Of a DNA stretch of 64,000 nucleotides, positions 1-64,000 are shown one piece after another (within the stretch, counting starts at the first letter, position 1; the number at the start of each line of letters is the position of its first letter). The notes under the pieces are model-generated. The model was not told the origin of the DNA. It saw only the letters and a program-made list of their open reading frames with translations, and did not search any database. Source of the DNA: Candidatus Dormiibacterota bacterium (GTDB lineage: Bacteria; Chloroflexota; Dormibacteria; Aeolococcales; Aeolococcaceae); NCBI GenBank assembly GCA_963789735.1, contig CAWBLV010000001.1:213822-277821 (forward strand), in the 5' to 3' direction. The translations under genes and the position numbers were made by a program.

Positions 1-33
1 GCGGGACGCAGGGCGAGTCCACGTCGACTTGCT

Positions 34-1488
34 GTGCGAGCCCCGAGCACTAGGCCGTCAGCCACAGGGAGCAGCGTGCATCTCATCGCTATCGGAGGCA
101 GTGACGCCGGCATCAGCGCCGCGCTCCGGGCTCGCGAACTCGATCCCACGGCCGAGGTCACGGTTGTCGTCGCCGATGCGTACCCCAACTTCTCCATCTG
201 CGGGATTCCGTATTACGTTTCAGGGGAGGTCACCGACTGGCACAACCTCGCCCATCGCACCATCGCGGACCTTGAGGCGACGGGGATGCGGCTCCGTCTC
301 GAGACCGTCGCTCGGCGAATCGACGTCGCTGACAAGCAGCTCATCGTGACCGGTACCGATGGGAGGGATGAGGCCCTCGCCTACGACGAGCTCATCATCG
401 GCACTGGTGCCGTACCGGTTCGGCCGTCGATTGCCGGACTCGCCGGCCCGGATGCGCTCGGCGCCGCCGACGGCGTGCACCTTCTCCACACGATGGGCGA
501 CACCTTCGAGGTGATGCAGACGATCGAGAAGGAAGCCCCGAAAAGCGCACTGATCGTCGGTGCGGGCTATATCGGGCTCGAGATGGCCGACGCCCTCATC
601 ACACGCGGGCTCGCGGTGACGCAGATGGAGCAGCTCGCTGAGGTGCTTCCCACTGTCGATCCGGAGCTCGGTGCCATGGTCCGCTCTCAACTGGTCAAGC
701 ACGGCGTCAACGTGATGACCGCGACGGTCGTCACGTCGATCGCACGGTCGCGCGTCGGGGATAAGGGCCGCATTCGAGTCGACGCGACCGACGGGGAACG
801 TCGCGAACTCACCCGCGCGGTCGACATGGTGCTCGTTGTCGTTGGAGTGAGGCCGGATGCCACGCTTGCGGCGGAAGCAGGGGCCACGCTTGGATACCGC
901 GGTGCAATCGCAGTCGACCGGCACATGCGCACCAACCTCCCGCACGTTTTTGCCGCCGGAGACTGCGTCATAACGCACCATCGGCTACTCGGAGACACCT
1001 ACCTCCCACTGGGAACAACCGCGCACAAGCAGGGTCGTGTCGCTGGGGAGAACGCTCTTGGCGGCAACCGCACATTCGCAGGGAGCCTCGGGACTCAGGT
1101 GGTCAAGATCTTCGACCACGCCATTGCGCGGACAGGATTACGGGACCGCGAGGCCACCCCTGCGGGGTACGACGCGCTCACGGTGGGATTCGAGGCTGAC
1201 GATCACAAAGCGTATTACCCGGGAAGCCACCGCATCGCGATGCGCGTCACCGGCGATCGAACGACCGGACGGCTCCTTGGTTTTCAGCTCTTCGGCCACC
1301 GGGATGCCGAGATCGCCAAACGCGTGGACATCGCCGCGGCAGCGCTGTTTCACGACATGACCGTCGACGACGTGAGTGACCTCGATCTGTCGTACACACC
1401 ACCACTCGGGAGCCCGTGGGACGCCGTTCAGGCGGGGACGCAGGCGTGGACGCAGGCTGCGAATATCCGCCGCCTCCAGGTCACCTGA
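34..1488 (+). CDS. FAD-dependent pyridine nucleotide-disulfide oxidoreductase (CoA-disulfide reductase / NADH oxidase-like)
   Basis: 484-aa ORF; dinucleotide folds HLIAIGGSDAG and LIVGAGYIGLEMA; single redox Cys in NFSICGIPYY typical of the CoADR/Nox family; possible true start GTG at 76 behind AGGGAG. Confidence 0.85.
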   Translation: MRAPSTRPSATGSSVHLIAIGGSDAGISAALRARELDPTAEVTVVVADAYPNFSICGIPYYVSGEVTDWHNLAHRTIADLEATGMRLRLETVARRIDVADKQLIVTGTDGRDEALAYDELIIGTGAVPVRPSIAGLAGPDALGAADGVHLLHTMGDTFEVMQTIEKEAPKSALIVGAGYIGLEMADALITRGLAVTQMEQLAEVLPTVDPELGAMVRSQLVKHGVNVMTATVVTSIARSRVGDKGRIRVDATDGERRELTRAVDMVLVVVGVRPDATLAAEAGATLGYRGAIAVDRHMRTNLPHVFAAGDCVITHHRLLGDTYLPLGTTAHKQGRVAGENALGGNRTFAGSLGTQVVKIFDHAIARTGLRDREATPAGYDALTVGFEADDHKAYYPGSHRIAMRVTGDRTTGRLLGFQLFGHRDAEIAKRVDIAAAALFHDMTVDDVSDLDLSYTPPLGSPWDAVQAGTQAWTQAANIRRLQVT

Positions 1489-1512
1489 CCCCTCCTCTCT
1501 CAATGTACACCG

Positions 1513-1543
1513 CACCCGGGGGCTTGCGGCAAGCCCGGGGGTG
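1513..1543 (+). terminator. GC-rich hairpin after the oxidoreductase stop
   Basis: cacccgggggcttgc / gcaagcccgggggtg, 13 of 15 positions pair; no U-tract. Confidence 0.3.
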
Positions 1544-1590
1544 TGCAGCAGACTCCGCGCGAAACAGAACGCGCGGAAATGGGGTGGTAC

Positions 1591-3048
1591 ATGGCCGGAC
1601 ATGCGGTGGTGATCGCCGGCGGCGGGCCGACCGGAATGATGCTGGCGGCCGAACTGGCACTGGCGAACGTTGACGTTGCGATCGTTGAGCGGCGTCCCGA
1701 CCACGTGCTCGTCGACTCGCGGGCCGGCGGTTTTCACTCGCGCACGATCGAGGTGCTGGATCAACGTGGAGTCGCTGACCGGTTCCTCGCGGAGGGCACG
1801 ATTGCGCAAACTGCACTTCTCGGCACGACCGTTCTGGACATCAGCGACTTCCCGACACGGCACCCATACGGGCTCGGCCTCTGGCAGAAGAAGATCGAAC
1901 GGATCATGGCCGCCTGGATTGGCGAACTGCCGGTCCGGATCTATTACGGCACTGAGGTGACGGGGTTCGCGCAGGATGACACCGGCGTTGACGTCGAGCT
2001 CGCCGACGGCACTGTGATGCGGGCGCAGTACCTGGTCGGGTGCGACGGCGGGAGGAGCGTTATCCGCAAAGCGGCCGGCATCGATTTCCCCGGATGGGAC
2101 GCGACCAGAAGCAACCTCATCGCCGAAGTCGAAGTGACCGAGGAACCGCCGCGTGGTGTTCGCAACGACGCGACCGGCGTCCACGCCCTGGGAAAACTGG
2201 AGGACGGCAAGACGTATCGCGCCGTCGTCACCGAGCAGCAGATCGAGCCGGGCAGCGAACCAACATTGCACGACCTGAGTGCCGCGCTCATCGCCGTTTT
2301 TGGCACCGACTTCGGGGTGCATTCCCCCATCTGGATCTCCCGCTTCACCGACATGACGCGTCAGGCTGCGTTATATCGCGCGCAACGCGTTCTCGTCGCC
2401 GGCGACGCGGCGCACGTGCACTACCCGGCAGGCGGGCAGGGCATCAGTCTCGGTGTCCAGGATGCGGTGAATCTCGGATGGAAGCTGGCCCAGGTGATCG
2501 ACGGGACCTCACCGGAGAGCCTGCTCGACACGTATCAGGCCGAGCGTCACCCAGTGGGTGCACGCGCGCTGCAGCACACGATGGCGCAGACCGCGCTCCA
2601 GCGCCAGGACGATCGCATGAAGGCGCTCGTTGCTGTGGTGTCGGAGCTGGCACGAATGGACGAGCCTCGCAAACACGTCGGCGGGCTGATCCACGGCCTC
2701 GATATTCACTACGACCTCGGCGATGGGCATCCGCTGCTCGGACGCCGCATGCCCGACCTGGATCTCATGACTGACCGTGGTCCGCGCCGTGTCTTCGAGC
2801 TTCTGCATGGCGCCAAACCGCTGTTGCTCAACCTCCGCGACCCAGGCGCACTGGTCATCGCACCATGGTCGGAACGCGTGCAACTGGTCGATGCTCAGCA
2901 CGCGGGCAGTTGGGAGCTCCCCGTTATCGGCGTGGTCAGCGCGCCGGCGGCGGTCCTGGTGCGGCCGGACGGATACGTCGCGTGGGTTGGAGACGGCACG
3001 GACTCCGGCTTGCGCGACGCGCTCACCACCTGGTTCGGAGCTCCGTGA
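1591..3048 (+). CDS. FAD-dependent aromatic-ring monooxygenase (PheA/TfdB / Rox-like class A flavoprotein)
   Basis: ORF 1543-3048; VVIAGGGPTGMMLA Rossmann motif near the N-terminus (ATG 1591); GDAAHVHYPAGGQGISLGVQDAVNLGWKLA FAD/DG motif. Confidence 0.85.
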   Translation: MAGHAVVIAGGGPTGMMLAAELALANVDVAIVERRPDHVLVDSRAGGFHSRTIEVLDQRGVADRFLAEGTIAQTALLGTTVLDISDFPTRHPYGLGLWQKKIERIMAAWIGELPVRIYYGTEVTGFAQDDTGVDVELADGTVMRAQYLVGCDGGRSVIRKAAGIDFPGWDATRSNLIAEVEVTEEPPRGVRNDATGVHALGKLEDGKTYRAVVTEQQIEPGSEPTLHDLSAALIAVFGTDFGVHSPIWISRFTDMTRQAALYRAQRVLVAGDAAHVHYPAGGQGISLGVQDAVNLGWKLAQVIDGTSPESLLDTYQAERHPVGARALQHTMAQTALQRQDDRMKALVAVVSELARMDEPRKHVGGLIHGLDIHYDLGDGHPLLGRRMPDLDLMTDRGPRRVFELLHGAKPLLLNLRDPGALVIAPWSERVQLVDAQHAGSWELPVIGVVSAPAAVLVRPDGYVAWVGDGTDSGLRDALTTWFGAP

Positions 3049-3080
3049 AAACTTCGCCCTAGAGTGGGCGCAGATTCGAG

Positions 3081-4148
3081 CTAGTTGCGCGTGAATGAAT
3101 TGAAGATGTGCGTGAACGCCCAGCGGGACTGATGCAACCCTGAGCAGCTGTCGCTGCCGGCCACACCCGGGCATCCACCGTTGTCGCGTTCCAGCGCCCA
3201 GTAGGACAGCTCCGCGAGGCCCTGTTTGCTCGCCCATGCACGCACCGCACGTGCCTCCGGGAGCGTGAGAATTTCGGGAGGACCGTAGTCGTCGACGCCG
3301 ATCATCTCGGTGACGCCGATCATGTTCCAGATAGCTTGTGGCGCCTTCTGCGGATACAGCCTCTGCAACGTGTCGAAAAGGTGACCGGCAGCAGTGACCG
3401 TGTCATCCGCCATCTCGTGCGGCAGGCCGTCGTAGTAGTCGAAGGTCATGATGTTGACGATGTCGACCACCGCGTGATGCAGCACCGCATTACGTAGCAC
3501 GCTGGCACCGGTGGGATCGATGCCGTCGACGTTCGTCGGAATCGTGTACACGAACTGCACGAGACGATGCACGCTCGCGGCCCAGGCCTCCACCATTGCG
3601 ATCGCGCGGTTGCGACGGTCGATTCCAGGCTTGTCCGTCAGCGATCTGTCCTCGACGTCGAGGTCGAGACGCGTGACGTTGTAAGTCGTGATCACCTTCT
3701 CGTACGCGGCTGCGATGTCGGGAACGCTCGTGCAGCTGTCGGCGATTTCCGTGCCGCCGTGATCCGCGCTGTACCCGCCGAATGACGGAATGACATCACC
3801 GCCAGCAGCGCGGATCCTGGTGATCGCAGCGCCGTACGTCGACCAGGCCACCGGTGTCGACGGATCGCCGTTCCAGGTGATCATGCACGAGCCCCGTGAC
3901 GGCGTCTGCAGGAAGGCGAGCGTCAGATATGCCGCACCCGACTGGTGCGACAGCTGCCACGGATTGTCGGGTGTGTACGCCTCGAAATACGGCGCGAAAA
4001 TGTGCGCAGGAAGCCGGGAGCCGGCATCGACACCGGAGGCAGCAGCGGTTGTCGGAGCAGCGATACCCGTGGCGGCGATGATCGAAGCACCGGCGAGGAC
4101 GAGCCACCGACGCGAGTGGTTCACGGCATGCCTCCTCTCTGGGTCCAA
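3081..4148 (-). CDS. secreted GH18 chitinase-like glycoside hydrolase
   Basis: 355-aa ORF; signal/Tat-like N-terminus SRRWLVLAGASIIAATG; LDLDVED matches the GH18 DxDxE catalytic box; MTFDYYDG box. Confidence 0.75.
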   Translation of the reverse strand: MDPERRHAVNHSRRWLVLAGASIIAATGIAAPTTAAASGVDAGSRLPAHIFAPYFEAYTPDNPWQLSHQSGAAYLTLAFLQTPSRGSCMITWNGDPSTPVAWSTYGAAITRIRAAGGDVIPSFGGYSADHGGTEIADSCTSVPDIAAAYEKVITTYNVTRLDLDVEDRSLTDKPGIDRRNRAIAMVEAWAASVHRLVQFVYTIPTNVDGIDPTGASVLRNAVLHHAVVDIVNIMTFDYYDGLPHEMADDTVTAAGHLFDTLQRLYPQKAPQAIWNMIGVTEMIGVDDYGPPEILTLPEARAVRAWASKQGLAELSYWALERDNGGCPGVAGSDSCSGLHQSRWAFTHIFNSFTRN

Positions 4149-4256
4149 TTAGTAAACCTTACTGTCTGATGCGGGAGACTACGCTTTGGCGGGTACGGTC
4201 GTCAAGCGTTTCCGGGGTCGGCAGGGCGCGTTCTTTCGACCCGCTGGTAGGGTGAA

Positions 4257-5000
4257 GTGGTGCCGTCCCGCCAGTCCGACGCGCTCGCCATCGACGGGCT
4301 CGTCAACCTCCGCGATCTCGGAGGCCTCCACACCGCCTCCGGGGCGACAACGCTGCCCGGTCGCCTGCTCCGCAGTGAATCGCCGCACAGCCTCAGCGAG
4401 TCGGGCTTGCGGGCGCTGCTCGACGCCGGGGTCGGCGCGGTGGTCGATCTTCGCACTACCGAGGAACGCGAGCGCCGTCCGAGCCCACTCGCCGAGGCGG
4501 GCGTGCACACCACGCATGCGCCGATCTTCACGGACGAGGACGAGTATCCGGACCACCTGACGACGGCCGACGAGGTGTACTGCTGGTGGCTCCGCGTGCG
4601 ACGAAAGGGGGTCTACGCAGCCATGAGCGCTGTGGCCGATGCGCCGTCGGCGCCAGTGCTCGTGCACTGTCACGCCGGCAAGGATCGGACCGGTGTCGTC
4701 ATCGCGCTCGTGTTGCGCCTCGCAGGTGTGGGCATCGACGACATTGCCGACGACTACGCGGAGAGCGGAGTGCAGCTTGCTGAGATGCTGGCCCGCGACC
4801 GCATCACCGCCGTCGAGCGCGGCACGAGCGCGGCGGTTGTCGAGCGGCTCTACACGGTGCGCCGTGAGGTGATGGTGCTGACCATGAAGTGTGTTGATGA
4901 AGAACACGGCGGTGCCGAGAGCTTGATGCGCAGCCTCGGCCTCACTGCTGCTCAGATCGAGCGGCTGACCAAGCTCCTGCTCAGCCCCGTCTGGCCGTAG
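4257..5000 (+). CDS. protein-tyrosine phosphatase (Y_phosphatase3-like)
   Basis: 247-aa ORF with CX5R P-loop VHCHAGKDRTG. Confidence 0.8.
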   Translation: MVPSRQSDALAIDGLVNLRDLGGLHTASGATTLPGRLLRSESPHSLSESGLRALLDAGVGAVVDLRTTEERERRPSPLAEAGVHTTHAPIFTDEDEYPDHLTTADEVYCWWLRVRRKGVYAAMSAVADAPSAPVLVHCHAGKDRTGVVIALVLRLAGVGIDDIADDYAESGVQLAEMLARDRITAVERGTSAAVVERLYTVRREVMVLTMKCVDEEHGGAESLMRSLGLTAAQIERLTKLLLSPVWP

Positions 5001-5010
5001 CCCGCGTTCC

Positions 5011-5430
5011 TCAGCCCGCCGCCGTTGCAGTGAACCCGGGACACGTGCGCCCGACGAAGGCGAGTGGTTGCCAGTACGAACCGAGATCGACAATCGTTCC
5101 AACTCCCGACTGCACCGAGACGATGCCCTTCTGGATCTGGTCGCCACTGCAACCCTCGGCAGCGATGGAATAGCTTCCGGGAGGTAACTGGATGTCGACC
5201 GTCGTTGCTCCTGCTGACCAATCTGCATGGACGACTGCCGTCCCGTCCGGGTGCGTCACGAACAACCGGCACCCCTGCGCTGCCGCCGGGCACGACGGCA
5301 CGGACACCTCGACGCCGGTCCAACTCGCCGATCCCTGACCCAGGAAGGAGACGATCACGAGTCCGCCGAGAACCGTGATCACACCGCAGAGCAGGACGGC
5401 AGCGCGGCGATGCGTCCGGATCCATTCCAC
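5011..5430 (-). CDS. hypothetical membrane-anchored protein
   Basis: 139-aa ORF; N-terminal TM helix AAVLLCGVITVLGGLVIVSF followed by a Cys-containing beta-rich domain; high GC3. Confidence 0.5.
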   Translation of the reverse strand: MEWIRTHRRAAVLLCGVITVLGGLVIVSFLGQGSASWTGVEVSVPSCPAAAQGCRLFVTHPDGTAVVHADWSAGATTVDIQLPPGSYSIAAEGCSGDQIQKGIVSVQSGVGTIVDLGSYWQPLAFVGRTCPGFTATAAG

Positions 5431-5466
5431 GGTCCTATTGTCGGCCGGAGCGATGCGGGAATCGCT

Positions 5467-6009
5467 CTAGCAAGCCGGCTCCTGGCGCCTGCTGTTGGCC
5501 ATCAAGAGATCCGCGCGGTTCATCTCGAAGCGAACAAGCCACCCGACTGACGTTGTCTCCTCTCGAAGACGTCGCATTCCCACCTTCTCGAGCACCCGAA
5601 GGGAGGCCACGTTTTCCGCAAGTGCACATGCCACGATCCGAGTCAGACCGGCGTCGAAGCCGTGCCGCACAACGGCTGTGGCTGCTTCCGTTGCGAGGCC
5701 CTGACCCCACGCATGCCGCACAAGCGCGTACGCAATTTCGGTCTCGCTACTCCCCTCCTCCGGACGTAGCCCGCACCTGCCCAGGAAGACGCCCGTATCG
5801 CGCTCCTCCAGGCGATAGGTCACCCAACCGTCAGCGTACGGACGAGTCAGCGTGCGTCGCAACCACTCCTCACTGATGGCGCGTGTCCGCGGGGTGGCGA
5901 CGCCGGAGCTCCCGAGCATCACGAGTGGATCCATGTGGAGCGCGACAAGATCGTCGAGGTCACCTTCGATGAGCGGGCGCAGGCGGAGACGCGAAGTGAG
6001 GATGTCCAT
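5467..6009 (-). CDS. GNAT family N-acetyltransferase (RimJ/RimL-like)
   Basis: 180-aa ORF; LTSRLRLRPL N-terminus and HAWGQGLATEAA acetyl-CoA motif. Confidence 0.8.
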   Translation of the reverse strand: MDILTSRLRLRPLIEGDLDDLVALHMDPLVMLGSSGVATPRTRAISEEWLRRTLTRPYADGWVTYRLEERDTGVFLGRCGLRPEEGSSETEIAYALVRHAWGQGLATEAATAVVRHGFDAGLTRIVACALAENVASLRVLEKVGMRRLREETTSVGWLVRFEMNRADLLMANSRRQEPAC

Positions 6010-6177
6010 GCCGCCGTCAACCGATGGTACGAGGACGAGGACTCCGGCCTTCAGTCAGTCAGTCAGCCGGCACGGCGTAGAGCCCGCTGACAAGGTGTCA
6101 AGATCGCCGGCGAGACCGACTTCGACGACGAACTCGCGCGCCTCGGAAGCTGCTCACATCAGCACTGGAGAGAACCG

Positions 6178-6600
6178 ATGACCGACGCCACGCAACACTT
6201 CAAGACCGAAGCGGCGGGCACGCCGACTGCGCCGGGGCGCTATGTCGACGTCAACGCCATCACCTCCCTCGAGCTCGTCCCTGGCCTCCTTTTCCGGCCG
6301 GTGCTCGGCGAGCGCACCATGCTCAACTTCGTGTCCTTCGCGCCGCACACGGAGGCGCCGACGCACGTGCACGAGGAGGAGCAGATCGTTCTCGTGCTGG
6401 AGGGTGAGTTCGAGTTCGACATCGATGGCGACGTTCGCACCATGCATCCCGGCGACGTCGCAGTGGTGCCCAGCTGGGTACGCCACGGAGCGCGTACCCG
6501 CGACAAGTCGTGCCGCGAGGTTGACGTGTTCAATCCGCCCCGGCGCTCGCTCCTCGAGCACGCACGCGGTCAGGCGTCGCCCCCACGCGAGGGCATGTAG
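6178..6600 (+). CDS. cupin domain protein
   Basis: 140-aa ORF; metal-binding THVHEEEQ and GDVAVVPSWVRHG cupin motifs; GGAGAG RBS before ATG. Confidence 0.75.
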   Translation: MTDATQHFKTEAAGTPTAPGRYVDVNAITSLELVPGLLFRPVLGERTMLNFVSFAPHTEAPTHVHEEEQIVLVLEGEFEFDIDGDVRTMHPGDVAVVPSWVRHGARTRDKSCREVDVFNPPRRSLLEHARGQASPPREGM

Positions 6601-6785
6601 CTGGGGCTGAGCCTGTGTCGCGACGGAAACGAGGCAAGGACAAGGCCCTGCACTTCATCAACCAAGTCCTCGTTTCGTGCGCCGAGGCATGACTTCGCGC
6701 CTCTGGCGAAGGCGGCGGCCCGCGTGCTAGCGTCTGCGCCCTCAGCACGGCTGAGTGACGACGACTAGACAGGGGGAGCGACGGC

Positions 6786-9700
6786 ATGTCCAGAAATATC
6801 GGCGCGCACAGCGCGAGCACGAGCAGATTCAACTCCCGTTCGCCCGGACGTCGTCGGACCCTCATCGCCGGGGTCGCAGCACTGCCCCTCGTTTTCCTCA
6901 GTCAGTCCGGCGTGGTCGCGGCCGCACCGGCCAAGGCAAATGCAGTCGCTGAGCAGCCGATGACGGCCGCTCTTGCAGCACAGCTTTCCCTGAACGCGAA
7001 CCAGCACGTGATCGTTCTCTTCAAGAGTTCAGCTGGCCGCCGCGCCGGTCGGCAGTGCGGCCGCCAGCGCACGGGTCAGCGCGACCGAGGCGGTGCAGGC
7101 CCCGCTCCTGAGCGAGCTCCGCCAGGTGCACGCCACCCACGTGAAGAGTTATCAGTTGGTCAACTCGCTGGCCGCCACGGTGTCTGCCGGGGAGGAGGCA
7201 CGTCTCAAGGCGAACTCGAGCGTGGCCGAGGTAATCCCGGACGTCACGATCCAGGGCGCGCAGCCAGAACAGGCCGACCCGCCTACCACGACCGCCCCGA
7301 AGGCCGGCACGAAGGAGTCCCCCGGGCTGACGTCAAACGTGTTGCCCGGGGCTTGCTCAGCGACGACACCACAGCTCGCACCTGAGGGGCTGAGCCTCAC
7401 CAACACGGACAGCGACAATGTCGGACAGCCCACGGCACGATCGCTGGGCATCACCGGTGCCGGCGTCAAGGTGGCCTGGATCGCGGACGGTATCGACCCG
7501 AACAACATCAACTTCATCCGCCCGGACGCCACGTCTGCATTCGTCGACTACCAGGACTTCACCGGCGATGGACCAGGGCAGCCCACCAGCGGCGACGAGG
7601 CGTTCCTCGACGCCAACACGATCGCCGGGCAAGGCCTGCACACCTACGACGTCAGCGGGTTCTCGGCGCAGCCGGATCCGACGGCGTGCAACATCCGTAT
7701 CGAGGGTGTCGCCCCGGGCGCGAGCCTGGTCGGGCTCGACGTCTTCGGCAGCTTCGAGGACACGACCGAGTCCAACTTCCTGCAGGCGATCAACTACGCG
7801 GTCGAGACCGACCACGTCAACGTCCTGAACGAGTCCTTCGGGAGCAACGGGTTCCCCGATGTCACCTCGCTGGACGCGACGAAGCAGTTCGATGACGCAG
7901 CGGTCGCCGCGGGTGTCACGGTCGTTGTGTCCTCGGGCGACGCAGGTTCAACCAACACGATCGGCTCACCGGCCACCGATCCGAACGTCATCGACGTCGG
8001 CGCCTCGACGCAATTCCAGTTCTATGCGCAGACCAACTATGCGGCCGCGGACTATTTCGCGACGAACGGCTGGCTCAACAACAACATTAGCTCGCTGAGC
8101 TCGGGCGGTTACAGCGAGACCGGACGCACCGTCGATCTCGTCGCGCCGGGCGATTTGAGCTTTGCCTCGTGCGACGCCAGCCCGGTGTTCTCCGGCTGCG
8201 TGAATCTCAAGGGCGCGTCTTCGCCCGTTGAGGAGAGCGGCGGGACCAGCGAGTCGTCGCCGTTCGTTGCCGGCGCTGCAGCGTTGGTCATCCAGGCCTA
8301 CCGCAACACGCACGGGGGCGCCACCCCGACCCCGGCGCTCGTCAAGGAGATCCTTGACAGCACGGCAACCAACCTGGGCGCGCCCGCAACCGAACAGGGC
8401 TCGGGCCTGCTCAACAGCTATAAGGCGGTCCAAGCAGCGGAATCGGTGAGCACCTCCGATGGTTCGCCGACGCCGACGGGCGAGACGTTGCTGACGTCCC
8501 CGACCCAGCTCAACGCGGTTGCGGCGCCTGGCACCAAGGAGACCTTCCCCGTCACGATCACGAACACGGGGCAGTTCACGCAGACGGTGCATCTGAAGAG
8601 CCGCGCGCTCGGCAAGGATGAGAACATCCAGACGGGCAGCGTCACGCTCAATGACGCAACAAGTCCGCAGTTCGTCAATTACCAGGGGATCACCAACAAC
8701 TACGGCACGTTCACCTTCACGGTGCCCAAGGATCAGGACCGGCTCGATGCGTCGATCGCCTACCCGGGGAACCCCGCCAAGGGGAACAACGCGCGCGTGC
8801 GGTTGATTCTCATCGATCCCAATGGCAATTTCGCCGCACATTCGCTGCCCCAGGGGGTCGGTAACTTCGGAAACGTCGATGTCATCGCGCCAACTCCGGG
8901 CGCGTGGACGGGCGTGATCTTCGGCGACGTCGCCGCAGACGGCGGAACCAACGGTTCGGTTCCGTGGCAGGTGGCGACAGAGAACTACATCGGTTTCGGC
9001 ACCATCAGCCCGTCGATGGTCGTGATTCCCAAGGGCGCGACCAAGACGGTGAAGGTGACCGAGAAGACGCCGGGATCCGCAGGCCAATCGTCTGGATCCA
9101 TCATGCTGACATCCGATTACGGGCTGGGCGGCACAACTTCGATTCCCGTGACCCTGCGCAGCCTCGTCAGCTTCTCCAAGGCTGGGATCGGGACGTTCAA
9201 GGGCGTCCTGACCGGCGGCAACGGCCGCGCTCCTGGCGAGGGTCAGGTCGACTACTACTCGTTCAACGTCACCGCCGGCACCAACAACATCACCGCCAAC
9301 GCCACCTTGGCCAATGACGCCCCCGACCCCGTCGGCGCTTACCTGGTCAGCCCAGACGGCAACGCGATCGGCTACGGACAGAACAGCATCAACGGCAACC
9401 CAGGGCTCTCGCTCACTGCCTACGTGGCACATCCGGTCGCGGGAACCTGGACGCTCATCGTCGACTTTGCCGAACCCATACAAGGGAACGAGGTTTCGGA
9501 AGCGTTCACCGGCAACATCGAACTCAACGCCGTGAACGTCAGCGCGACGGGACTTCCGGACAGCCTGAGTACGACCCTTCCCTCGGGTGTACCTGTGACC
9601 GTCCCTGTGATGATCACCAACAACGGCGCGCAGGCTGAGGACTTCTTCGTCGATCCGCGGCTCAACACCACCACAACGCTTGCCCTGGCTCCGTTCAGTC

Positions 9701-10257
9701 AAGCCTCGGGGCTCGCCCTCCCGCTGACCGTCGGCTCCCCGCAATGGTTCATGCCGACCGAAGCATCGGCCGTCTCGGTGTCCGCGACCGCGTCCCTGCC
9801 GATCGAGTTCGACTTCGGTCCGAATCAAGGAGATCCGGACCTTGTGAGTTCGGTCGGAACATCGCCATCCGGCTCGTATACGCCGTCGGACGGTGTGCTG
9901 GGCAACGGCTTCTGGTTTGCCACGCCGAGCGAGATCGGCCCCTATCCCTCCGGGGCTCCGGCCGGGACGGTAAGCATGGCGATGAGCGCGACGGCGCGGG
10001 CGTTCGACACCTCAGTGACCTCGACCACCGGAGACCTCGAACCCGCGGCCATCAACCCGGCGACGACGTTCTCGCCGATCGTCCTCAATCCGGGGCAGTC
10101 CACGACGATCAACGTGACCATCACGCCGTCCGGAGCCTCGGGCACGCAGGTCGAAGGCGACCTCTTCATCGACGACTTCATCACCAACGTACCTCCGTAC
10201 GGCCAGCAAGGGGCTGACGAGCTGACCAGTCTGCCCTACGCGTACACGATCGGGTAA
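6786..10257 (+). pseudogene. large secreted clan SB (S8/S53) serine peptidase with I9-like propeptide; apparent +1-nt frameshift near 7029
   Basis: Tat/Sec signal (SPGRRRTLIAGVAALPL) and the start of the propeptide are in frame 0 (6786-7030). The rest is in frame +1 (ORF 7093-10257, open from 7012). Junction is aag agt [t] cag ctg. [12 protein letters not shown] Ser box. Confidence 0.8.
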
Positions 10258-10288
10258 GGCGCCCACTTCAATCGGACGAGTGACATAG

Positions 10289-10319
10289 GGAGGCCTGGAC
10301 CGCAGTGGTCCGGGCCTCC
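10289..10319 (+). terminator. hairpin after the peptidase gene
   Basis: ggaggcctggacc / ggtccgggcctcc, 13-bp stem with one G-U pair, 5-nt loop, about 30 nt after the stop at 10255-10257. Confidence 0.45.
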
Positions 10320-10469
10320 TGGCTCTCGATCCCACACGCGGACCGGAGGATGGTCCAGAACATCTCGCCGCGAATCTCAACGGCATTCACTTCGCTTGCA
10401 GGCGCTGCAATACTCGCTTTCGGCGAATGAAATCCATCTGAGATCAAAGGGTGACGGTCTGTAACTAGC

Positions 10470-10904
10470 CTACCCCGCGCAGGCCGCGATGGTGAACGTG
10501 CCATGCACGCTCTGCTGATTGTCAGCCTGGAACTGGTAGTGCCACGTGCCGACTTCGGTCAGCGGACCATAGGTGCCACTAGGGTTCACGTTGACGTACA
10601 CGATGGTGGACACACCAGACGGCGACGTGATCGTCAGCTGGTAGTAGACGTTGCCGGCGCCACTCCATGCGATTGCGCCACCGCCAGCGCTACCAACGGG
10701 ATCGCACGCGGTCACACTGATTGTAGGCGTGATCGGTGCGGGCGTCGAGATTGATGTCGCGGTGGGAGTTGCGCTGGGCGTCGGTGCTACTGTCGCACCG
10801 ACAGTCAGCGCGGGAGTTGGGGAAACAGTCGGCGCGAGCGTCGAGCCACACGCCGCGAGGGCAAGGGCGGCGATCGCAGAGCCGATGACGATGGTGACTT
10901 TCAT
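10470..10904 (-). CDS. lipoprotein with Pro/Thr linker, unknown function
   Basis: 144-aa ORF; lipobox LALAACG; PT-rich linker; C-terminal Cys-bracketed beta domain. Confidence 0.65.
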   Translation of the reverse strand: MKVTIVIGSAIAALALAACGSTLAPTVSPTPALTVGATVAPTPSATPTATSISTPAPITPTISVTACDPVGSAGGGAIAWSGAGNVYYQLTITSPSGVSTIVYVNVNPSGTYGPLTEVGTWHYQFQADNQQSVHGTFTIAACAG

Positions 10905-10980
10905 TTCTGCCTCTGTCCACTCAACGCGAACACGTCATAACGGTTACGAGACAGCAATGCGCACCCCTATGTTGTAAGGA

Positions 10981-11475
10981 TTATGTCGGGGCGACTGGAC
11001 TCGAACCAGCGACCCCCTGCTCCCAAACTTCCTTGCGGGTCACGCCGTATTCACCCTGAATTGAACACCACGGGGCGATCGCGCGCAAGCCTCCTGACTC
11101 GCTGGGAGCGGTCAGTTTGAAGTCCGGCTCGGGCTGCTGCCCATAGACCTTTATATCGAATCCTCGAAAGCGAAATGCGTCTCTAATCCGGTCGAGGATC
11201 TTCTGGCGCGCGTGCGCATCGATTTCGTCATCGGCGTGGGGAGGGTCCCAGTGAGTCAGTCGAGCCGGATACATGACCATGGTGAATGGCCCGCCTGCGA
11301 GCACCTCAGAATCGACAACAACCGTCTTGTCCGCCTCCTCATATCGGAGTCCGGCTCGCCCCAACACCTCTACTGAGAAGCCTTCATCGCTCGCGATCAT
11401 GTTTACTCGAGGGATTCGAAACATCTTGCTTGATTCTAGGGTTCGAGCAACGCGACGATCTATCGCCGGGGTCAT
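10981..11475 (-). CDS. hypothetical protein, possibly Imm74-like immunity-type domain; 3' end runs into the tRNA-derived repeat
   Basis: 164-aa ORF; the segment LTHWDPPHADDEIDAHARQKILDRIRDAF recalls Imm74-family proteins (from memory, not searched); the last ~15 codons are encoded by the att repeat. Confidence 0.45.
   Translation of the reverse strand: MTPAIDRRVARTLESSKMFRIPRVNMIASDEGFSVEVLGRAGLRYEEADKTVVVDSEVLAGGPFTMVMYPARLTHWDPPHADDEIDAHARQKILDRIRDAFRFRGFDIKVYGQQPEPDFKLTAPSESGGLRAIAPWCSIQGEYGVTRKEVWEQGVAGSSPVAPT
10985..11027 (-). repeat. partial tRNA-Pro copy (3' half); att-type direct repeat of 16175-16217
   Basis: 43/43 nt identical to the anticodon-loop-to-acceptor segment of the intact tRNA-Pro gene; no 5' half present. 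Confidence 0.9.
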
Positions 11476-11511
11476 CGCGTAGTCGGTCGGTTTGCAAACG
11501 AGTGGGTAGGG

Positions 11512-11736
11512 TCAGTCCGATTTCGCTCGGTAATTCGGGTTCGGACGGAACCTTCCAACGATCTCGCCGTCAGCGGCGATTTGCCACGCCCCGATGATCG
11601 CGGAAGGGGGCACAGCTCCCATGGGGTCGTCGACCTGTGCGCCGTCAATCTCGTAAACCCAACCACCGCCAAGGCGGACAGCCTCCGCGCATTGGGCGGC
11701 AAACTTCGCGTCGTTGGGTGGCTTGCGTTCCTCCAT
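11512..11736 (-). CDS. hypothetical small protein
   Basis: ORF 11512-11772, likely start ATG 11736 (MEERKPPNDAKF...); GGWVYEIDG ... VPPSAIIGAWQI ... NPNY pattern. Confidence 0.4.
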   Translation of the reverse strand: MEERKPPNDAKFAAQCAEAVRLGGGWVYEIDGAQVDDPMGAVPPSAIIGAWQIAADGEIVGRFRPNPNYRAKSD

Positions 11737-11800
11737 CCGCGAAGAATGCGCCGTCGAGATTACCCGTAGCACGCCCTACCGATTTTCAAGTTCGTCCTCT

Positions 11801-11920
11801 GGTTGTTCACGATCACGCGCGAACGGCCGCTGCGTATTCGGTCTTGGGTGTCCGCACAGCCACCGCGTCCGCTGGAAACCGGCGGCGGCCGCAAAATAGG
11901 GTGTCGGATAAGGTGTCAAA
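11801..11920 (+). repeat. island repeat copy A
   Basis: Aligns with copies B-D; ends in GGTGTCG-N5-GGTGTCA (11900/11912). Confidence 0.6.
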
Positions 11921-12124
11921 GCCGACCGTTGCTAGCACTAGGACGGCAACTCGTATGGCCGCCCGTGCAGTCCACTGTGGAAGGTTTGTGAGGTTCAATC
12001 CGCCCCATCGGTCCATGCCTGATGGCGTTGTGAGTTACGGTGGCCCAACGTGAAGAGGTCAGAAGACGGCCACTTCTGTGAAGCGTAGGCCGGCTCATCG
12101 GCTGCGCAACTGGCGGACCGAGGC

Positions 12125-12436
12125 ATGAAGCAGATCGCGCGGGCGTGGAGTTGGAACAGGAAGAGGCTACCTCCGAAGGCGACGAGGCGCTTGAGGGGTC
12201 AGGCAAGGTTTGCCGCCTTCGTATGGACTGGCATCCTATTCGTTGGCGGAGTATTGATGGTCGCCGTCGCGATAGTGGCGGCTGTGACTGGTCAGACACC
12301 TGGGGTCTGGGCAGGTCTCTTGGCGGGCACTGTTTGCTTCGCGGGTTTCGGCAGCCTGTGGAGGATCCGTCGTTGGTGGTGGCCACCCATTCGCGACGAC
12401 GATCTCCCAAGCCGCGACCGCAAACGTCAAGCTTGA
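12125..12436 (+). CDS. hypothetical two-TM membrane protein (island cassette 1)
   Basis: 103-aa ORF; two hydrophobic helices (FAAFVWTGILFVGGVLMVAVAIVAAV, VWAGLLAGTVCFAGFG). Confidence 0.5.
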   Translation: MKQIARAWSWNRKRLPPKATRRLRGQARFAAFVWTGILFVGGVLMVAVAIVAAVTGQTPGVWAGLLAGTVCFAGFGSLWRIRRWWWPPIRDDDLPSRDRKRQA

Positions 12437-12461
12437 GCGGCGCCGCGGCTGCGCTACTTCG

Positions 12462-12605
12462 CTAGCGGTTCTTGAGCCCGCACGATGCGGATTCGTACAG
12501 GTTCCACACCCCTTGCGCTCTCTCGGCTGGGAGCGGCTGCTTGTTCGCCGGTAGCCGTGGGCGACCGCGACTTAGGGTGTCAGCGAGTGTCTGGACCCAG
12601 CTCAT
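12462..12605 (-). CDS. 47-aa small ORF encoded inside repeat copy B (only intact member of the repeat-encoded frame)
   Basis: ATG 12605 to TAG 12462, hand-translated as MSWVQTLADTLSRGRPRLPANKQPLPAERAQGVWNLYESASCGLKNR; below the ORF-track length cutoff; homologous frames in copies A, C and D are broken. Confidence 0.3.
   Translation of the reverse strand: MSWVQTLADTLSRGRPRLPANKQPLPAERAQGVWNLYESASCGLKNR
12466..12600 (+). repeat. island repeat copy B
   Basis: Starts cggttcttgag 30 nt after the preceding stop; ends GGTGTCA-N3-AGTGTCT (12576/12586). Confidence 0.65.
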
Positions 12606-12669
12606 CGTCGGGTCGCACAATGGTCGCGTGGACTCCGACTGGCTACCGCCTGGCGCGTCTCCTCCGGTG

Positions 12670-13089
12670 ATGCCGCTGCAGCTTCCCGCTTACTTGACCC
12701 AACTCAGCGACAGAATCCGACGAGAGGCCATTGATCTACGGCCCCAACAGGTCGCAGCCGTGGGGTTTCACGTGCAGCCGGCGTTAGACGCGGTCGGTGA
12801 GCTCGAAACCCACAGTGTTGCGGTTCTGGGGGCGGATACATGGACAGTGCGTGACGGCGAGCAGCCGAGGGTTTTCCCGTCCCTCGGCTGGGCGGGCGCA
12901 CATTTGGCTGCGCAGGAGGAGTGGCAAGACTATGTGCGCCGAGCCGCCGCATACGCACGCGAACGGATAAAGGGCGCTGATCTGTATGCGCGAGATGGTG
13001 GTTGGGGAACGCTCATCTTCGCGCTCGTGCCTTCTGACCAGCGGCGCTACGAAGAATTGAACCGTGGAGCGTCATCGCGCGACGGTTGA
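12670..13089 (+). CDS. hypothetical protein (island cassette 2)
   Basis: ORF 12472-13089; plausible starts GTG 12628 or ATG 12670; no recognisable motif. Confidence 0.5.
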   Translation: MPLQLPAYLTQLSDRIRREAIDLRPQQVAAVGFHVQPALDAVGELETHSVAVLGADTWTVRDGEQPRVFPSLGWAGAHLAAQEEWQDYVRRAAAYARERIKGADLYARDGGWGTLIFALVPSDQRRYEELNRGASSRDG

Positions 13090-13238
13090 GGCGCGACATC
13101 GCTGCGCCATCAGGCGGCGCTCCAAACGACGTCGCGAATGAGAACTCCTCGGCGTAGGAGTGATGAGCGGGCGCGGGCCTGTGACAATCCAGACTGTTAC
13201 GGCTGAAGCAGGCGGCGTCCCAGCGGCCGCTCCCCCGC

Positions 13239-13385
13239 CGGTTCTTGACGTCGTCCACACCGAGTTCGGCCGTGTCCGTCGGTTCTCGTCGCGCGTGCAA
13301 ACTAGGCATCGGCACCGCGATGATGCGTTCGCGGAGAAGCGGGAGTGACCGCCCAGTACGGCGTCAGACAGGATGTCACCCACGT
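13239..13385 (+). repeat. island repeat copy C
   Basis: Starts cggttcttgac; ends GGCGTCA-N5-GATGTCA (13360/13372). Confidence 0.65.
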
Positions 13386-13469
13386 TCGGCGAGATGATGC
13401 TGCGTGCGGAAGGCGCCTTGCTACCGGCGGGTACAAGGGACGCCCCTCACCCGTCTACCATCATCGCCG

Positions 13470-13985
13470 ATGGACCACCCCGTGCCTTGGGAAGGCGTCG
13501 TCGCTGCATCCATGCCCTGGTTCGTTGAGCGCTTCACGCTTCACAACTCCGGCCTCCAGAGCATCACTGCGGACTGGGAGGGTCGGACTTTGCTGAAGAT
13601 TCACTTCGATCTTCACTGGAATCCATCCGTGCCAGATGGCCATACCACTCTTTGGATTCGGTTCGACCATCCGTATCGGGTCGTCTACACACGGGGTGGT
13701 TGGGGTCAGCCCACGCTTGAGGGCGTGCAGAGCCAGGCGCTCGACAACCAACAGCGCGAAGTGATTCGCGCCGGAACGTCTTTCGACCCTCGCGCATATC
13801 AGCTCCCGGGAACGGAGTTCGGATCCGTGTATCCCCCGGACGACGACGGGCTAACGAGCACGATGTTCTCGTTGATGAACTGGGGGACTCTCGCGTTATT
13901 GCATGCCACACCGGTGCGGTTTGCCGTCGCGAGTTCAGAAACGGCTAGCATCGACGTGACATCCCTGAACGTGCGCCCTCCCTGA
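13470..13985 (+). CDS. hypothetical protein (island cassette 3)
   Basis: ORF 13404-13985, likely ATG 13470 (MDHPVPWEG...); reasonable codon bias; no recognisable motif. Confidence 0.55.
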   Translation: MDHPVPWEGVVAASMPWFVERFTLHNSGLQSITADWEGRTLLKIHFDLHWNPSVPDGHTTLWIRFDHPYRVVYTRGGWGQPTLEGVQSQALDNQQREVIRAGTSFDPRAYQLPGTEFGSVYPPDDDGLTSTMFSLMNWGTLALLHATPVRFAVASSETASIDVTSLNVRPP

Positions 13986-14087
13986 CACTGGAGAGACGAG
14001 GCCAAAGTCGTGGTGGCCTTCACCGGCGGCGATCGCTGTGGCTGAGCAACCACCGACGTCAAGCGGCAGTGGCGGACCCAGCCCGGG

Positions 14088-14232
14088 CGGTTCTTGAGTT
14101 CGCGAACGATGGGTTCGACCGTGTCCGTCTAAGGCCGTGTCGCATTCAAACCACGCGTCGGCACGGCAACTCGGTCCGCCGGGAGCCGGGAGTGTCCGCG
14201 AAATAGGGTGTCAGAGCGGGTGTCATCCACGC
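14088..14232 (+). repeat. island repeat copy D
   Basis: Starts cggttcttgag; contains the 10-bp palindrome GTTCGCGAAC; ends GGTGTCA-N5-GGTGTCA (14207/14219). Confidence 0.65.
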
Positions 14233-14356
14233 CAAGCAGAGGACGACGGTGTGAGCGTGCTGTGCGGTGGGCGCACGCAACTGGCTGACGTTGGGTGCCG
14301 ACATTCGAGGTGTCGAGTAGCGCTTGGTCAGGCGCAGCTATGCTGAGTCCGTGGGC

Positions 14357-15058
14357 ATGCACCTCGGCTTAATGGCTTTCGACTGCAGCTGGGCGAACGC
14401 ACGGGAGGCGATGCAGATCCAATGCGGCCAGTTTGATGACCCTGTGCCGCTTGCTCCGGGCGAGTGGCTCCGATTGCCAACGGGGGTGGACGCCCTCCAT
14501 GTCGCCGAGACTCAGGGACGAACTTACGTCCTGGATCCTGCCATGGTGATAAGCGCTAATCCAGACTTTGTCATGTGGCTGTCTACGCAACTGAAGTGCA
14601 TTGTCGTTGGCGCAGGTGCGGAGACGGTGAGTGGTTCCTTCTGGTTCACGGCGGCCGATCGAGGGGTCCTCAGACGGCTCCACTGGGACGACACCGCGAC
14701 GCTCACGGGGCCATTTGACCTAGGCGATCAACTCGAAAGTGAGGCGAAGAAGCCTCTATCACAGGCGGACGGTGAGGGAATCCGTCCCGCCATCTCGTCC
14801 CTCGGGTTCAACTCTCAGGTCTATCTCAACGCATCTGACAGCTACCGCGTCATGTGGCCCGGCGGAAAGCTCCCGCCTTCCGGAGAACTCGAGGCGCTCG
14901 TGAATAGTCATGTTCAGGCGAGCCGGCGAAAGGACGCCGACGACTGGACAACGCACATCGCGGCCGTTCCCCGCCCTGAGGGCGGCATTGACCTGCGCGT
15001 GCAGCGTCCGGGGCAAGGAGGCCAAGGTTTGATCAAGAGGCTTTTCCGGCGCAGCTAA
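14357..15058 (+). CDS. hypothetical protein (island cassette 4)
   Basis: ORF 14324-15058, ATG 14357 (MHLGLMAFDCSW...) preceded by TATGCT at 14339; no recognisable motif. Confidence 0.55.
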   Translation: MHLGLMAFDCSWANAREAMQIQCGQFDDPVPLAPGEWLRLPTGVDALHVAETQGRTYVLDPAMVISANPDFVMWLSTQLKCIVVGAGAETVSGSFWFTAADRGVLRRLHWDDTATLTGPFDLGDQLESEAKKPLSQADGEGIRPAISSLGFNSQVYLNASDSYRVMWPGGKLPPSGELEALVNSHVQASRRKDADDWTTHIAAVPRPEGGIDLRVQRPGQGGQGLIKRLFRRS

Positions 15059-15394
15059 TTCACCCTCCGACCAAAGTTCGCGGCAGCGCCAGTGAGCGCA
15101 CGCTTCGCAGAGCAGCCATGAGCTACATCACCGCGCCGTGCTGAGGGTAGGCGGCATACAGCCAGATCCGTCGCCGTAAGGCTTGACTTTGTGCGTGGAC
15201 TCGATCCTTTTCGTGACGCAAGAAGGTCGTGCGCACCGGTTGGTGCAACTGTGTGTGATGTGAAGGAGCGATGCCGAGAAAGAAATGCGATGGATGCGGA
15301 GAAAAGATGGAGGGAGAGAAGGCGGATGGAGGCGCTTGGCGATGTGGATGAGGGAGTTTGGCTGCGGAGGCGTGGCCTGGGTGGCTGGCTCGGC

Positions 15395-15429
15395 GGGGTG
15401 TGGGTTCGGAGCGGGCCGACCCACACCCC
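15395..15429 (-). terminator. perfect 11-bp-stem hairpin just downstream of the minus-strand ORF ending at 15448
   Basis: ggggtgtgggt (15395-15405) / acccacacccc (15419-15429), 13-nt loop. Confidence 0.4.
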
Positions 15430-15447
15430 CGCGCCGGCGCGTAGCGG

Positions 15448-16130
15448 CTATCGAGCCATCCCGGGGCCGGGGGACCAACCCAGTCGCTTGGCCCGCTTCC
15501 GCTCCTTTCGCTGCCGGCGCCGGTGGTCCGAGCGTGTCAGGTGCGGGGACGTCAGCAGAACCACCGCGCGCTCGGCGCTTTCCTGTACCGGCGTCCACGG
15601 ACCTCCCGGCGCTTGCACTCGAGCGCACTCCGCGGCTGCAGCGCCTATCGCCCGCCACCCGGCCACGGCCGCGAGCGTCGGGGTGGACGCCCCATGGAGC
15701 ACGTTGAGTCTCTCTGCGGCTGCGTAGGCGCTGTCCCAGCGGCGCAGCGCCCGGCGCTCAGCGGCCTCGCGTACGCGTTCCTCGCGCGCGGTGGCACGAA
15801 CGCCGGCCGGCGTGTCCCGGTGCGTCTCCCAGAAGTCCGCTCCGGAGAGACGGAACTGCCCCCTGGCGTGTGGCCATCGCGGCAGCAACTCGGGTTGGCC
15901 TTGGCGTCGACGCCGGTAGGCAGCAGCCCGACACGCTGGATCGCAGAATCGCGCCGGTCGCCCGCGCGTCGAGCGGGGTGGGACGACGGCCGGCGGTCGC
16001 TTCGAGAACCCTCATGGCGGGTGCCCCCATGGACGGCATTCTGCCGTCGTTGTGGCGGCGAGACCCCGCGAAAGCCCCTGAACTCGGCATTTTCTGCAGA
16101 GCTTCCACGCCGCTCCCTCAGAGACGCCGC
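15448..16130 (-). pseudogene. decayed mobile-element zinc-ribbon-like ORF next to tRNA-Pro
   Basis: Minus frame reads ...LCRKC...(in-frame TGA)...GRPARFCDPACRAAAYRRRRQG... and continues to 15448. No usable start codon sits upstream of the Cys motifs. The CxxC ... FCxxxCRxxAYRRR pattern is common in actinobacterial integrative elements. Confidence 0.3.
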
Positions 16131-16172
16131 GTGAATTCAGCTCGTATTCAAAATGTCGAGGTCAGATTGACG

Positions 16173-16247
16173 TGGTCGGGGCGACTGGACTCGAACCAGC
16201 GACCCCCTGCTCCCAAAGCAGGTGCGCTACCACTGCGCCACGCCCCG
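16173..16247 (-). tRNA. tRNA-Pro (anticodon UGG), CCA encoded
   Basis: Reverse complement CGGGGCG-UG-GCGC-AGUGGUA-GCGC-A-CCUGC-UUUGGGA-GCAGG-GGGUC-GCUGG-UUCGAGU-CCAGU-CGCCCCG-A-CCA folds as a cloverleaf. Confidence 0.95.
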
Positions 16248-16482
16248 ACGGTTTCTGATCTCAGCTACCGCACCTGCTGCCGAAAAGGCGTCCTATAACC
16301 TCGCCTGCTTCGTGCTGGTCGATTCGCTGTCGTCGAGGCCCATTCTGAGGCTTCGGGGAGAATTTGGGCCGGAAGTCATGGTCGGCCCGGCTCGAACCAA
16401 ACCTATTGCCGCAGCGTTCGTCTTAGCTCCCGGCGCCTACTTTTAGGCCACCGGCACGGGAGCGCCTGCAGGATCTCGCGCT

Positions 16483-16710
16483 ATGGGCACCTTGACGGTC
16501 AGCCCATTGGCGGGGAGGCCGCTGCCCATCGTCGCCCTAGGGCAGAGGTACGGCGGCGAATCGCAAGCGATATTCCCGACGCAGACCGGGACACTCCAAG
16601 TTGCAACTGACGGGTCGACGACGATCAGGACGGACTTGATCGACCAGCAGGCCACGCAACAAATCGCGGACCATCCCCTGATTTCGGGCACGTGGCGTTG
16701 TGCCGCGTGA
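16483..16710 (+). CDS. hypothetical small protein
   Basis: 75-aa ORF with higher GC3 than the overlapping minus-strand ORF; no motif. Confidence 0.3.
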   Translation: MGTLTVSPLAGRPLPIVALGQRYGGESQAIFPTQTGTLQVATDGSTTIRTDLIDQQATQQIADHPLISGTWRCAA

Positions 16711-16817
16711 GGCTGCGTTGATACGAACATTGTGAGCAACGTACTCATCGGCAAGCACTGCGGAGTCACGAGCCGGCGCATTGCGGAACTTCGCGCTGCC
16801 ATTGACGTTCCACCGGT

Positions 16818-17531
16818 GTGAGACCGGGGAGTGGCAATCGCAGACTGGGATACCCGCTGCTCCTCGGCGTAGCAACAGCCCTGGTCTCGGCCTGCGGTGC
16901 AACTGCCCCGGCAACGACACCGACCGCCTCGACGTTGCAGCCCGCAGCGACAGCCTCCCCGTCGCTGACTCTCGCCCCGACCGATCTGGTCACGACCGCT
17001 CCAACCACACCGACCTCGACTCTCACGCCGACCCCTTCGGCGAGCGCCACACCGTACCCACCAATCGTTGCCTGCACGTCGTCGCAGTTGAGCGTGACCG
17101 CAGACACCGAAGCGCCATGGTCTGAAGACGGACAGGAAGCGATCTACATGGTGGTCGACAACATTTCGAACAGCCTCTGCTCCATTACCGGTTATGCCGA
17201 TGTCGCTCCGTTCGACGCAGCGGACCATGCAATCAGCGTGACCTACGAGCACGGATCCTTCGGCCAGGTACCGATCCCCGATCCAGGCATCTATCGCACG
17301 CCGGAAGTCCCCGGGGAGCTTGCGTATTTCGGTGTGACATGGATGACCGGAACGGGCTCAAACTGTTCCGCGGCTACGCACTTCGTTGTGTCGCTGCTGG
17401 CGCCCGATGCAACCTCGATGACCGTCAATTTTGCAACCGAGATCTGCCCGGTGGATGTGAACCCAGCGCCCCTCGCGGTCACCGCGGTCAACCCCGGCGA
17501 GTCGTACATCGACAACCCGTACCATCAGTAG
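16818..17531 (+). CDS. DUF4232-like lipoprotein
   Basis: 237-aa ORF; lipobox LVSACG; PT linker; CTSSQLSV...NISNSLCSITGYADV pattern typical of DUF4232. Confidence 0.7.
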   Translation: MRPGSGNRRLGYPLLLGVATALVSACGATAPATTPTASTLQPAATASPSLTLAPTDLVTTAPTTPTSTLTPTPSASATPYPPIVACTSSQLSVTADTEAPWSEDGQEAIYMVVDNISNSLCSITGYADVAPFDAADHAISVTYEHGSFGQVPIPDPGIYRTPEVPGELAYFGVTWMTGTGSNCSAATHFVVSLLAPDATSMTVNFATEICPVDVNPAPLAVTAVNPGESYIDNPYHQ

Positions 17532-17538
17532 ACAGAAC

Positions 17539-18030
17539 GTGGCGACGAAAGCACTGACGCTTGAGCAGATCCTGATCCAGCTTCCGGAAACACCGCAGCG
17601 CATCGCGGCGTTCACCGCCGGCGTTGCGCCGGCGGAGTTGCGGATGTCGTCAGTCCCCGGCGAATGGTCCACAAACGAGGTGCTCGCACACCTCCGTGCG
17701 TGTGCCGATGTCTGGGGCACCAACATCGTGCGGATCATCAGAGAGGACAAGCCCGAGTGGGTAGCGGTGAACCCTCGCAGCTGGATTGAGCAGACCGACT
17801 ACGCTGAGCTGCCATTCGCGGCGTCACTGCGCGCGTTCACGAAGCAACGAGCCGATCTCATGGCAGTGTTGGGGCCACTGCCCCGTAAAGGCTGGTCACG
17901 CGTCGCGCTCGTCAGCGGGGGTGCTCCGACCCGCGAGTGCAGCGTTCTGTATTACGCGGAGCGTCTTGCTCGCCACGAGCGCGCCCACGTCAAGCAGATT
18001 GGACGCATGGTCCAGACACTGCAGACGTAG
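17539..18030 (+). CDS. DinB family protein
   Basis: 163-aa ORF; EWSTNEVLAHL ... ERLARHERAHVKQI four-helix-bundle His triad pattern. Confidence 0.8.
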   Translation: MATKALTLEQILIQLPETPQRIAAFTAGVAPAELRMSSVPGEWSTNEVLAHLRACADVWGTNIVRIIREDKPEWVAVNPRSWIEQTDYAELPFAASLRAFTKQRADLMAVLGPLPRKGWSRVALVSGGAPTRECSVLYYAERLARHERAHVKQIGRMVQTLQT

Positions 18031-18074
18031 CGAGACGACCCCAAAACGCCTCGCGCCAGCAAACTCTCCCTGCA

Positions 18075-19253
18075 GTGGACATCCTCGACGTCGTCATCAT
18101 CGTGTTCCTGATCGTCGTTGCCTTCTCGGGGCTGCGGCGGGGCCTGAGTGGCGTGGCGTTCGCGATCGCGGGGCTCGTCGCCGGGCTCTTCCTCGGCGCG
18201 GTGATCGCCCCGGTGATCGCCAAAGCGATCACCCAGGACCGCGACACCCAGCGTCTGTTTGCGATCGGCATCTTCATCGCCACGGCCCTGCTCGTCGAAG
18301 GCATCGGCGCGGCGATCGGCTTTCGGATCCGGCAGCGGACGCAGCACTCGATGCTCCTGGGCAAGGCGGATTCGGCGGTCGGGGCTGCGCTCGGGCTGGT
18401 CGCTGCTCTTGCCACCACCTGGTACCTCGGGCTCATGTTCTCCCAGAGCCCGTGGATCGGCCTGGACAACCAGATCACCAACTCCACCATCGAGCGTTCG
18501 CTCGACCGCTTCATGCCACGGCCCCCCGGATTCCTCGCCACCATCGGCAACCTGTTCCTCCCCGGCAATTTCCCGAACCCCTTCTCCACCATCCTCGACA
18601 TCCCGCAGGCCCCCGTGGCGATCCCGCCGCTGGTGGACACCGCCGGCATCCGCGAGGCGACCAGTGTCACCGTCAAGGTGATCGCGTCCGGCTGCGGCGG
18701 CGGCGCCGAGGCCGGGTCGTCCTGGCCGCTCGCGCCCGGATACTTCGTGACCAATGCCCACGTGGTGGCGGGCTCCGGCAGCGTCGAGATCGACCTGCCC
18801 AACGGGGGGCGCAACGCTGCCCGAGTGGTGCTGTTCGACCCCAATACCGACCTCGCCATCCTCTACTCGCCCGGGCTCGACCTTCGCCCGCTGGTGCTGG
18901 TCGACAGCAACCCGGCACGGGGCACCGCCGGCGCCGTCATCGGCTATCCCGGCGGCGGCGCCGAGCAGGTCGTGCCCGCGGCAGTGAGCGGCACCGAGTC
19001 GGCGCGCGGCTACAACATCTACGGCGACATGCTCGTGACCCGCGAGATCGAGGTCCTGTCCGCGCACGTGATCCCCGGCAACTCCGGTGGCCCGATCGTC
19101 AACGACAGCGGGCAGATCATCGGTGTTGTCTTCGCCGCAAGCACCTCGCAGCCGAATGTCGGCTACGCGCTCACGATTCCCCAGGTGCTGCCGGATCTGC
19201 AGGCCGGCGAGCATCGCACCACAGCGGTCTCCACCGAGGCATGCGCCAGCTGA
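18075..19253 (+). CDS. MarP-like membrane serine protease (CvpA-type TM domain + trypsin-like domain)
   Basis: ORF 17937-19253, likely GTG 18075 (VDILDVVIIVFLIV...); four TM helices, then TNAHVV, DLAIL and GNSGGP catalytic-triad boxes. Confidence 0.8.
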   Translation: MDILDVVIIVFLIVVAFSGLRRGLSGVAFAIAGLVAGLFLGAVIAPVIAKAITQDRDTQRLFAIGIFIATALLVEGIGAAIGFRIRQRTQHSMLLGKADSAVGAALGLVAALATTWYLGLMFSQSPWIGLDNQITNSTIERSLDRFMPRPPGFLATIGNLFLPGNFPNPFSTILDIPQAPVAIPPLVDTAGIREATSVTVKVIASGCGGGAEAGSSWPLAPGYFVTNAHVVAGSGSVEIDLPNGGRNAARVVLFDPNTDLAILYSPGLDLRPLVLVDSNPARGTAGAVIGYPGGGAEQVVPAAVSGTESARGYNIYGDMLVTREIEVLSAHVIPGNSGGPIVNDSGQIIGVVFAASTSQPNVGYALTIPQVLPDLQAGEHRTTAVSTEACAS

Positions 19254-19263
19254 GCGGCTTCGC

Positions 19264-20640
19264 TCAGTCGTGGATGATGACGGTGGTGCCGATCGGGCTC
19301 CACGCGTAGAGCCAGGCCATGGTCGGAGTGGGCATGTGCACGCAGCCGTGGCTCGCGTCGACGCCGTTCTCGCTGCCCGGGCCGAAGTCGGAGGCAGGCT
19401 CCCACGGCGCGTCGTGGATGAAGAACCCGCCGCCCCGGAACTCCATCGCGTACTCCGCGTTCTCGGGCGAGTAATACCACGGCGACGACTGCGGCCACGG
19501 CGAGATGAGCGTGATCGGCGAGACCTTCCTGTAGATGTGAAAGGTTCCGGTGGGGGTGCGAAGTCCGGGGCGCCCCGTCGTCACCAGCGATTCCCCGGCA
19601 ACGCACGTGTCGTCGAAGAACACTGCCGACTGCGTCGTCACGTCGATGTCGATCACCTTGCCGTTCGGCACGTCATGGCCGCAGCCGACTGCGGTGAGCG
19701 CGGCGTTCACCGAGGCTTCGACGTTCACGATCTGCGACGCGGCGGCGTTGAGCCGCGGCGCGGTGCCGGCGTTGCGGACCTGCGCAGACAGCGAGCCGTA
19801 CTGACCGGCAAACCCTGCGGCACCCGCGGCGTTATGCGCTGTGGCGAGCACGACGCGCGAATCGAGCGTGCGCAGCTCACCCACGACGCGTCCGTCGAGG
19901 CTGATGAGCGCATTGAGCGGGCCGAGATCGGCCTCGAGCGCTTTGATCGCCGTGACCGTGGCAACGGAGTCGCTGCCTCCTGCACTGAGCGTCGCGATCA
20001 GCGACGGCACTGCACCGGTATCGAGGTTATCGCCACGTGCGACCGAAACCCGCTGTTCGGCAGCCGCCACCAGGGCTGCGACGCCCCCGTACCCGCCGGT
20101 TGCCGTCGTGACCTCGTCGAGCGTCGCTGCCTTGCTCGCCACCGCCACCGCAGCAGTCCAGGTCGTCACGAGCGCGTCGAGCGCCGCGGGAGTCGTTGCG
20201 GCGGCCAGCTGCCCCGCCCAGCCGGCTGCTGCCTTCGCGTTCGCAGCGGGAACGTAGGAGCCGAATTGCAACTCCATCTCGCTCCAGGCGGTCATCGCAC
20301 CTTCGGCGCGCGCGCGTGACACCGCCATAGCCGACGTCCACACCTTCGTGGTGTCGCGATGCATGGTGGTGATGAACGCGCTGCCGTCGTCGAGCCACCA
20401 CAGCGGCGACCACGACGACGCGTGCATGTACTTGGAAGCGGCGAGATCGCGACGCAGCGGCGTCACGCTCGCCTCGGGCACGCCTTCAGTCACATCCCGA
20501 GTCCACGCCCGCTCGAGGGTCGCGGCAGCGTCGTGAAACGACGCTGCGCGACCCGTCGCGCGCACCGTCACGGCGCCCCCCGCGCCGATCAGTGCGAGCA
20601 AAACGGCGGCTGTCGAAATCGGTAGCAGTCGTCGCATCAC
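19264..20640 (-). CDS. L,D-transpeptidase (YkuD domain) with long N-terminal region
   Basis: 458-aa ORF; signal anchor; C-terminal GFFIHDAPW...SHGCVHM active-site motif. Confidence 0.85.
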   Translation of the reverse strand: MMRRLLPISTAAVLLALIGAGGAVTVRATGRAASFHDAAATLERAWTRDVTEGVPEASVTPLRRDLAASKYMHASSWSPLWWLDDGSAFITTMHRDTTKVWTSAMAVSRARAEGAMTAWSEMELQFGSYVPAANAKAAAGWAGQLAAATTPAALDALVTTWTAAVAVASKAATLDEVTTATGGYGGVAALVAAAEQRVSVARGDNLDTGAVPSLIATLSAGGSDSVATVTAIKALEADLGPLNALISLDGRVVGELRTLDSRVVLATAHNAAGAAGFAGQYGSLSAQVRNAGTAPRLNAAASQIVNVEASVNAALTAVGCGHDVPNGKVIDIDVTTQSAVFFDDTCVAGESLVTTGRPGLRTPTGTFHIYRKVSPITLISPWPQSSPWYYSPENAEYAMEFRGGGFFIHDAPWEPASDFGPGSENGVDASHGCVHMPTPTMAWLYAWSPIGTTVIIHD

Positions 20641-20661
20641 TGCGGCAAGGCTACCCGAGAA

Positions 20662-21633
20662 TCAACTCGATAGGAACCCGTTCTGCTGGAGCCACGTCTG
20701 CGCGACGCTCTGGACGGTCTGGTTCTGAATCTCGACCATCGCGTTGAGCTGCAGCATCACGGACGTGGTGAGCTTGGCCGCTACCGGTGCCATCCATGCG
20801 CCGATCGACGGGTACTTCTGGAGCACGCTCTGGCGAACTTCAAGCCCCGCGTTGTCCGGTGGGAACAGGTTCTTGGGGTCGGTCAGCGCAACCTCGTTGT
20901 TCGCCTCGATGGCGGAGTCCGTGGTGTACACCTCGCCTGCATCACAAGCGCCGCTCGCGATCGCCTTCTCCGCAGTGCTCTCGATCTGGGTGTAGTGGAA
21001 GCTGGACGCAGCCGGCCACCCGTACGTGGACACCAGCCCGGGGAGACCATCAGCCCGAGTGAGGAATTCCGACTGGATGCACACCTTGGTGCTGGGATGC
21101 GTGGTCAGGTACGTGCCGAAGTCGGCGAGCGACGTGCCGTACGTGGAACTCTGACTCGACAGGATGGCGATGCCGTTGGTGTCGTCGAACTGCGTTGGCG
21201 CCACCCAGCAGATGCCGTTCGCGACGTCCTTCTGCTGAACGTAGGTGAACGCCGCACTGAGCGCCGTCGGGAAGCCGCTGAGGCCCAGGTACTCCTCGAG
21301 CTCGGTTCCCGTGTACTGCCAGTACATGTCAATCGTGCCGGCAGTCAGCGCATCACCGATCTGCTTGTCGGCAGCACTGAACGTGTCCGTGATCTTGAAG
21401 CCGTGCGCGTCGAGCACGTCTGCCGTCATCTGCGCCATCAACTGCTCTTCAGCAAAGTCCTTGCTGCCGATGGAGAGTTGTGCTCCGTTGCCGCTGGTCT
21501 GCGTTCCGGTTGGACATGCGGCTGTCGTCCCCGAAGTGGTGGAACTGCCGCCGGGGGAATTACCACCCCCGCATGCAGCAAGGGTCCCGGGTATCGCGAG
21601 TGCGATGACCGCGAGTAGCTTGTTGCGTCTCAT
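20662..21633 (-). CDS. osmoprotectant (glycine betaine/choline) ABC transporter substrate-binding lipoprotein
   Basis: ORF 20662-21732; ATG 21633 nine nt after GGAGG; lipobox LAACGGG; OpuAC-type SBP fold pattern. Confidence 0.85.
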   Translation of the reverse strand: MRRNKLLAVIALAIPGTLAACGGGNSPGGSSTTSGTTAACPTGTQTSGNGAQLSIGSKDFAEEQLMAQMTADVLDAHGFKITDTFSAADKQIGDALTAGTIDMYWQYTGTELEEYLGLSGFPTALSAAFTYVQQKDVANGICWVAPTQFDDTNGIAILSSQSSTYGTSLADFGTYLTTHPSTKVCIQSEFLTRADGLPGLVSTYGWPAASSFHYTQIESTAEKAIASGACDAGEVYTTDSAIEANNEVALTDPKNLFPPDNAGLEVRQSVLQKYPSIGAWMAPVAAKLTTSVMLQLNAMVEIQNQTVQSVAQTWLQQNGFLSS

Positions 21634-21694
21634 GGATGTGTGCCTCCGCATGTTGTTGCCGGTTGATCGATACGAACTGAAGAGGTGATGTGTC

Positions 21695-22435
21695 TCAGCG
21701 GGCAACCTGCTTTGGTACGGCAACGCGCTCAATCATGGACAGTCCCCAGTCTGCCAGCAGCGCGAGCGATGCCACCATCACGGCCCCCACGAAAACCATT
21801 CGGTCGCTTGTGTTGATGCCTGCTGCGATCACGTCGCCCAGGCCGCCACCTCCAATGAAGTTTCCGAGTGTAGCCGTTCCGATGATTAATACCAGAGATG
21901 TCCTCAGTCCCGCGAAAACCAGCGGCGACGCAAGGGGCAACTGCACTCGCACCAAAGCCTGCCAACGCGTCATTCCCATGCCACGCGCCGCGTCCACCGC
22001 AGAAGGATCCACGCCCTGGATGCCCGCAACGGTGTTGCGAAGGACGGGCAGCAGCCCGTAGATCACCAACGCGATGATCGTCGGAGTTGCGCCGAGGCCG
22101 AGGATGGCGAAGAGCAGCACGAGCAGTCCGATTCCTGGGATGGCCTGCCCGAGGTTGGCAACGAGGAACACAGGAATCTGCACGCCTCGTCCCGCCTGCG
22201 CGATCAGCACTCCGAGTGGCACGCCGATCGCCGCGACGAAGGCGAATGAGACTCCCGAGATGAAGACATGCTGGATCGTCTCGGCCATGAGATTCGGCTC
22301 GTTGATAATCTCCGAATCGAACCTGCTGCCGTCAAGCGTCGCGTAGACGCCGATCGACACGAGAATCCCGATCGCCACCCAGATCGGCACGGCGAACGGA
22401 CGCAAGTGGCGCATCCACTTCGGCAGATGTGGCAT
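21695..22435 (-). CDS. osmoprotectant ABC transporter permease
   Basis: 246-aa polytopic ORF with EAA-like loop (DAARGMGMTRWQALVRVQLPLA). Confidence 0.85.
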   Translation of the reverse strand: MPHLPKWMRHLRPFAVPIWVAIGILVSIGVYATLDGSRFDSEIINEPNLMAETIQHVFISGVSFAFVAAIGVPLGVLIAQAGRGVQIPVFLVANLGQAIPGIGLLVLLFAILGLGATPTIIALVIYGLLPVLRNTVAGIQGVDPSAVDAARGMGMTRWQALVRVQLPLASPLVFAGLRTSLVLIIGTATLGNFIGGGGLGDVIAAGINTSDRMVFVGAVMVASLALLADWGLSMIERVAVPKQVAR

Positions 22436-23380
22436 CTAGCGCGCTCTCATGGACGCTGCTCGGATCACGTCAGCGTCCACGATCCCGATTGGCTTGCCGT
22501 CGCTCACGACGCTGACGCGCCCGTCGGATGAGCGGAGCACTGCGTCGAGTGCGTCGCGGAGCGTCCCGCCGGCGTCCACGGAGCCGCCGGGCGTCGCGCC
22601 GTTCAGCGCGGTCAACTGCACTTCACTGATGCGGATGAGCGCGAGGCGGCGCACCAGCGGCCCCTCACCCAGGAAGCCGGTGACGAAGTCGGACTGTGGG
22701 TGCGCGAGCAACTCCTCGGGGGTCGTGAACTGCTCGAGCACACCACCCCTGGAGAACAGGGCCACCCGGTCACCGAGCTTGACCGCTTCGTCGATATCGT
22801 GGGTCACAAACACGATCGTCTTGCGCACCACGCTCTGGAGGCGGAGCAGTTCGTTCTGGAGGCGATCTCTCGCGATCGGATCGATGGCCCCGAACGGCTC
22901 GTCCATCAGCAGGATGTTCGGGTCCGCCCCGAGCGCGCGAGCGACACCGACGCGCTGACGCTCTCCCCCGCTCAGCTCCGACGGCAGCCGGCGCGCATAG
23001 TCAGCGGCAGGCAGTGCGATCAGGTCGAGGAGCTCCTCCACGCGAGCCTGGGTGCGCTGCTTGGTCCAGCCGAGCAGGCGCGGCACCGTGGCGATGTTCT
23101 CCGCGACGGTCTGGTGAGGAAAGAGCCCCACCTGCTGGATCACGTACCCGATCGACCTGCGAAGGTCGTTCACGTCGTAGGTGCGGGTGTCGCGGTCGTC
23201 GATGCTGATCGTGCCTTCCGTCGGCTCGATGAGCCGGTTGATCATCTTCAGCGACGTCGTCTTGCCACACCCGGACGGGCCGACCAGGATGACGATCTCG
23301 CCGGACTTGATCTCGAGCGAGAGATGGTCCACCGCAACCGACGTGCCGTACCGCTTGACGACGCGATCGAACGTGATCAC
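22436..23380 (-). CDS. osmoprotectant ABC transporter ATP-binding protein with C-terminal CBS-like domain
   Basis: Walker A GPSGCGKTT, signature LSGGERQRV, Walker B ILLMDEPF; GTG 23380 overlaps the upstream stop as GTGA. Confidence 0.9.
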   Translation of the reverse strand: MITFDRVVKRYGTSVAVDHLSLEIKSGEIVILVGPSGCGKTTSLKMINRLIEPTEGTISIDDRDTRTYDVNDLRRSIGYVIQQVGLFPHQTVAENIATVPRLLGWTKQRTQARVEELLDLIALPAADYARRLPSELSGGERQRVGVARALGADPNILLMDEPFGAIDPIARDRLQNELLRLQSVVRKTIVFVTHDIDEAVKLGDRVALFSRGGVLEQFTTPEELLAHPQSDFVTGFLGEGPLVRRLALIRISEVQLTALNGATPGGSVDAGGTLRDALDAVLRSSDGRVSVVSDGKPIGIVDADVIRAASMRAR

Positions 23381-24027
23381 GTCGCCGCCACCGAGACGCG
23401 GCCGCGCGAGAGCCACCGCTGGATGCCCGCGAGGATCAGGTCGGCCAGGATGCCGATTACCGCGACCGGGATGATCCCTGCGAGCACGGCATCGAGCGTG
23501 CCGGTGCTGCGGCCGATCGCCGAGAGGATCGTCTGGCCGAGGTCGTTGACGCCCATGGTCGCGCCGACCGTGGCGATTGCGACGATCATGACGGTCGCTT
23601 GGCGAATACCCCCGAGGATGACGGGCACCGCCAGGGGCAGCTCAACCTTGAGCAGGATCTGTCGAGGGTTCATCCCCATGCCGCGGGCGGCTTCCGCCAC
23701 CGCGGGATCGACCGTCTTGATGCCTGCGCGCGTGTTCCGCGTGACGGGCAGCAGTCCGTAGAGGACGAGCCCCACGATCACCGGTGGGGCTTCCAGCCCG
23801 AGCCAGATGGAGAGGAGCCCGAAGAGCGCGAAGCTCGGCACCGTCAGGATCGTGCTCGTGACCGCAAGGATGAGGGTGGACAAGGGTTCGGACCGCGCGG
23901 CAACGATGCCGAGCCCCAGCCCGATCACGCTCGTGATCGCGATGCACTCGCCCACGATCTCGAGGTGCGTGAGGATCTGCGGTCCGATCAGGTCCCAGTT
24001 CTGAGCGATGTATTGAAAGACGTTCAC
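23377..24027 (-). CDS. osmoprotectant ABC transporter permease
   Basis: 216-aa polytopic ORF; EAARGMGMNPRQILLKVELPLA loop. Confidence 0.85.
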   Translation of the reverse strand: MNVFQYIAQNWDLIGPQILTHLEIVGECIAITSVIGLGLGIVAARSEPLSTLILAVTSTILTVPSFALFGLLSIWLGLEAPPVIVGLVLYGLLPVTRNTRAGIKTVDPAVAEAARGMGMNPRQILLKVELPLAVPVILGGIRQATVMIVAIATVGATMGVNDLGQTILSAIGRSTGTLDAVLAGIIPVAVIGILADLILAGIQRWLSRGRVSVAAT

Positions 24028-24039
24028 ACTTTGTGAGCG

Positions 24040-24603
24040 TCAGTATCCATAACCTCCACCCGAGCTCGCAGTCGGGGTCGGCGGGACCGGCGTCGGCGTC
24101 GAGTTCGAGGAGCTCGTGCCGGTGGATGTCGATGCTGTGGTGGGCGTCGCGGCGAACCACTTGCCGTCAACCCCCTGGCCGTTCACCTGACCGGCCGCGG
24201 TGTCGCTCGCGAACGTGTGCAACGGCCATCCGTTGTACGTGACCTCGGTTTCAGCAGCGCCATTCACCATGACTGAGACGGTTGCAAGCGAGCCGGTGAC
24301 CGCTGACGATCCAGTCGGCGTGCCGGTTGCTACCAGCGGCGGCCATGCGCTGAGGCAGCCGCCGGTGCACGCGCCGATCGTCGAGTTCTGCTCCGGCAGG
24401 AAGTAGTACAGGGTGAAACCCTGCGCATTCGTCAGCACGGTGCCGAGCGATGTCGTTCCGGTCGAGACGGTCGGTCCGGCAGCGGCGGGCGCGCTCGTGG
24501 CAGGCGCGCTGGTGGCCGGCGCGGATGTCGTACCGGTCCCTCCGGCGGCACCGCACGCGGCGAGAACAGCGGCGGCTGCCAGGGTGAGAATGATGCGTCG
24601 CAT
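24040..24603 (-). CDS. lipoprotein of the COG4315 (Yx[FWY]xxD-repeat) type
   Basis: 187-aa ORF; lipobox LAACG; SAPAT tandem linker; two repeats with FTLYYF and WPLHTF cores. Confidence 0.7.
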   Translation of the reverse strand: MRRIILTLAAAAVLAACGAAGGTGTTSAPATSAPATSAPAAAGPTVSTGTTSLGTVLTNAQGFTLYYFLPEQNSTIGACTGGCLSAWPPLVATGTPTGSSAVTGSLATVSVMVNGAAETEVTYNGWPLHTFASDTAAGQVNGQGVDGKWFAATPTTASTSTGTSSSNSTPTPVPPTPTASSGGGYGY

Positions 24604-24676
24604 GGTGAGAACCTCCAGAGTTGTGATGGAGGGAGTACGGCGTCGCGTTACGTTGCCGGCGCGTTATTCTCGAACC

Positions 24677-24880
24677 ATGTGCAGAAGCATCAAGACCCTT
24701 CGGGGTGCTGAACCTCCCGCGGATGATGACGACGCCCACGCCGCAGCCCTGCAGTTCGTGCGCAAGATCAGCGGCTACCGGGCGCCGTCAAAGGCGAATC
24801 AGCTGGCCTTTGACTCAGCCGTGCAGGAGGTGACCGCAGCGACGACGCGACTGCTCGAGGGTTTGCAGCAGCGCGCCTGA
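24677..24880 (+). CDS. DUF2277 family small protein
   Basis: ATG 24677; MCRSIKTLRGAEPPADDDDAHAAALQFVRKISGYRAPSKAN matches the DUF2277 pattern. Confidence 0.7.
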   Translation: MCRSIKTLRGAEPPADDDDAHAAALQFVRKISGYRAPSKANQLAFDSAVQEVTAATTRLLEGLQQRA

Positions 24881-24933
24881 AGGCCGGCCCTCCGAACAGC
24901 GGATAATTCGTTGATGCGATCAGGCCGGATCTT

Positions 24934-25326
24934 CTACTCCGACTCGATCGCACCCATGGTGATGCTGCCGTTCACCGTGCCGCCGTCGTCCACGCGCAGG
25001 CGCGCAGCGCGAACGTCACCGAGCACCACGCCGCTGCCGGCCACGGTGAGGCGCGCGTGGGCCACCACGTTGCCGGTCACGTTGCCGCGAACGGTGACGT
25101 TGCGTCCGTCGACCCTCGCCTTCACGGTGGCGGAGGCCTCGACGTCGACGTCGCCGGTCGCAGTGATGTCGCCTTCCGCGGTGCCCTCGATGTGGAGATC
25201 CCCGTCGATCGTCAGCGACCCGTTCAGGACGTCGCGCGGCCCGAGGGTGACCCCCTTGGCGCCTGCCGCGCCGTTGCGGTGACCGCGTGGAATGGCCAGC
25301 GCCTCGATCTCAGTGATGTTTTCCAT
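24934..25326 (-). CDS. bactofilin (polymer-forming cytoskeletal protein)
   Basis: ATG 25326 after AAGGAGAGG; beta-helical repeats GSLTIDGDLHIEGTAEGDITATGDVDVEASATVKARVDG. Confidence 0.8.
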   Translation of the reverse strand: MENITEIEALAIPRGHRNGAAGAKGVTLGPRDVLNGSLTIDGDLHIEGTAEGDITATGDVDVEASATVKARVDGRNVTVRGNVTGNVVAHARLTVAGSGVVLGDVRAARLRVDDGGTVNGSITMGAIESE

Positions 25327-25414
25327 GGATGTGTCCTCTCCTTCTCGTCCGCAGCTCGGCGCATATCGTACTGATGTCGCGCCTCCTTCGCGGGACGAAG
25401 TTGCCCACGACCCG

Positions 25415-26359
25415 GTGACGATCAGAAGGACTTCGGACACGTTTCGGCGGCTGCAACTCGACTTCTACCGAGATGCCGCAGGTCGCTACGACTCCTGGGC
25501 GGGTGGCGCAAACATCCGCGCCGCCGAGCGGCTCGCGACCTTCGTGGATCTGCAGCCCGGCGAACGCGTGATCGACATCGGGTGCGGCACGGGACTGGTC
25601 AGCCGGGCGCTCGGCATCGAGCATTCCACGCTCGAACACATGGGCATCGATCTGTCCCCGGACATGATCACCAACGCGCGTCGCGAGGCAGGGAGCGCCC
25701 GCGGGGTGCACTTCACGGTGATGGACGCGCATCACCTGGTCTTCAACGACGACATGTTCGACGTCGCGGTGCTCGGACAGTCGCTCGCGTACCTCGAGGA
25801 TCCCTGGCAAGCGTTCGCGGAAATCCGGCGAGTCCTCCGCCCGGGAGGACGCATCGCGCTCTCCTGCCGGTGCAGGAGCCTGTCAACACCGGCGCAAGGG
25901 GTCTTCTTCGAGCGGCTCGAGCGTCTCGCCATCCGGCGTGCGCGGACTCCGGCGCATCACGCGCTCTTCGGCGAGCCGTGGGTGCTCAGCGACATGCTCG
26001 AGATGGCAGGGTTCACCGACATTCGCGGCACCCAACTGCTTGTCGGCGTCCGCGCGGCCAACGTGCACGAGTGGACCGAGATGATGGAGTGGTCGGGCCC
26101 GTGGCCGCACGCAATGATCGGACTGCTGAGCCCCGCGGCTCGCGCCACCTTCGAAGAGGAACTGGATCGGGCCATGCACCGCCTGGGCGAAGGTGACTAC
26201 GCGTTTCACGGCGCATTCACCCTCGCTACCGGGCGGCTTCGCGATCCGTCCCCGGCTCAGCCCTCTTCTGAGTCCGCACCCGAGGAGACGCCGGAGGTCT
26301 CCGCGGTGCGCTCTTCGCTGTACGCGTCGAACTCGGAGCCTGCGTTCTCGGCACCGTAG
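25415..26359 (+). CDS. class I SAM-dependent methyltransferase
   Basis: ORF 25292-26359 (start uncertain, GTG 25415); motif I VIDIGCGTGLV; RVLRPGGRIAL post-II motif; 3' end overlaps the convergent bactofilin by about 100 nt. Confidence 0.75.
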   Translation: MTIRRTSDTFRRLQLDFYRDAAGRYDSWAGGANIRAAERLATFVDLQPGERVIDIGCGTGLVSRALGIEHSTLEHMGIDLSPDMITNARREAGSARGVHFTVMDAHHLVFNDDMFDVAVLGQSLAYLEDPWQAFAEIRRVLRPGGRIALSCRCRSLSTPAQGVFFERLERLAIRRARTPAHHALFGEPWVLSDMLEMAGFTDIRGTQLLVGVRAANVHEWTEMMEWSGPWPHAMIGLLSPAARATFEEELDRAMHRLGEGDYAFHGAFTLATGRLRDPSPAQPSSESAPEETPEVSAVRSSLYASNSEPAFSAP

Positions 26360-26856
26360 GCCTCGTGGTCACCGTCAGCACCGATCGCTGACCCGTTCAT
26401 GTCGCTAAGCGCCTCGTCGTCGTGCTCCTCCATGCGTCGCGCGGGAGGCGCGTCGCCGGCGGGCGTCATCGTGATCGTCGCGTTGATGACCGCGCCCTCG
26501 TCGACGCGCAGACGTCCGGCGCGCACTTCGCCGGCGAACGACGCGGTGTCGCCGAGCGTGACGAGCTCGGACCCGACGACCGTTCCTTCGACAGTGCCCA
26601 ACACGACGATGTCCCGCGCCGATATCTGCGCACGCGCTGTGCCGCCGGCATGCACGCTCACCTCGCCGCTCGCGGTCACCTCACCGTCGACAGTGCCCTC
26701 GATGCGCACATCGCCTTCGACAGTCAGCGTGCCCACCAGCGTATCGCGCGGTCCGAGCATGACGATGTTGGCCTGTTCAGACGCCGCGGGAGTCGCTGCA
26801 CCACGACGCCCACGGGCTCTGCTCGACGTCGACGGTCCGGTTTCGCTCGTGTCCAT
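26257..26856 (-). CDS. bactofilin with acidic C-terminal tail
   Basis: ATG 26856 after GAAGGAG; GTLTVEGDVRIEGTVDGEVTASGEVSVHAGG repeats; Asp/Glu-rich tail. Confidence 0.8.
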   Translation of the reverse strand: MDTSETGPSTSSRARGRRGAATPAASEQANIVMLGPRDTLVGTLTVEGDVRIEGTVDGEVTASGEVSVHAGGTARAQISARDIVVLGTVEGTVVGSELVTLGDTASFAGEVRAGRLRVDEGAVINATITMTPAGDAPPARRMEEHDDEALSDMNGSAIGADGDHEAYGAENAGSEFDAYSEERTAETSGVSSGADSEEG

Positions 26857-26968
26857 GGCGGCTCCTTCGCTACGGCTCGGCGGCATGCGGTCGTGGATAT
26901 CGTACGGGTCGGTCCAGGCGCGGAGTCGGGCGGGCGGGTTACGAAGTGCGCAAGGTTTCGGCCGCGGA

Positions 26969-28025
26969 TCAGACGACGAGATCGCTGCGGAAATCGCGTA
27001 TCGCGGCAACGCCCGCGAGGCCCATCGCGTGGTCGAGTTCGTCGCGGTAGGCGTCGAGCACACGCCGGACGCCGGATGCGCCGGCGGCAGCGAGGCCCCA
27101 GAGAATCGGGCGTCCGACGAGCACTGCCGCTGCGCCGAGCGCGAGGGCCACAAAGACGTCCGTGCCGCTCACGATGCCGCCGTCCACAAGCACCGGGGCA
27201 CGTCCTCCGACTGCGCTGACTATCTCTGGGAGCGCGACCGCCGATGCGATGGCGCGATCCAGCTGGCGGCCCCCATGGTTGGAAACGACGACACCCGCTG
27301 CACCGGCATCGAGGCACGCGGACGCGTCGTCGCCGCGGAGAATTCCCTTGACGATCACGGGCAGCCCGCTGATCTCGCGTAACCACGAAAGAGTGTCGAG
27401 GTCGATCGCCGGATCCTGGTCCATGCCGACCATGATCTCTTCGATCGACGCACCCGCCGGGATGTGCCGCCCGGCGTTGACGAGATGTTGTTCCTGGCTG
27501 ACCGGTGCGGAATGGCCACGCCGCTTGAAGCCGACGTAGGGAAGATCGGTGGTGAGGACAAGCGCCTTCGCTCCGAGCTCAGCGGCGCGCCGGACGAGTT
27601 CCTTCGGTGATGCAATGCTCCCGCACCACGTAGACCTGGTACCACCACGGACCGGTGAGCTCGGCGGCGATCTCTTCGAAGGCTCGCGTCGCCCTTGTCG
27701 TCACGACCATGAATCCTCCCGCGGCGCTGACGCCCCGAGCCGTCTCCACCTCGCCTTCGGCATGCGCAACCTGGTGGTACGCCGTGGGCGCCACGATGAG
27801 CGGCATCGCGAGTGGTGCTCCCAGGATCTCCGTCGTCAGCTCCGGTGTGCCGGCCGCCCGCAACATCCGCGGTCGCAGCCGGTATCGCCGCCACGCGGCT
27901 CGGGACTCCTCGAGGCTCAACTCGTCGCCGGCTCCCGCCGCGATGTAATCGAAGGCCGCCGGCGCCAGCGCCGCGCGCGCGGCCAGCTCGTACTCCACGA
28001 GGATGTCGGTCAGCGCTCGTTCCAC
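26969..28025 (-). pseudogene. FMN-dependent alpha-hydroxy-acid dehydrogenase/oxidase (LldD/glycolate oxidase family); apparent +1-nt frameshift near 27599
   Basis: N-terminal half is in ORF 27579-28259 (AAFDYIAAGAGDE...WWYQVY). C-terminal half is in ORF 26969-27433 (VSNHGGRQLD). Removing one A from gaaggAActc joins them (ITEGLVRRAAELGAKALVLT...). Confidence 0.8.
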
Positions 28026-28051
28026 GGAGGGAATTGTCCGCTTGCCGGCAG

Positions 28052-28864
28052 TCAGCCCGACGGGAGGGGCTGGTACGCGTTCAGCGGGATGATCGGCTCG
28101 GCCGCACCAGCGACCACGGCGCTGGAGCACTGGGTCAGCTTGATCTCCTGCTCGCCCGGCGCCCCGACCAGGTCCGTGAGCGCCGGACAGGTGTATGAGG
28201 CGGTGTTCAGGGTTGGATCCGAAGGCGGTCCGTACGTCACCGAGTCCGTGAAGTAGCAACTCGAGTCGCTGTTCGCGAAGACGCGATAGCGATGCGTGGC
28301 GAGCTCATCCACACCGGTGTCATGGACCGTGAGCGTGCTTGGCTGGCAGGTCTGTGCGTCGGTGACCCAGCACTGAGCGGCCAGCGAGGAGCCCTCCGAG
28401 GTTGCGCCACCTGCGCCAACGTTCGCGACGCCACATGACGGCACGGGTGCGACGGCCGATACGACGGCGGAAGCGCCGGTTGCGACCCCGAGAGTAGCGA
28501 GGATGACCAGGATGTTGCGGACCACGTTCCGGAATGCGCCCCGGCCTCGGGTCAGCACCAACACGCTGCAGATCAGCGTGTCTCCGCCAATCAGAACCGC
28601 AAAGGCGATCTCGGCGGCATCCGCGAAGCCGGTCACTGCCGAGATCACGATTGCCGCGAGCAGCCCCGCGATCTCGCCGATGACGTACCAGCGATTCACG
28701 AATCGGTGGCCTGCTATCAGCGCGAATGGGGCGAGAAAGGCCACCAGCAGGAGCGACGCCGTCAGCGCGAAGCCGAGCCCGGCCCAGAAGCCCAGCGCGA
28801 ACCAGGCGAGCAGGAGCCCACCCCACAGAATCACGTACTGGACGCGACCGCGCACTGCACTCAC
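28052..28864 (-). CDS. hypothetical polytopic membrane protein with Cys-rich extracytoplasmic domain
   Basis: 270-aa ORF; about 5 TM helices, then a domain with 8 Cys. Confidence 0.55.
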   Translation of the reverse strand: MSAVRGRVQYVILWGGLLLAWFALGFWAGLGFALTASLLLVAFLAPFALIAGHRFVNRWYVIGEIAGLLAAIVISAVTGFADAAEIAFAVLIGGDTLICSVLVLTRGRGAFRNVVRNILVILATLGVATGASAVVSAVAPVPSCGVANVGAGGATSEGSSLAAQCWVTDAQTCQPSTLTVHDTGVDELATHRYRVFANSDSSCYFTDSVTYGPPSDPTLNTASYTCPALTDLVGAPGEQEIKLTQCSSAVVAGAAEPIIPLNAYQPLPSG

Positions 28865-28875
28865 AGTGCGCGAGT

Positions 28876-30042
28876 TTATTGCTGCGGCCCGGCAGCCAGA
28901 ACGACCGTGGCCTGGTGCCGGTCACCGTGGGGATCGAGCCACACGAGCGACACCGACTGCCCGTCGTGATCGCCTTGCAGGAGGAGCCCGAGTGACGCCT
29001 GCGACGTGACCGCATTGCCACCGAGCTCGACGATCACATCCCCGGCCATGAGCCCTGCTGCGGCAGCGGGGCTCCCACTGACAACGCCCGTGGCGGCTCC
29101 GCAGCCGACGGCCACGAGAGCGCCGGCCTGCGCGATGTCGTCCTGCGCGCAGACGCCCAGGAACGCACCGCTCGGCGGTGCCGCGGGATGCGTCAGGAGC
29201 TGGTGGGCGTAATTGAGCGCCGTATTGATGGGGATTGCGAACGACTCGACCGCTCCCGGTTGCGGTCCATGGCGGCCACCGCTCGCCGCGGTGTCCATGC
29301 CGACCACCTGGCCATTGCTGTTGATGAGCGGGCCGCCCGAATCACCCGGCTGGATGGGCGCGTTGGTCTGGATCATCCCGTTCAGCGTCTCCGTGCTGTT
29401 GCCGGTCTCGTCCGAGGCGGTGATCGTCTGCCCGAGCGCGGTCACCTGGCCGGTTGCCACCGCCGGCGATCCGCCCCGCCCTTCCGCGTTGCCGAGCGCC
29501 GTGACGCTGTCGCCAATCTGCACGTCCGAGGAGTTGCCGATCGGCGCCGTTGCCAGGCCGCTCGCTCCTTCCATCTGCAGGACCGCCACGTCGTGGATGG
29601 AATCGCCGCCGATCTCGGTGGCGGTGTACGTGTGGCCGGTCGATGTGACCCGGATGCTGATCCCCTGCTGACCGTCGACCACGTGGTAGTTGGTGAGCAC
29701 CTCGCCGGATGCCGTGAGCACGATGCCCGTGCCTGCGGCGGCGGCGCCGTCACTGAGCGTCGTGTCGATGTCAACCACCGCCGCCTGCACGCCGGCCGTG
29801 CTCCCCGAGCCACCGAGACCGCGGGTGGCGATCACCGCCGTTGCAGCCGCGCTCGCCGCGAAGACAAAGATCACGATGGCCACACCCACCATCAGCAGCC
29901 GGGACGTGCGTCTCGGCGGCGGCGGCGGCTCGTACGTGTAGAACGTCTGCGGCCACCATCCGGGCGCCGGCGGGGGCGCGGACGTCCAACCCGCTACCCC
30001 TGGCCACGCCGGCGGTCCGGCGGGGACCTCCTCCTCGCTCAT
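28876..30042 (-). CDS. HtrA/DegP-type trypsin-like serine protease with PDZ domain
   Basis: ATG 30042; Pro-rich N-terminus and TM anchor; TNYHVV, DVAVLQ and GDSGGPL triad; C-terminal PDZ (GSPAAAAGLMAGDVIVELGG). Confidence 0.85.
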   Translation of the reverse strand: MSEEEVPAGPPAWPGVAGWTSAPPPAPGWWPQTFYTYEPPPPPRRTSRLLMVGVAIVIFVFAASAAATAVIATRGLGGSGSTAGVQAAVVDIDTTLSDGAAAAGTGIVLTASGEVLTNYHVVDGQQGISIRVTSTGHTYTATEIGGDSIHDVAVLQMEGASGLATAPIGNSSDVQIGDSVTALGNAEGRGGSPAVATGQVTALGQTITASDETGNSTETLNGMIQTNAPIQPGDSGGPLINSNGQVVGMDTAASGGRHGPQPGAVESFAIPINTALNYAHQLLTHPAAPPSGAFLGVCAQDDIAQAGALVAVGCGAATGVVSGSPAAAAGLMAGDVIVELGGNAVTSQASLGLLLQGDHDGQSVSLVWLDPHGDRHQATVVLAAGPQQ

Positions 30043-30178
30043 CGTCACCCTATTGTCGCCAGTTCCGGGTTTCAGGTGCATGAGCGAGGGTTCCCCGCGG
30101 GCCGCGCGTCGAGCCGCGCGGCCGCGGGCGTCCCCTGCCGGTGCAGGTGGCCGGACCGGGATCGCCGGTCCGCCCTGG

Positions 30179-30496
30179 CTACATGACGTCGAAGGTTTCC
30201 GCAACCTCGACACTCGAGCCGCCGCCGAGGACCGGGCATCCCTTGGCGAGCGCGACCGCTGCGTCAAGGCTGTCTGCCGTGATCAAGCTGTAGCCGGTCG
30301 CGGCGTTTGCGCCACCTCCGTCAGAAACCGACCCGTCGCTCGCGATGGTCTTCGCCTGACCGATGGGATTGCCGCCGTCGGCCAGCGCCGGCCCGAGGTT
30401 CTGGAACCAGGTTCCCCATGCCGCCATCACCGCTGCCTGAGCTTCCTCGCCCTCGGCCATGCCGCCACCGTGGTAGACGAGCAGATATTTCGCCAT
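30179..30496 (-). CDS. YCII-related (DGPF) domain protein
   Basis: ATG 30496, MAKYLLVYHGG...; about 105 aa. Confidence 0.7.
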   Translation of the reverse strand: MAKYLLVYHGGGMAEGEEAQAAVMAAWGTWFQNLGPALADGGNPIGQAKTIASDGSVSDGGGANAATGYSLITADSLDAAVALAKGCPVLGGGSSVEVAETFDVM

Positions 30497-30515
30497 GTCG
30501 TGCCTCCTTGGTCGG

Positions 30516-31754
30516 TCAGTTGTTGTTCGCGCTGATCGCGCGGATGCCGGGTGGTTCAAGACGCGCCTCGAGGAGCGCGCGCTCCGATGGGTTCTCGGTG
30601 AGCTCGATCGCGCGGCGGTCCGCGTCGGCCGCCTCATCGAGCCTGCCGAAGCGACGGAGCAGTTCCGCGCGTGTTGCCCAGTACAGGTGGTAGCCGTCGA
30701 GCTCTGCCCGAAGCGCGTCGAGCTCTTCCATGGCCGGCACCGGACCGGCCACGTGCTCCAGTGCGATCGCCCGGTTGAGCCTGACGACCGGTCCGGGGTT
30801 GATCCGCGTCAGCGCACCGTACAGGGCGAGGATCTGCGCCCAGTCAGTTTCCTCAAACGCCGGTGCTTCCGCGTGACAGGCGGCGATCGCCGCCTGGAGC
30901 CAGTACGAGCCCGGGCGGCCGAGTCGGCGTGCCCGCTCGAGAAGTCCGCCTGCCTCGGCGATTGCCGCGTGGTCCCAGCGCGAGCGGTCCTGGTCCTTGA
31001 GCAGCACGAGCCTCCCGTCCGCATCGAAGCGTGTGGCGCGCCGCGACTCGTGGAGCCGCATCAGTGCGAGAAGCGCCAGGACCTCGGACTCCTCAGGCAG
31101 CATGCGCGCCAGCACTTCGCAGAGCCAGAGCGCGTCGGCGCAGAGGTCGCGGCTCGTCGCGACGTCCGGTCCGCTGCCGAGGTAGCCCTCATTGAAGACG
31201 ATGTACAGCGAGGCGAGCACTTCGGCGAGACGATCGGGAAGTTCTTCGGGCTCCGGGACTCGATATGGGATGCGCGCGCCGACGATCTTTCGTTTCGCGC
31301 GGACGATCCGCTGCGCCATCGTCGCCTCGGAAACGAGAAACGCATGCGCGATCTGGCTCGTCGTCATGCCCATCACGGCACGGAGCGTCAGCGCCACCTG
31401 CGCGTCGCGGGCGAGCGCCGGGTGGCAGCAGATGAAGATGAGGCGGAGGCGATCGTCCGGATCGGAGCGCACGTCAGGAGCCCAGCCGTCCGTCAGCAGT
31501 TGCAGCTTGCCGCGATAGGTCGCGTCGCGTCGCAACCGGTCGATAGCGCGCCTGCGCGCGGTCTGGAGCAACCATGCTGCCGGACGCTCCGGGACACCAT
31601 CAAGCGGCCAGCGCTGCAACGCAGCGACCACCGCGTCCTGCACGAGGTCCTCGGCAAGGTCGAAGTCGCCGGTGATCCGAACCAGCGAGCCGCAGATGAG
31701 GCCGACTTCCGCGCGGAAGACCTCGTTCATCGCCTCCGCGGTCGCTCCGTTCAC
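30516..31754 (-). CDS. ECF-type RNA polymerase sigma factor with C-terminal TPR-like extension (COG4941 type)
   Basis: 412-aa ORF; region 2 DLVQDAVVAALQRW; region 4 MTTSQIAHAFLVSEATMAQRIVRAKRKI; long helical C-terminal domain. Confidence 0.85.
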   Translation of the reverse strand: MNGATAEAMNEVFRAEVGLICGSLVRITGDFDLAEDLVQDAVVAALQRWPLDGVPERPAAWLLQTARRRAIDRLRRDATYRGKLQLLTDGWAPDVRSDPDDRLRLIFICCHPALARDAQVALTLRAVMGMTTSQIAHAFLVSEATMAQRIVRAKRKIVGARIPYRVPEPEELPDRLAEVLASLYIVFNEGYLGSGPDVATSRDLCADALWLCEVLARMLPEESEVLALLALMRLHESRRATRFDADGRLVLLKDQDRSRWDHAAIAEAGGLLERARRLGRPGSYWLQAAIAACHAEAPAFEETDWAQILALYGALTRINPGPVVRLNRAIALEHVAGPVPAMEELDALRAELDGYHLYWATRAELLRRFGRLDEAADADRRAIELTENPSERALLEARLEPPGIRAISANNN

Positions 31755-31779
31755 CAGTGCACTCCAAGTCCCGCTGTGC

Positions 31780-32145
31780 TCAGGCGACTGGGTGATGTGG
31801 CATGTCGTCGTGGTTCACCACCGGGCGAATCTCGACGGCCTGGTCTTTCGGCGGCCACTTCTTGGCGATCGCGATCGCCTCGTCGAGGTCGTCGACATCG
31901 ATCGTCACGAACCCGGCGACGTTCTCCTTGCTCTCCATGAAGGGGCCGTCGGTGACAAGCGGCTTGCCTTCCTGAAAGCGGATCGTGGTTGCGGTGTTCG
32001 ACGCCTGCAACTCCTCACCGCCGAGGAGTTTGCCGGCGCCGCCGATCTCTGAGAACCATTCGTCAATCGCCGCGTAGTGCGCGCGCACACTCGCCTCGTC
32101 GAGGACGTTCTCCTCGTTCTTGATGAAGAGCAGCATGTATTTCAC
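31780..32145 (-). CDS. YCII-related (DGPF) domain protein
   Basis: GTG 32145 six nt after AAGGAG; VKYMLLFIK...VTDGPFMESKE (DGPF motif). Confidence 0.75.
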   Translation of the reverse strand: MKYMLLFIKNEENVLDEASVRAHYAAIDEWFSEIGGAGKLLGGEELQASNTATTIRFQEGKPLVTDGPFMESKENVAGFVTIDVDDLDEAIAIAKKWPPKDQAVEIRPVVNHDDMPHHPVA

Positions 32146-32251
32146 GGATGGCTCCTTGGCGGTCTGAATAAGTCGTCCCAATCATGACGACGAACGGCGA
32201 AGCGCCAAATCGACAGCGCCCGGTACCGGTGGCGTGGCAATCTCTCGCCCC

Positions 32252-33136
32252 ATGACCGCCTGGACAGTCCGAGGACGCGCCCAACTCGACGCCGTCGATC
32301 GAACGCGCATCGAAGGGCTGCGGCGGGCGTGCGAGGCGGCCGAGCCCCTTGACCTGAAGATCGAACTCGATGAGAGCGAGCCTCTCGAGCGTCCGATTCA
32401 CTTCCTGGCGGTGAGCGGCGATGAGGTCATTGGGTACGCAGGCGTCACGCACGGCGATGAGGCCGAGACCTGCGGGATGGTGCACCCGGCGTGGCGGCGT
32501 CAGGGCGTCGGAACTACCCTGCTCGGCGCCGTCCGAGGCGCGGCGGCGAGACTCGGGCGCCGGAGCATCCTCGTGATCTGCGAGGACGCCGGACCGACGG
32601 CAATCGAGTGGATGCAGCGTCTGGGTGCAACCCTGGACTCGGCGGAACGCCGCATGATCCTTCCGCTCACCGGTCTATCACTCGTGGCGGCTGACGCACC
32701 GCTGCAGATACGTCCTGCGACCGACGCGGACCGCGACACCGTGGTCGCGATCATCGGCGAGGAGTTCGACGACTATCCGGACGAGCGCCGGCTCGTCGGT
32801 ATCGACGGTGGCGAAGTCGTGGGCACGCTCCGCCTGACCGGAACCGCGCAGCGATCGATGATCTATGGATTCGTCATCGACGAGAGCCGCCGAGGTCAAC
32901 GCATGGGGACGCGCATGCTCGCGCCGGTCATTGACCAGTTGCGCGCAGAGGGTGTTGTCGAGGTGGGGCTCGAAGTCGATCCGGACAACACCCCGGCACT
33001 CCGCCTGTACGAGCGCTACGGGTTCAGCCCGGTGACGACGTACCGCTACATGTGTCTCGCCGTCACGCCACCAGCACTCCGGGGTCCATCTCCGGCTCGG
33101 GCGCCCCATGCAGGAGCTCCGTCACCCGAGGCTTGA
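32252..33136 (+). CDS. tandem-GNAT acetyltransferase
   Basis: ATG 32252; two GNAT cores (WRRQGVGTTLL and RRGQRMGTRML); MshD-like architecture but not assignable. Confidence 0.7.
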   Translation: MTAWTVRGRAQLDAVDRTRIEGLRRACEAAEPLDLKIELDESEPLERPIHFLAVSGDEVIGYAGVTHGDEAETCGMVHPAWRRQGVGTTLLGAVRGAAARLGRRSILVICEDAGPTAIEWMQRLGATLDSAERRMILPLTGLSLVAADAPLQIRPATDADRDTVVAIIGEEFDDYPDERRLVGIDGGEVVGTLRLTGTAQRSMIYGFVIDESRRGQRMGTRMLAPVIDQLRAEGVVEVGLEVDPDNTPALRLYERYGFSPVTTYRYMCLAVTPPALRGPSPARAPHAGAPSPEA

Positions 33137-34274
33137 AGACGAGCTGCGCGATGAGTGTCGGCACCAGCGCCGTCAGCACCACGACGGTGACGAGGATCGA
33201 GTACTGCGCGCGCGTGATGTATCCGTTGGTATAGCCGAACAGCGCTGCAATGGTGCCGAAGGTGAGCCCTGTGGACATCATCATCGTCGTGTACCAGGCT
33301 TCACGCACTCGGATGCGGAAAGGACGAGTCGCCGGAAACACGCCGACCACTTTCGCAGCGATCTTGACGCTGAAAAGCACGACGATCGTGAGGCTTCCCG
33401 CGATCACCGCCGGCAGCGCGATCAGCGTGCCCGCGCGAAGGAAGAAGAACGGCGTGAGAAACGTGAATGCGACGCCGCGCACGCGGCCCACCATCTTCGG
33501 ATCCTTGTGGAAGATTCCGGCAGCGCCGAGTCCCAGCAGGTACGCCGGAAGCACGGCCTCGGACTTCGCCGCGGTCGCGAGTGCACCCAGTCCGAAAAGC
33601 AGCAGGAACACGTACTTCACCTCGGGCTCGCTGATCGGATGGCCGATGTGGCGGATCACAAAGCGCAGCGAGCGAGGCAGAAACACCATGACGATCGCAG
33701 TGGCGATGCCGAACGCGATGAGCATGCTGTTGTAGTTCGCAAACACGGCGCCGAGTGCGAGCACCGTGCCGAGGTCGCACACGAAACACGCGCACAGGAT
33801 CAACTTGCCGAGGTCGGTCTTGTTGAGCCCGGTCTCGAGCATCACCGCATACACGACGGCGACCGACGTGGTCGAGAGCGCGATCCCGGCGATCTCACTG
33901 CCGTGCATCGGCCAGTGCAGCACCACCAGTGCGAATCCCCACGCCGCGAGACAGGGAGCGATGAAGCCGATCCCTCCGATGACGAGGCTCGGTTTCAGGA
34001 ACCGTCGGAACGACTGCGGATCGATCTCCGCGCCCGCGAGAAACGTGAGCAGCACCGACCCGAATCCGGCGAGAAAATCGATCCACTCATTTGACGACAT
34101 GCCGAAGAGATTGCCGCCGAGGACGCCGATGAGAATCTCGACGAGCGCGACTGACAGGCCGAGTCGTACTGAGATGACACTTGCGACAAACGCGAGTGCG
34201 ATCCAGAGCGTGGCGATGCCATACGTGTTGTTGAGTGCGTCGAAGATGCCGATGTGCAACGGGCAACAACTCAC
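33063..34274 (-). CDS. cation:proton antiporter (CPA2 / Na+/H+ exchanger family)
   Basis: 403-aa polytopic ORF; GTG start preceded by GGAGG. Confidence 0.85.
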   Translation of the reverse strand: MSCCPLHIGIFDALNNTYGIATLWIALAFVASVISVRLGLSVALVEILIGVLGGNLFGMSSNEWIDFLAGFGSVLLTFLAGAEIDPQSFRRFLKPSLVIGGIGFIAPCLAAWGFALVVLHWPMHGSEIAGIALSTTSVAVVYAVMLETGLNKTDLGKLILCACFVCDLGTVLALGAVFANYNSMLIAFGIATAIVMVFLPRSLRFVIRHIGHPISEPEVKYVFLLLFGLGALATAAKSEAVLPAYLLGLGAAGIFHKDPKMVGRVRGVAFTFLTPFFFLRAGTLIALPAVIAGSLTIVVLFSVKIAAKVVGVFPATRPFRIRVREAWYTTMMMSTGLTFGTIAALFGYTNGYITRAQYSILVTVVVLTALVPTLIAQLVFKPRVTELLHGAPEPEMDPGVLVA

Positions 34275-34285
34275 GGATCAACCTC

Positions 34286-34305
34286 CTATCAGAAGATTCT
34301 GATAG
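34286..34305. promoter_or_regulatory. perfect 9-bp inverted repeat abutting the antiporter RBS
   Basis: CTATCAGAA-GA-TTCTGATAG; its left edge touches the GGAGG (34282-34286 complement). Confidence 0.35.
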
Positions 34306-34465
34306 GGCCCATCAAGCCAAATGGCTGAGGACGGTGAGACCCATCACCGTTATCGCAATGTTGTGCGACGGCCCAAGAATATCACGGAGCGAGGCTCGGA
34401 ACGATTCGCCCGATGGCGTTTCGTGACAGCAGCACGCGCCGACGGCACCGCCGATGCGCGCCGTC

Positions 34466-35017
34466 TCAGTCGGCGTGGCTCTGCGTGCGGATGAGACGCG
34501 CGAATGTCGGCCCGGGTGGCGCCGGCACGCGATCGGATTCCGCGGCGGGCAACCGGCGGCGCTCCAACTCGAGGCGCATGCTCTCCTCGCCTTTGCGCAT
34601 CGCCCATCGATGATTCGCGCTGAATGCCGGTCGCATCAGCCACGTGAGCCGGCGCAAGAGCGGTTTCTCGGCGCGGATGCGCCAGTCATAGAAGGCTTTG
34701 ACGCCGTCACCGTCAGGGATGAACGTCCACGTTCCCCCGCCGACGAAATCGCCGTCGGCACGTAACGTCAATCCGCCCACGCCGTCATTGCGCAGCGTCG
34801 TGAACCTCCAGCGGAGCGTGTACGGCAGCCACCCTTTCGTCCACAGGTCCACCACGCGACCGACGCCGCTTGTCTCGCCCTCGTCGATCACCCTCACCTC
34901 GAGATACACCGACGGCCACCAGCGCGGGAGATCCTCGGCGTCGCGGAGGACGTCCGCGACCTCCTGCGCGGTGGCTTGCAGCCGCCACCGGCTCACGAAG
35001 TGGTACTCGTTGCTCAC
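34466..35017 (-). CDS. SRPBCC (START/polyketide cyclase-like) family protein
   Basis: 183-aa ORF; WWPSVY...LWTKGWLPYTLRW pattern. Confidence 0.7.
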   Translation of the reverse strand: MSNEYHFVSRWRLQATAQEVADVLRDAEDLPRWWPSVYLEVRVIDEGETSGVGRVVDLWTKGWLPYTLRWRFTTLRNDGVGGLTLRADGDFVGGGTWTFIPDGDGVKAFYDWRIRAEKPLLRRLTWLMRPAFSANHRWAMRKGEESMRLELERRRLPAAESDRVPAPPGPTFARLIRTQSHAD

Positions 35018-35086
35018 GGCTGTCGACGGCCGAGAACAGACCTGCGTGACATCGCCTGCCTCCTCGCTCCCACAACGGAGACGCTG

Positions 35087-36013
35087 TCAGTGCCGGTCGA
35101 TGTGCAGGACTACCTTGCCGGTGACGCGCCGTCCGAGGAGATCCTGGGCGAGCTCTCCGCCCCTGGTCCAGTCGGCCTCCACATCGATATGCGGCGTGAG
35201 AATACCCGCCGCAATGAGCGCGCACAACCTGCTGAGGTCCGCGGAGGCGCTCTGCGTGTAGCGCAACTCGATGAACAGGAGCATGGCGCGCACCGTTGCG
35301 CCGACGTGCGCCCCGAACCACCGCGGGCCGAGTGCGGCCGGCTCCAGGAGGGTCGACGCATACGTCACCACCGTTCCATGCGGCGCGACCACGTCGAGGC
35401 ACCGCGTGAGCACCTCACCGCCGACGCCGTCGAGGATGTGCTCGTACGGTCCCTTCGCGTCGTTGATGTCGCGAAGCACCTCGTGACACGCGGCGGCTGC
35501 GGCTTGATTCGCGTCGGGGTTGCGAATCTGCCCGGTGACATGCATCTGCGCGGCGCGGGCGATCTGGATCGCGAGGTGGCCGACACCTCCCGAGCCACCC
35601 GTGATGAGCACGCTCCGGCCCACCGGAAAGCCACCGATCGCGAGGGCTCGGTATGCGGTCATCCCCGCCACCGGCATGCACGCCGCCTGGGCGAGAGTCA
35701 CCCCTTCGGGGATCGCAGCGAGGTAGTCGGCCGGGACGGCAACCAACTCAGCCCACGCTCCGTTGTTGACGAGCCCGACGACCGTGGTGCCGGCAGGAGG
35801 CCCGAGACCGCTCTCAGCAGCACGCTCGACGACGCCGACGACGTCCCATCCAACCTGGTCGCCGGCCTGGGAATTCTTCGCGCGCCACACCTCGCCACGG
35901 TTGAGGCTCGTGGCCTGCACACGCACCAGCGCCTCAGTCGGGGCCGGCCGCGGCTCGGGGACTTCCGTGATCTGCAGGATGTCGCCGTTGCCCGTCGTCG
36001 TGAGCGCGCGCAT
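35087..36013 (-). CDS. zinc-type alcohol dehydrogenase / quinone oxidoreductase (MDR family)
   Basis: ATG 36013; NRGEV ... VLITGGSGGVGHLAIQIA NAD(P)-binding motif. Confidence 0.85.
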   Translation of the reverse strand: MRALTTTGNGDILQITEVPEPRPAPTEALVRVQATSLNRGEVWRAKNSQAGDQVGWDVVGVVERAAESGLGPPAGTTVVGLVNNGAWAELVAVPADYLAAIPEGVTLAQAACMPVAGMTAYRALAIGGFPVGRSVLITGGSGGVGHLAIQIARAAQMHVTGQIRNPDANQAAAAACHEVLRDINDAKGPYEHILDGVGGEVLTRCLDVVAPHGTVVTYASTLLEPAALGPRWFGAHVGATVRAMLLFIELRYTQSASADLSRLCALIAAGILTPHIDVEADWTRGGELAQDLLGRRVTGKVVLHIDRH

Positions 36014-36018
36014 CGTGG

Positions 36019-36720
36019 CTAGACCGCGCAGCTCTCGTCGGCGCAGGTGGTGTCGGGGTCGCCTGCCGTGACCATCTGGAGCGGATGCGAGGCGGTCCAC
36101 GCCTGCTGCATCGCGGCTCGAAGCGTCTCGGGGGCCTGCGCACCGGAGACTCCGTAGGCGCGATCCAGAACGAAGAACGGAACGCCATTGATACCCAATT
36201 GGCGCGCTTCGAGCTCGTCGTGTCGCACATCGGAGGCGTACGCGTCGCTGTCGAGCACCGCGCGGACAGCGGCCTCGTCGAGACCCTCGTCCACCGCGAG
36301 CCGGAGCAGCACGTCGCGGTCGCCGATCGGCTTTCCTTCGACGAAGTACGCCGCCATCAGCCGTTCCTTGACCGCGGCCTGCTTGCCGACCGAGTTCGCG
36401 TAATGGATGAGGCGATGCGCATCGAACGTGTTGCCCGACTGTGCCTTGTCCAGGTGGAAGTCGAGTCCCACCGTTGCGGCGTTGGCGGTGACCCGCGCCT
36501 GTGCGGCCTCCGCCTGCGCCCGGCTCATGCCGTACTTGGCCGCCAGCCGCTCAACCGGATCACCCTCTGACGTCGTGGGCGCACTCGGGTCGAGCTGGAA
36601 GCTTCGGTAGGTGACCGCGACTTCGTCGCGATGATCGAAGCCGGCCAGCGCCTCCTCGAAGCGGCGCTTGCCGATATAGCACCAGGGACAGACGACGTCA
36701 GACCAGATCTCAACATCCAT
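36019..36720 (-). CDS. DsbA/FrnE-family thiol oxidoreductase
   Basis: MDVEIWSDVVCPWCYIGKRRF CPxC motif; ORF 36019-36738. Confidence 0.85.
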   Translation of the reverse strand: MDVEIWSDVVCPWCYIGKRRFEEALAGFDHRDEVAVTYRSFQLDPSAPTTSEGDPVERLAAKYGMSRAQAEAAQARVTANAATVGLDFHLDKAQSGNTFDAHRLIHYANSVGKQAAVKERLMAAYFVEGKPIGDRDVLLRLAVDEGLDEAAVRAVLDSDAYASDVRHDELEARQLGINGVPFFVLDRAYGVSGAQAPETLRAAMQQAWTASHPLQMVTAGDPDTTCADESCAV

Positions 36721-36865
36721 GACTCGTTTGTACCCCATCAGACGCTCATTACGCGTGTCCCCCAGGGCGGCCCGGCGCTCGGTTCAGAAATCCTGACCGC
36801 GGGTATAGAGATTCCGACAAGCAAGCGCCGCTCGCGCAGGGGCGAACGGCATATCGAGACTGAAA

Positions 36866-39196
36866 ATGGCTGAACTGACCTCCGAACTCCTTCCGATCCT
36901 GCAGCTCGACGACGTGGTCGTCATGCCGGGGATGACCGCCACCGTTGCGGTCGAGAGCGACACCCAGCGTGCCGCGATGACCGCCGCGCAGAGCGGCAAC
37001 CACCTGATCCTGCTCGTCCCCCGCGTGGGCGGCCGGTTTTCCGGGATCGGCACCGTTGCGCAGGTCGTCGAGACCGGGCAGCTGCCATCCGGTGCCGAGG
37101 TGTCGATCCTCAAGGGACTGCACCGTGCGCGTCTCGGTGGCGGACAGTCGGACATCGGCGGCGCGCTGTGGGTACAGGTCGAACCGCTTCCGGACGGCGA
37201 CCCCACCGACGCCGCTCGCGAGCTGGCGCGCGAATACCGCGCGCTCATCGAGAACCTCCTGGAGTTGCGTGGCGCGGGCCGCGCCATTGAGGCGGTGCGG
37301 TCGGTTCGTCACCCCGGCCACCTGGCCGACCTCGCCGGCTACTCGCCGGACTTCAGCATCGAGCAGAAGCTCGAGGTGCTGGAGACGCTCGACGTCGAGC
37401 AGCGCCTCACTCGCCTGATCGGATGGACCAAGGACGTCCTCGCCGACGCATCGGTGCGCGAGAAGGTGCGGACCGAGGTCAACGAGGGGATGGAGAAGAC
37501 CCAGCGCGACTTCCTGCTGCGCCAGCAGCTCGAGGCGATCAAGAAGCAACTCGGCGAGGGTGGCGACGATGTTGTCGCCGGTTATCGGGCGCGCCTCGAG
37601 AACGCGGGCATGCCCGAGGACGTGCGCAAGGAGGTCGAGCGCGAGCTGGACCGCTTCGAGCGGACGAGCGAGCAGAGCCCGGAGCACGGCTGGATCCGGA
37701 CCTATCTCGACTGGATGTTCGAGATCCCCTGGAACGTGCGATCCGAGGACAACCTCGACCTCGTCGAGGCACGGCGGATCCTCGATGAGGATCACACCGG
37801 TCTCGAGGACGTGAAGCAGCGGATCATCGAGTTCCTTGCGGTTCGCAAGCTCCGCAGCGAGCGCGGCATCACCGTACTGGGCGGTGGCTCCGGCGCGATC
37901 ATCACGCTGGTCGGACCTCCCGGCGTCGGCAAGACCTCGCTCGGCGAGTTGGTGGCGCGGGCGCTCGGACGCAAGTTCGCGCGCATCTCCCTCGGCGGCA
38001 TCCACGACGAGGCGGACATCCGCGGACACCGGCGCACCTACGTCGGAGCCCTCCCGGGCCGCATCGTGCGCGCCCTGAAGGAAGCGGGCACGAAGAACCC
38101 CGTGATCATGCTCGACGAGATCGACAAGGTCGGCAGTGACTGGCGGGGTGACCCGTCGTCCGCGTTGCTCGAGGTGCTCGATCCCGCGCAGAACAACACG
38201 TTCCGAGACCACTACCTCGAGGTCGACCTCGACCTGTCCGAAGTGCTCTTCATCCCGACGGCGAACGTGTGGGAGACGATCCCCGCCCCGCTGCTCGACC
38301 GCATGGAGCTGATCCGGCTCGACGGGTACACCGAGAACGAGAAGGTCGCGATCGCGCGCGATCATCTCCTCCGCCGCCAGATCGAGCAGGCCGGACTGCG
38401 GCCCGACGAGGTCAGCGTCACCGACGAGGCCATCCTCGCGGTCATCACGGATCACACCCGTGAAGCGGGTGTCCGGAACCTGGAACGCGAGCTCGGGAAG
38501 ATGACCCGCAAGGTGGCAACCCGAATTGCGGGCGGCGACTTCACGCCGCCGCTGGAGATCACGCCGGCGCAGGTTCGCGAGCTGCTCGGCAAGCCGAAGT
38601 TCGACAACGAAGTTGCCGAGCGGACTGCGGTCGCTGGTGTTGCCACTGGTCTCGCCGTGACCGGCACGGGAGGCGATGTCCTCTTCATCGAGGCGGCGAA
38701 CGCTCCTGGGGACGGCAAGCTCACGCTGACCGGCCAGCTGGGCGACGTGATGAAAGAGTTGGCGCAGATCGCGCTGTCATACGTGCGAGCGCACGCGGAG
38801 GAGTTGGGGATCGACCCAGACGCCGCCCGTCAGAGCTTCCACATCCACGTCCCGGCCGGCGCCGTGCCGAAGGACGGTCCCTCCGCGGGCGTCGCGATGA
38901 CGACCGCAGTGGTCAGCCTCCTCACCGGACGTCCGATGCGGAGCAGCGTCGCGATGACCGGCGAAGTCACCCTTCAGGGGCTCGTGCTCCCGATCGGTGG
39001 TGTCAAGCAGAAGGTGCTCGCGGCGCACCGCATGGGCCTGCGCGAGGTCATCCTGCCGAAGCGCAACGAGAAGGACATCGAGGACGTCCCCGAGAGCGTG
39101 CGCGAGGCAATGACCTTCCATCTGGCGAGCCACGTCGAGGATGCGATCGAGGTCGCACTCGAGCCGATCGCCACCGCAGTGACCGCCGCCGCGTAA
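36866..39196 (+). CDS. lon: ATP-dependent Lon protease
   Basis: 776-aa ORF; LON N-domain; Walker A GPPGVGKTS; Walker B IMLDEIDK; protease box PKDGPSAGVAMTTA. Confidence 0.95.
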   Translation: MAELTSELLPILQLDDVVVMPGMTATVAVESDTQRAAMTAAQSGNHLILLVPRVGGRFSGIGTVAQVVETGQLPSGAEVSILKGLHRARLGGGQSDIGGALWVQVEPLPDGDPTDAARELAREYRALIENLLELRGAGRAIEAVRSVRHPGHLADLAGYSPDFSIEQKLEVLETLDVEQRLTRLIGWTKDVLADASVREKVRTEVNEGMEKTQRDFLLRQQLEAIKKQLGEGGDDVVAGYRARLENAGMPEDVRKEVERELDRFERTSEQSPEHGWIRTYLDWMFEIPWNVRSEDNLDLVEARRILDEDHTGLEDVKQRIIEFLAVRKLRSERGITVLGGGSGAIITLVGPPGVGKTSLGELVARALGRKFARISLGGIHDEADIRGHRRTYVGALPGRIVRALKEAGTKNPVIMLDEIDKVGSDWRGDPSSALLEVLDPAQNNTFRDHYLEVDLDLSEVLFIPTANVWETIPAPLLDRMELIRLDGYTENEKVAIARDHLLRRQIEQAGLRPDEVSVTDEAILAVITDHTREAGVRNLERELGKMTRKVATRIAGGDFTPPLEITPAQVRELLGKPKFDNEVAERTAVAGVATGLAVTGTGGDVLFIEAANAPGDGKLTLTGQLGDVMKELAQIALSYVRAHAEELGIDPDAARQSFHIHVPAGAVPKDGPSAGVAMTTAVVSLLTGRPMRSSVAMTGEVTLQGLVLPIGGVKQKVLAAHRMGLREVILPKRNEKDIEDVPESVREAMTFHLASHVEDAIEVALEPIATAVTAAA

Positions 39197-39217
39197 ACGT
39201 CGCTCGGAGCAAACCAA

Positions 39218-39249
39218 AAGGGCCACCCCGCCGACGCGAGGTGGCCCTT
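39218..39249. terminator. hairpin between convergent lon and the G1 peptidase gene
   Basis: aagggccacc / ggtggccctt 10-bp perfect stem, 12-nt loop, flanked by A-run and T-rich bases. Confidence 0.6.
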
Positions 39250-39271
39250 CTGAGTCGTGGGTCAGACAGAG

Positions 39272-40123
39272 TTAGCCTTTCGGTCCCAATTGGATCGGAA
39301 TCGGATGACCCGAACGGTCAAACGTCGCCGTGAAGCTGCCGTCTGAGGCGATGCCGCTGACTGTGTCGAGCGTGATGAACCCGCCGCTCTTCAGCGGTGA
39401 AACCATGAAGATCGGGTAGTTGTTCGTGAAGCTCGCGATGCCCTTCTTGGATCCGCCGACTGACGCCCAGTTGTCACTCATGGTGGTGGTTCCGAAGTTC
39501 GCGAGTGCGAACAGGAAGCAATGCGTCTCGCTGGCGTTGCAGCCCGCGGGGCGCTCGATGATCCATTCCGCGGAAGCACGCGCGCATTCCGAGCATGATG
39601 CCGTGTCCGTGGCTGACTTGCCGCTGGTCAGGTCGGCGATGGTGAGGACAAACTTGCCGCCCGTGTAATCGACCGTCGCGGAGATCGTGTCACCCGGGGT
39701 CACCTTGAAGACGTTGACCGATCCCGCCGGAAACATCTCGTACCAGGCCTCGTACTTCGGCGTGGTCCAGTTCGGTCCGCCACAATACGCAAACGTGCCG
39801 TCCTGCTCGACCGTCCCGTTGTTGAAGCCGTCTAGTCCGACCCAGTTGGATGTGTACTGCTTCGGGACACCGGGGCATGTGACTGCCGGCTGCACGAACT
39901 CGGCACTGACATAGTTGAACTGCTTGGTCGATGTGACCGCGTAGCCCGACCAGTTTTCGCTGATAGTGGGAACACCGGCATTGGTGACGCCGTGCTGCAC
40001 GACGCGAATCATCGGGCCGCCCACGTTCGGCAGAGCCGGCGCACTGGCGACCGCTGTCGCCGTGCCGGCGACTGAGAGCAAGCTCCCACCGGCGACGGAA
40101 AGTAGTGCAAGCCAACGTTTCAT
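39272..40123 (-). CDS. secreted G1 (eqolisin / scytalidoglutamic) family glutamic peptidase
   Basis: ATG 40123 with signal peptide; NWSGY, WVGLDG, VEQDG (Gln) and SAEWIIERP (Glu) boxes. Confidence 0.75.
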   Translation of the reverse strand: MKRWLALLSVAGGSLLSVAGTATAVASAPALPNVGGPMIRVVQHGVTNAGVPTISENWSGYAVTSTKQFNYVSAEFVQPAVTCPGVPKQYTSNWVGLDGFNNGTVEQDGTFAYCGGPNWTTPKYEAWYEMFPAGSVNVFKVTPGDTISATVDYTGGKFVLTIADLTSGKSATDTASCSECARASAEWIIERPAGCNASETHCFLFALANFGTTTMSDNWASVGGSKKGIASFTNNYPIFMVSPLKSGGFITLDTVSGIASDGSFTATFDRSGHPIPIQLGPKG

Positions 40124-40306
40124 GGCTACCCCCTGGACGGGAATGGTTGGGACCGATCGATGGTAGAAGATCGTCACCGCGCGCCGCCAGTTTTCGCGTC
40201 CGTTTCTATCGTCCCATGCATCAGGTACTGCAAACGGTTCGCGCAAACCGCTGCGCTTCGTGTCGTAACGCAATCGAAAGACGCCGCAGAGCAGGCTGAT
40301 CGAACC

Positions 40307-40975
40307 GTGGCGTTGAACCCTTACGAGTCGCCGCGAGGGAGGTTGCGCGGTCGCGCCGAAGCGACTCGACGTCAGTTCCTGCTGATCATGGGTGGACTCG
40401 CAACTGCTGGGGCATCGCTTTTCGGTGGCATCGAAGTGCTCAGGTTCATGTTCCCCGTTGCGTCAAGCAATGCACCTGCGTTGTTCAAGACTTCGTTCAG
40501 CTTTCTCCAGCTCACCGGTGGCGTTGTGGGGGGCAAGGCTGTGACGCCGGTCAATGTCATCACTGACACGAACCATCGTGTGAGCGTCATCCTCGATGAT
40601 GCCGGCATTTACGCAGTACTGCTCATCTGCACGCATCTTGGATGCACGCCGAATTACGTGTCCGACGTCGTGACGGGTTCCGGTGTCGCCCCGTCAGTTG
40701 CAGATGCCCGTGGTGTGCGCACCAAAGCGCAGCAAATCCCGAACGGCTGGGCGTGCCCATGTCATGGCAGCCGCTATTTCATCGATTCCACCAACTTCTA
40801 CGGCCCTGCACCGCGCCCGATGGACTGGGTGAACATCGAGGTGACCCCGGACGGGTTCTTCGCGGTGGACCGGGCAACGCTGGTGGCGACGCGTGGCCCC
40901 GGTGACAACACGGCCCCGCAGTGGCGGTTGCTGGTCGGCTCACAGAAGAGCAACAACAAGACCTACGGCGTGTAG
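40307..40975 (+). CDS. Tat-exported Rieske [2Fe-2S] protein
   Basis: GTG 40307; twin-Arg TRRQFLLIMGG; CTHLGC and CPCHGS cluster boxes. Confidence 0.8.
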   Translation: MALNPYESPRGRLRGRAEATRRQFLLIMGGLATAGASLFGGIEVLRFMFPVASSNAPALFKTSFSFLQLTGGVVGGKAVTPVNVITDTNHRVSVILDDAGIYAVLLICTHLGCTPNYVSDVVTGSGVAPSVADARGVRTKAQQIPNGWACPCHGSRYFIDSTNFYGPAPRPMDWVNIEVTPDGFFAVDRATLVATRGPGDNTAPQWRLLVGSQKSNNKTYGV

Positions 40976-41110
40976 CGGCTCTGCCGCACCCAGCGGAGAT
41001 CAGGAAGTCGGATACGGGGGATGGTCTGAGAGACTCGGATGGGAGGACCACGTCCAGGACCCCCGGACGCCGATCATGGCCCGGCCCCGGGGCAACGAGG
41101 AGACAACGGA

Positions 41111-41521
41111 ATGAATCACCCTCTGCGGGCGCTTGGGTGCGGCATCGGGACCTGTGCCGTGATCGCGCTGGTGAGCGGATGTGGCGGAAATGGCCCAACC
41201 CCATCAGCGACCACCTGCAACGGCTCGGCCGCCGTGAGCGGGCTCGGCACGGTGGCCGAAACCATCGACGCCACCGACAACCTCGTCTTCGTTCCGGCGT
41301 CCACGACAGCCAGCGTTGGCGACGTCGTCGAGTTCAAGAACACCGGGACAGTCGCACATACCGTGACCTTCCAGGACAACAACGACGGCTGCCTCTCCGA
41401 CGCGATGCTCAATCCCGGCTCCACCTGGGAGGTGAAGTTCACCGCTGCGGGAACGTACAACTACCTCTGCACGATCCATGCTCCGAACATGAAGGGCGAG
41501 ATCACGGTCACGGGATCCTAG
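41111..41521 (+). CDS. cupredoxin (plastocyanin/amicyanin-like type-1 copper) lipoprotein
   Basis: ATG 41111; lipobox LVSGCG; copper ligands in VAHTV and YLCTIHAPNM. Confidence 0.8.
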   Translation: MNHPLRALGCGIGTCAVIALVSGCGGNGPTPSATTCNGSAAVSGLGTVAETIDATDNLVFVPASTTASVGDVVEFKNTGTVAHTVTFQDNNDGCLSDAMLNPGSTWEVKFTAAGTYNYLCTIHAPNMKGEITVTGS

Positions 41522-41641
41522 GCAGGATCCAGAGTCGTCGCTCCGTGGGTGGAGCGAGGCGATTGCGATACTTTTGGACGTGGAGCCTCGCGTCTCGCTG
41601 ATCACCCTTGGGGTGGCTGCCCTCGAGCGTTCGTATCGCTT

Positions 41642-42073
41642 CTACAAGGACGGCTCGCTCCGCGTGCCCTGAACGGTGTACGCGGCGTCACCCGGCGCGC
41701 AGTGCTCTCGCTGATTGATCTCGACCGCTCGGCCGTCGGGGTCCTCGGCGATCGCCCGGCATCCCCACGGGCGCTCTTCGTGTGCCGTCCGGATGCCCGC
41801 ACCGAGGCTCCGCAACGCCTTCACGGCGTCATCCAGCGATTCGACGTAGAAACCGGGAAAGTCGCTGCCGGCACGCCGCCACACGGCAGCGCGGCTCGCC
41901 GTGTCGTCAGGGGCTTGGAAGACAGCGAAGTGAACGCCGTTGAGGTCGGCGGCGAGATGCTCGGGACCGTCTCCGTGGTCTTCCGCTTCGAGTGGGACGC
42001 CGAGGGCGCGATAGAAGGAGGCGGTTCGTACGGCGTCAGCCGCGAACAGCACGATCGAGGACACCTCAACCAT
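41642..42073 (-). CDS. VOC (glyoxalase/bleomycin-resistance) family protein
   Basis: ATG 42073; IVLFAADAVRTASFYRALG start and paired beta-alpha-beta-beta-beta modules. Confidence 0.7.
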   Translation of the reverse strand: MVEVSSIVLFAADAVRTASFYRALGVPLEAEDHGDGPEHLAADLNGVHFAVFQAPDDTASRAAVWRRAGSDFPGFYVESLDDAVKALRSLGAGIRTAHEERPWGCRAIAEDPDGRAVEINQREHCAPGDAAYTVQGTRSEPSL

Positions 42074-42225
42074 CCAGCGAGTCTGACACCGCCGGCTGGT
42101 CCGGCGAAGCCACGCCAGTGCGGTCAACGTAAACTTGAGGCAGACGGCGATGGAGCTCGCCGAAAACCGCCTCTATGACTGATGGCTCCTGTTCACCGCC
42201 CTAGCAGGGAGAGCAGGACCACGCC

Positions 42226-43864
42226 ATGGCAGAGCGATCGAACCAACGTCCCATAGTCGATCCGGCCGCGTCTCGCAGGCAAACAGTCGGCGAGCTATCG
42301 GTGGTATCAGCGCAGCCCGCTCCAACTCTTCCAATCAGCATGCTCTTCGCCGACGGCAACGAGAGCAAGACCAGCACCGAACCGCACGATCGTTCCTATG
42401 CCTCCGACCTGAATCTCGATCAGATTGTCGCTGCCATCGCTCGCGTGCAGGAGGAGAAGGATTTCATCGCAGGCCTCCTCTACCAACACGTTGACGACAT
42501 CGACACCGTGCAGTACCGGCACGAGGTCTTTCGTGACCTGGAAGGACGCGTCGCTGCTCGCGAGCATCCGGGAGTTTGCCGATGTCGCGCGGACGGTCCG
42601 CACTCACCTGAAGCAGGCCGGGGAAATGCGGTACCGGTACCAGCGCGAAGGCTGGTTCCTGGATGCCGTCGCCGGCTATTGCGATGCGGTCCGAACTCTG
42701 GCCGGCGCGTTGACCACTTCACGCGTCACGTCGCGTGCCCTGGTCGCCTTCCGCGCATTCTTGACGGAGTACGTTGCCTCCCCTGCATTCGTTGCTCTCG
42801 CGGCCGACACGAACCGCTGCAAGGAAGCGCTCGCGCAGGTCCGCTACTGCACGCGGATCCGCGGGGCACGGGTCGACGTCACCCGATACGAGGGCCAGCC
42901 CGACTACAGCGCGGAGGTCCTCGAGACGTTCGATCGATTCAAGCAGGGCGCCGTCAAGGATTACCGCATCAACTACCGCTTGGCGCCCGGGATGAACCAC
43001 GTCGCCGCGCAGATCGTCGATTTGGTGGCGCGTCTCTTTCCCGAAGAGTTCCAGGCGCTCGACGAGTATTGCCGCCTGCATGCCGGCTTTTTCGACTCGA
43101 CGGTGCGGCGCTTCGAGCGCGAGATCCATTTCTATCTCGCGTATCTCGACTACATCGGACCGCTCCGCGATACCGGCCTCAGCTTCTGCTATCCGGAATT
43201 GACCGCGACCTCAAAGGCGATCTCCGCAACCGCCACCTTCGACCTCGCGCTTGCGAAGAAACTCGTCGCGGAGCACAAGCCCATCGTGACCAACGACTTT
43301 CATATGGAGGGCCCCGAACGCATCTTCGTGGTCTCCGGTCCGAACCAGGGTGGGAAGACCACCTTTGCGCGCACCTTCGGGCAGCTGCATCATCTGGCCG
43401 GCATCGGCTATCTGGTTCCTGGCAGCGCCGCTCGCCTCTTTTTCTTTGACCACCTCTTCGCGCACTTCGAGCGCAGCGAGGACATCACCAATCTGCGCGG
43501 CAAGCTGGAGGACGACCTCGTCCGGATTCGCCAGATCCTGCATGCGGCAACGCCCAACAGCATCGTGATCATGAACGAGATCTTCACGTCGACAACGCTG
43601 AGCGATGCTCGCTTCCTCGGCGAGAAGGTGCTGCGACAGCTCATCCATCTCGAGGCCTTGGGTGTCTACGTCACCTTCGTCGACGAGCTCGCGTCACTCG
43701 ACGATTCGATCGTCAGCATGATCAGCACGATCGTTCCCGAGAATCCCGCCGAGCGCACGTACAAGCTGATTCGCGGGCCCGCCGACGGGCTCGCGTATGC
43801 GCTGGCGATCGCCGAGAAACACAACCTCACCTACGAGCGGCTGCGGCAGAGGATCGTCGCGTGA
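42226..43864 (+). pseudogene. MutS-domain-III/V ATPase paralog 1 (no mismatch-binding domain); apparent +1-nt frameshift near 42544
   Basis: N-terminus is in ORF 42226 (..YRHEVFRDLE). It continues in ORF 42425 (DASLLASIREF...) if one G of ctggaaGGac is removed. Walker A GPNQGGKTT; Walker B-like IVIMNEIF. Confidence 0.75.
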
Positions 43865-45468
43865 AGGCGTACCTGCTCTCCCACGATCACGACTTCGATT
43901 TCGGGGCTGACCTGCCTCCGAACCATGCCGACCTGATCCAGGACCTCGAGTTGACGACCCTTCTCGACGCGATGGCGCGTGGGGACAAGTTCCTGCTCGA
44001 GGTCTCGAGGCGGGTCCTGCTCGCGTCCCTTGTGGAACCCGAGTCCATCGTCTACCGCCAGCAGGTTCTGGCGGACTGCATCGCTCAGCCTCACGTCATC
44101 CGAGAGATGTACGACATCGCCGTCGGTGCGCTCGAGGACAAGCGGGGGATCTGGGGATACAGCTCGCAATACCCGTCGTCGATTCTGTCGAGCGCGGTCA
44201 ACCAGCTCGAAGCCGCTGTCGTCCGCCTCAAGCAACTGCGCGCGATCGCCGACTCGAACGCCGGGCAATTCACATCGCCCGGCCTCACGACGCTGTTTCA
44301 CACCCTGCAAAACGAGCTCGACGACGAATATTTCCGCACGATCAGCTTTCATCTGAAGCAGCTGCGTTTCCGCAACGGCGAGTTGATCAGCGCAGGGCTC
44401 GACCGCGACAACAGCGGGATCGGCTTCGTCCTTCGCGCGTCTGCCGGCGGAAAGCGAACGCTGAAGGAACGTCTCGGTATCGCCCCGCGTTCGTCGTACT
44501 CCTTCACCATCCCACCGCGTGACGACGCGGGATCCATCGCCCTCGGCGAGATCACGAGTCGCGGGATCAATCTCGTCGCCAACGCCGCCGCGCAGTCGAG
44601 CGACCACATCTGGAGCTACTTCAGCATGCTGCGCGCGGAGCTCGGGTTCTACGTGAGCTGCCTCAATCTGTCGGATCGGCTCGTGGCAAAGGGGCTCCGG
44701 ACATCGTTCCCCGAGCCGGTGTCACCGGCTCCGAGAGTACTGGCCTCCACCGGCCTCCGTGACGCCTGCCTCGCGCTGCGGTCCGAGCACGATGTCGTCG
44801 GCAACGACTTCGATGCCACCGGGAAATCGCTGGCCATCATCACCGGCGCGAACTCGGGAGGGAAGACGACCTTCCTGCGAAGCGTCGGCATCGCGCAGGT
44901 GATGATGCAGTGCGGCATGTTCGTCGCCGCCGAGACATTCCGCGCCAGCGTCTGCACCGGAGTCTTCACGCACTCTGCCAGAGAGGAGGACGCGAGCATG
45001 ACGAGCGGCCGGCTCGACGAAGAACTGACACGCATGAGCGTTATCGCCGATCAGATCCGACCACATTGCCTCGTGCTCTTCAACGAGTCGTTCGCCGCGA
45101 CCAACGAGCGAGAGGGATCCGAGATCGGACGTCAGATCGTCAGTGCGTTGCTCGAAGCCAGTATCACGGTGTTCTTCGTCACGCATCAATTCGACTTCGC
45201 CGACGGGTTCCACCGTACACGCACCGAGACGACATTGTTCCTCCGAGCCGTGCGTCAGTCCGAGGGTCGCCGCAACTTCAAGCTGGCCGTCGCACCACCG
45301 CTGCCGACCAGCTTTGGAGAAGACGTGTACGACCAGCTCGGAGACTGGTTGCAGGCGGACGGCGATCGCCCCGCTCCTTCGGACTGCACAAACGCGGCCC
45401 GAGATGGTGGCCGCGGAGCTTCGCCGATTCTTCAGCGATCAGCGGTGGCGCGTCAGCCTCGCGATTAG
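43861..45468 (+). CDS. MutS-domain-III/V ATPase paralog 2
   Basis: 535-aa ORF; GTG overlaps the upstream stop (GTGA); Walker A GANSGGKTT; Walker B-like LVLFNESF; FVTHQFDF. Confidence 0.8.
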   Translation: MKAYLLSHDHDFDFGADLPPNHADLIQDLELTTLLDAMARGDKFLLEVSRRVLLASLVEPESIVYRQQVLADCIAQPHVIREMYDIAVGALEDKRGIWGYSSQYPSSILSSAVNQLEAAVVRLKQLRAIADSNAGQFTSPGLTTLFHTLQNELDDEYFRTISFHLKQLRFRNGELISAGLDRDNSGIGFVLRASAGGKRTLKERLGIAPRSSYSFTIPPRDDAGSIALGEITSRGINLVANAAAQSSDHIWSYFSMLRAELGFYVSCLNLSDRLVAKGLRTSFPEPVSPAPRVLASTGLRDACLALRSEHDVVGNDFDATGKSLAIITGANSGGKTTFLRSVGIAQVMMQCGMFVAAETFRASVCTGVFTHSAREEDASMTSGRLDEELTRMSVIADQIRPHCLVLFNESFAATNEREGSEIGRQIVSALLEASITVFFVTHQFDFADGFHRTRTETTLFLRAVRQSEGRRNFKLAVAPPLPTSFGEDVYDQLGDWLQADGDRPAPSDCTNAARDGGRGASPILQRSAVARQPRD

Positions 45469-46049
45469 GACGCGCAGCGCGTTTCGCCGTCGTCCGGCTT
45501 CCTCGCGACAAAACGGATGTCGTAGCCGACCGAGACCATCACGTGGTCGAATCCAATCGTCTGGAGACGGGGGATCAGCGAAGCCGGTTCGATCGGGTTG
45601 TACGTATCTCCCGCGTGGAAGTCGTGCAGATCGGTGGTGCCCAGGCTGTCGGACCCGACGAGGATTCCCGCCGGGCGCAGCACGCGCCAGGCTTCGCTCA
45701 GCACTTTGTTCTGCAGCGCGACGGTCGGCAGGTGATGCAGCATCGTGAACGTACCGACGGAATCGAAAGACGCGTCGTCGAATCCTAGTCGCGACGCATC
45801 TCCCGTCAGCACCTCGACGTTCGAGTCTGCGTACCGGGCAGCGAGCTGCTCTGCAGCCTCCGGGTCGACCTCGATCGCGACCAGGCGGCGGACGCGCGTG
45901 CGAAGCCATTCCGTAGCTGCGCCGGGACCGGGACCAATTTCGAGCATCTCGTCACCGAGGTTGATTTCCGACAGCAGCGAGCCAAGCACCTCGCGATGGA
46001 TGTGGTCGGCCCATTCGGGGGTGGCGCACAGGGCGTGGTTATCATTCAT
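45465..46049 (-). CDS. class I SAM-dependent methyltransferase
   Basis: ATG 46049; motif I LEIGPGPGAAT; VLRPAGILV. Confidence 0.8.
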   Translation of the reverse strand: MNDNHALCATPEWADHIHREVLGSLLSEINLGDEMLEIGPGPGAATEWLRTRVRRLVAIEVDPEAAEQLAARYADSNVEVLTGDASRLGFDDASFDSVGTFTMLHHLPTVALQNKVLSEAWRVLRPAGILVGSDSLGTTDLHDFHAGDTYNPIEPASLIPRLQTIGFDHVMVSVGYDIRFVARKPDDGETRCAS

Positions 46050-46144
46050 GGGTGTCGAGTTGACAGGCGCTCTCCCGGCGGGCAAGCGCGTACGCTGACA
46101 AGCCGTGTCGCAAGAACGACAATCCAGCAGGCGCCCGTCCAGAG

Positions 46145-46873
46145 ATGGTGCATGGAATTGCCGCCTGCATGTTTCCGATGGCGCCCGGGGATACGTTCGA
46201 CTGGCACACGCATGACGACGATCAGCTCGCGTGGGCGTCGCGCGGTGTGATCAGCGTGGTCACCGATACAGCAACGTGGCTGCTGCCACCGTCGCGTGCG
46301 TTGTGGATTCCAGCAGGCGTGCGCCACGAGGTGCGGGCGCAAGGCACGACGACCATGCGATCCCTCTATGTGAAGACAGCGCTCCTCGCGATCGACTGGA
46401 CGATCCCAACAGTTGTCGGAGCACGGCCGCTCCTGCTCGACCTCGTCGAGTATCTCGGCGATGACACGCTGAGCAGTGCCAGACGCGAGCGAGCCGCCGC
46501 GCTGCTCGCGGACCTCCTCGAGCCGCTCGCGGTGACGACCATCGAGGTGCGGTTGCCGGCGGACGCTCGTGCGAGGACTGTCGCCGAGGCACTGCTGCAG
46601 GATCCCGCGGAGAGCCGGACGCTCACCTCCTGGGGACGGCAGGTGGGCGCGAGCGGCCGGACGCTGGAGCGAGCATTCCTTGCTGAGACGGGGGTGCCGT
46701 TCAGCAGATGGCGCACGCTGGCCCGGCTCAATGCCTCACTCCCGTTGCTCGCTTCCGGGCGGGCCATCAGTCACGTGGCGCCCGCGGTCGGATACGAATC
46801 GACGAGCGCTTTCGTCGCGGCATTTCACCGCGAAGTCGGACTGACGCCGACGGCCTACTTTCGCGCGAAGTAG
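46145..46873 (+). CDS. AraC family transcriptional regulator (cupin + HTH)
   Basis: 242-aa ORF; N-terminal cupin (FDWHTHDDDQL); C-terminal AraC HTH (GRTLERAFLAETGVPFSRWR...SAFVAAFHREVGLTP). Confidence 0.8.
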   Translation: MVHGIAACMFPMAPGDTFDWHTHDDDQLAWASRGVISVVTDTATWLLPPSRALWIPAGVRHEVRAQGTTTMRSLYVKTALLAIDWTIPTVVGARPLLLDLVEYLGDDTLSSARRERAAALLADLLEPLAVTTIEVRLPADARARTVAEALLQDPAESRTLTSWGRQVGASGRTLERAFLAETGVPFSRWRTLARLNASLPLLASGRAISHVAPAVGYESTSAFVAAFHREVGLTPTAYFRAK

Positions 46874-47024
46874 CGTCGGCCGCTCGTGTGACCACGGCGG
46901 GTTGTCGTTCTCGCGACAGGGATTGTCAGGCCACGGGCTTGCAGGTCACACCGACCGTGGTCAGTGTGGTGACGACAAACCGCATCACCACCGAATGGCC
47001 TCGCCATGTGACGAAGGGAACGAA

Positions 47025-47748
47025 ATGACCGATACGCGAACGTTGAAGACGGCAATGGTCGGGTTGATCCGGCGCGCCGCGATCGAAGACGAACTGCTCC
47101 TCATCTCGACCTCAGGCCATGACGATGCCGGCGACGCGCAACGCTGGGCACCGGCACCGACTGTTGCCCACAACACCCAATTCAAACGCGAGCAGGTTGC
47201 TCGTCTCGACGCGATCCTGCGGCACGAAATGCCGCCGGAATTCGCCGCCGTCGACCACGCGTCCGAGGCCACCTATCGTGCCTTCGCGGCCCTCAGTCCG
47301 ACGCTCGTTGCCGAGACGAGCCGGCGAACCACGGACGATCTCGTCGACGCGCTGCTGCGCCTGCCTGATGACGACCTGATCGATCCCAGCAGACACGAGT
47401 GGCTTCGCGGCCGGCCTCTCTGGCTGCAGATCATCGTCCGCGGCTTCTGGCACCCATTGGGACACGTGGGTGACTGGTATGTCGCCAATGGGATGACGGA
47501 GCGGGGCGTCGCGTTGCGACGCGACGCAGTGACATTCGCGGAGTATCTGCACGCTCCGGCTGAGTTCGCAGGGCATGGCGTGGTTCAGCCTCGCCTGCAC
47601 GTACGCGACCCTCGGTACGACCGAGGAAGCGGTCCTTGCGCTCGAACGCGCGGCGACGCTCAACCAGGATTTGCGCGCACGTGTCGCGACCGAACCGGAA
47701 CTCGAGGCGGTCAGGGAGGATCGCCGGGTCGTGGCGCTTGTCGGCTGA
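47025..47748 (+). pseudogene. hypothetical DinB/four-helix-bundle-like protein with TPR-like tail; apparent +1-nt frameshift near 47572
   Basis: ORF 46902-47876 looks like protein up to ...HAPAEFAG. Frame +1 then reads MAWFSLACTYATLGTTEEAVLALERAATLNQDLRARVATEPELEAVREDRRVVALVG* (stop 47746). The shift lies in a GGG run. Confidence 0.5.
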
Positions 47749-47798
47749 GCGCGGTCGTTTGCGCCGCTCGGATCCCATCCAGCCGCTTGCCGTCCAAG

Positions 47799-47804
47799 TA
47801 TAAT
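47799..47804 (+). promoter_or_regulatory. consensus -10 hexamer TATAAT 10 nt upstream of the ABC ATPase GTG (near-leaderless)
   Basis: tataat at 47799-47804; start codon GTG at 47815; no SD in between. Confidence 0.3.
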
Positions 47805-47814
47805 TCATCGTGCG

Positions 47815-48531
47815 GTGAATTCTATCGAGATCGATCGGCTGACCGTGATCCGAGGCGGTCGTCGCGCGCTGGGTGAGATCTCGATGGCGGTAGCAGAGGG
47901 CAGCGTTACCGGCCTTCTTGGTCCGAGCGGCTCGGGGAAGACAACGCTGATCCGCTCCATCGTCGGTGTCCAGAAGACCACGTCGGGATCGGTGCGGGTA
48001 CTCGGCTTGCCGGCGGGCTCCGCGACCCTCCGTCCGCGCGTGGGATATGTCACGCAGGAGCTCTCCGTGTACCGCGACCTCACGGTTCGCGGGAATCTCC
48101 GGTACTTCGCAGCGGTGCTCGGCGTGAAGCGAGAGCGAGTCGACCGGGTCCTCGAGGAGGTCTCGCTGTCGGACAGGGCGGAGGCTCGGGTCAGCACCCT
48201 CTCCGGTGGTCAGCAGTCGCGCGTCTCACTCGCGACCGCATTGCTCGGTGAACCCCGCGTCCTCATCCTCGACGAGCCAACCGCCGGGCTCGACCCCGTG
48301 CTTCGGGAGGATCTCTGGACGCTCTTTCAGCGGCTGGCGGCCTCGGGTGTGACGCTGCTCATCTCCAGCCATGTCATGGAGGAGGCAATGCGCTGCCAGC
48401 GCGTGCTGCTGCTCCGCGACGGACGGCTGCTCGTCGACGACACGCCACACGGGCTACTGCAGCGAACCGGTGAGCTGGAAATGGATGCGGCGTTTCTCCA
48501 CGTCATTCAGCAGCGCGAGGCGGGCACGTGA
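47815..48531 (+). CDS. ABC-2-type exporter ATP-binding protein (DrrA-like)
   Basis: Walker A GPSGSGKTT; signature LSGGQQSRV; Walker B LILDEPT. Confidence 0.9.
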   Translation: MNSIEIDRLTVIRGGRRALGEISMAVAEGSVTGLLGPSGSGKTTLIRSIVGVQKTTSGSVRVLGLPAGSATLRPRVGYVTQELSVYRDLTVRGNLRYFAAVLGVKRERVDRVLEEVSLSDRAEARVSTLSGGQQSRVSLATALLGEPRVLILDEPTAGLDPVLREDLWTLFQRLAASGVTLLISSHVMEEAMRCQRVLLLRDGRLLVDDTPHGLLQRTGELEMDAAFLHVIQQREAGT

Positions 48532-49265
48532 GCGCCAGGCGAACGGCTGCAACCGCCGGCCGAGTGCTCGCCCAGTTGCGGGCGGATCCACGCACGGTGG
48601 TAATGCTCCTCGTGGTGCCCGTCCTGCTGATGATCCTGCTCCGATACGCCTTTGACAGCACGGTGCTCATCTTTGACCACGTCGCGCCCATCCTCATCGC
48701 CGTCTTTCCGTTCGTTCTGATGTTCCTCGTCACGTCGGTGGCAATGCTCCGCGAGCGCAGCAGCGGCACGCTCGAGCGCCTGCTCTCGATGCCGATCGCG
48801 AAACTCGATCTGCTCGTCGGCTATGCCCTTGCGTTTGGAGCGGTGGCTGCCATACAGGTGGCGCTCGTCATCGCCGTTGTGCTGGGACCACTTGGTGTGA
48901 GCGTTTCGGGGTCGGTCATCGTGCTGTCGCTCTTCGGAGTTCTCGATGCGTTGCTTGGTATGGCGCTTGGCCTCTGGCTCAGCGCGCTGGCGCACACTGA
49001 ATTTCAGGCGGTGCAGTTGCTTCCCGCAGTTGTCTTCCCGCAGCTGCTCGTATGCGGACTGTTCGCGCCGCGAGACACCATGGCGGGAGTCCTCCAAGGC
49101 CTCGCCGACGCGTTTCCGCTCACGTATGCGGTGGATGGAGTCACCCGCGCTGCCGCGTCGACGGCATGGACCGGTTCGCTGGTCGAGGACCTCGTCATCG
49201 TCGCGACCTGCATTCCCTTGGCGCTCGGACTTGGAGCCGCGACGCTGCAACGTCGGACGGCATGA
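48528..49265 (+). CDS. ABC-2-type exporter permease
   Basis: 245-aa six-TM ORF; start overlaps the ATPase stop. Confidence 0.85.
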   Translation: MSARRTAATAGRVLAQLRADPRTVVMLLVVPVLLMILLRYAFDSTVLIFDHVAPILIAVFPFVLMFLVTSVAMLRERSSGTLERLLSMPIAKLDLLVGYALAFGAVAAIQVALVIAVVLGPLGVSVSGSVIVLSLFGVLDALLGMALGLWLSALAHTEFQAVQLLPAVVFPQLLVCGLFAPRDTMAGVLQGLADAFPLTYAVDGVTRAAASTAWTGSLVEDLVIVATCIPLALGLGAATLQRRTA

Positions 49266-49885
49266 CCCAACGTCGAGGCCGGCGTGTCGCCGGCAGTGAC
49301 ACCCGAGGTGAAATCCTCGCCGCCGCTCGCGCGATGTTCGGGGAGAGCGGTTACGCAGCAACAACACTGCGGGGTATTGCGAAGCGAGCACGTGTCGACC
49401 CGGCGCTCATCATTCACCATTTCGGCTCCAAGGAGGCGCTGTTCCGCAGCGCGATGCACGTGTCGTTCGACCCAGCGGCGATCGCAACGATCATCGCCAG
49501 TGGCGACGGGGATTCGCTTGGGGAGCGGATCTGCCTCTATTTCCTGGCGCTGTGGGAGGACGAAACCACACGTGAACCGCTCCTCGCCACGCTCCGATCC
49601 GCGCTCACGCATGACGCCGCCGCGCAAACCCTCCGCGAGTTCCTGAGCGAAGCGCTCGTCGAGCGCGTCGCCCATCTGCTCGGCACGCCGGATGCCTCAC
49701 TGCGCGCCACGTTGGTGGGCAGCCAGCTCGTCGGGCTCGCCGTTGCGCGATATGTGCTTCGCATCGAACCGCTGGCGTCTGCTGACCGTTCGACGGTCGT
49801 TGCATGGGTCGCTCCCACTCTCGAACGGTACCTGACCCCCGACCCGGCCTCATTGCCGACGACTCCGCGATCTATCCCGACCTAA
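49262..49885 (+). CDS. TetR family transcriptional regulator
   Basis: ATG 49262 overlaps the permease stop (ATGA); HTH ILAAARAMFGESGYAATTLRGIAKRARVDPALIIHHFGSKEALF. Confidence 0.85.
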   Translation: MTQRRGRRVAGSDTRGEILAAARAMFGESGYAATTLRGIAKRARVDPALIIHHFGSKEALFRSAMHVSFDPAAIATIIASGDGDSLGERICLYFLALWEDETTREPLLATLRSALTHDAAAQTLREFLSEALVERVAHLLGTPDASLRATLVGSQLVGLAVARYVLRIEPLASADRSTVVAWVAPTLERYLTPDPASLPTTPRSIPT

Positions 49886-49949
49886 GACCCACAGGATTCG
49901 TGCCATTCGTCCGTATACGACTGACGCATCGAGCCGCATATTTGAACTC

Positions 49950-50342
49950 ATGACAACGACCGCGCCAGCGGATGGCGAGGAGGTCGTCCCTGCGCTTGAC
50001 CTCTTCTGTGCGAACGAATCGTTTCTCCATCTCGAGGAGGACTGGCGTCGAGGTTTGGGCTGGTGGCTCGTCGATGCTGACGGGCGGAAGCACATCAGCA
50101 TCAAAGACGCGATGCAGCTCGCGCCGCAGGGAGTTGCACACGAGGTCATCCTCGAAGCGGAGTCCCTGCTGTGGCGGCTCGAAGCCGAAGACATCGAGCG
50201 GCAGGTCGGGCCACTTCGCCGGAATGCCATCGCCCGGTTTCGTCGCGAGGTGGCCCTGGCCGCGGAAAGCCCGACCAACCCGATGAGCGCGATGCTGGAG
50301 GCGCTCTCGCTCTCGCCCGGTCGCACTCTCCGGCCGCGCTGA
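49950..50342 (+). CDS. hypothetical protein
   Basis: 130-aa ORF with high GC3; preferred over two overlapping minus-strand ORFs on composition only. Confidence 0.4.
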   Translation: MTTTAPADGEEVVPALDLFCANESFLHLEEDWRRGLGWWLVDADGRKHISIKDAMQLAPQGVAHEVILEAESLLWRLEAEDIERQVGPLRRNAIARFRREVALAAESPTNPMSAMLEALSLSPGRTLRPR

Positions 50343-50481
50343 GCCAGGAAAAATTATTTCTGGCTCTTGGTGGGTCATCTCCGTGGATTCGGAGGCGCAA
50401 AGAACCCAAAGATGGCGCCGGCTTACAGTGACGGGAGCCAGACCTGTTCGGGTCGGGTCCGGTAAGCCGGCGCCGATGCTC

Positions 50482-51313
50482 TTACGACAGCAGCATGCCG
50501 CCGTCCACGATGACCAGTGCCCCGGTCATGTAGTCCGCCGCGGGAGACGCCAGGAACAGCGCCACCTTGGCAATGTCGTCCGGCACGCCCATGCGTCGGA
50601 GCGGGATACGCTGGGTGAACGCCGCCATCATCGCGGCCGTCTGGTCGGCGGTCATTCCCGCGAGCGGCTGCGACGTGCCCTCTGTCGTGATCCCTCCGGG
50701 AGCAATTGCGTTGACGGTCACGTTGTGAGGACCCATCTCCAACGCGAAGTTCTTCGTGAAGCTGAGCACGCCGCCCTTGCTCGAGTTCGTACGCGGCGAG
50801 CCCTTGCATCGAAGGATGCACAGAATCGATCGAGGCAATGTTGATGATCTTGCCGCCGCGCCTCTGCTTGACCATCTGCAAGCCGGCTGCCTGCGACATG
50901 TAGAAGAGACCCTTCAGGTTGACGGACAGCACATGTTCGAAGAACTCGGGCGACATCTCGAGCACCGAGCTCGTCGGGAAAATGCCGGCGTCGTTGACGA
51001 GGACGTCCAGCGAGCCGAATTCATCAACGCACCGTTGCACTGCTGCTGCGCACGACGCGATATCGCTGACGTCGAGCCGCGTGGCCACCGGCCTGCCGCT
51101 CGCCCCTGCGAGTGCTTGCGCCGCAGCGCGTGATGCGGTTTCATCGATATCGGCGATGAGCACGTTGGCGCCCGCCTGTGCAAGGCGTATGGCAATGCCG
51201 TGACCGATTCCTTTGGCACCTCCGGTGACCAACGCGTTGCGACCGGCCACCGAAAATGGATCCCCGTTTCCGCCTCGCCTTTCAGGGATTGTGGCGACGA
51301 GTTGCTGCACCAT
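50482..51313 (-). pseudogene. short-chain dehydrogenase/reductase (SDR); apparent +1-nt frameshift near 50788
   Basis: TGGAKGIGHGIA cofactor motif is in ORF 50423-51313. The catalytic YNSSK and the C-terminus are in ORF 50482-50838. The reading ...GLAAY-NSSKGGV is restored by deleting one nt (tac[g]aac). Confidence 0.8.
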
Positions 51314-51379
51314 TTCAGCTCCTCCGTGTCCGTGGGTTTGCTTCTATGGTGAAAGTGGATTCCCCGCCACCGTAAGGGG

Positions 51380-51640
51380 CTAAGGTCCCAAAACCATCGT
51401 GACGAACGGGCACGAACCATGCATCCGAGTCAGGGCCTCGTCACTGATGCCGAGGACGTCGTAGCCTGGCAAATACTCCGGGTTCGCGCGAGTGATCTGC
51501 TCATGCAGCAGCCGGTGGCCGGCATGAGTACTGTCTGAGTTCGCCGGCATGCCGCTCGGGAGCGCGTCAAACAAGCCCATCCATACTGCACCCGTCCCGG
51601 TGATGATCGCGCACTCATCGGAGGTCGGAATCGCGCGCAT
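51380..51640 (-). CDS. hypothetical small protein
   Basis: C-terminal 86 codons of ORF 51380-51853 starting at ATG 51640 (MRAIPTSDECAIITG...); the upstream part of that ORF looks non-coding. Confidence 0.3.
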   Translation of the reverse strand: MRAIPTSDECAIITGTGAVWMGLFDALPSGMPANSDSTHAGHRLLHEQITRANPEYLPGYDVLGISDEALTRMHGSCPFVTMVLGP

Positions 51641-51739
51641 CCAGGTGCAAACTCGGGACCAACGGCCCTGGACAGTCGTCTGAGTCAGGTCTTGACTGTG
51701 AGTACCAAGCAATCCTGTGGCAAGCCTGAGGTGCGCCCG

Positions 51740-52318
51740 ATGAACCTGAAGAAGATCGTGGTGGGAGTCAAGGGCTCGGTGGCGTCGAATGCGGCGCTTG
51801 CGTGGGCCGTCCAGGAGGCAGGGTCCTCGGGTGCCGAGATCGTCGCGGTGCATGTGCTCAGGCCGGCGCGTGGCGACGACATGAACTCCACCGTGGAGGA
51901 AGTTCGCCTTCGAGAATTCGGTTATCTGTCAGGCCCCATTCGCTCGCGCGTGAAGAGCGAATTGTTCGGACCTCTTGCGGCATCGACGGTCGACCATCGG
52001 ATCGTGGTTGTTGAAGGCCATCCGGCCACGGCGATTCTCAGTGTGGCGGATGCGGAAGATGCTGATCTCATCGTTGTCGGCAATGGCGTGCACGACGCAA
52101 CAGGTGATCTCTTCCTGGGAACCGTCGCCCACGAGCTCACGCACCGGTCACGGCGACCCCTCATCGTGGTTCCCGCTGAGGTACATGGCACCGGAATCGA
52201 CATGCTGGGCAAGCGACTCGCCTCCGACATGCCGAGACAGACGCATCCGCACCGTGCCGGCAAGTCCAGTGAACGGGCGCATAGCATCCCCGCGCATCGG
52301 CCTACCGCCGTGGGATGA
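51740..52318 (+). CDS. universal stress protein (UspA family)
   Basis: ATG 51740; KKIVVGVKGS ... ADLIVVGNGVHD...GTVAHELTHRSRRPLIVV. Confidence 0.8.
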   Translation: MNLKKIVVGVKGSVASNAALAWAVQEAGSSGAEIVAVHVLRPARGDDMNSTVEEVRLREFGYLSGPIRSRVKSELFGPLAASTVDHRIVVVEGHPATAILSVADAEDADLIVVGNGVHDATGDLFLGTVAHELTHRSRRPLIVVPAEVHGTGIDMLGKRLASDMPRQTHPHRAGKSSERAHSIPAHRPTAVG

Positions 52319-52374
52319 CATTCGACGCATTTGGTGCGGTGTAACGAATGATCATGCGTTCCCGTTGTGTGGGC

Positions 52375-53127
52375 ATGAAGGTCGCAACCATCGCCGGCGC
52401 CGTGGTCGCGGTCGTTGCCCTCGCAGCCTGCGGCGCAACCGCCGCGCCGCATGCCTCTCCAACGCTGGAGCCGACTGTCTCCCCAAGCGTCGCATCGACC
52501 GCTGTGCCGACGGACACTCCAACCCCGGCGTCCACCACGACGCCTGTGCCACCCACACCAACGCCTGCGCCGTTCACGCCGCCGACGGTGCCGCCAACGC
52601 TCACCGCACTGTGTGCGCCGAGTCCTATGGAGTTCGCGTGGCAGGTGAGCTTCCCGGAACCCGAGAGCAATTACAACGTGGATCTCAGCTTCACCGCCGG
52701 AGCGAGCTTTACGCAGGAAGAGACAAGCGCGACACAGCCATACACATTCGATACACCAAACGCGCTCGGCCAGCAACTGATTCTCGTGCGGTGGGATTCA
52801 TTCCCAGCGGCAGGCATTTCCAGTGGCACGAACGCCGACAGCGACATGTGTGACCCCGCGCTGCTCCCGCCGCCGACGGTCCTTCCGCTGTGCGAGGCCG
52901 CAAGCGGCGGCTACGACTGGCAGGTGCGTTCGTCGACACAGCAGGTCAGCTGGAGCATCGACCTCCGCTACTCGCTCAATGGCGATTGGACGTACTACGC
53001 CAGCACTTCCGCGTCGTTTGTTTTCGAAACGCCCGGGGCGGACGGGAAGACGCTGTACGTCCGTTGGAGTTTCTACCCCGGAGCCGGGACCTCGACCGCG
53101 CATGCTAGTACGAAAAGTTGCACATAG
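52375..53127 (+). CDS. lipoprotein with PT linker and two tandem Cys-bracketed domains
   Basis: ATG 52375; lipobox LAACG; internal duplication (C..FAWQV..VDLSF..FDTP..LILVRWDSFP..C / C..YDWQV..IDLRY..FETP..LYVRWSFYP..C). Confidence 0.65.
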   Translation: MKVATIAGAVVAVVALAACGATAAPHASPTLEPTVSPSVASTAVPTDTPTPASTTTPVPPTPTPAPFTPPTVPPTLTALCAPSPMEFAWQVSFPEPESNYNVDLSFTAGASFTQEETSATQPYTFDTPNALGQQLILVRWDSFPAAGISSGTNADSDMCDPALLPPPTVLPLCEAASGGYDWQVRSSTQQVSWSIDLRYSLNGDWTYYASTSASFVFETPGADGKTLYVRWSFYPGAGTSTAHASTKSCT

Positions 53128-53242
53128 GCGCGTCGCTGCAGTCGCGGAACGACGCCCCGCAGTTGTCCGTTTCGGTGCACACAATACGGGCGCGGCCGTC
53201 CACCGGGATGACCGCGCTACGGGCGTCGCCCCAGGGCCGCGA

Positions 53243-53956
53243 TCAAGTCGAAGATCGGGCCGATGCGGCCGGCAATTGTGTCGCACCCGCGGGAGACAAC
53301 ATGACCTGCTCGCCTGGCTCAAGCCCCGACGTGATCTGGGTCAGCGTATCGCCGACGAGCCCGATCGCAACCGTCGTTGCGAACGCCTGCCCATTGGACC
53401 AAACGTCAACCTGGGTCTGGTTATTCGCGCCGGTGAACAATGCCATCGACGGGACTGCGAGTACGTTGCTGGCAGTTGCCACAGTGACATTCACCGATCC
53501 CGACTGACCGTCGTTCAGCCGTGGATCTGACGCGCCGAGTTGGATTTCCGCGAAGTACTCGGGGACACCGCCCACCTGAGTCACGCTCGTCGCGATTGAG
53601 GAAACCACCCCGGGAAGCGTCAAACCGGGTGTCGCATCAACGGTGACTGTGGCTGATTGCCCCACCCTGATCTGGACATCGTCGGTTTGGCTGAACGCCG
53701 CCCGTAGAACCAGGGTCGTGCCTTTGCCGGGTTGCAGCACGCCGGAGGCAGTGGCGAGGACGGGGAAGCTTCGCAACTCTGCGGTCGCGAGTGCTGGCGC
53801 AGCCTTCACCTTGGAGAGCGGCGCCAGCACGCTCGGCCCCATCGTGACGAAGACGAGCCAGGCTCCGAGGATCGCTCCGGCGGTGAGCAGCAGTTTCCGC
53901 AGCCCCGCTCGGCTCGTCGTGGAGTTGTGCGGCGCATCCACACCCGCGACTGTCAT
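53243..53956 (-). CDS. HlyD/MacA-type periplasmic adaptor-like protein (short, orphan)
   Basis: 237-aa ORF; TM anchor, barrel-sandwich and beta-barrel segments (VGQSATVTVDA...GVVSSIA...AEIQL...NVLAVPSMAL); no coiled-coil hairpin; no transporter partner nearby. Confidence 0.6.
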   Translation of the reverse strand: MTVAGVDAPHNSTTSRAGLRKLLLTAGAILGAWLVFVTMGPSVLAPLSKVKAAPALATAELRSFPVLATASGVLQPGKGTTLVLRAAFSQTDDVQIRVGQSATVTVDATPGLTLPGVVSSIATSVTQVGGVPEYFAEIQLGASDPRLNDGQSGSVNVTVATASNVLAVPSMALFTGANNQTQVDVWSNGQAFATTVAIGLVGDTLTQITSGLEPGEQVMLSPAGATQLPAASARSST

Positions 53957-54001
53957 CCCCTTGCCTCCGTTTACAGATGTTCAGCTTACTTCGCCGTTAG
54001 T

Positions 54002-54201
54002 CCGTCTTCAGCAGCAAATCACCCAAGGTCAAGGTGCTCCTCGAATCAGAGTTGGCGCGCCTCGGCATCCTCGCCAAACACTCCATGCCGTACCACCCCC
54101 AGACCTGCGGAAATGTCGAACGCTTCCACCAGACCCGGAAGCGGGTCCTCGACAACCAAACGCCGGCATCAGCGCGGGCCGGCCTCCAGGCCCAGCTCGA
54201 C
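54002..54201 (+). pseudogene. internal fragment of a diverged IS481-family transposase gene
   Basis: Aligns with 54902-55101 of the intact copy (VLLESELARLGILAKHSMPYHPQTCGNVERFHQT vs VLLESELEQLGIVAKHSTPYHPQTCGKVERFHQT), roughly 80% nt identity; truncated at both ends. Confidence 0.8.
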
Positions 54202-54218
54202 AAGAGTGCCGAGAAAGG

Positions 54219-55501
54219 TGTCGTGTTTCACGACATATTGGACGGATGTCTCAAGACATAGTGGACACCCACGTTTGGCGGGGGTGTCGCTATGGCTCTG
54301 GGGCGCTATGTGGTGGACGCGGTGCTGTTCGGTGGGCGCAGCCCCACTGAACTCGCTCGCTCGCACGGGATCTCACGAAGCCGGATCTATCAGCTGATCG
54401 CCCGCTATCGGGAAGGTGGCTATGAAGCCCTCGAGCCTCGCTCACGACGACCTCGATCGTGCTCCCGCGCAGCCGCGCCGGAGATCCAGAACGCGATCGT
54501 CCGCCTGCGTCAGGAGCTCGCCGACGCCGGCCATGACTGCGGGCCACACACCATCGCTCACCACCTCTGCCTCGAGCTCGGCACGGCGCCCTCGGTGGCC
54601 ACCATCTGGCGCATCCTCGCTCGTCATGGCCTGATCACTCCGGAGCCGCGCAAGCGGCCGAAGTCGTCCTTCATCCGCTTCGAGGCCGATCTGCCCAACG
54701 AGCTCTGGCAGACCGACAGCACCCACTGGCAGCTCGCCGATGGCACCGGCGTCGAGATCCTCAACTGCCTCGACGACCACTCCCGACTGCTCGTGGTCTC
54801 CGACGCCTTCGTCACCATCAAGGCCGCGGACGTCGTCGAAAGCCTTTACACCGCCTGGGAGATCTGTGGCTACCCCGCCGCCCTCCTGAGCGACAACGGG
54901 GCTGTCTTCAGTGGCAAGACGCGCAAAGGCAAGGTGCTCCTCGAGTCCGAACTGGAGCAACTCGGCATCGTCGCCAAACACTCCACGCCGTATCACCCGC
55001 AGACCTGCGGCAAGGTCGAACGCTTCCATCAGACCCAGAAGAAGTTCCTCGACAAGCAGGCGCCGGCATCGACCGTGGCCGTCCTCCAGGCACAACTCGA
55101 CGCATTCCGCACTTACTACAACCAGCACCGCCCCCATCGCGCCCTCGACGGCGAAACCCCTCTGCACGCCTATCACGCCCGCATCAAGGCCGCTCCCACC
55201 GCCGCACCACCACCCATCCACTACCGCGTGCGCCACGACCGCGTCGACAAGTCAGGCCGGGTCACGGTGCGCTACCTCAGCCGGCTCCATCACATCGGCA
55301 TCGGCTGCGCGTACAAGCACCAGCCCATCACGCTGCTGATCGCTAACAAAGACATCCGCGTCCTGGCCGAGGACGGCTCGCTGCTCCGTCAACTCACCCT
55401 CGACCCACGACGCGACTATCAGCCCCGAGGAGTGCGCCCTGGCCGCCTTAAACTGTCCACGATGTCGTGAGACATGTGTCCACGATGTCTTGCGACATCA
55501 C
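54219..55501 (+). mobile_element. IS481-family insertion sequence, copy 1 (about 1283 bp)
   Basis: One transposase ORF; each end carries two imperfect ~24-bp repeats of ATGTCnCAnGACATnnTGGACA in inverted orientation; flanked by 17-bp direct repeats aagagtgccgagaaagg (54202-54218 and 55502-55518); boundaries +/- a few bp. Confidence 0.9.
54292..55470 (+). CDS. IS481-family DDE transposase
   Basis: 392 aa; N-terminal HTH; rve core with WQTDSTHW, LSDNGAVF and YHPQTCGKVERFHQT. Confidence 0.95.
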   Translation: MALGRYVVDAVLFGGRSPTELARSHGISRSRIYQLIARYREGGYEALEPRSRRPRSCSRAAAPEIQNAIVRLRQELADAGHDCGPHTIAHHLCLELGTAPSVATIWRILARHGLITPEPRKRPKSSFIRFEADLPNELWQTDSTHWQLADGTGVEILNCLDDHSRLLVVSDAFVTIKAADVVESLYTAWEICGYPAALLSDNGAVFSGKTRKGKVLLESELEQLGIVAKHSTPYHPQTCGKVERFHQTQKKFLDKQAPASTVAVLQAQLDAFRTYYNQHRPHRALDGETPLHAYHARIKAAPTAAPPPIHYRVRHDRVDKSGRVTVRYLSRLHHIGIGCAYKHQPITLLIANKDIRVLAEDGSLLRQLTLDPRRDYQPRGVRPGRLKLSTMS

Positions 55502-55506
55502 AAGAG

Positions 55507-55530
55507 TGCCGAGAAAGGGAATCGAACCCT
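55507..55530 (-). repeat. 24-nt fragment of the tRNA-Leu(CAG) 3' end (distal att copy)
   Basis: tgccgagaaagggaatcgaaccct identical to 58278-58301; sequence diverges immediately after. Confidence 0.8.
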
Positions 55531-55621
55531 CCTTAGCTTGCTCAAAACGATCGGAAGAAGAGCCGTCCGAACTCGAGGGAGCGGCCAGGAAGCGCCAAGT
55601 GACGCCGTGATTGGACAGAGA

Positions 55622-55643
55622 TATTGGCCCAGTATTGGCCCAG
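55622..55643. repeat. perfect tandem duplication TATTGGCCCAG x2
   Basis: Read directly; a related gATTGGaCAGag precedes it at 55609-55620; about 90-110 bp from the att core. Confidence 0.7.
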
Positions 55644-55771
55644 CGCCTCGTGTTTCGGTCGTCGGTCGCGCCTCCCCCCGTTCCAGATCAGAGTCCGGAC
55701 AACCACCAGACTAATACGGATTTGTGTACGTCTGCCAAGTCAGCGTCAGCGAGAGATGCTCGAGTTCGGTG

Positions 55772-56383
55772 TCATGGCAGGGCCGCGATGAGGTCTTTGG
55801 CGATCGCGATGTCCGCCGAGAAGTCGCCGGAGAGAATGGCTCCCGCCGGACCAGTGATCTGGATCACATTGGTGCCGGACAGCGCATAGATACCAGCCGA
55901 GTAGCTGAATGCCCCATCACCGACGCCGGGGATGGCCGTGGTGGGCGCCAGGGTCTGCTCGATTGACCCGAAGGTCGACGCAGAACCGTCTTTGACGTCC
56001 AAGCTGACCGTGACCGGAGACGGGTGCGGGCCGTCGGCCGGTGGCGAGTAGCTGCACGTACTGATGGACGCGATCGTTGAGGGGGTGCCGGAGGTCGTGA
56101 CGGATGCCACACCGAGTATCGCCGCAACTTGTGCCGCCGTCAGGACAGTGCACACATCCGGCGCAGCAGCAGCCTGATCACTGGAGGGCGGGGTCGAGCT
56201 CGTGCTGCCAGAAGCTGTCGGCGTCGAGCTGGTGCCGCCGGGTGCTGTCGGGGCTGCCGTCGCGCCCGAGCCTCCAAGTCCTGTCGGTGTTGTGCCTCCG
56301 GTCTGGCCGCCGCTTCCGCATGCTGCGAGTAGCAGCGATCCCGCGACAGCGGCCGCGGTGGTGATTGTCTTGAACCCGAGCAT
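55772..56383 (-). CDS. lipoprotein, unknown function
   Basis: ORF 55772-56485; ATG 56383 six nt after GGAGG; lipobox LLAACGS; Gly/Ser/Thr/Pro linker. Confidence 0.6.
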   Translation of the reverse strand: MLGFKTITTAAAVAGSLLLAACGSGGQTGGTTPTGLGGSGATAAPTAPGGTSSTPTASGSTSSTPPSSDQAAAAPDVCTVLTAAQVAAILGVASVTTSGTPSTIASISTCSYSPPADGPHPSPVTVSLDVKDGSASTFGSIEQTLAPTTAIPGVGDGAFSYSAGIYALSGTNVIQITGPAGAILSGDFSADIAIAKDLIAALP

Positions 56384-56428
56384 GACACGCCTCCAAAGTC
56401 GAAGCCGATTGCGAACAAGGAGGACCGT

Positions 56429-56972
56429 ATGCAGAGGGGATCGCAGGTCGATCGCAGAATCGGTCGTGTTGCGCGTTTGGTTCACGCGGGGCGGAGGATG
56501 TGGGTGATGGCAGCACCGAGCGCCGGCGGAGACGAGCGCTCCCTGAGGCTGCCCGAGGTCGCCATCGATGCATTGATGCGCACGCAGCGCCGGGGCGAGC
56601 TGGTCTGGCCGGGATCCGGGGGCGACCCCATGCCAGCCTCATCGTTCTGCACGCGCTGGGCGGCGATGCGGCGGCGAGCCGGCATCCGCCCGGTCAATTT
56701 CCATGCCTTGCGGCACACAGCGGCGACGCTCGCCCTCGAGGACGGCATCTCGCCGCACGTCGTGGCCGCGATGCTCGGGCACGCTTCGGTCGCCACCACG
56801 CTTGGGGTGTATGCGCACGTCACCCATGTCAGTCTTGACGCGCTGACGCAGGCGATCAATTCCCGCCACCACGTCCGTGACGATGTCCGGGTCATCAGCG
56901 GCGAGACAACGCCACGTGATGAGGGTACGAATGAGGGTACGGAGCTGAAACCTCGTTTTCCGTCAACGGGAA
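56429..56972 (+). pseudogene. tyrosine recombinase/integrase, C-terminal catalytic fragment only
   Basis: HALRHTAATLAL (HxxR) and LGHASVATTLGVYAHV (His..Tyr) are present. The N-terminal SAM-like domain and first catalytic Arg are absent. The reading frame runs on into the IS. Confidence 0.75.
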
Positions 56973-56989
56973 AAGAGTGCCGAGAAAGG

Positions 56990-58272
56990 TGTCGTGTTTC
57001 ACGACATATTGGACGGATGTCTCAAGACATAGTGGACACCCACGTTTGGCGGGGGTGTCGCTATGGCTCTGGGGCGCTATGTGGTGGACGCGGTGCTGTT
57101 CGGTGGGCGCAGCCCCACTGAACTCGCTCGCTCGCACGGGATCTCACGAAGCCGGATCTATCAGCTGATCGCCCGCTATCGGGAAGGTGGCTATGAAGCC
57201 CTCGAGCCTCGCTCACGACGACCTCGATCGTGCTCCCGCGCAGCCGCGCCGGAGATCCAGAACGCGATCGTCCGCCTGCGTCAGGAGCTCGCCGACGCCG
57301 GCCATGACTGCGGGCCACACACCATCGCTCACCACCTCTGCCTCGAGCTCGGCACGGCGCCCTCGGTGGCCACCATCTGGCGCATCCTCGCTCGTCATGG
57401 CCTGATCACTCCGGAGCCGCGCAAGCGGCCGAAGTCGTCCTTCATCCGCTTCGAGGCCGATCTGCCCAACGAGCTCTGGCAGACCGACAGCACCCACTGG
57501 CAGCTCGCCGATGGCACCGGCGTCGAGATCCTCAACTGCCTCGACGACCACTCCCGACTGCTCGTGGTCTCCGACGCCTTCGTCACCATCAAGGCCGCGG
57601 ACGTCGTCGAAAGCCTTTACACCGCCTGGGAGATCTGTGGCTACCCCGCCGCCCTCCTGAGCGACAACGGGGCTGTCTTCAGTGGCAAGACGCGCAAAGG
57701 CAAGGTGCTCCTCGAGTCCGAACTGGAGCGACTCGGCATCGTCGCCAAACACTCCACGCCGTATCACCCGCAGACCTGCGGCAAGGTCGAACGCTTCCAT
57801 CAGACCCAGAAGAAGTTCCTCGACAAGCAGGCGCCGGCATCGACCGTGGCCGTCCTCCAGGCACAACTCGACGCATTCCGCACTTACTACAACCAGCACC
57901 GCCCCCATCGCGCCCTCGACGGCGAAACCCCTCTGCACGCCTATCACGCCCGCATCAAGGCCGCTCCCACCGCCGCACCACCACCCATCCACTACCGCGT
58001 GCGCCACGACCGCGTCGACAAGTCAGGCCGGGTCACGGTGCGCTACCTCAGCCGGCTCCATCACATCGGCATCGGCTGCGCGTACAAGCACCAGCCCATC
58101 ACGCTGCTGATCGCTAACAAAGACATCCGCGTCCTGGCCGAGGACGGCTCGCTGCTCCGTCAACTCACCCTCGACCCACGACGCGACTATCAGCCCCGAG
58201 GAGTGCGCCCTGGCCGCCTTAAACTGTCCACGATGTCGTGAGACATGTGTCCACGATGTCTTGCGACATCAC
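56990..58272 (+). mobile_element. IS481-family insertion sequence, copy 2
   Basis: Same element offset by 2771 bp; the only difference I found is A/G at 54959/57730 (Gln/Arg); flanked by the same 17-bp repeat (56973-56989 and 58273-58289). Confidence 0.9.
57063..58241 (+). CDS. IS481-family DDE transposase
   Basis: 392 aa, one residue different from copy 1. Confidence 0.95.
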   Translation: MALGRYVVDAVLFGGRSPTELARSHGISRSRIYQLIARYREGGYEALEPRSRRPRSCSRAAAPEIQNAIVRLRQELADAGHDCGPHTIAHHLCLELGTAPSVATIWRILARHGLITPEPRKRPKSSFIRFEADLPNELWQTDSTHWQLADGTGVEILNCLDDHSRLLVVSDAFVTIKAADVVESLYTAWEICGYPAALLSDNGAVFSGKTRKGKVLLESELERLGIVAKHSTPYHPQTCGKVERFHQTQKKFLDKQAPASTVAVLQAQLDAFRTYYNQHRPHRALDGETPLHAYHARIKAAPTAAPPPIHYRVRHDRVDKSGRVTVRYLSRLHHIGIGCAYKHQPITLLIANKDIRVLAEDGSLLRQLTLDPRRDYQPRGVRPGRLKLSTMS

Positions 58273-58277
58273 AAGAG

Positions 58278-58361
58278 TGCCGAGAAAGGGAATCGAACCC
58301 TTACGCCCTTACGAGCACAGCGCCCTGAACGCTGCGTGTCTACCAGTTCCACCACCTCGGC
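58278..58361 (-). tRNA. tRNA-Leu (anticodon CAG), long variable arm, CCA not encoded
   Basis: Reverse complement GCCGAGG-UG-GUGGAACUGGUAGACAC-G-CAGCG-UUCAGGG-CGCUG-UGCUCGUAAGGGCGU-AAGGG-UUCGAUU-CCCUU-UCUCGGC-A. Confidence 0.9.
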
Positions 58362-58406
58362 CAGGTGCCCGTCGATAGTAGCAGCGCCTCCCGGCGGTGC
58401 CCACGC

Positions 58407-60009
58407 CTAATGGATCTCCCAGGATCCGATCTCGTCGTAGCGGGCGGACTCTGGACCGAGCGCCGGTATCGGTGCGGTCGGCGCGGGTGACCGGAAGACG
58501 ATGGAGATCCTCGGCGTGTAGAGAAAGACGGCCGGGGCGTCCGCCGCGATCAGCGCGGCGACCTGCGCGGCAGCGCTGACGCGGACGGCCTTCACCGGCG
58601 ACTCAGCGAGCATATCCAGAGCGGCGTCGAGGAACGGGTCGGGTGTGCCGGCCGACACGTTGTAGCCGTGCGGCGGATTGGCGTTGGACCGCCAGAACGC
58701 GCTGACGTCGGGGTCCGGGAGTGGATTCCATGAGTTCGATCGCGAGTTGGAAGTGACCACTCTCGAGCGTCCCGCTGAGAAAGGTCTGCGGGAGCACCGG
58801 ATCCACGGTCACCTGGACGCCGATCACCGCAAGCTGCGAGGCGACCTCGCGCGCGACGACCGGGAGCGGGTTGATGTCCGGCACTGCCAGCGTGAATGCG
58901 AGCTGCGTCGGGCCATTCGCGCGCACACCGTCGGAGCCGGGCGTCCATCCGTTGGCCTGGAGGACGGACTCCGCGACGCTCGGTGAGATCGCCTCGATCG
59001 AGGGAGGTCCGACCCACGGGATCCCCGCGGAGAACGGGCTCGTCTGAATCTCGCCGCCGCTGCCTCCGAGCGCGCCCGTCACCAACGCGGAACGATTGAT
59101 GGCGATGCCGATGGCATGGCGCACCACGGAGTTCGCGAGCGCGGGAACGCGCTCGTTGAACATGAGATCGACGAAGTCCGGCGTGGTCATGCTCTCCGCC
59201 TGGGCGCCTTTGACGGCGATTAGCGTCGACAGCTCCTCGGGCGTGCTCGCGAGGAGTGCGTTGATGCTCCCCTGCGCGAACGCGCCTGCTGCATCGGCGA
59301 AGGTGAGGAAGAGGCGCAACTCGTAGCTCGTGATCGACGGATGGGCTGCGGAGTGCGGGTTCGGCTGGAGCACGAGCATCAGCGCTGCCGCCGACTGAAC
59401 GTCGTAGATGCCAGACGTCGGCATCGGCGTCGTCGGATGCGCTCCGGCCTCCTCCACCTGCGTCGCGGTGAGCGGTCCCAACGGAAGGATCGGCAGCTGG
59501 GTCAGCGTTGCGGCGAATGAGGCCCGCGGCGCTGCCAGCGTGAACGTGACGGACGACGGATGCGCGGCGACGGTCACTCCTCGCAGCGCCGTCAGCAGTG
59601 TCGCGTCACTTGCCTGCGCCGACAGGGCGAATGAGACGGTCGCGACCACATCGGCGCTGGTGATCGGTGTCCCATTCGACCACTCGAGGTTGGGCCTGAG
59701 CACGACCGTGTAGACCAGGCCATTGGTGCTGACGCTATAGGACTCTGCGAGATCGGTCGTCGGATAGCCGGTGCTGTCGAGCTTCAGCAGCGAGCGATAC
59801 AGCAGATGGCCCACGTCGACGACGGCCGGGTCGGAAGCATCCACAAGTGGGTTCAGCGACATCGGACGTTCGCTGACCACCAGGCCCTCGGTGAACTGCG
59901 GGCCGCCGATCAGCCCGAAATGCAGGGAGAGCGCGAAGCCGATCGCCCCGAGTGCAAGGATCGCGAGCAGCGTCCCGGCGAAGACCTCAATCGGTCGATG
60001 CCGCGGCAG
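58407..60009 (-). pseudogene. family-5 (peptide/nickel, OppA/DppA-like) ABC substrate-binding protein; apparent +1-nt frameshift near 58731; start unresolved
   Basis: Body is in ORF 58603-60294, C-terminus in ORF 58407-58760. The junction IEL-WNPLPDPD is restored by deleting one nt. There is no ATG/GTG/TTG between the secG stop and the signal-anchor helix (only CTG 60009). Confidence 0.65.
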
Positions 60010-60014
60010 CCACC

Positions 60015-60248
60015 TTACTTGGTGACGTAGGTGGCGAGGACCGAGACGATGACGAAGAGCGCGATCATCGCCGCGGAGAACCGGAGCAGGCTGGCTTCGA
60101 GGCCGCGCCGGCGACGGTACCCGCCGCCCGAGTCTCCTCCACCACCGATGGTGCCGCCAAGACCGGTCGACTTCGGGGTCTGCAGGAGGATGCCAAGGAT
60201 CGCCAGGACCCCGATCACCACTTGGGCCACGGTGAGAGCCGTCTTCAC
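60015..60248 (-). CDS. secG: preprotein translocase subunit SecG
   Basis: GTG 60248 nine nt after AAGGAGG; 77 aa; two TM helices separated by a Gly-rich loop (LLQTPKSTGLGGTIGGGG). Confidence 0.8.
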   Translation of the reverse strand: MKTALTVAQVVIGVLAILGILLQTPKSTGLGGTIGGGGDSGGGYRRRRGLEASLLRFSAAMIALFVIVSVLATYVTK

Positions 60249-60394
60249 GCAACAACGCCTCCTTGGCAATGCATCGGCCCGAGTATAGGTGCATTGACGC
60301 GACCCGCTCCTCCGCGGTGGCGTATCGGGTGTGGCGCAGCGGCGTCTCGACGCGCCCCGAGAACTACGCTCCTGTGTGGTAGTGTGTCCACGAA

Positions 60395-61459
60395 ATGTCT
60401 GCGCCGCATATGTCCGTCGGGTCCATCTGGCGCTGCGCGATTGGCGCGGTCGCCGCGGCAGCACTGGTTGTCGGATGCGCCCAGATCCAGGCGTCGGCAG
60501 TGCGCACTCCCGCGCCCGCACCGCTGCTGGGACCGGCGCCCCCGGTCATGGTGGGCGCCGACCAGGTGACGCTGCTGCGCAGCGGGCCGGCGACGTTCGC
60601 CCGCATCGAATCGCTGATCAACGCCGCTCGGTCAAGCATCCACGTCGAGATCTACGAGTTCGGGCAGCAGGGGCTCGCCGATGCGCTCATCGCTGCGGAA
60701 GCGCGCGGCGTGGCCGTCACCGTCATCGACGATCCGTCGGAGTTGAGCAGCGCTGCCACGGCCGCGCGCCTGCGGACCGCCGGCGTGGACGTTGTGGACT
60801 ATCCGGTGCGTAAGGAGATGATCGACCACGTCAAGCTTCTCGTCGTCGACGCGCAGGTTGCGGTCGTTGGTGGCATCAACTGGGGCGTGAACTCGCCGGC
60901 CAACCACGATTACGACGCCGAGCTTCGCGGCCCTGCCGTCCACAACCTCGATCGCGTCTTCTTGCGAGATCTCGTCACGTGCGGGCGCGACATGGCCGTC
61001 GCTGACGCCGTGCGCGACTCCTCCATCGACGTCGCCGCGACGTTGCCCGGCGCGGAGATCCGCCCGCTCGCCCTCGGACTCATCGACGGCGCGCAGCACA
61101 CGCTCGACCTCGAGCTCTTCGTCCTCACCGACACCGGCGTCGTGCACGCCCTCGAGGCAGCGTCCCTGCGGGGCGTCGCGGTTCGCGTGTTGCTCGACCC
61201 TTCGCAGCCGTCGAGTGAACCTGCGTACGCTGCGCTCCTGAGCGACGGGATTCAGGTGCGCTGGTATCGGAGCCGAGGCGAGCTGCTTCACGCCAAGGCG
61301 ATCGTTGCGGACGCGACCTCCGTCCTCTTCGGGAGCGCCAACTGGTCCGGTGGAGGCTTCGCGCGCAACCACGAGCTCGACATCGAGCTTCCTTCCGCCC
61401 CCCTGGTGGCCGCGGCGATGCTTGATCAGATGAATCTCAATTGGGCGGCCAGCTCCTGA
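60395..61459 (+). CDS. secreted phospholipase D / cardiolipin-synthase-like protein (two HKD motifs)
   Basis: Lipobox-like LVVGCAQ; HVKLLVVDAQVAVVGGINW and LHAKAIVADATSVLFGSANW. Confidence 0.8.
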   Translation: MSAPHMSVGSIWRCAIGAVAAAALVVGCAQIQASAVRTPAPAPLLGPAPPVMVGADQVTLLRSGPATFARIESLINAARSSIHVEIYEFGQQGLADALIAAEARGVAVTVIDDPSELSSAATAARLRTAGVDVVDYPVRKEMIDHVKLLVVDAQVAVVGGINWGVNSPANHDYDAELRGPAVHNLDRVFLRDLVTCGRDMAVADAVRDSSIDVAATLPGAEIRPLALGLIDGAQHTLDLELFVLTDTGVVHALEAASLRGVAVRVLLDPSQPSSEPAYAALLSDGIQVRWYRSRGELLHAKAIVADATSVLFGSANWSGGGFARNHELDIELPSAPLVAAAMLDQMNLNWAASS

Positions 61460-61466
61460 GGCGGAA

Positions 61467-61496
61467 TTGACAAGCGACCGCTCTCGATATATCGTT
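61467..61496 (+). promoter_or_regulatory. candidate promoter of the PadR gene with embedded 10-bp palindrome
   Basis: TTGACA (61467-61472), 17-nt spacer, TATCGT (61490-61495); CGATATATCG palindrome at 61485-61494; AAGGAG RBS and ATG 61529 downstream. Confidence 0.35.
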
Positions 61497-61528
61497 GGCA
61501 CATCGGATCAACGCCAAGGAGCGTACAT

Positions 61529-62218
61529 ATGACCAGAGAACGAACCCACCACAGCCGCCATCAGGAGCCCGCGGACAGTCTTCGGGAAGCCGCCGGGCGC
61601 TTCCATCATCACGTCCGCGAGCACCTGGAGCGCGGCGGCCGCGACCGCCACCGGGGTGGATGGTCCCCATTCGACGATCCCAGGTTGGCGGGCGACCCCA
61701 GATTCGCCGGTTTCGGTGGTCCCGGAGGCTTCGGTGGCCACGGCAGGCGTGCCGCACGTGGCGACGTCCGGGCCGCGATTCTCGTGCTGCTCGCCGAGAA
61801 GCAGTCGCACGGGTACCAGATCATTCAGGAGCTTGAACGGCGCAGCGAAGGCGCTTGGCGCGCAAGCCCCGGATCGGTCTACCCCACCCTGCAACAGCTC
61901 GAGGATGAAGGGCTCGTGCGGGCAGTCGAGGCCGACGGCGGACGTCGCGTCTTCGAACTGACCGACACCGGCAAGGAAGAAGCGGCGAAGCTTGCCGCCG
62001 GTCCTGCACCGTGGGCGGAGGCTGCCGGCTCTGTCGGTGGCGATCATCGCGATCTCCGTGAACAGATCTTTCAGCTGTTGGCAGCCACGGCCCAGGTCGG
62101 CCGTTCCGGGGATTCGGCCCATATCGCCGAGGCACGCAAGATCCTCCACGAAGCTCGCCGCAAGCTCTATCTGCTCCTCGCGGGCAGTGAGTCCCCGTCC
62201 GAAAAGACCGAGGACTGA
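61529..62218 (+). CDS. PadR family transcriptional regulator with Gly/His-rich N-terminal extension
   Basis: ILVLLAEKQSHGYQIIQELERRSEGAWRASPGSVYPTLQQLEDEGLV winged-helix motif. Confidence 0.85.
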   Translation: MTRERTHHSRHQEPADSLREAAGRFHHHVREHLERGGRDRHRGGWSPFDDPRLAGDPRFAGFGGPGGFGGHGRRAARGDVRAAILVLLAEKQSHGYQIIQELERRSEGAWRASPGSVYPTLQQLEDEGLVRAVEADGGRRVFELTDTGKEEAAKLAAGPAPWAEAAGSVGGDHRDLREQIFQLLAATAQVGRSGDSAHIAEARKILHEARRKLYLLLAGSESPSEKTED

Positions 62219-62404
62219 CGACAGGCACCTGTCGCCGGAGGCCACGACGATAGGGACATGACCCAGAACGCCGTGATCATCGACGCCGCGACCCGCTTCC
62301 TCCGGAGCAACCCCGAGTTGCTTCAGTTCGCGAGGCGCGGCGCCGGTGAGACCGGCCAGCGGGTCGAGGACCTCCTCGCCGACGCGGTGCTTCGGATCTG
62401 GAAA

Positions 62405-63223
62405 TCAGGCTTCGAGGCGATATCGGAGGAAGAGGTGGTCGTCGGACCGCCGCACCGACGCGATCGCCGCCCCGAGCAGCGCCTTCGCGGGCGCCGCCCA
62501 GCCGTCGACGATCCCCGGCCGCGGCTCAGCGTGATCGCGTCCCGCAACTCGTGGCGAGATGGTCAGGAACAGCTCGTGAACGGCACCGTCCGCTAGGAGG
62601 CGGCCAAAGAGCGACGGCCCGCCCTCACAGAGCAGTAGCCCGGGACCTATCGCCGCCGCCACGGCAGCCACGATTTCCGCCCCGCTCAGTGCCCCTCCGT
62701 GACCGGCTTCGATGACCGTGGCACGCGGATGCGCCGCGCGAACCTTGTCCGCTCCGGCACGCGACGTCACCACCGCCACACTCGTCGCGGGGCGATCCAG
62801 GGCGACGTGGGCAGGAAGATCGCCGCTCGACGACACGACGACGAGCGCCGGCGGTTCTGTGGCACCGGTTCGCTCGAATCGGTACGCGTCAATCGCTGCC
62901 GCGTCTTCGCCCGCCACTGCTGCCGGCGTCCATTGATGACCGGGTGTCGCGCGCAGATTGCCGGCGCCGATCATCACTGCGTCAACGCTTGCGCGCAGCA
63001 GTGACATGAGATATCGGTCGGCGCGCGAGTTGCCACTCAGCGTCGTCGAGTCGCTGCCGTCGGTGAGTCCCAGCGAAGCTATGCCGTCGATGGAAGCGAC
63101 GAAGTTGGCGATGACATATGGCCGTGGCGACCCGGGAAAGCGCAGCGGCCGGCCGTACGGAGTTTCTGCTCCAACCGGATCGCCGGTGGCGGAGTCGCTC
63201 AGGACCTGATAGTCCGGCGGCAC
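62405..63223 (-). CDS. RibD C-terminal-domain / dihydrofolate-reductase-like pyrimidine reductase family protein
   Basis: PYVIANFVASIDGIASL ... LLCEGGPSLFGRLLADGAVHELFLTISP. Confidence 0.8.
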   Translation of the reverse strand: MPPDYQVLSDSATGDPVGAETPYGRPLRFPGSPRPYVIANFVASIDGIASLGLTDGSDSTTLSGNSRADRYLMSLLRASVDAVMIGAGNLRATPGHQWTPAAVAGEDAAAIDAYRFERTGATEPPALVVVSSSGDLPAHVALDRPATSVAVVTSRAGADKVRAAHPRATVIEAGHGGALSGAEIVAAVAAAIGPGLLLCEGGPSLFGRLLADGAVHELFLTISPRVAGRDHAEPRPGIVDGWAAPAKALLGAAIASVRRSDDHLFLRYRLEA

Positions 63224-63233
63224 CGTCAGATGC

Positions 63234-64000
63234 TCAAGCGGGAATGACGGGGATGCTGTTGAGCACCCCGTCGAGCATGCGCAGAAAGCGTTGTACTTTC
63301 ACGGGTTTGGTCAAGTATGCGTGAGCGCCCGCGGCGAGCAGTTGCTTGCGGCGGCGCTCGGTTGCGTCGGCACTGCACATCACCACCGGGATGCCGGCCG
63401 TGCGCGGATCCGCCCGCAACTGCGCCAGCACCTCGTCGCCCTGGATGTCCGGAAGATGGAGGTCGAGCACGATCAGGTCGGGGTGATGCTCGCGGGCCAG
63501 CTCGAGGGTGAGTCCGCCCTGCATCGCTGTCAGGAGGTGGATCTGCGGACGCATCGAGAACACCTCTTCCATGAGCCCGATGGTTGCCAGGTTGTCCTCG
63601 ACGTACAGCACGGTGCGCTCGCAGTCGACGATCGGTGCCGGCACCGGTGGCTTGCGACGGATGCGGGGCTTGGGCGCGGCGACCGGCGAACGAGTGAGCC
63701 GGATCCAGAAGGTGCTGCCGACCCCGTGCTCGCTGTCGACGCCGATGCTGCCGTGCATGCCCTGGACAAGCTTGCGGGTCAGCGCGAGACCGAGACCGGT
63801 GCCCGGGACCGTCGTGCGCTCGGCGCCGAGACGCTCGAACGGCTGGAAGAGACGCGCCTTCTCGTCCTCGGTGAACCCGGGGCCGGTGTCGCGAACCGAG
63901 ATACGGATGAACTCGGTGCTCGCCGAGTTCGCCGGCAACGGATTCGCGGACCCGACGGCGTCCCATTCGCGCGCCGCCTCGACATAGATGTGCGCCTCGT
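63234..64000 (-). CDS. hybrid sensor histidine kinase (HATPase_c + receiver domain), 5' end outside the window
   Basis: G1/G2 boxes RDTGPGF and GTGLGLAL; then a receiver domain (VLYVEDN ... DLIVLDLHLPD ... YLTKP); the frame stays open to the window edge. Confidence 0.8.
   Translation of the reverse strand, partial: EAHIYVEAAREWDAVGSANPLPANSASTEFIRISVRDTGPGFTEDEKARLFQPFERLGAERTTVPGTGLGLALTRKLVQGMHGSIGVDSEHGVGSTFWIRLTRSPVAAPKPRIRRKPPVPAPIVDCERTVLYVEDNLATIGLMEEVFSMRPQIHLLTAMQGGLTLELAREHHPDLIVLDLHLPDIQGDEVLAQLRADPRTAGIPVVMCSADATERRRKQLLAAGAHAYLTKPVKVQRFLRMLDGVLNSIPVIPA

Follow-up and report, generated by a model that had tools for sequence, protein, structure and literature searches.

The window (the whole 64-kb stretch of DNA that was analysed) carries four head-to-tail copies, A to D, of a repeat of about 150 nt (REP). 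By sequence homology, this repeat is an integrase attachment-site module from a tRNA-targeting mobile element family of the uncultured soil phylum Dormibacterota. We consider it fairly likely that REPs are half attachment sites of small tRNA-integrating elements, delimiting integron-like single-gene cassettes that are exchanged by the integrase. We regard the system as a new form of island accretion or integron-like capture.

All four copies proposed by the initial annotation were recovered at about the same positions by alignment, by repeat search and by an independent profile (Table 1). The four-way alignment has a mean column identity of 66%, with 49 invariant columns, and the repeat search groups A-D in one family of 48 nt with 63-77% identity. 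A profile built from the four copies matched only A-D in the 64 kb, the next match being at E = 3.5. The independent profile was made of 106 unique copies from other loci, with the window copies excluded for a non-circular test, and its next match was at 0.05. Copy A had been given a start at 11801, but it begins at about 11779, where its start motif reads CCGATTTTCAAGTTCG in place of the GCGGTTCTTGAG of B-D. Every copy was also said to end in tandem GGTGTCA heptads. The positions of these pairs hold, but only D has a perfect pair, with one unit altered in A and B and both in C. Beyond the heptads of copy C, a weak extended motif continues to ~13410.

Table 1. Features of the island and its four cassettes, in window coordinates. 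E-values of REP copies are from the independent profile.
Feature	Position	Strand	Remarks
Imm74-family immunity gene	10981..11475	-	PF15603, E 4.9e-9, 36.6 bits vs cut-off 27.1
Displaced 3' fragment of tRNA-Pro, 43 nt	10985..11027	-	Distal boundary of the island, attR-type
86-aa ORF	11512..11772	-	Partial match to type VII secretion-associated family NF033532 (NCBIfam), E 1.2e-10, 41.7 bits, under cut-off 85
REP copy A	11779..11918	+	Short form, Ser type; E 2.9e-30
Core of A, CCGATTTTCAAGTTCG	11779-11794		Antisense anticodon arm of tRNA-Ser(UGA)
Heptads of A	11900-11906, 11912-11918		First unit GGTGTCG
Cassette A payload, 103-aa predicted membrane protein	12125..12436	+	From ORF list
REP copy B	12465..12592	+	Short form, Leu type; E 5e-10
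Core of B, GCGGTTCTTGAGCCCG	12465-12480		Antisense anticodon arm of tRNA-Leu(CAA)
Heptads of B	12576-12582, 12586-12592		Second unit degenerate, AGTGTCT
Cassette B payload, 139-aa protein, possibly Imm40-like	12670..13089	+	Exact match in public protein cluster, 20 members
REP copy C	13238..13378	+	Short form, Leu type; E 3.2e-28, aligned to 13402
Core of C, CCGGTTCTTGACGTCG	13238-13253		
Heptads of C	13360-13366, 13372-13378		Both degenerate, GGCGTCA and GATGTCA
Cassette C payload, 171-aa protein	13470..13985	+	Exact match in public cluster, 14 members
REP copy D	14087..14225	+	Short form, Leu type; E 2e-37
Core of D, GCGGTTCTTGAGTTCG	14087-14102		
Heptads of D	14207-14213, 14219-14225		Sole perfect pair among A-D
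Cassette D payload, 233-aa protein, family unassigned	14357..15058	+	Exact match in public cluster, 2 members
Conserved non-coding backbone block, purine-rich on + strand	15207..15447	.	
Backbone ("anchor") protein gene, 5'-truncated	15448..15984	-	Full length 197-202 aa
Integrase-proximal arm of tRNA-Pro attachment site	15996..16172	.	Integrase and excisionase genes deleted from here
Intact tRNA-Pro(UGG), integration target	16173..16247	-	ARAGORN and Rfam, 68.8 bits
Proximal copy of 43-nt repeat	16175-16217		Within tRNA-Pro(UGG)

The 5' part of the REP is a core of 16-17 nt, an antisense copy of the anticodon stem-loop of the target tRNA. The rest is an integrase-distal arm of ~130 nt, closed by two GGTGTCA units 10-12 nt apart. 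In locus L018, the outermost REP runs on into the 51-nt direct repeat that bounds the element, which is the 3' part of tRNA-Ser, and in L037 the last of two REPs overlaps a 106-nt repeat of the tRNA region. L021 and L025 carry a tRNA-Leu(CAA) whose anticodon arm, read in antisense, gives the type-2 start, GCGGTTCTTGAG, and the 3' part of this tRNA (57-61 nt) is found immediately before type-2 REPs in at least 12 loci. Heptad pairs are also present on the integrase-proximal arm, beside the integrase gene, in L018 and L037, and a heptad cluster lies between tRNA-Tyr and an integrase of a second class in L011, L042 and L119. These comparisons establish, at the level of sequence, that the REP is homologous to attachment-site arms, that its core comes from a tRNA and that heptads are present on both arms. 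The REP is no orphan motif: its core derives from a tRNA, and what follows is the distal arm of an attachment site. The earlier suggestion of a recombination module is its best reading. We read the GGTGTCA pairs as putative arm-type binding sites for the tyrosine integrase of the element. The tRNA-integrating Cluster J mycobacteriophages have a 44-bp core from the anticodon loop, flanked by direct-repeat pairs (PMC3706429), and anticodon-centred attP is the commonest class among tRNA-gene islands (PMC4383910).

Complete elements have the order tRNA, integrase, excisionase, a 200-aa backbone protein, cargo, REP and displaced tRNA fragment. Further REPs of the same orientation split the cargo region, the unit being one REP plus its payload. 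L037 has an intact tRNA-Ser(UGA) and, after it, integrase, excisionase, backbone gene and two REPs in that order. The family integrase is phage-type, with phage integrase phrog_1 as its best match (E 4e-69).

The window array indeed lies in a tRNA-bounded island, whose limits are a perfect 43-nt direct repeat corresponding to the 3' part of tRNA-Pro(UGG). The ends of related islands (L017, L053, L008 and L101) carry the displaced fragment and the next 73 nt with 91-95% identity. At the other end, the integrase-proximal arm is 88% identical to the sequence immediately upstream of the complete integrase gene in L015/L016, and 92% identical to L017 1-211. The following 1.4 kb of L017 (212-1647), which carries an integrase fragment, has no counterpart in the window. 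The anchor gene remnant matches residues 20-197 of the complete protein with 84% identity (tblastn), its substitutions are periodic at the third position, and its homology to complete copies stops at ~15966-15984. The non-coding block next to it recurs in 10 other loci at 80-92% identity; its outer edge, at TTTCGTGACGCAAGAAGG, is sharp, and its substitutions lack codon periodicity. The window island is a tRNA-Pro-specific family member in decay, having lost integrase, excisionase and the backbone gene's 5' end by deletion. The initial annotation saw no integrase, attC-type site or toxin gene, and this holds for the window. The system as a whole does have a tyrosine integrase and an excisionase, carried by complete relatives, and the window island lost both genes by deletion. 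The four cassettes are therefore now fixed, barring the action of an integrase encoded at another genomic site. Since the island ends are of tRNA-Pro type and have no adjoining REP, the internal Ser- and Leu-type REPs would belong to sister elements.

In terms of payloads, the ORF starts at 12670, 13470 and 14357 agree exactly with called proteins in public collections; the cassette A payload was not found in the public protein collection with its start codon at 12125. As the initial annotation had it, the four ORFs are mutually unrelated. None has a Pfam match above threshold. The A payload has sub-threshold Pfam matches only (DUF6350), and that of D has no match in Pfam, PHROG, NCBIfam or PDB. 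Three of three homologues of the B payload are flagged PF15569 in a precomputed table, an assignment that hmmscan did not reproduce, and a 64% identical homologue is also downstream of a REP in L121. Homologues of the C payload form four clusters only, 48-58% identical; one of them (56%) adjoins a 2073-aa RHS-repeat protein, an Imm33-like gene and a DUF6984 gene, with no REP. The C payload is probably an immunity protein. The Imm74-like call for the gene at the island's edge proved right, with a score above the cut-off. Its 3' end extends into the tRNA-Pro fragment, and a 92% identical copy lies immediately after a REP in L008. Taken over all arrays, cargo genes encode, among others, ECF sigma factors, ABC transporters, GNAT acetyltransferases, methyltransferases and hydrolases, and only occasionally immunity proteins. 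Overall the cargo is generic, and that of the window leans towards immunity proteins for inter-bacterial toxins.

It had also been suggested that each cassette carries its own promoter or operator. A REP acting mainly in this way, with the GGTGTCA pair as operator of a common regulator, would suit the window, where 4/4 ORFs are on the same strand as the REP and 55-210 nt downstream of it. TAGGGT, which overlaps the first heptad, is a candidate -10 and presumably matches the TANNNT -10 pattern of high-G+C Gram-positive bacteria; attachment-site arms, moreover, often overlap promoters. We nevertheless judge this reading improbable. No sigma-70-like promoter was found in 10900-16300 (0.8 expected by chance), there is no conserved -35 element, and the TA of TAGGGT is less conserved than GGGTGTC, the first heptad and the most conserved REP element (near 2 bits per position in 113 unique copies). 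The 65 complete cassettes of other arrays have ORFs on both strands, 63 + vs 49 - by heuristic ORF calls, and gene calls in L013 show genes facing the REP in four cassettes. At the ends of elements, REPs also merge with tRNA fragments, and heptads are found again next to integrase genes.

A total of 157 REP copies were found at 88 loci, with 1-9 per array, a median spacing of 1.4 kb and uniform orientation in all loci but one. They are present in 79 of 100 metagenome loci, and all named sources are Dormibacterota MAGs. The number and content of cassettes vary between relatives, which fits neither a genome-wide MITE nor invariant synteny. Scanning the genomes of 185,579 species matched five, all Dormibacterota MAGs with one locus each, and a MITE-like mobile repeat was rejected on this distribution and on the lack of a fifth copy in the window. 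Three further candidates were rejected. A true integron shares the head-to-tail units of repeat plus ORF, but the integrase, with phrog_1 as best match, scores 45 bits with the integron-integrase model (cut-off 265) and the repeat is not an imperfect palindrome. For a structured RNA, the consensus fold is weak (-9.3 and -5.8 kcal/mol on the two strands, ~148 columns) and the Rfam search gave no match. For a small peptide gene, minus-strand ORFs of 47-103 aa overlap every copy, but indels of 2 and 9 nt break the frames between copies. Within the reach of the tools used, these four readings are refuted, and together we give them hardly any credence.

The tRNA 3' part is present on 41/143 copies and missing from 102/143, and the alignment scores are bimodal. 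Short forms, ~70% of copies, end exactly at the anticodon stem; they include all four window copies (no tRNA 3' part precedes copy A), and in 76 unique short forms the similarity ends right at the edge of this stem. Such base-precise ends argue for site-specific exchange. Arrays were also reshuffled, with identical payloads having different neighbours. In REP coordinates, shared blocks start at 3-7 (8 cases) and end at 15-42 (9 cases). A second class of breakpoints lies at the inner REP edge, where 8 blocks end at 145-173 and 7 begin at 166-190. This class is not predicted by core exchange and may come from homologous recombination or payload replacement.

These arrays could instead be fossils only, formed by serial integration of whole elements at tRNA-Ser/tRNA-Leu and later deletion of their backbones, with REPs as inert scars reshuffled by homologous recombination. 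There are well-documented cases of tandem accretion that left remnants lacking an integrase (PMC5704250, PMC3146451). The full displaced tRNA fragment is retained on 29% of REPs, like classical attR scars, and the L079 array has a long-form REP inside it. Half of the mapped breakpoints are at the inner edge rather than the core, and the window array has the same four cassettes in the same order in three near-identical genomes (98.5% identity). Random deletion, however, predicts remnants of all lengths, not bimodal scores and 76 unique short forms with the same end base. Internal copies keep core, arm and heptads, the first of them at close to full conservation, and 17 breakpoints cluster in the 16-nt core, a short length for RecA-dependent exchange. 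We therefore consider this account unlikely.

In the preferred half-site reading, the integrase would bind the heptads and exchange strands at the anticodon-loop core, by analogy with known attachment sites. REP-plus-payload units could in this way be joined, excised or swapped between arrays, and single cassettes would be mobile. The outcome would be island accretion scaled down to single-gene, cis-mobilisable cassettes, integron-like in operation. For the four cassettes of the window island, which has no integrase, present or recent mobility is conjectural.

The attachment sites of phages with heterobivalent integrases (lambda, L5-type; Cluster J mycobacteriophages, PMC3706429) are similar in their common core from the anticodon loop to the tRNA 3' end, in having paired short imperfect direct repeats about one helical turn apart on both flanks, and in the integrase gene beside one arm. 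Phage genomes have one attP each, whereas the REP is a distal half-site multiplied, each copy before a different payload.

CIMEs and tandem island accretion (ICESt1/CIME of Streptococcus thermophilus; Dehalococcoides ssrA-specific islands; PMC5704250, PMC3146451) also comprise integrase-less units, which lie downstream of a tRNA or tmRNA gene and have repeated attachment-site sequence as boundaries. A single integrase module adjoins the intact target gene, strains differ in their number of units, and cis mobilisation is possible in principle. REP units differ in size, being very small, with a median of 1.4 kb and often a single gene, and as many as 9 of them follow one another. What is conserved at their boundary is an anticodon-stem-loop core followed by a 130-nt arm that carries arm-type sites, not a displaced tRNA fragment, which ~70% of boundaries lack with a base-precise junction. 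Ser and Leu boundaries are mixed in one array, and are also found within an island whose own ends are of a third tRNA, Pro. Islander, which requires an integrase per island, reports four tandem arrays of at least three islands among 3919 islands (PMC4383910).

Heterogeneous polyimmunity loci (Zhang et al. 2012, PMC3482391) also have unrelated, toxin-less immunity-type genes side by side. These loci sometimes adjoin recombinases, are strain-variable and list Imm74 among their members (PMC3482391). The initial proposal of a polyimmunity array applies loosely to this window, but the cargo of other arrays is mostly non-immunity. Here one of six island ORFs passes a Pfam immunity-family threshold, and genes are parted by 350-420-nt spacers with a recombination module rather than operon-packed. 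rAID-1 of Bacteroidales (10.1101/471110) combines orphan immunity genes and repetitive spacers "reminiscent of integrons" with an adjoining conserved tyrosine recombinase. The window cargo, with Imm74 and a probable RHS-linked immunity protein, fits this picture, but phylum, repeat sequence and recombinase class (XerD-like in rAID-1) are all different, Dormibacterota cargo is not chiefly immunity genes, and the REP is traceable to a tRNA attachment site.

Finally, integrons share with REP arrays small, mostly single-gene cassettes in head-to-tail order, each with its own recombination site, together with diverse accessory cargo, differences among relatives and an associated tyrosine recombinase (in complete elements). 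The recombinase of REP elements is, however, phage-type, heterobivalent-looking and accompanied by an excisionase, not IntI, and no equivalent of attI or Pc was identified in these elements. The REP site is a tRNA-anticodon-arm core with a direct-repeat arm, not a folded single-stranded attC palindrome; it lies upstream of the payload, and the platform is an excisable tRNA-integrated island. What we propose is integron-like single-gene capture, but with another kind of integrase and site.

The four copies of the repeat (REP, about 150 nt) reported by the initial annotation were confirmed by alignment and by an independent profile: all lie on the plus strand, each ahead of a different ORF (ORFs A to D). 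Mean column identity in the four-way alignment is 66%, and a repeat search groups the copies as one family with 63-77% identity over 48 nt. A profile made from them found no fifth copy in the 64 kb. A second profile, made from 106 unique copies of other genomes and metagenomes, detected exactly the same four (E-values of 2e-37, 2.9e-30, 3.2e-28 and 5e-10), with the next match at an E-value of 0.05. The GGTGTCA heptad pairs that end the repeat are located where they had been described, but are perfect only in copy D. For copy A the true start lies about 20 nt earlier than first given, at a start motif of its own. Public collections contain ORFs B, C and D as called proteins. Just outside the island, 53 nt at 10344-10396 recur, inverted and with 85% identity, at 41924-41975, 31 kb off.

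Coordinates of the features in the window and in the loci compared (L numbers, from other genomes and metagenomes)
Feature	Sequence	Position	Strand	Remark
Direct repeat, 43 nt, perfect	window	10985-11027 and 16175-16217		bounds the island
86-aa ORF between Imm74 gene and REP A	window	11512-11772	-	partial, sub-threshold NF033532 match
REP copy A	window	~11779-11918	+	5' of ORF A
REP copy B	window	12465-12592	+	5' of ORF B
REP copy C	window	13238-13378	+	5' of ORF C
REP copy D	window	14087-14225	+	5' of ORF D
Non-coding purine-rich block, 240 nt	window	15207-15447		downstream of backbone gene
Backbone gene, 5'-truncated	window	15448-15984	-	197-202-aa protein when complete
tRNA-Pro(UGG), intact target gene	window	16173-16247		43-nt repeat is its 3' part
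Second decayed island	window	56400-58361		
Tyrosine integrase fragment, C-terminal	window	about 56495-56824		in second decayed island
ORF, rve-type IS transposase-like	window	~57063-58240		read by eye
tRNA-Leu(CAG)	window	58277-58361	-	site of second decayed island
Backbone gene, complete	L013	158-751		
Backbone gene, complete	L018	8617-9207		
Family integrase	L018	7043-8089		
tRNA-Leu(CAA)	L021	2381-2466		ARAGORN
tRNA-Leu(CAA)	L025	602-688		ARAGORN
Inverted REP	L064	12033-12173		beside excisionase
Inverted REP	L014	9636-9747		beside excisionase
Minimal tRNA-Pro element	L015/L016	6396-9003		

As for the distribution of the repeat, a degenerate 41-nt pattern found five loci among the genomes of 185,579 species, one per genome, and all five are in Candidatus Dormibacterota MAGs. 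Soil samples from Stordalen and from Denmark are among the sources of these MAGs. A second pattern gave 100 metagenome loci, 79 of them REP-positive by profile. The total is 157 REP copies in 88 loci, with one to nine copies per array, a median spacing of 1.4 kb and a uniform orientation in all loci but one. On the longer contigs, REPs stand in co-oriented arrays, often with an integrase, an excisionase or a backbone module on the same contig. A dispersed repeat of the MITE or REP type, scattered genome-wide, had been set against the cassette reading from the start. It is rejected, since the 64-kb window has no extra copies and the five genomes hit by the scan gave one locus each.

Other readings of the repeat were also discarded. 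A structured RNA is not supported, as RNAalifold consensus folds are weak on both strands (-9.3 and -5.8 kcal/mol) and the REP has no Rfam match, the only hits at E <= 10 being the tRNA and its fragment. Each copy is overlapped by ORFs whose frames are not preserved from one copy to the next, which speaks against a small protein or peptide encoded by the repeat. The initial annotation had also considered a promoter in each cassette; a consensus scan predicts no sigma-70-type promoter, and promoter activity may at most be a secondary role of the REP. Finally, a tie between the REP and a particular ORF is rejected because ORF C homologues elsewhere (48-58% identical) have no REP upstream, so the repeat is a property of the array and not of the genes.

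The REP starts in one of two forms, GCGGTTTTCAAG (73 copies, window copy A among these) and GCGGTTCTTGAG (74 copies, including window copies B-D). The first 16 nt are the core, an antisense copy of an anticodon stem-loop. In form 1 this is the anticodon arm of tRNA-Ser(UGA). Form 2 was predicted as the arm of tRNA-Leu(CAA), and a gene with exactly that arm was found in L021 and L025; the 3' part of this tRNA lies directly before type-2 REPs in at least 12 loci. The Ser-like and Leu-like loops differ at three of the seven loop positions. The tRNA-Leu(CAA) genes have an unusual T-arm region (…GCGTTCGAGTAACGGGAC…), and their fragments are therefore missed by the standard GGTTCGAATCC-type pattern.

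In terms of the sequence upstream of the core, 143 copies were long enough for an alignment-based count. A displaced tRNA 3' part is present in 41 of them (23 Ser, 15 Leu and 3 unclear), here called long forms, and absent in the other 102, the short forms, with alignment scores for this part being bimodal. Each of the four window copies is a short form. Next to the anticodon-arm copy of 76 unique short forms, the 10 adjoining nt resemble tRNA no better than a control window does, and conservation along the repeat sets in abruptly with the first base of the arm. Random deletion is unlikely to place many independent junctions at one base. Their position speaks for site-specific action at the anticodon stem-loop, where the core of such integrases would be expected.

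The origin of the repeat is best seen in two complete elements. L018 is bounded by two copies of a 51-nt repeat, which is the tRNA-Ser 3' part from the anticodon arm on. Between them are found a heptad pair, a phage-type tyrosine integrase, an excisionase (HTH_17/TIGR01764), the gene of the conserved backbone protein, three small ORFs and two REPs, with the outer REP continuous with the distal 51-nt repeat. In L037 the same gene order follows an intact tRNA-Ser(UGA), with a repeat of 106 nt. These two layouts identify the REP as the integrase-distal arm of an attachment site together with the first 16 nt of its core.

Pairs of GGTGTC, 11-12 nt apart, occur both in REPs and between the core and the integrase gene of L018 and L037. 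Placed on both arms and distinct from the core, they are putative arm-type integrase sites, and arm-type sites flanking an anticodon-loop core are the classical layout (PMC3706429, PMC4383910). In L011, L042 and L119, which form a second element class, tRNA-Tyr and the integrase are separated by a three-unit GGTGTC cluster. Here, the integrase belongs to a second class (46-48% identical) and is located at the far end of the array, adjoining tRNA-Tyr. In L064 and L014, an inverted REP occupies the place that the integrase has in L018, and that of L014 is fused to the 5' half of a tRNA-Tyr. Together, the inverted REPs and the second integrase class indicate a family with at least two architectures.

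Comparison between arrays reveals that the same payloads recur beside different neighbours. Among the homology blocks ending in the REP, 8 start at REP coordinate 3-7 and 9 end at 15-42, that is, as core-to-core units, which fits exchange at the core. A second class of breakpoints lies at the inner edge of the arm (8 blocks end at 145-173 and 7 begin at 166-190); these may come from replaced payloads or from homologous recombination. Many copies, of either core type, have a further motif of 25-30 nt, with a consensus of about CGGCTCAAGGCAGATGAGGCTCGCGTG, which directly follows the second heptad and coincides with this second class. Its AGATGAG part is present in 19 of 109 unique tails, or in more if degenerate versions are counted by eye, with examples at window 13385-13410, in many copies of L009, L010, L013 and L017 and in metagenome loci.

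The window island has the intact tRNA gene and the displaced direct fragment that Islander uses as a criterion. The integrase that is also part of that criterion is present in the relatives L018, L037 and L015 and not in this island, where a tblastn search of 10985-16247 with the family integrase matches nothing. L015/L016 have a complete integrase, and the stretch upstream of it shares 88% identity with window 15996-16218. Furthermore, window 15969-16177 matches positions 1-211 of L017 and window 15902-15976 matches positions 1648-1722, so the window is without the 1.4 kb that holds the integrase remnant of L017. Comparison with L017 and L015 shows that the integrase has been deleted. The distal 116 nt of the island are also found where related islands end; L008 has them behind a further REP, with an internal deletion in the tRNA-Pro fragment. 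The ends are of the tRNA-Pro type, neither Ser nor Leu. With the missing 1.4 kb, this makes the island a decayed tRNA-Pro member of the family, carrying four short-form cassettes of sister specificities. It is unchanged in three genomes at 98.5% identity, and its near relatives L001 and L002 offer no variation to learn from.

Immediately beyond the array, window 15207-15966 shares 84-88% identity with its counterpart in other loci; it comprises the non-coding block and the truncated backbone gene. The backbone protein forms a narrow family of 34 clusters with the N-terminal motif CxxC...RFCxxACRAAAYRRRRQ. It has no Pfam, NCBIfam or usable PDB match, and its zinc-ribbon-like N-terminal stretch gives weak PHROG matches only. 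Wherever the contig is long enough, its gene adjoins an excisionase and/or an integrase. The purine-rich block next to it is 80-92% identical in L013, L017, L018, L037, L047, L064, L068, L098, L111 and L011, at least as conserved as the adjoining coding region. Its outer edge, at TTTCGTGACGCAAGAAGG, is sharp, and it contains several GATGGA/GATGTG-like repeats. Rfam has no match for the block, which may represent an origin, an RNA or a cluster of binding sites.

Two further elements were observed. The window has a second decayed island at tRNA-Leu(CAG), with an integrase fragment 37% identical to the L018 integrase and, beside it, the transposase-like ORF. The minimal tRNA-Pro element of L015/L016 contains an integrase and a 55% identical backbone protein, and a second partial copy of its attachment region lies about 2.5 kb away, adjoining a complete type I restriction-modification system.

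As for the cargo, the initial annotation had suggested a polyimmunity or accessory cassette array and had seen no toxin gene. The lack of a toxin was borne out, with none found among the island ORFs by ORF list and Pfam. Polyimmunity applies loosely, and to this window at most: the window cargo leans towards immunity, but the arrays of the family are not dedicated polyimmunity loci. The neighbouring gene, first described as Imm74-like, has a significant Imm74 match. ORFs A and D match no immunity family, and ORF C is linked to immunity by its RHS neighbourhood alone, a homologue elsewhere adjoining a 2073-aa RHS protein, encoded at L003 11389-17610, and other immunity genes. For ORF B, Imm40 is flagged in precomputed tables, and hmmscan fails to reproduce it even at E <= 10. 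The 86-aa ORF partially matches a family of type VII secretion system-associated proteins, which fits an inter-bacterial conflict theme at this end of the island. ORFs A-D have no PHROGs or NCBIfam match, PDB sequence searches with ORFs C and D gave nothing usable, and the AlphaFold2 models of ORFs B and C (pLDDT 44.7 and 49.5) were too poor for a fold search.

A Pfam scan of 83 candidate cassette ORFs across the arrays, called heuristically on both strands, found ECF sigma factors (4), pairs of ABC transporter and FtsX (2) and GNAT acetyltransferases (2), as well as one WapI-like immunity protein, a HAD hydrolase, a methyltransferase, a replication-associated protein and others. This diversity, on both strands, indicates that the arrays are general accessory-gene stores.

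Taken together, REPs are probably attachment-site copies of a family of tRNA-integrating elements, with cassettes exchanged at the core. We hold their origin as part of an attachment site with high confidence, and consider the odds of active cassette exchange at the core to be roughly balanced. A bolder and rather doubtful extension is a working second gene-cassette system in Dormibacterota, independently evolved as an integron analogue from lambda-type parts. Its platform, a phage-type (heterobivalent) tyrosine integrase with an excisionase on a small tRNA-integrated element, would capture, excise and reshuffle single-gene cassettes. The portable site would be the short-form half attachment site of about 150 nt, with an anticodon-stem-loop mimic as its core and an arm with two arm-type sites, and Ser-like and Leu-like cores would act as incompatible exchange groups.

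Dormibacterota are an abundant phylum of soil and permafrost, known mainly from metagenome-assembled genomes. If short-form REPs are active, ordinary tRNA-targeting integrases would be convertible to cassette-capture machines, by an integron-like shuffling route not described for heterobivalent integrases, and a first handle on horizontal gene flow in this phylum would be at hand. If they are mere scars, the arrays remain a well-documented and clear example of island accretion and decay taken to an extreme. From the junctions at the 16-nt anticodon arm, the core site and the region of crossover can be predicted and directly tested, with the conserved heptads as a testable candidate arm site. 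The REP profile also serves as a sensitive marker for variable accessory-gene arrays in Dormibacterota metagenomes, and these include orphan immunity genes in the source genome.

Among known systems, integrons are defined by an IntI-type integrase and by attC sites, which close each cassette at its 3' end as imperfect palindromes and fold as single strands. The REP family differs in both. The L018 integrase is phage-type, with phrog_1 (phage integrase) as its best match (E 4.4e-69), and scores 45.3 bits on TIGR02249 (cut-off 265) and 37.8 bits on NF011946 (cut-off 435). The site is not attC: consensus folds are weak, the REP precedes the payload, and the 16-nt anticodon-arm copy is its sole palindromic part. 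With both tests failing, the system is not an integron.

Integron-like immunity arrays beside recombinases were already described (10.1101/471110, PMC3482391). In one of them, rAID-1, a XerD-family recombinase heads the array, is more than 50% identical within the family and occurs in Bacteroidales only (10.1101/471110). The window island has no recombinase, all named REP sources are Dormibacterota, and the integrase of the relatives scores 70 bits on the XerD model, with a cut-off of 330.

Site-specific island accretion and integrase-less remnants that are cis-mobilisable have also been described (PMC5704250, PMC3146451). In arrays of such cis-mobilisable elements (CIMEs), the units have no integration or transfer genes and lie between attachment sites of a resident or incoming integrative element. 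REP units resemble them in carrying payload only, bounded by homologues of the attachment-site distal arm and core, although the tRNA 3' part is missing from most of their sites, which are short forms. CIME units can be excised or transferred by the integrase of a neighbouring element; for REP units, the payload reshuffling with breakpoints at the core may be an indirect sign of such mobility. Lastly, what appears to be new is the miniaturised unit, its base-precise boundary of an anticodon-arm core and an arm with arm-type sites, usually without a tRNA fragment, the mixing of two core types, and the phylum.
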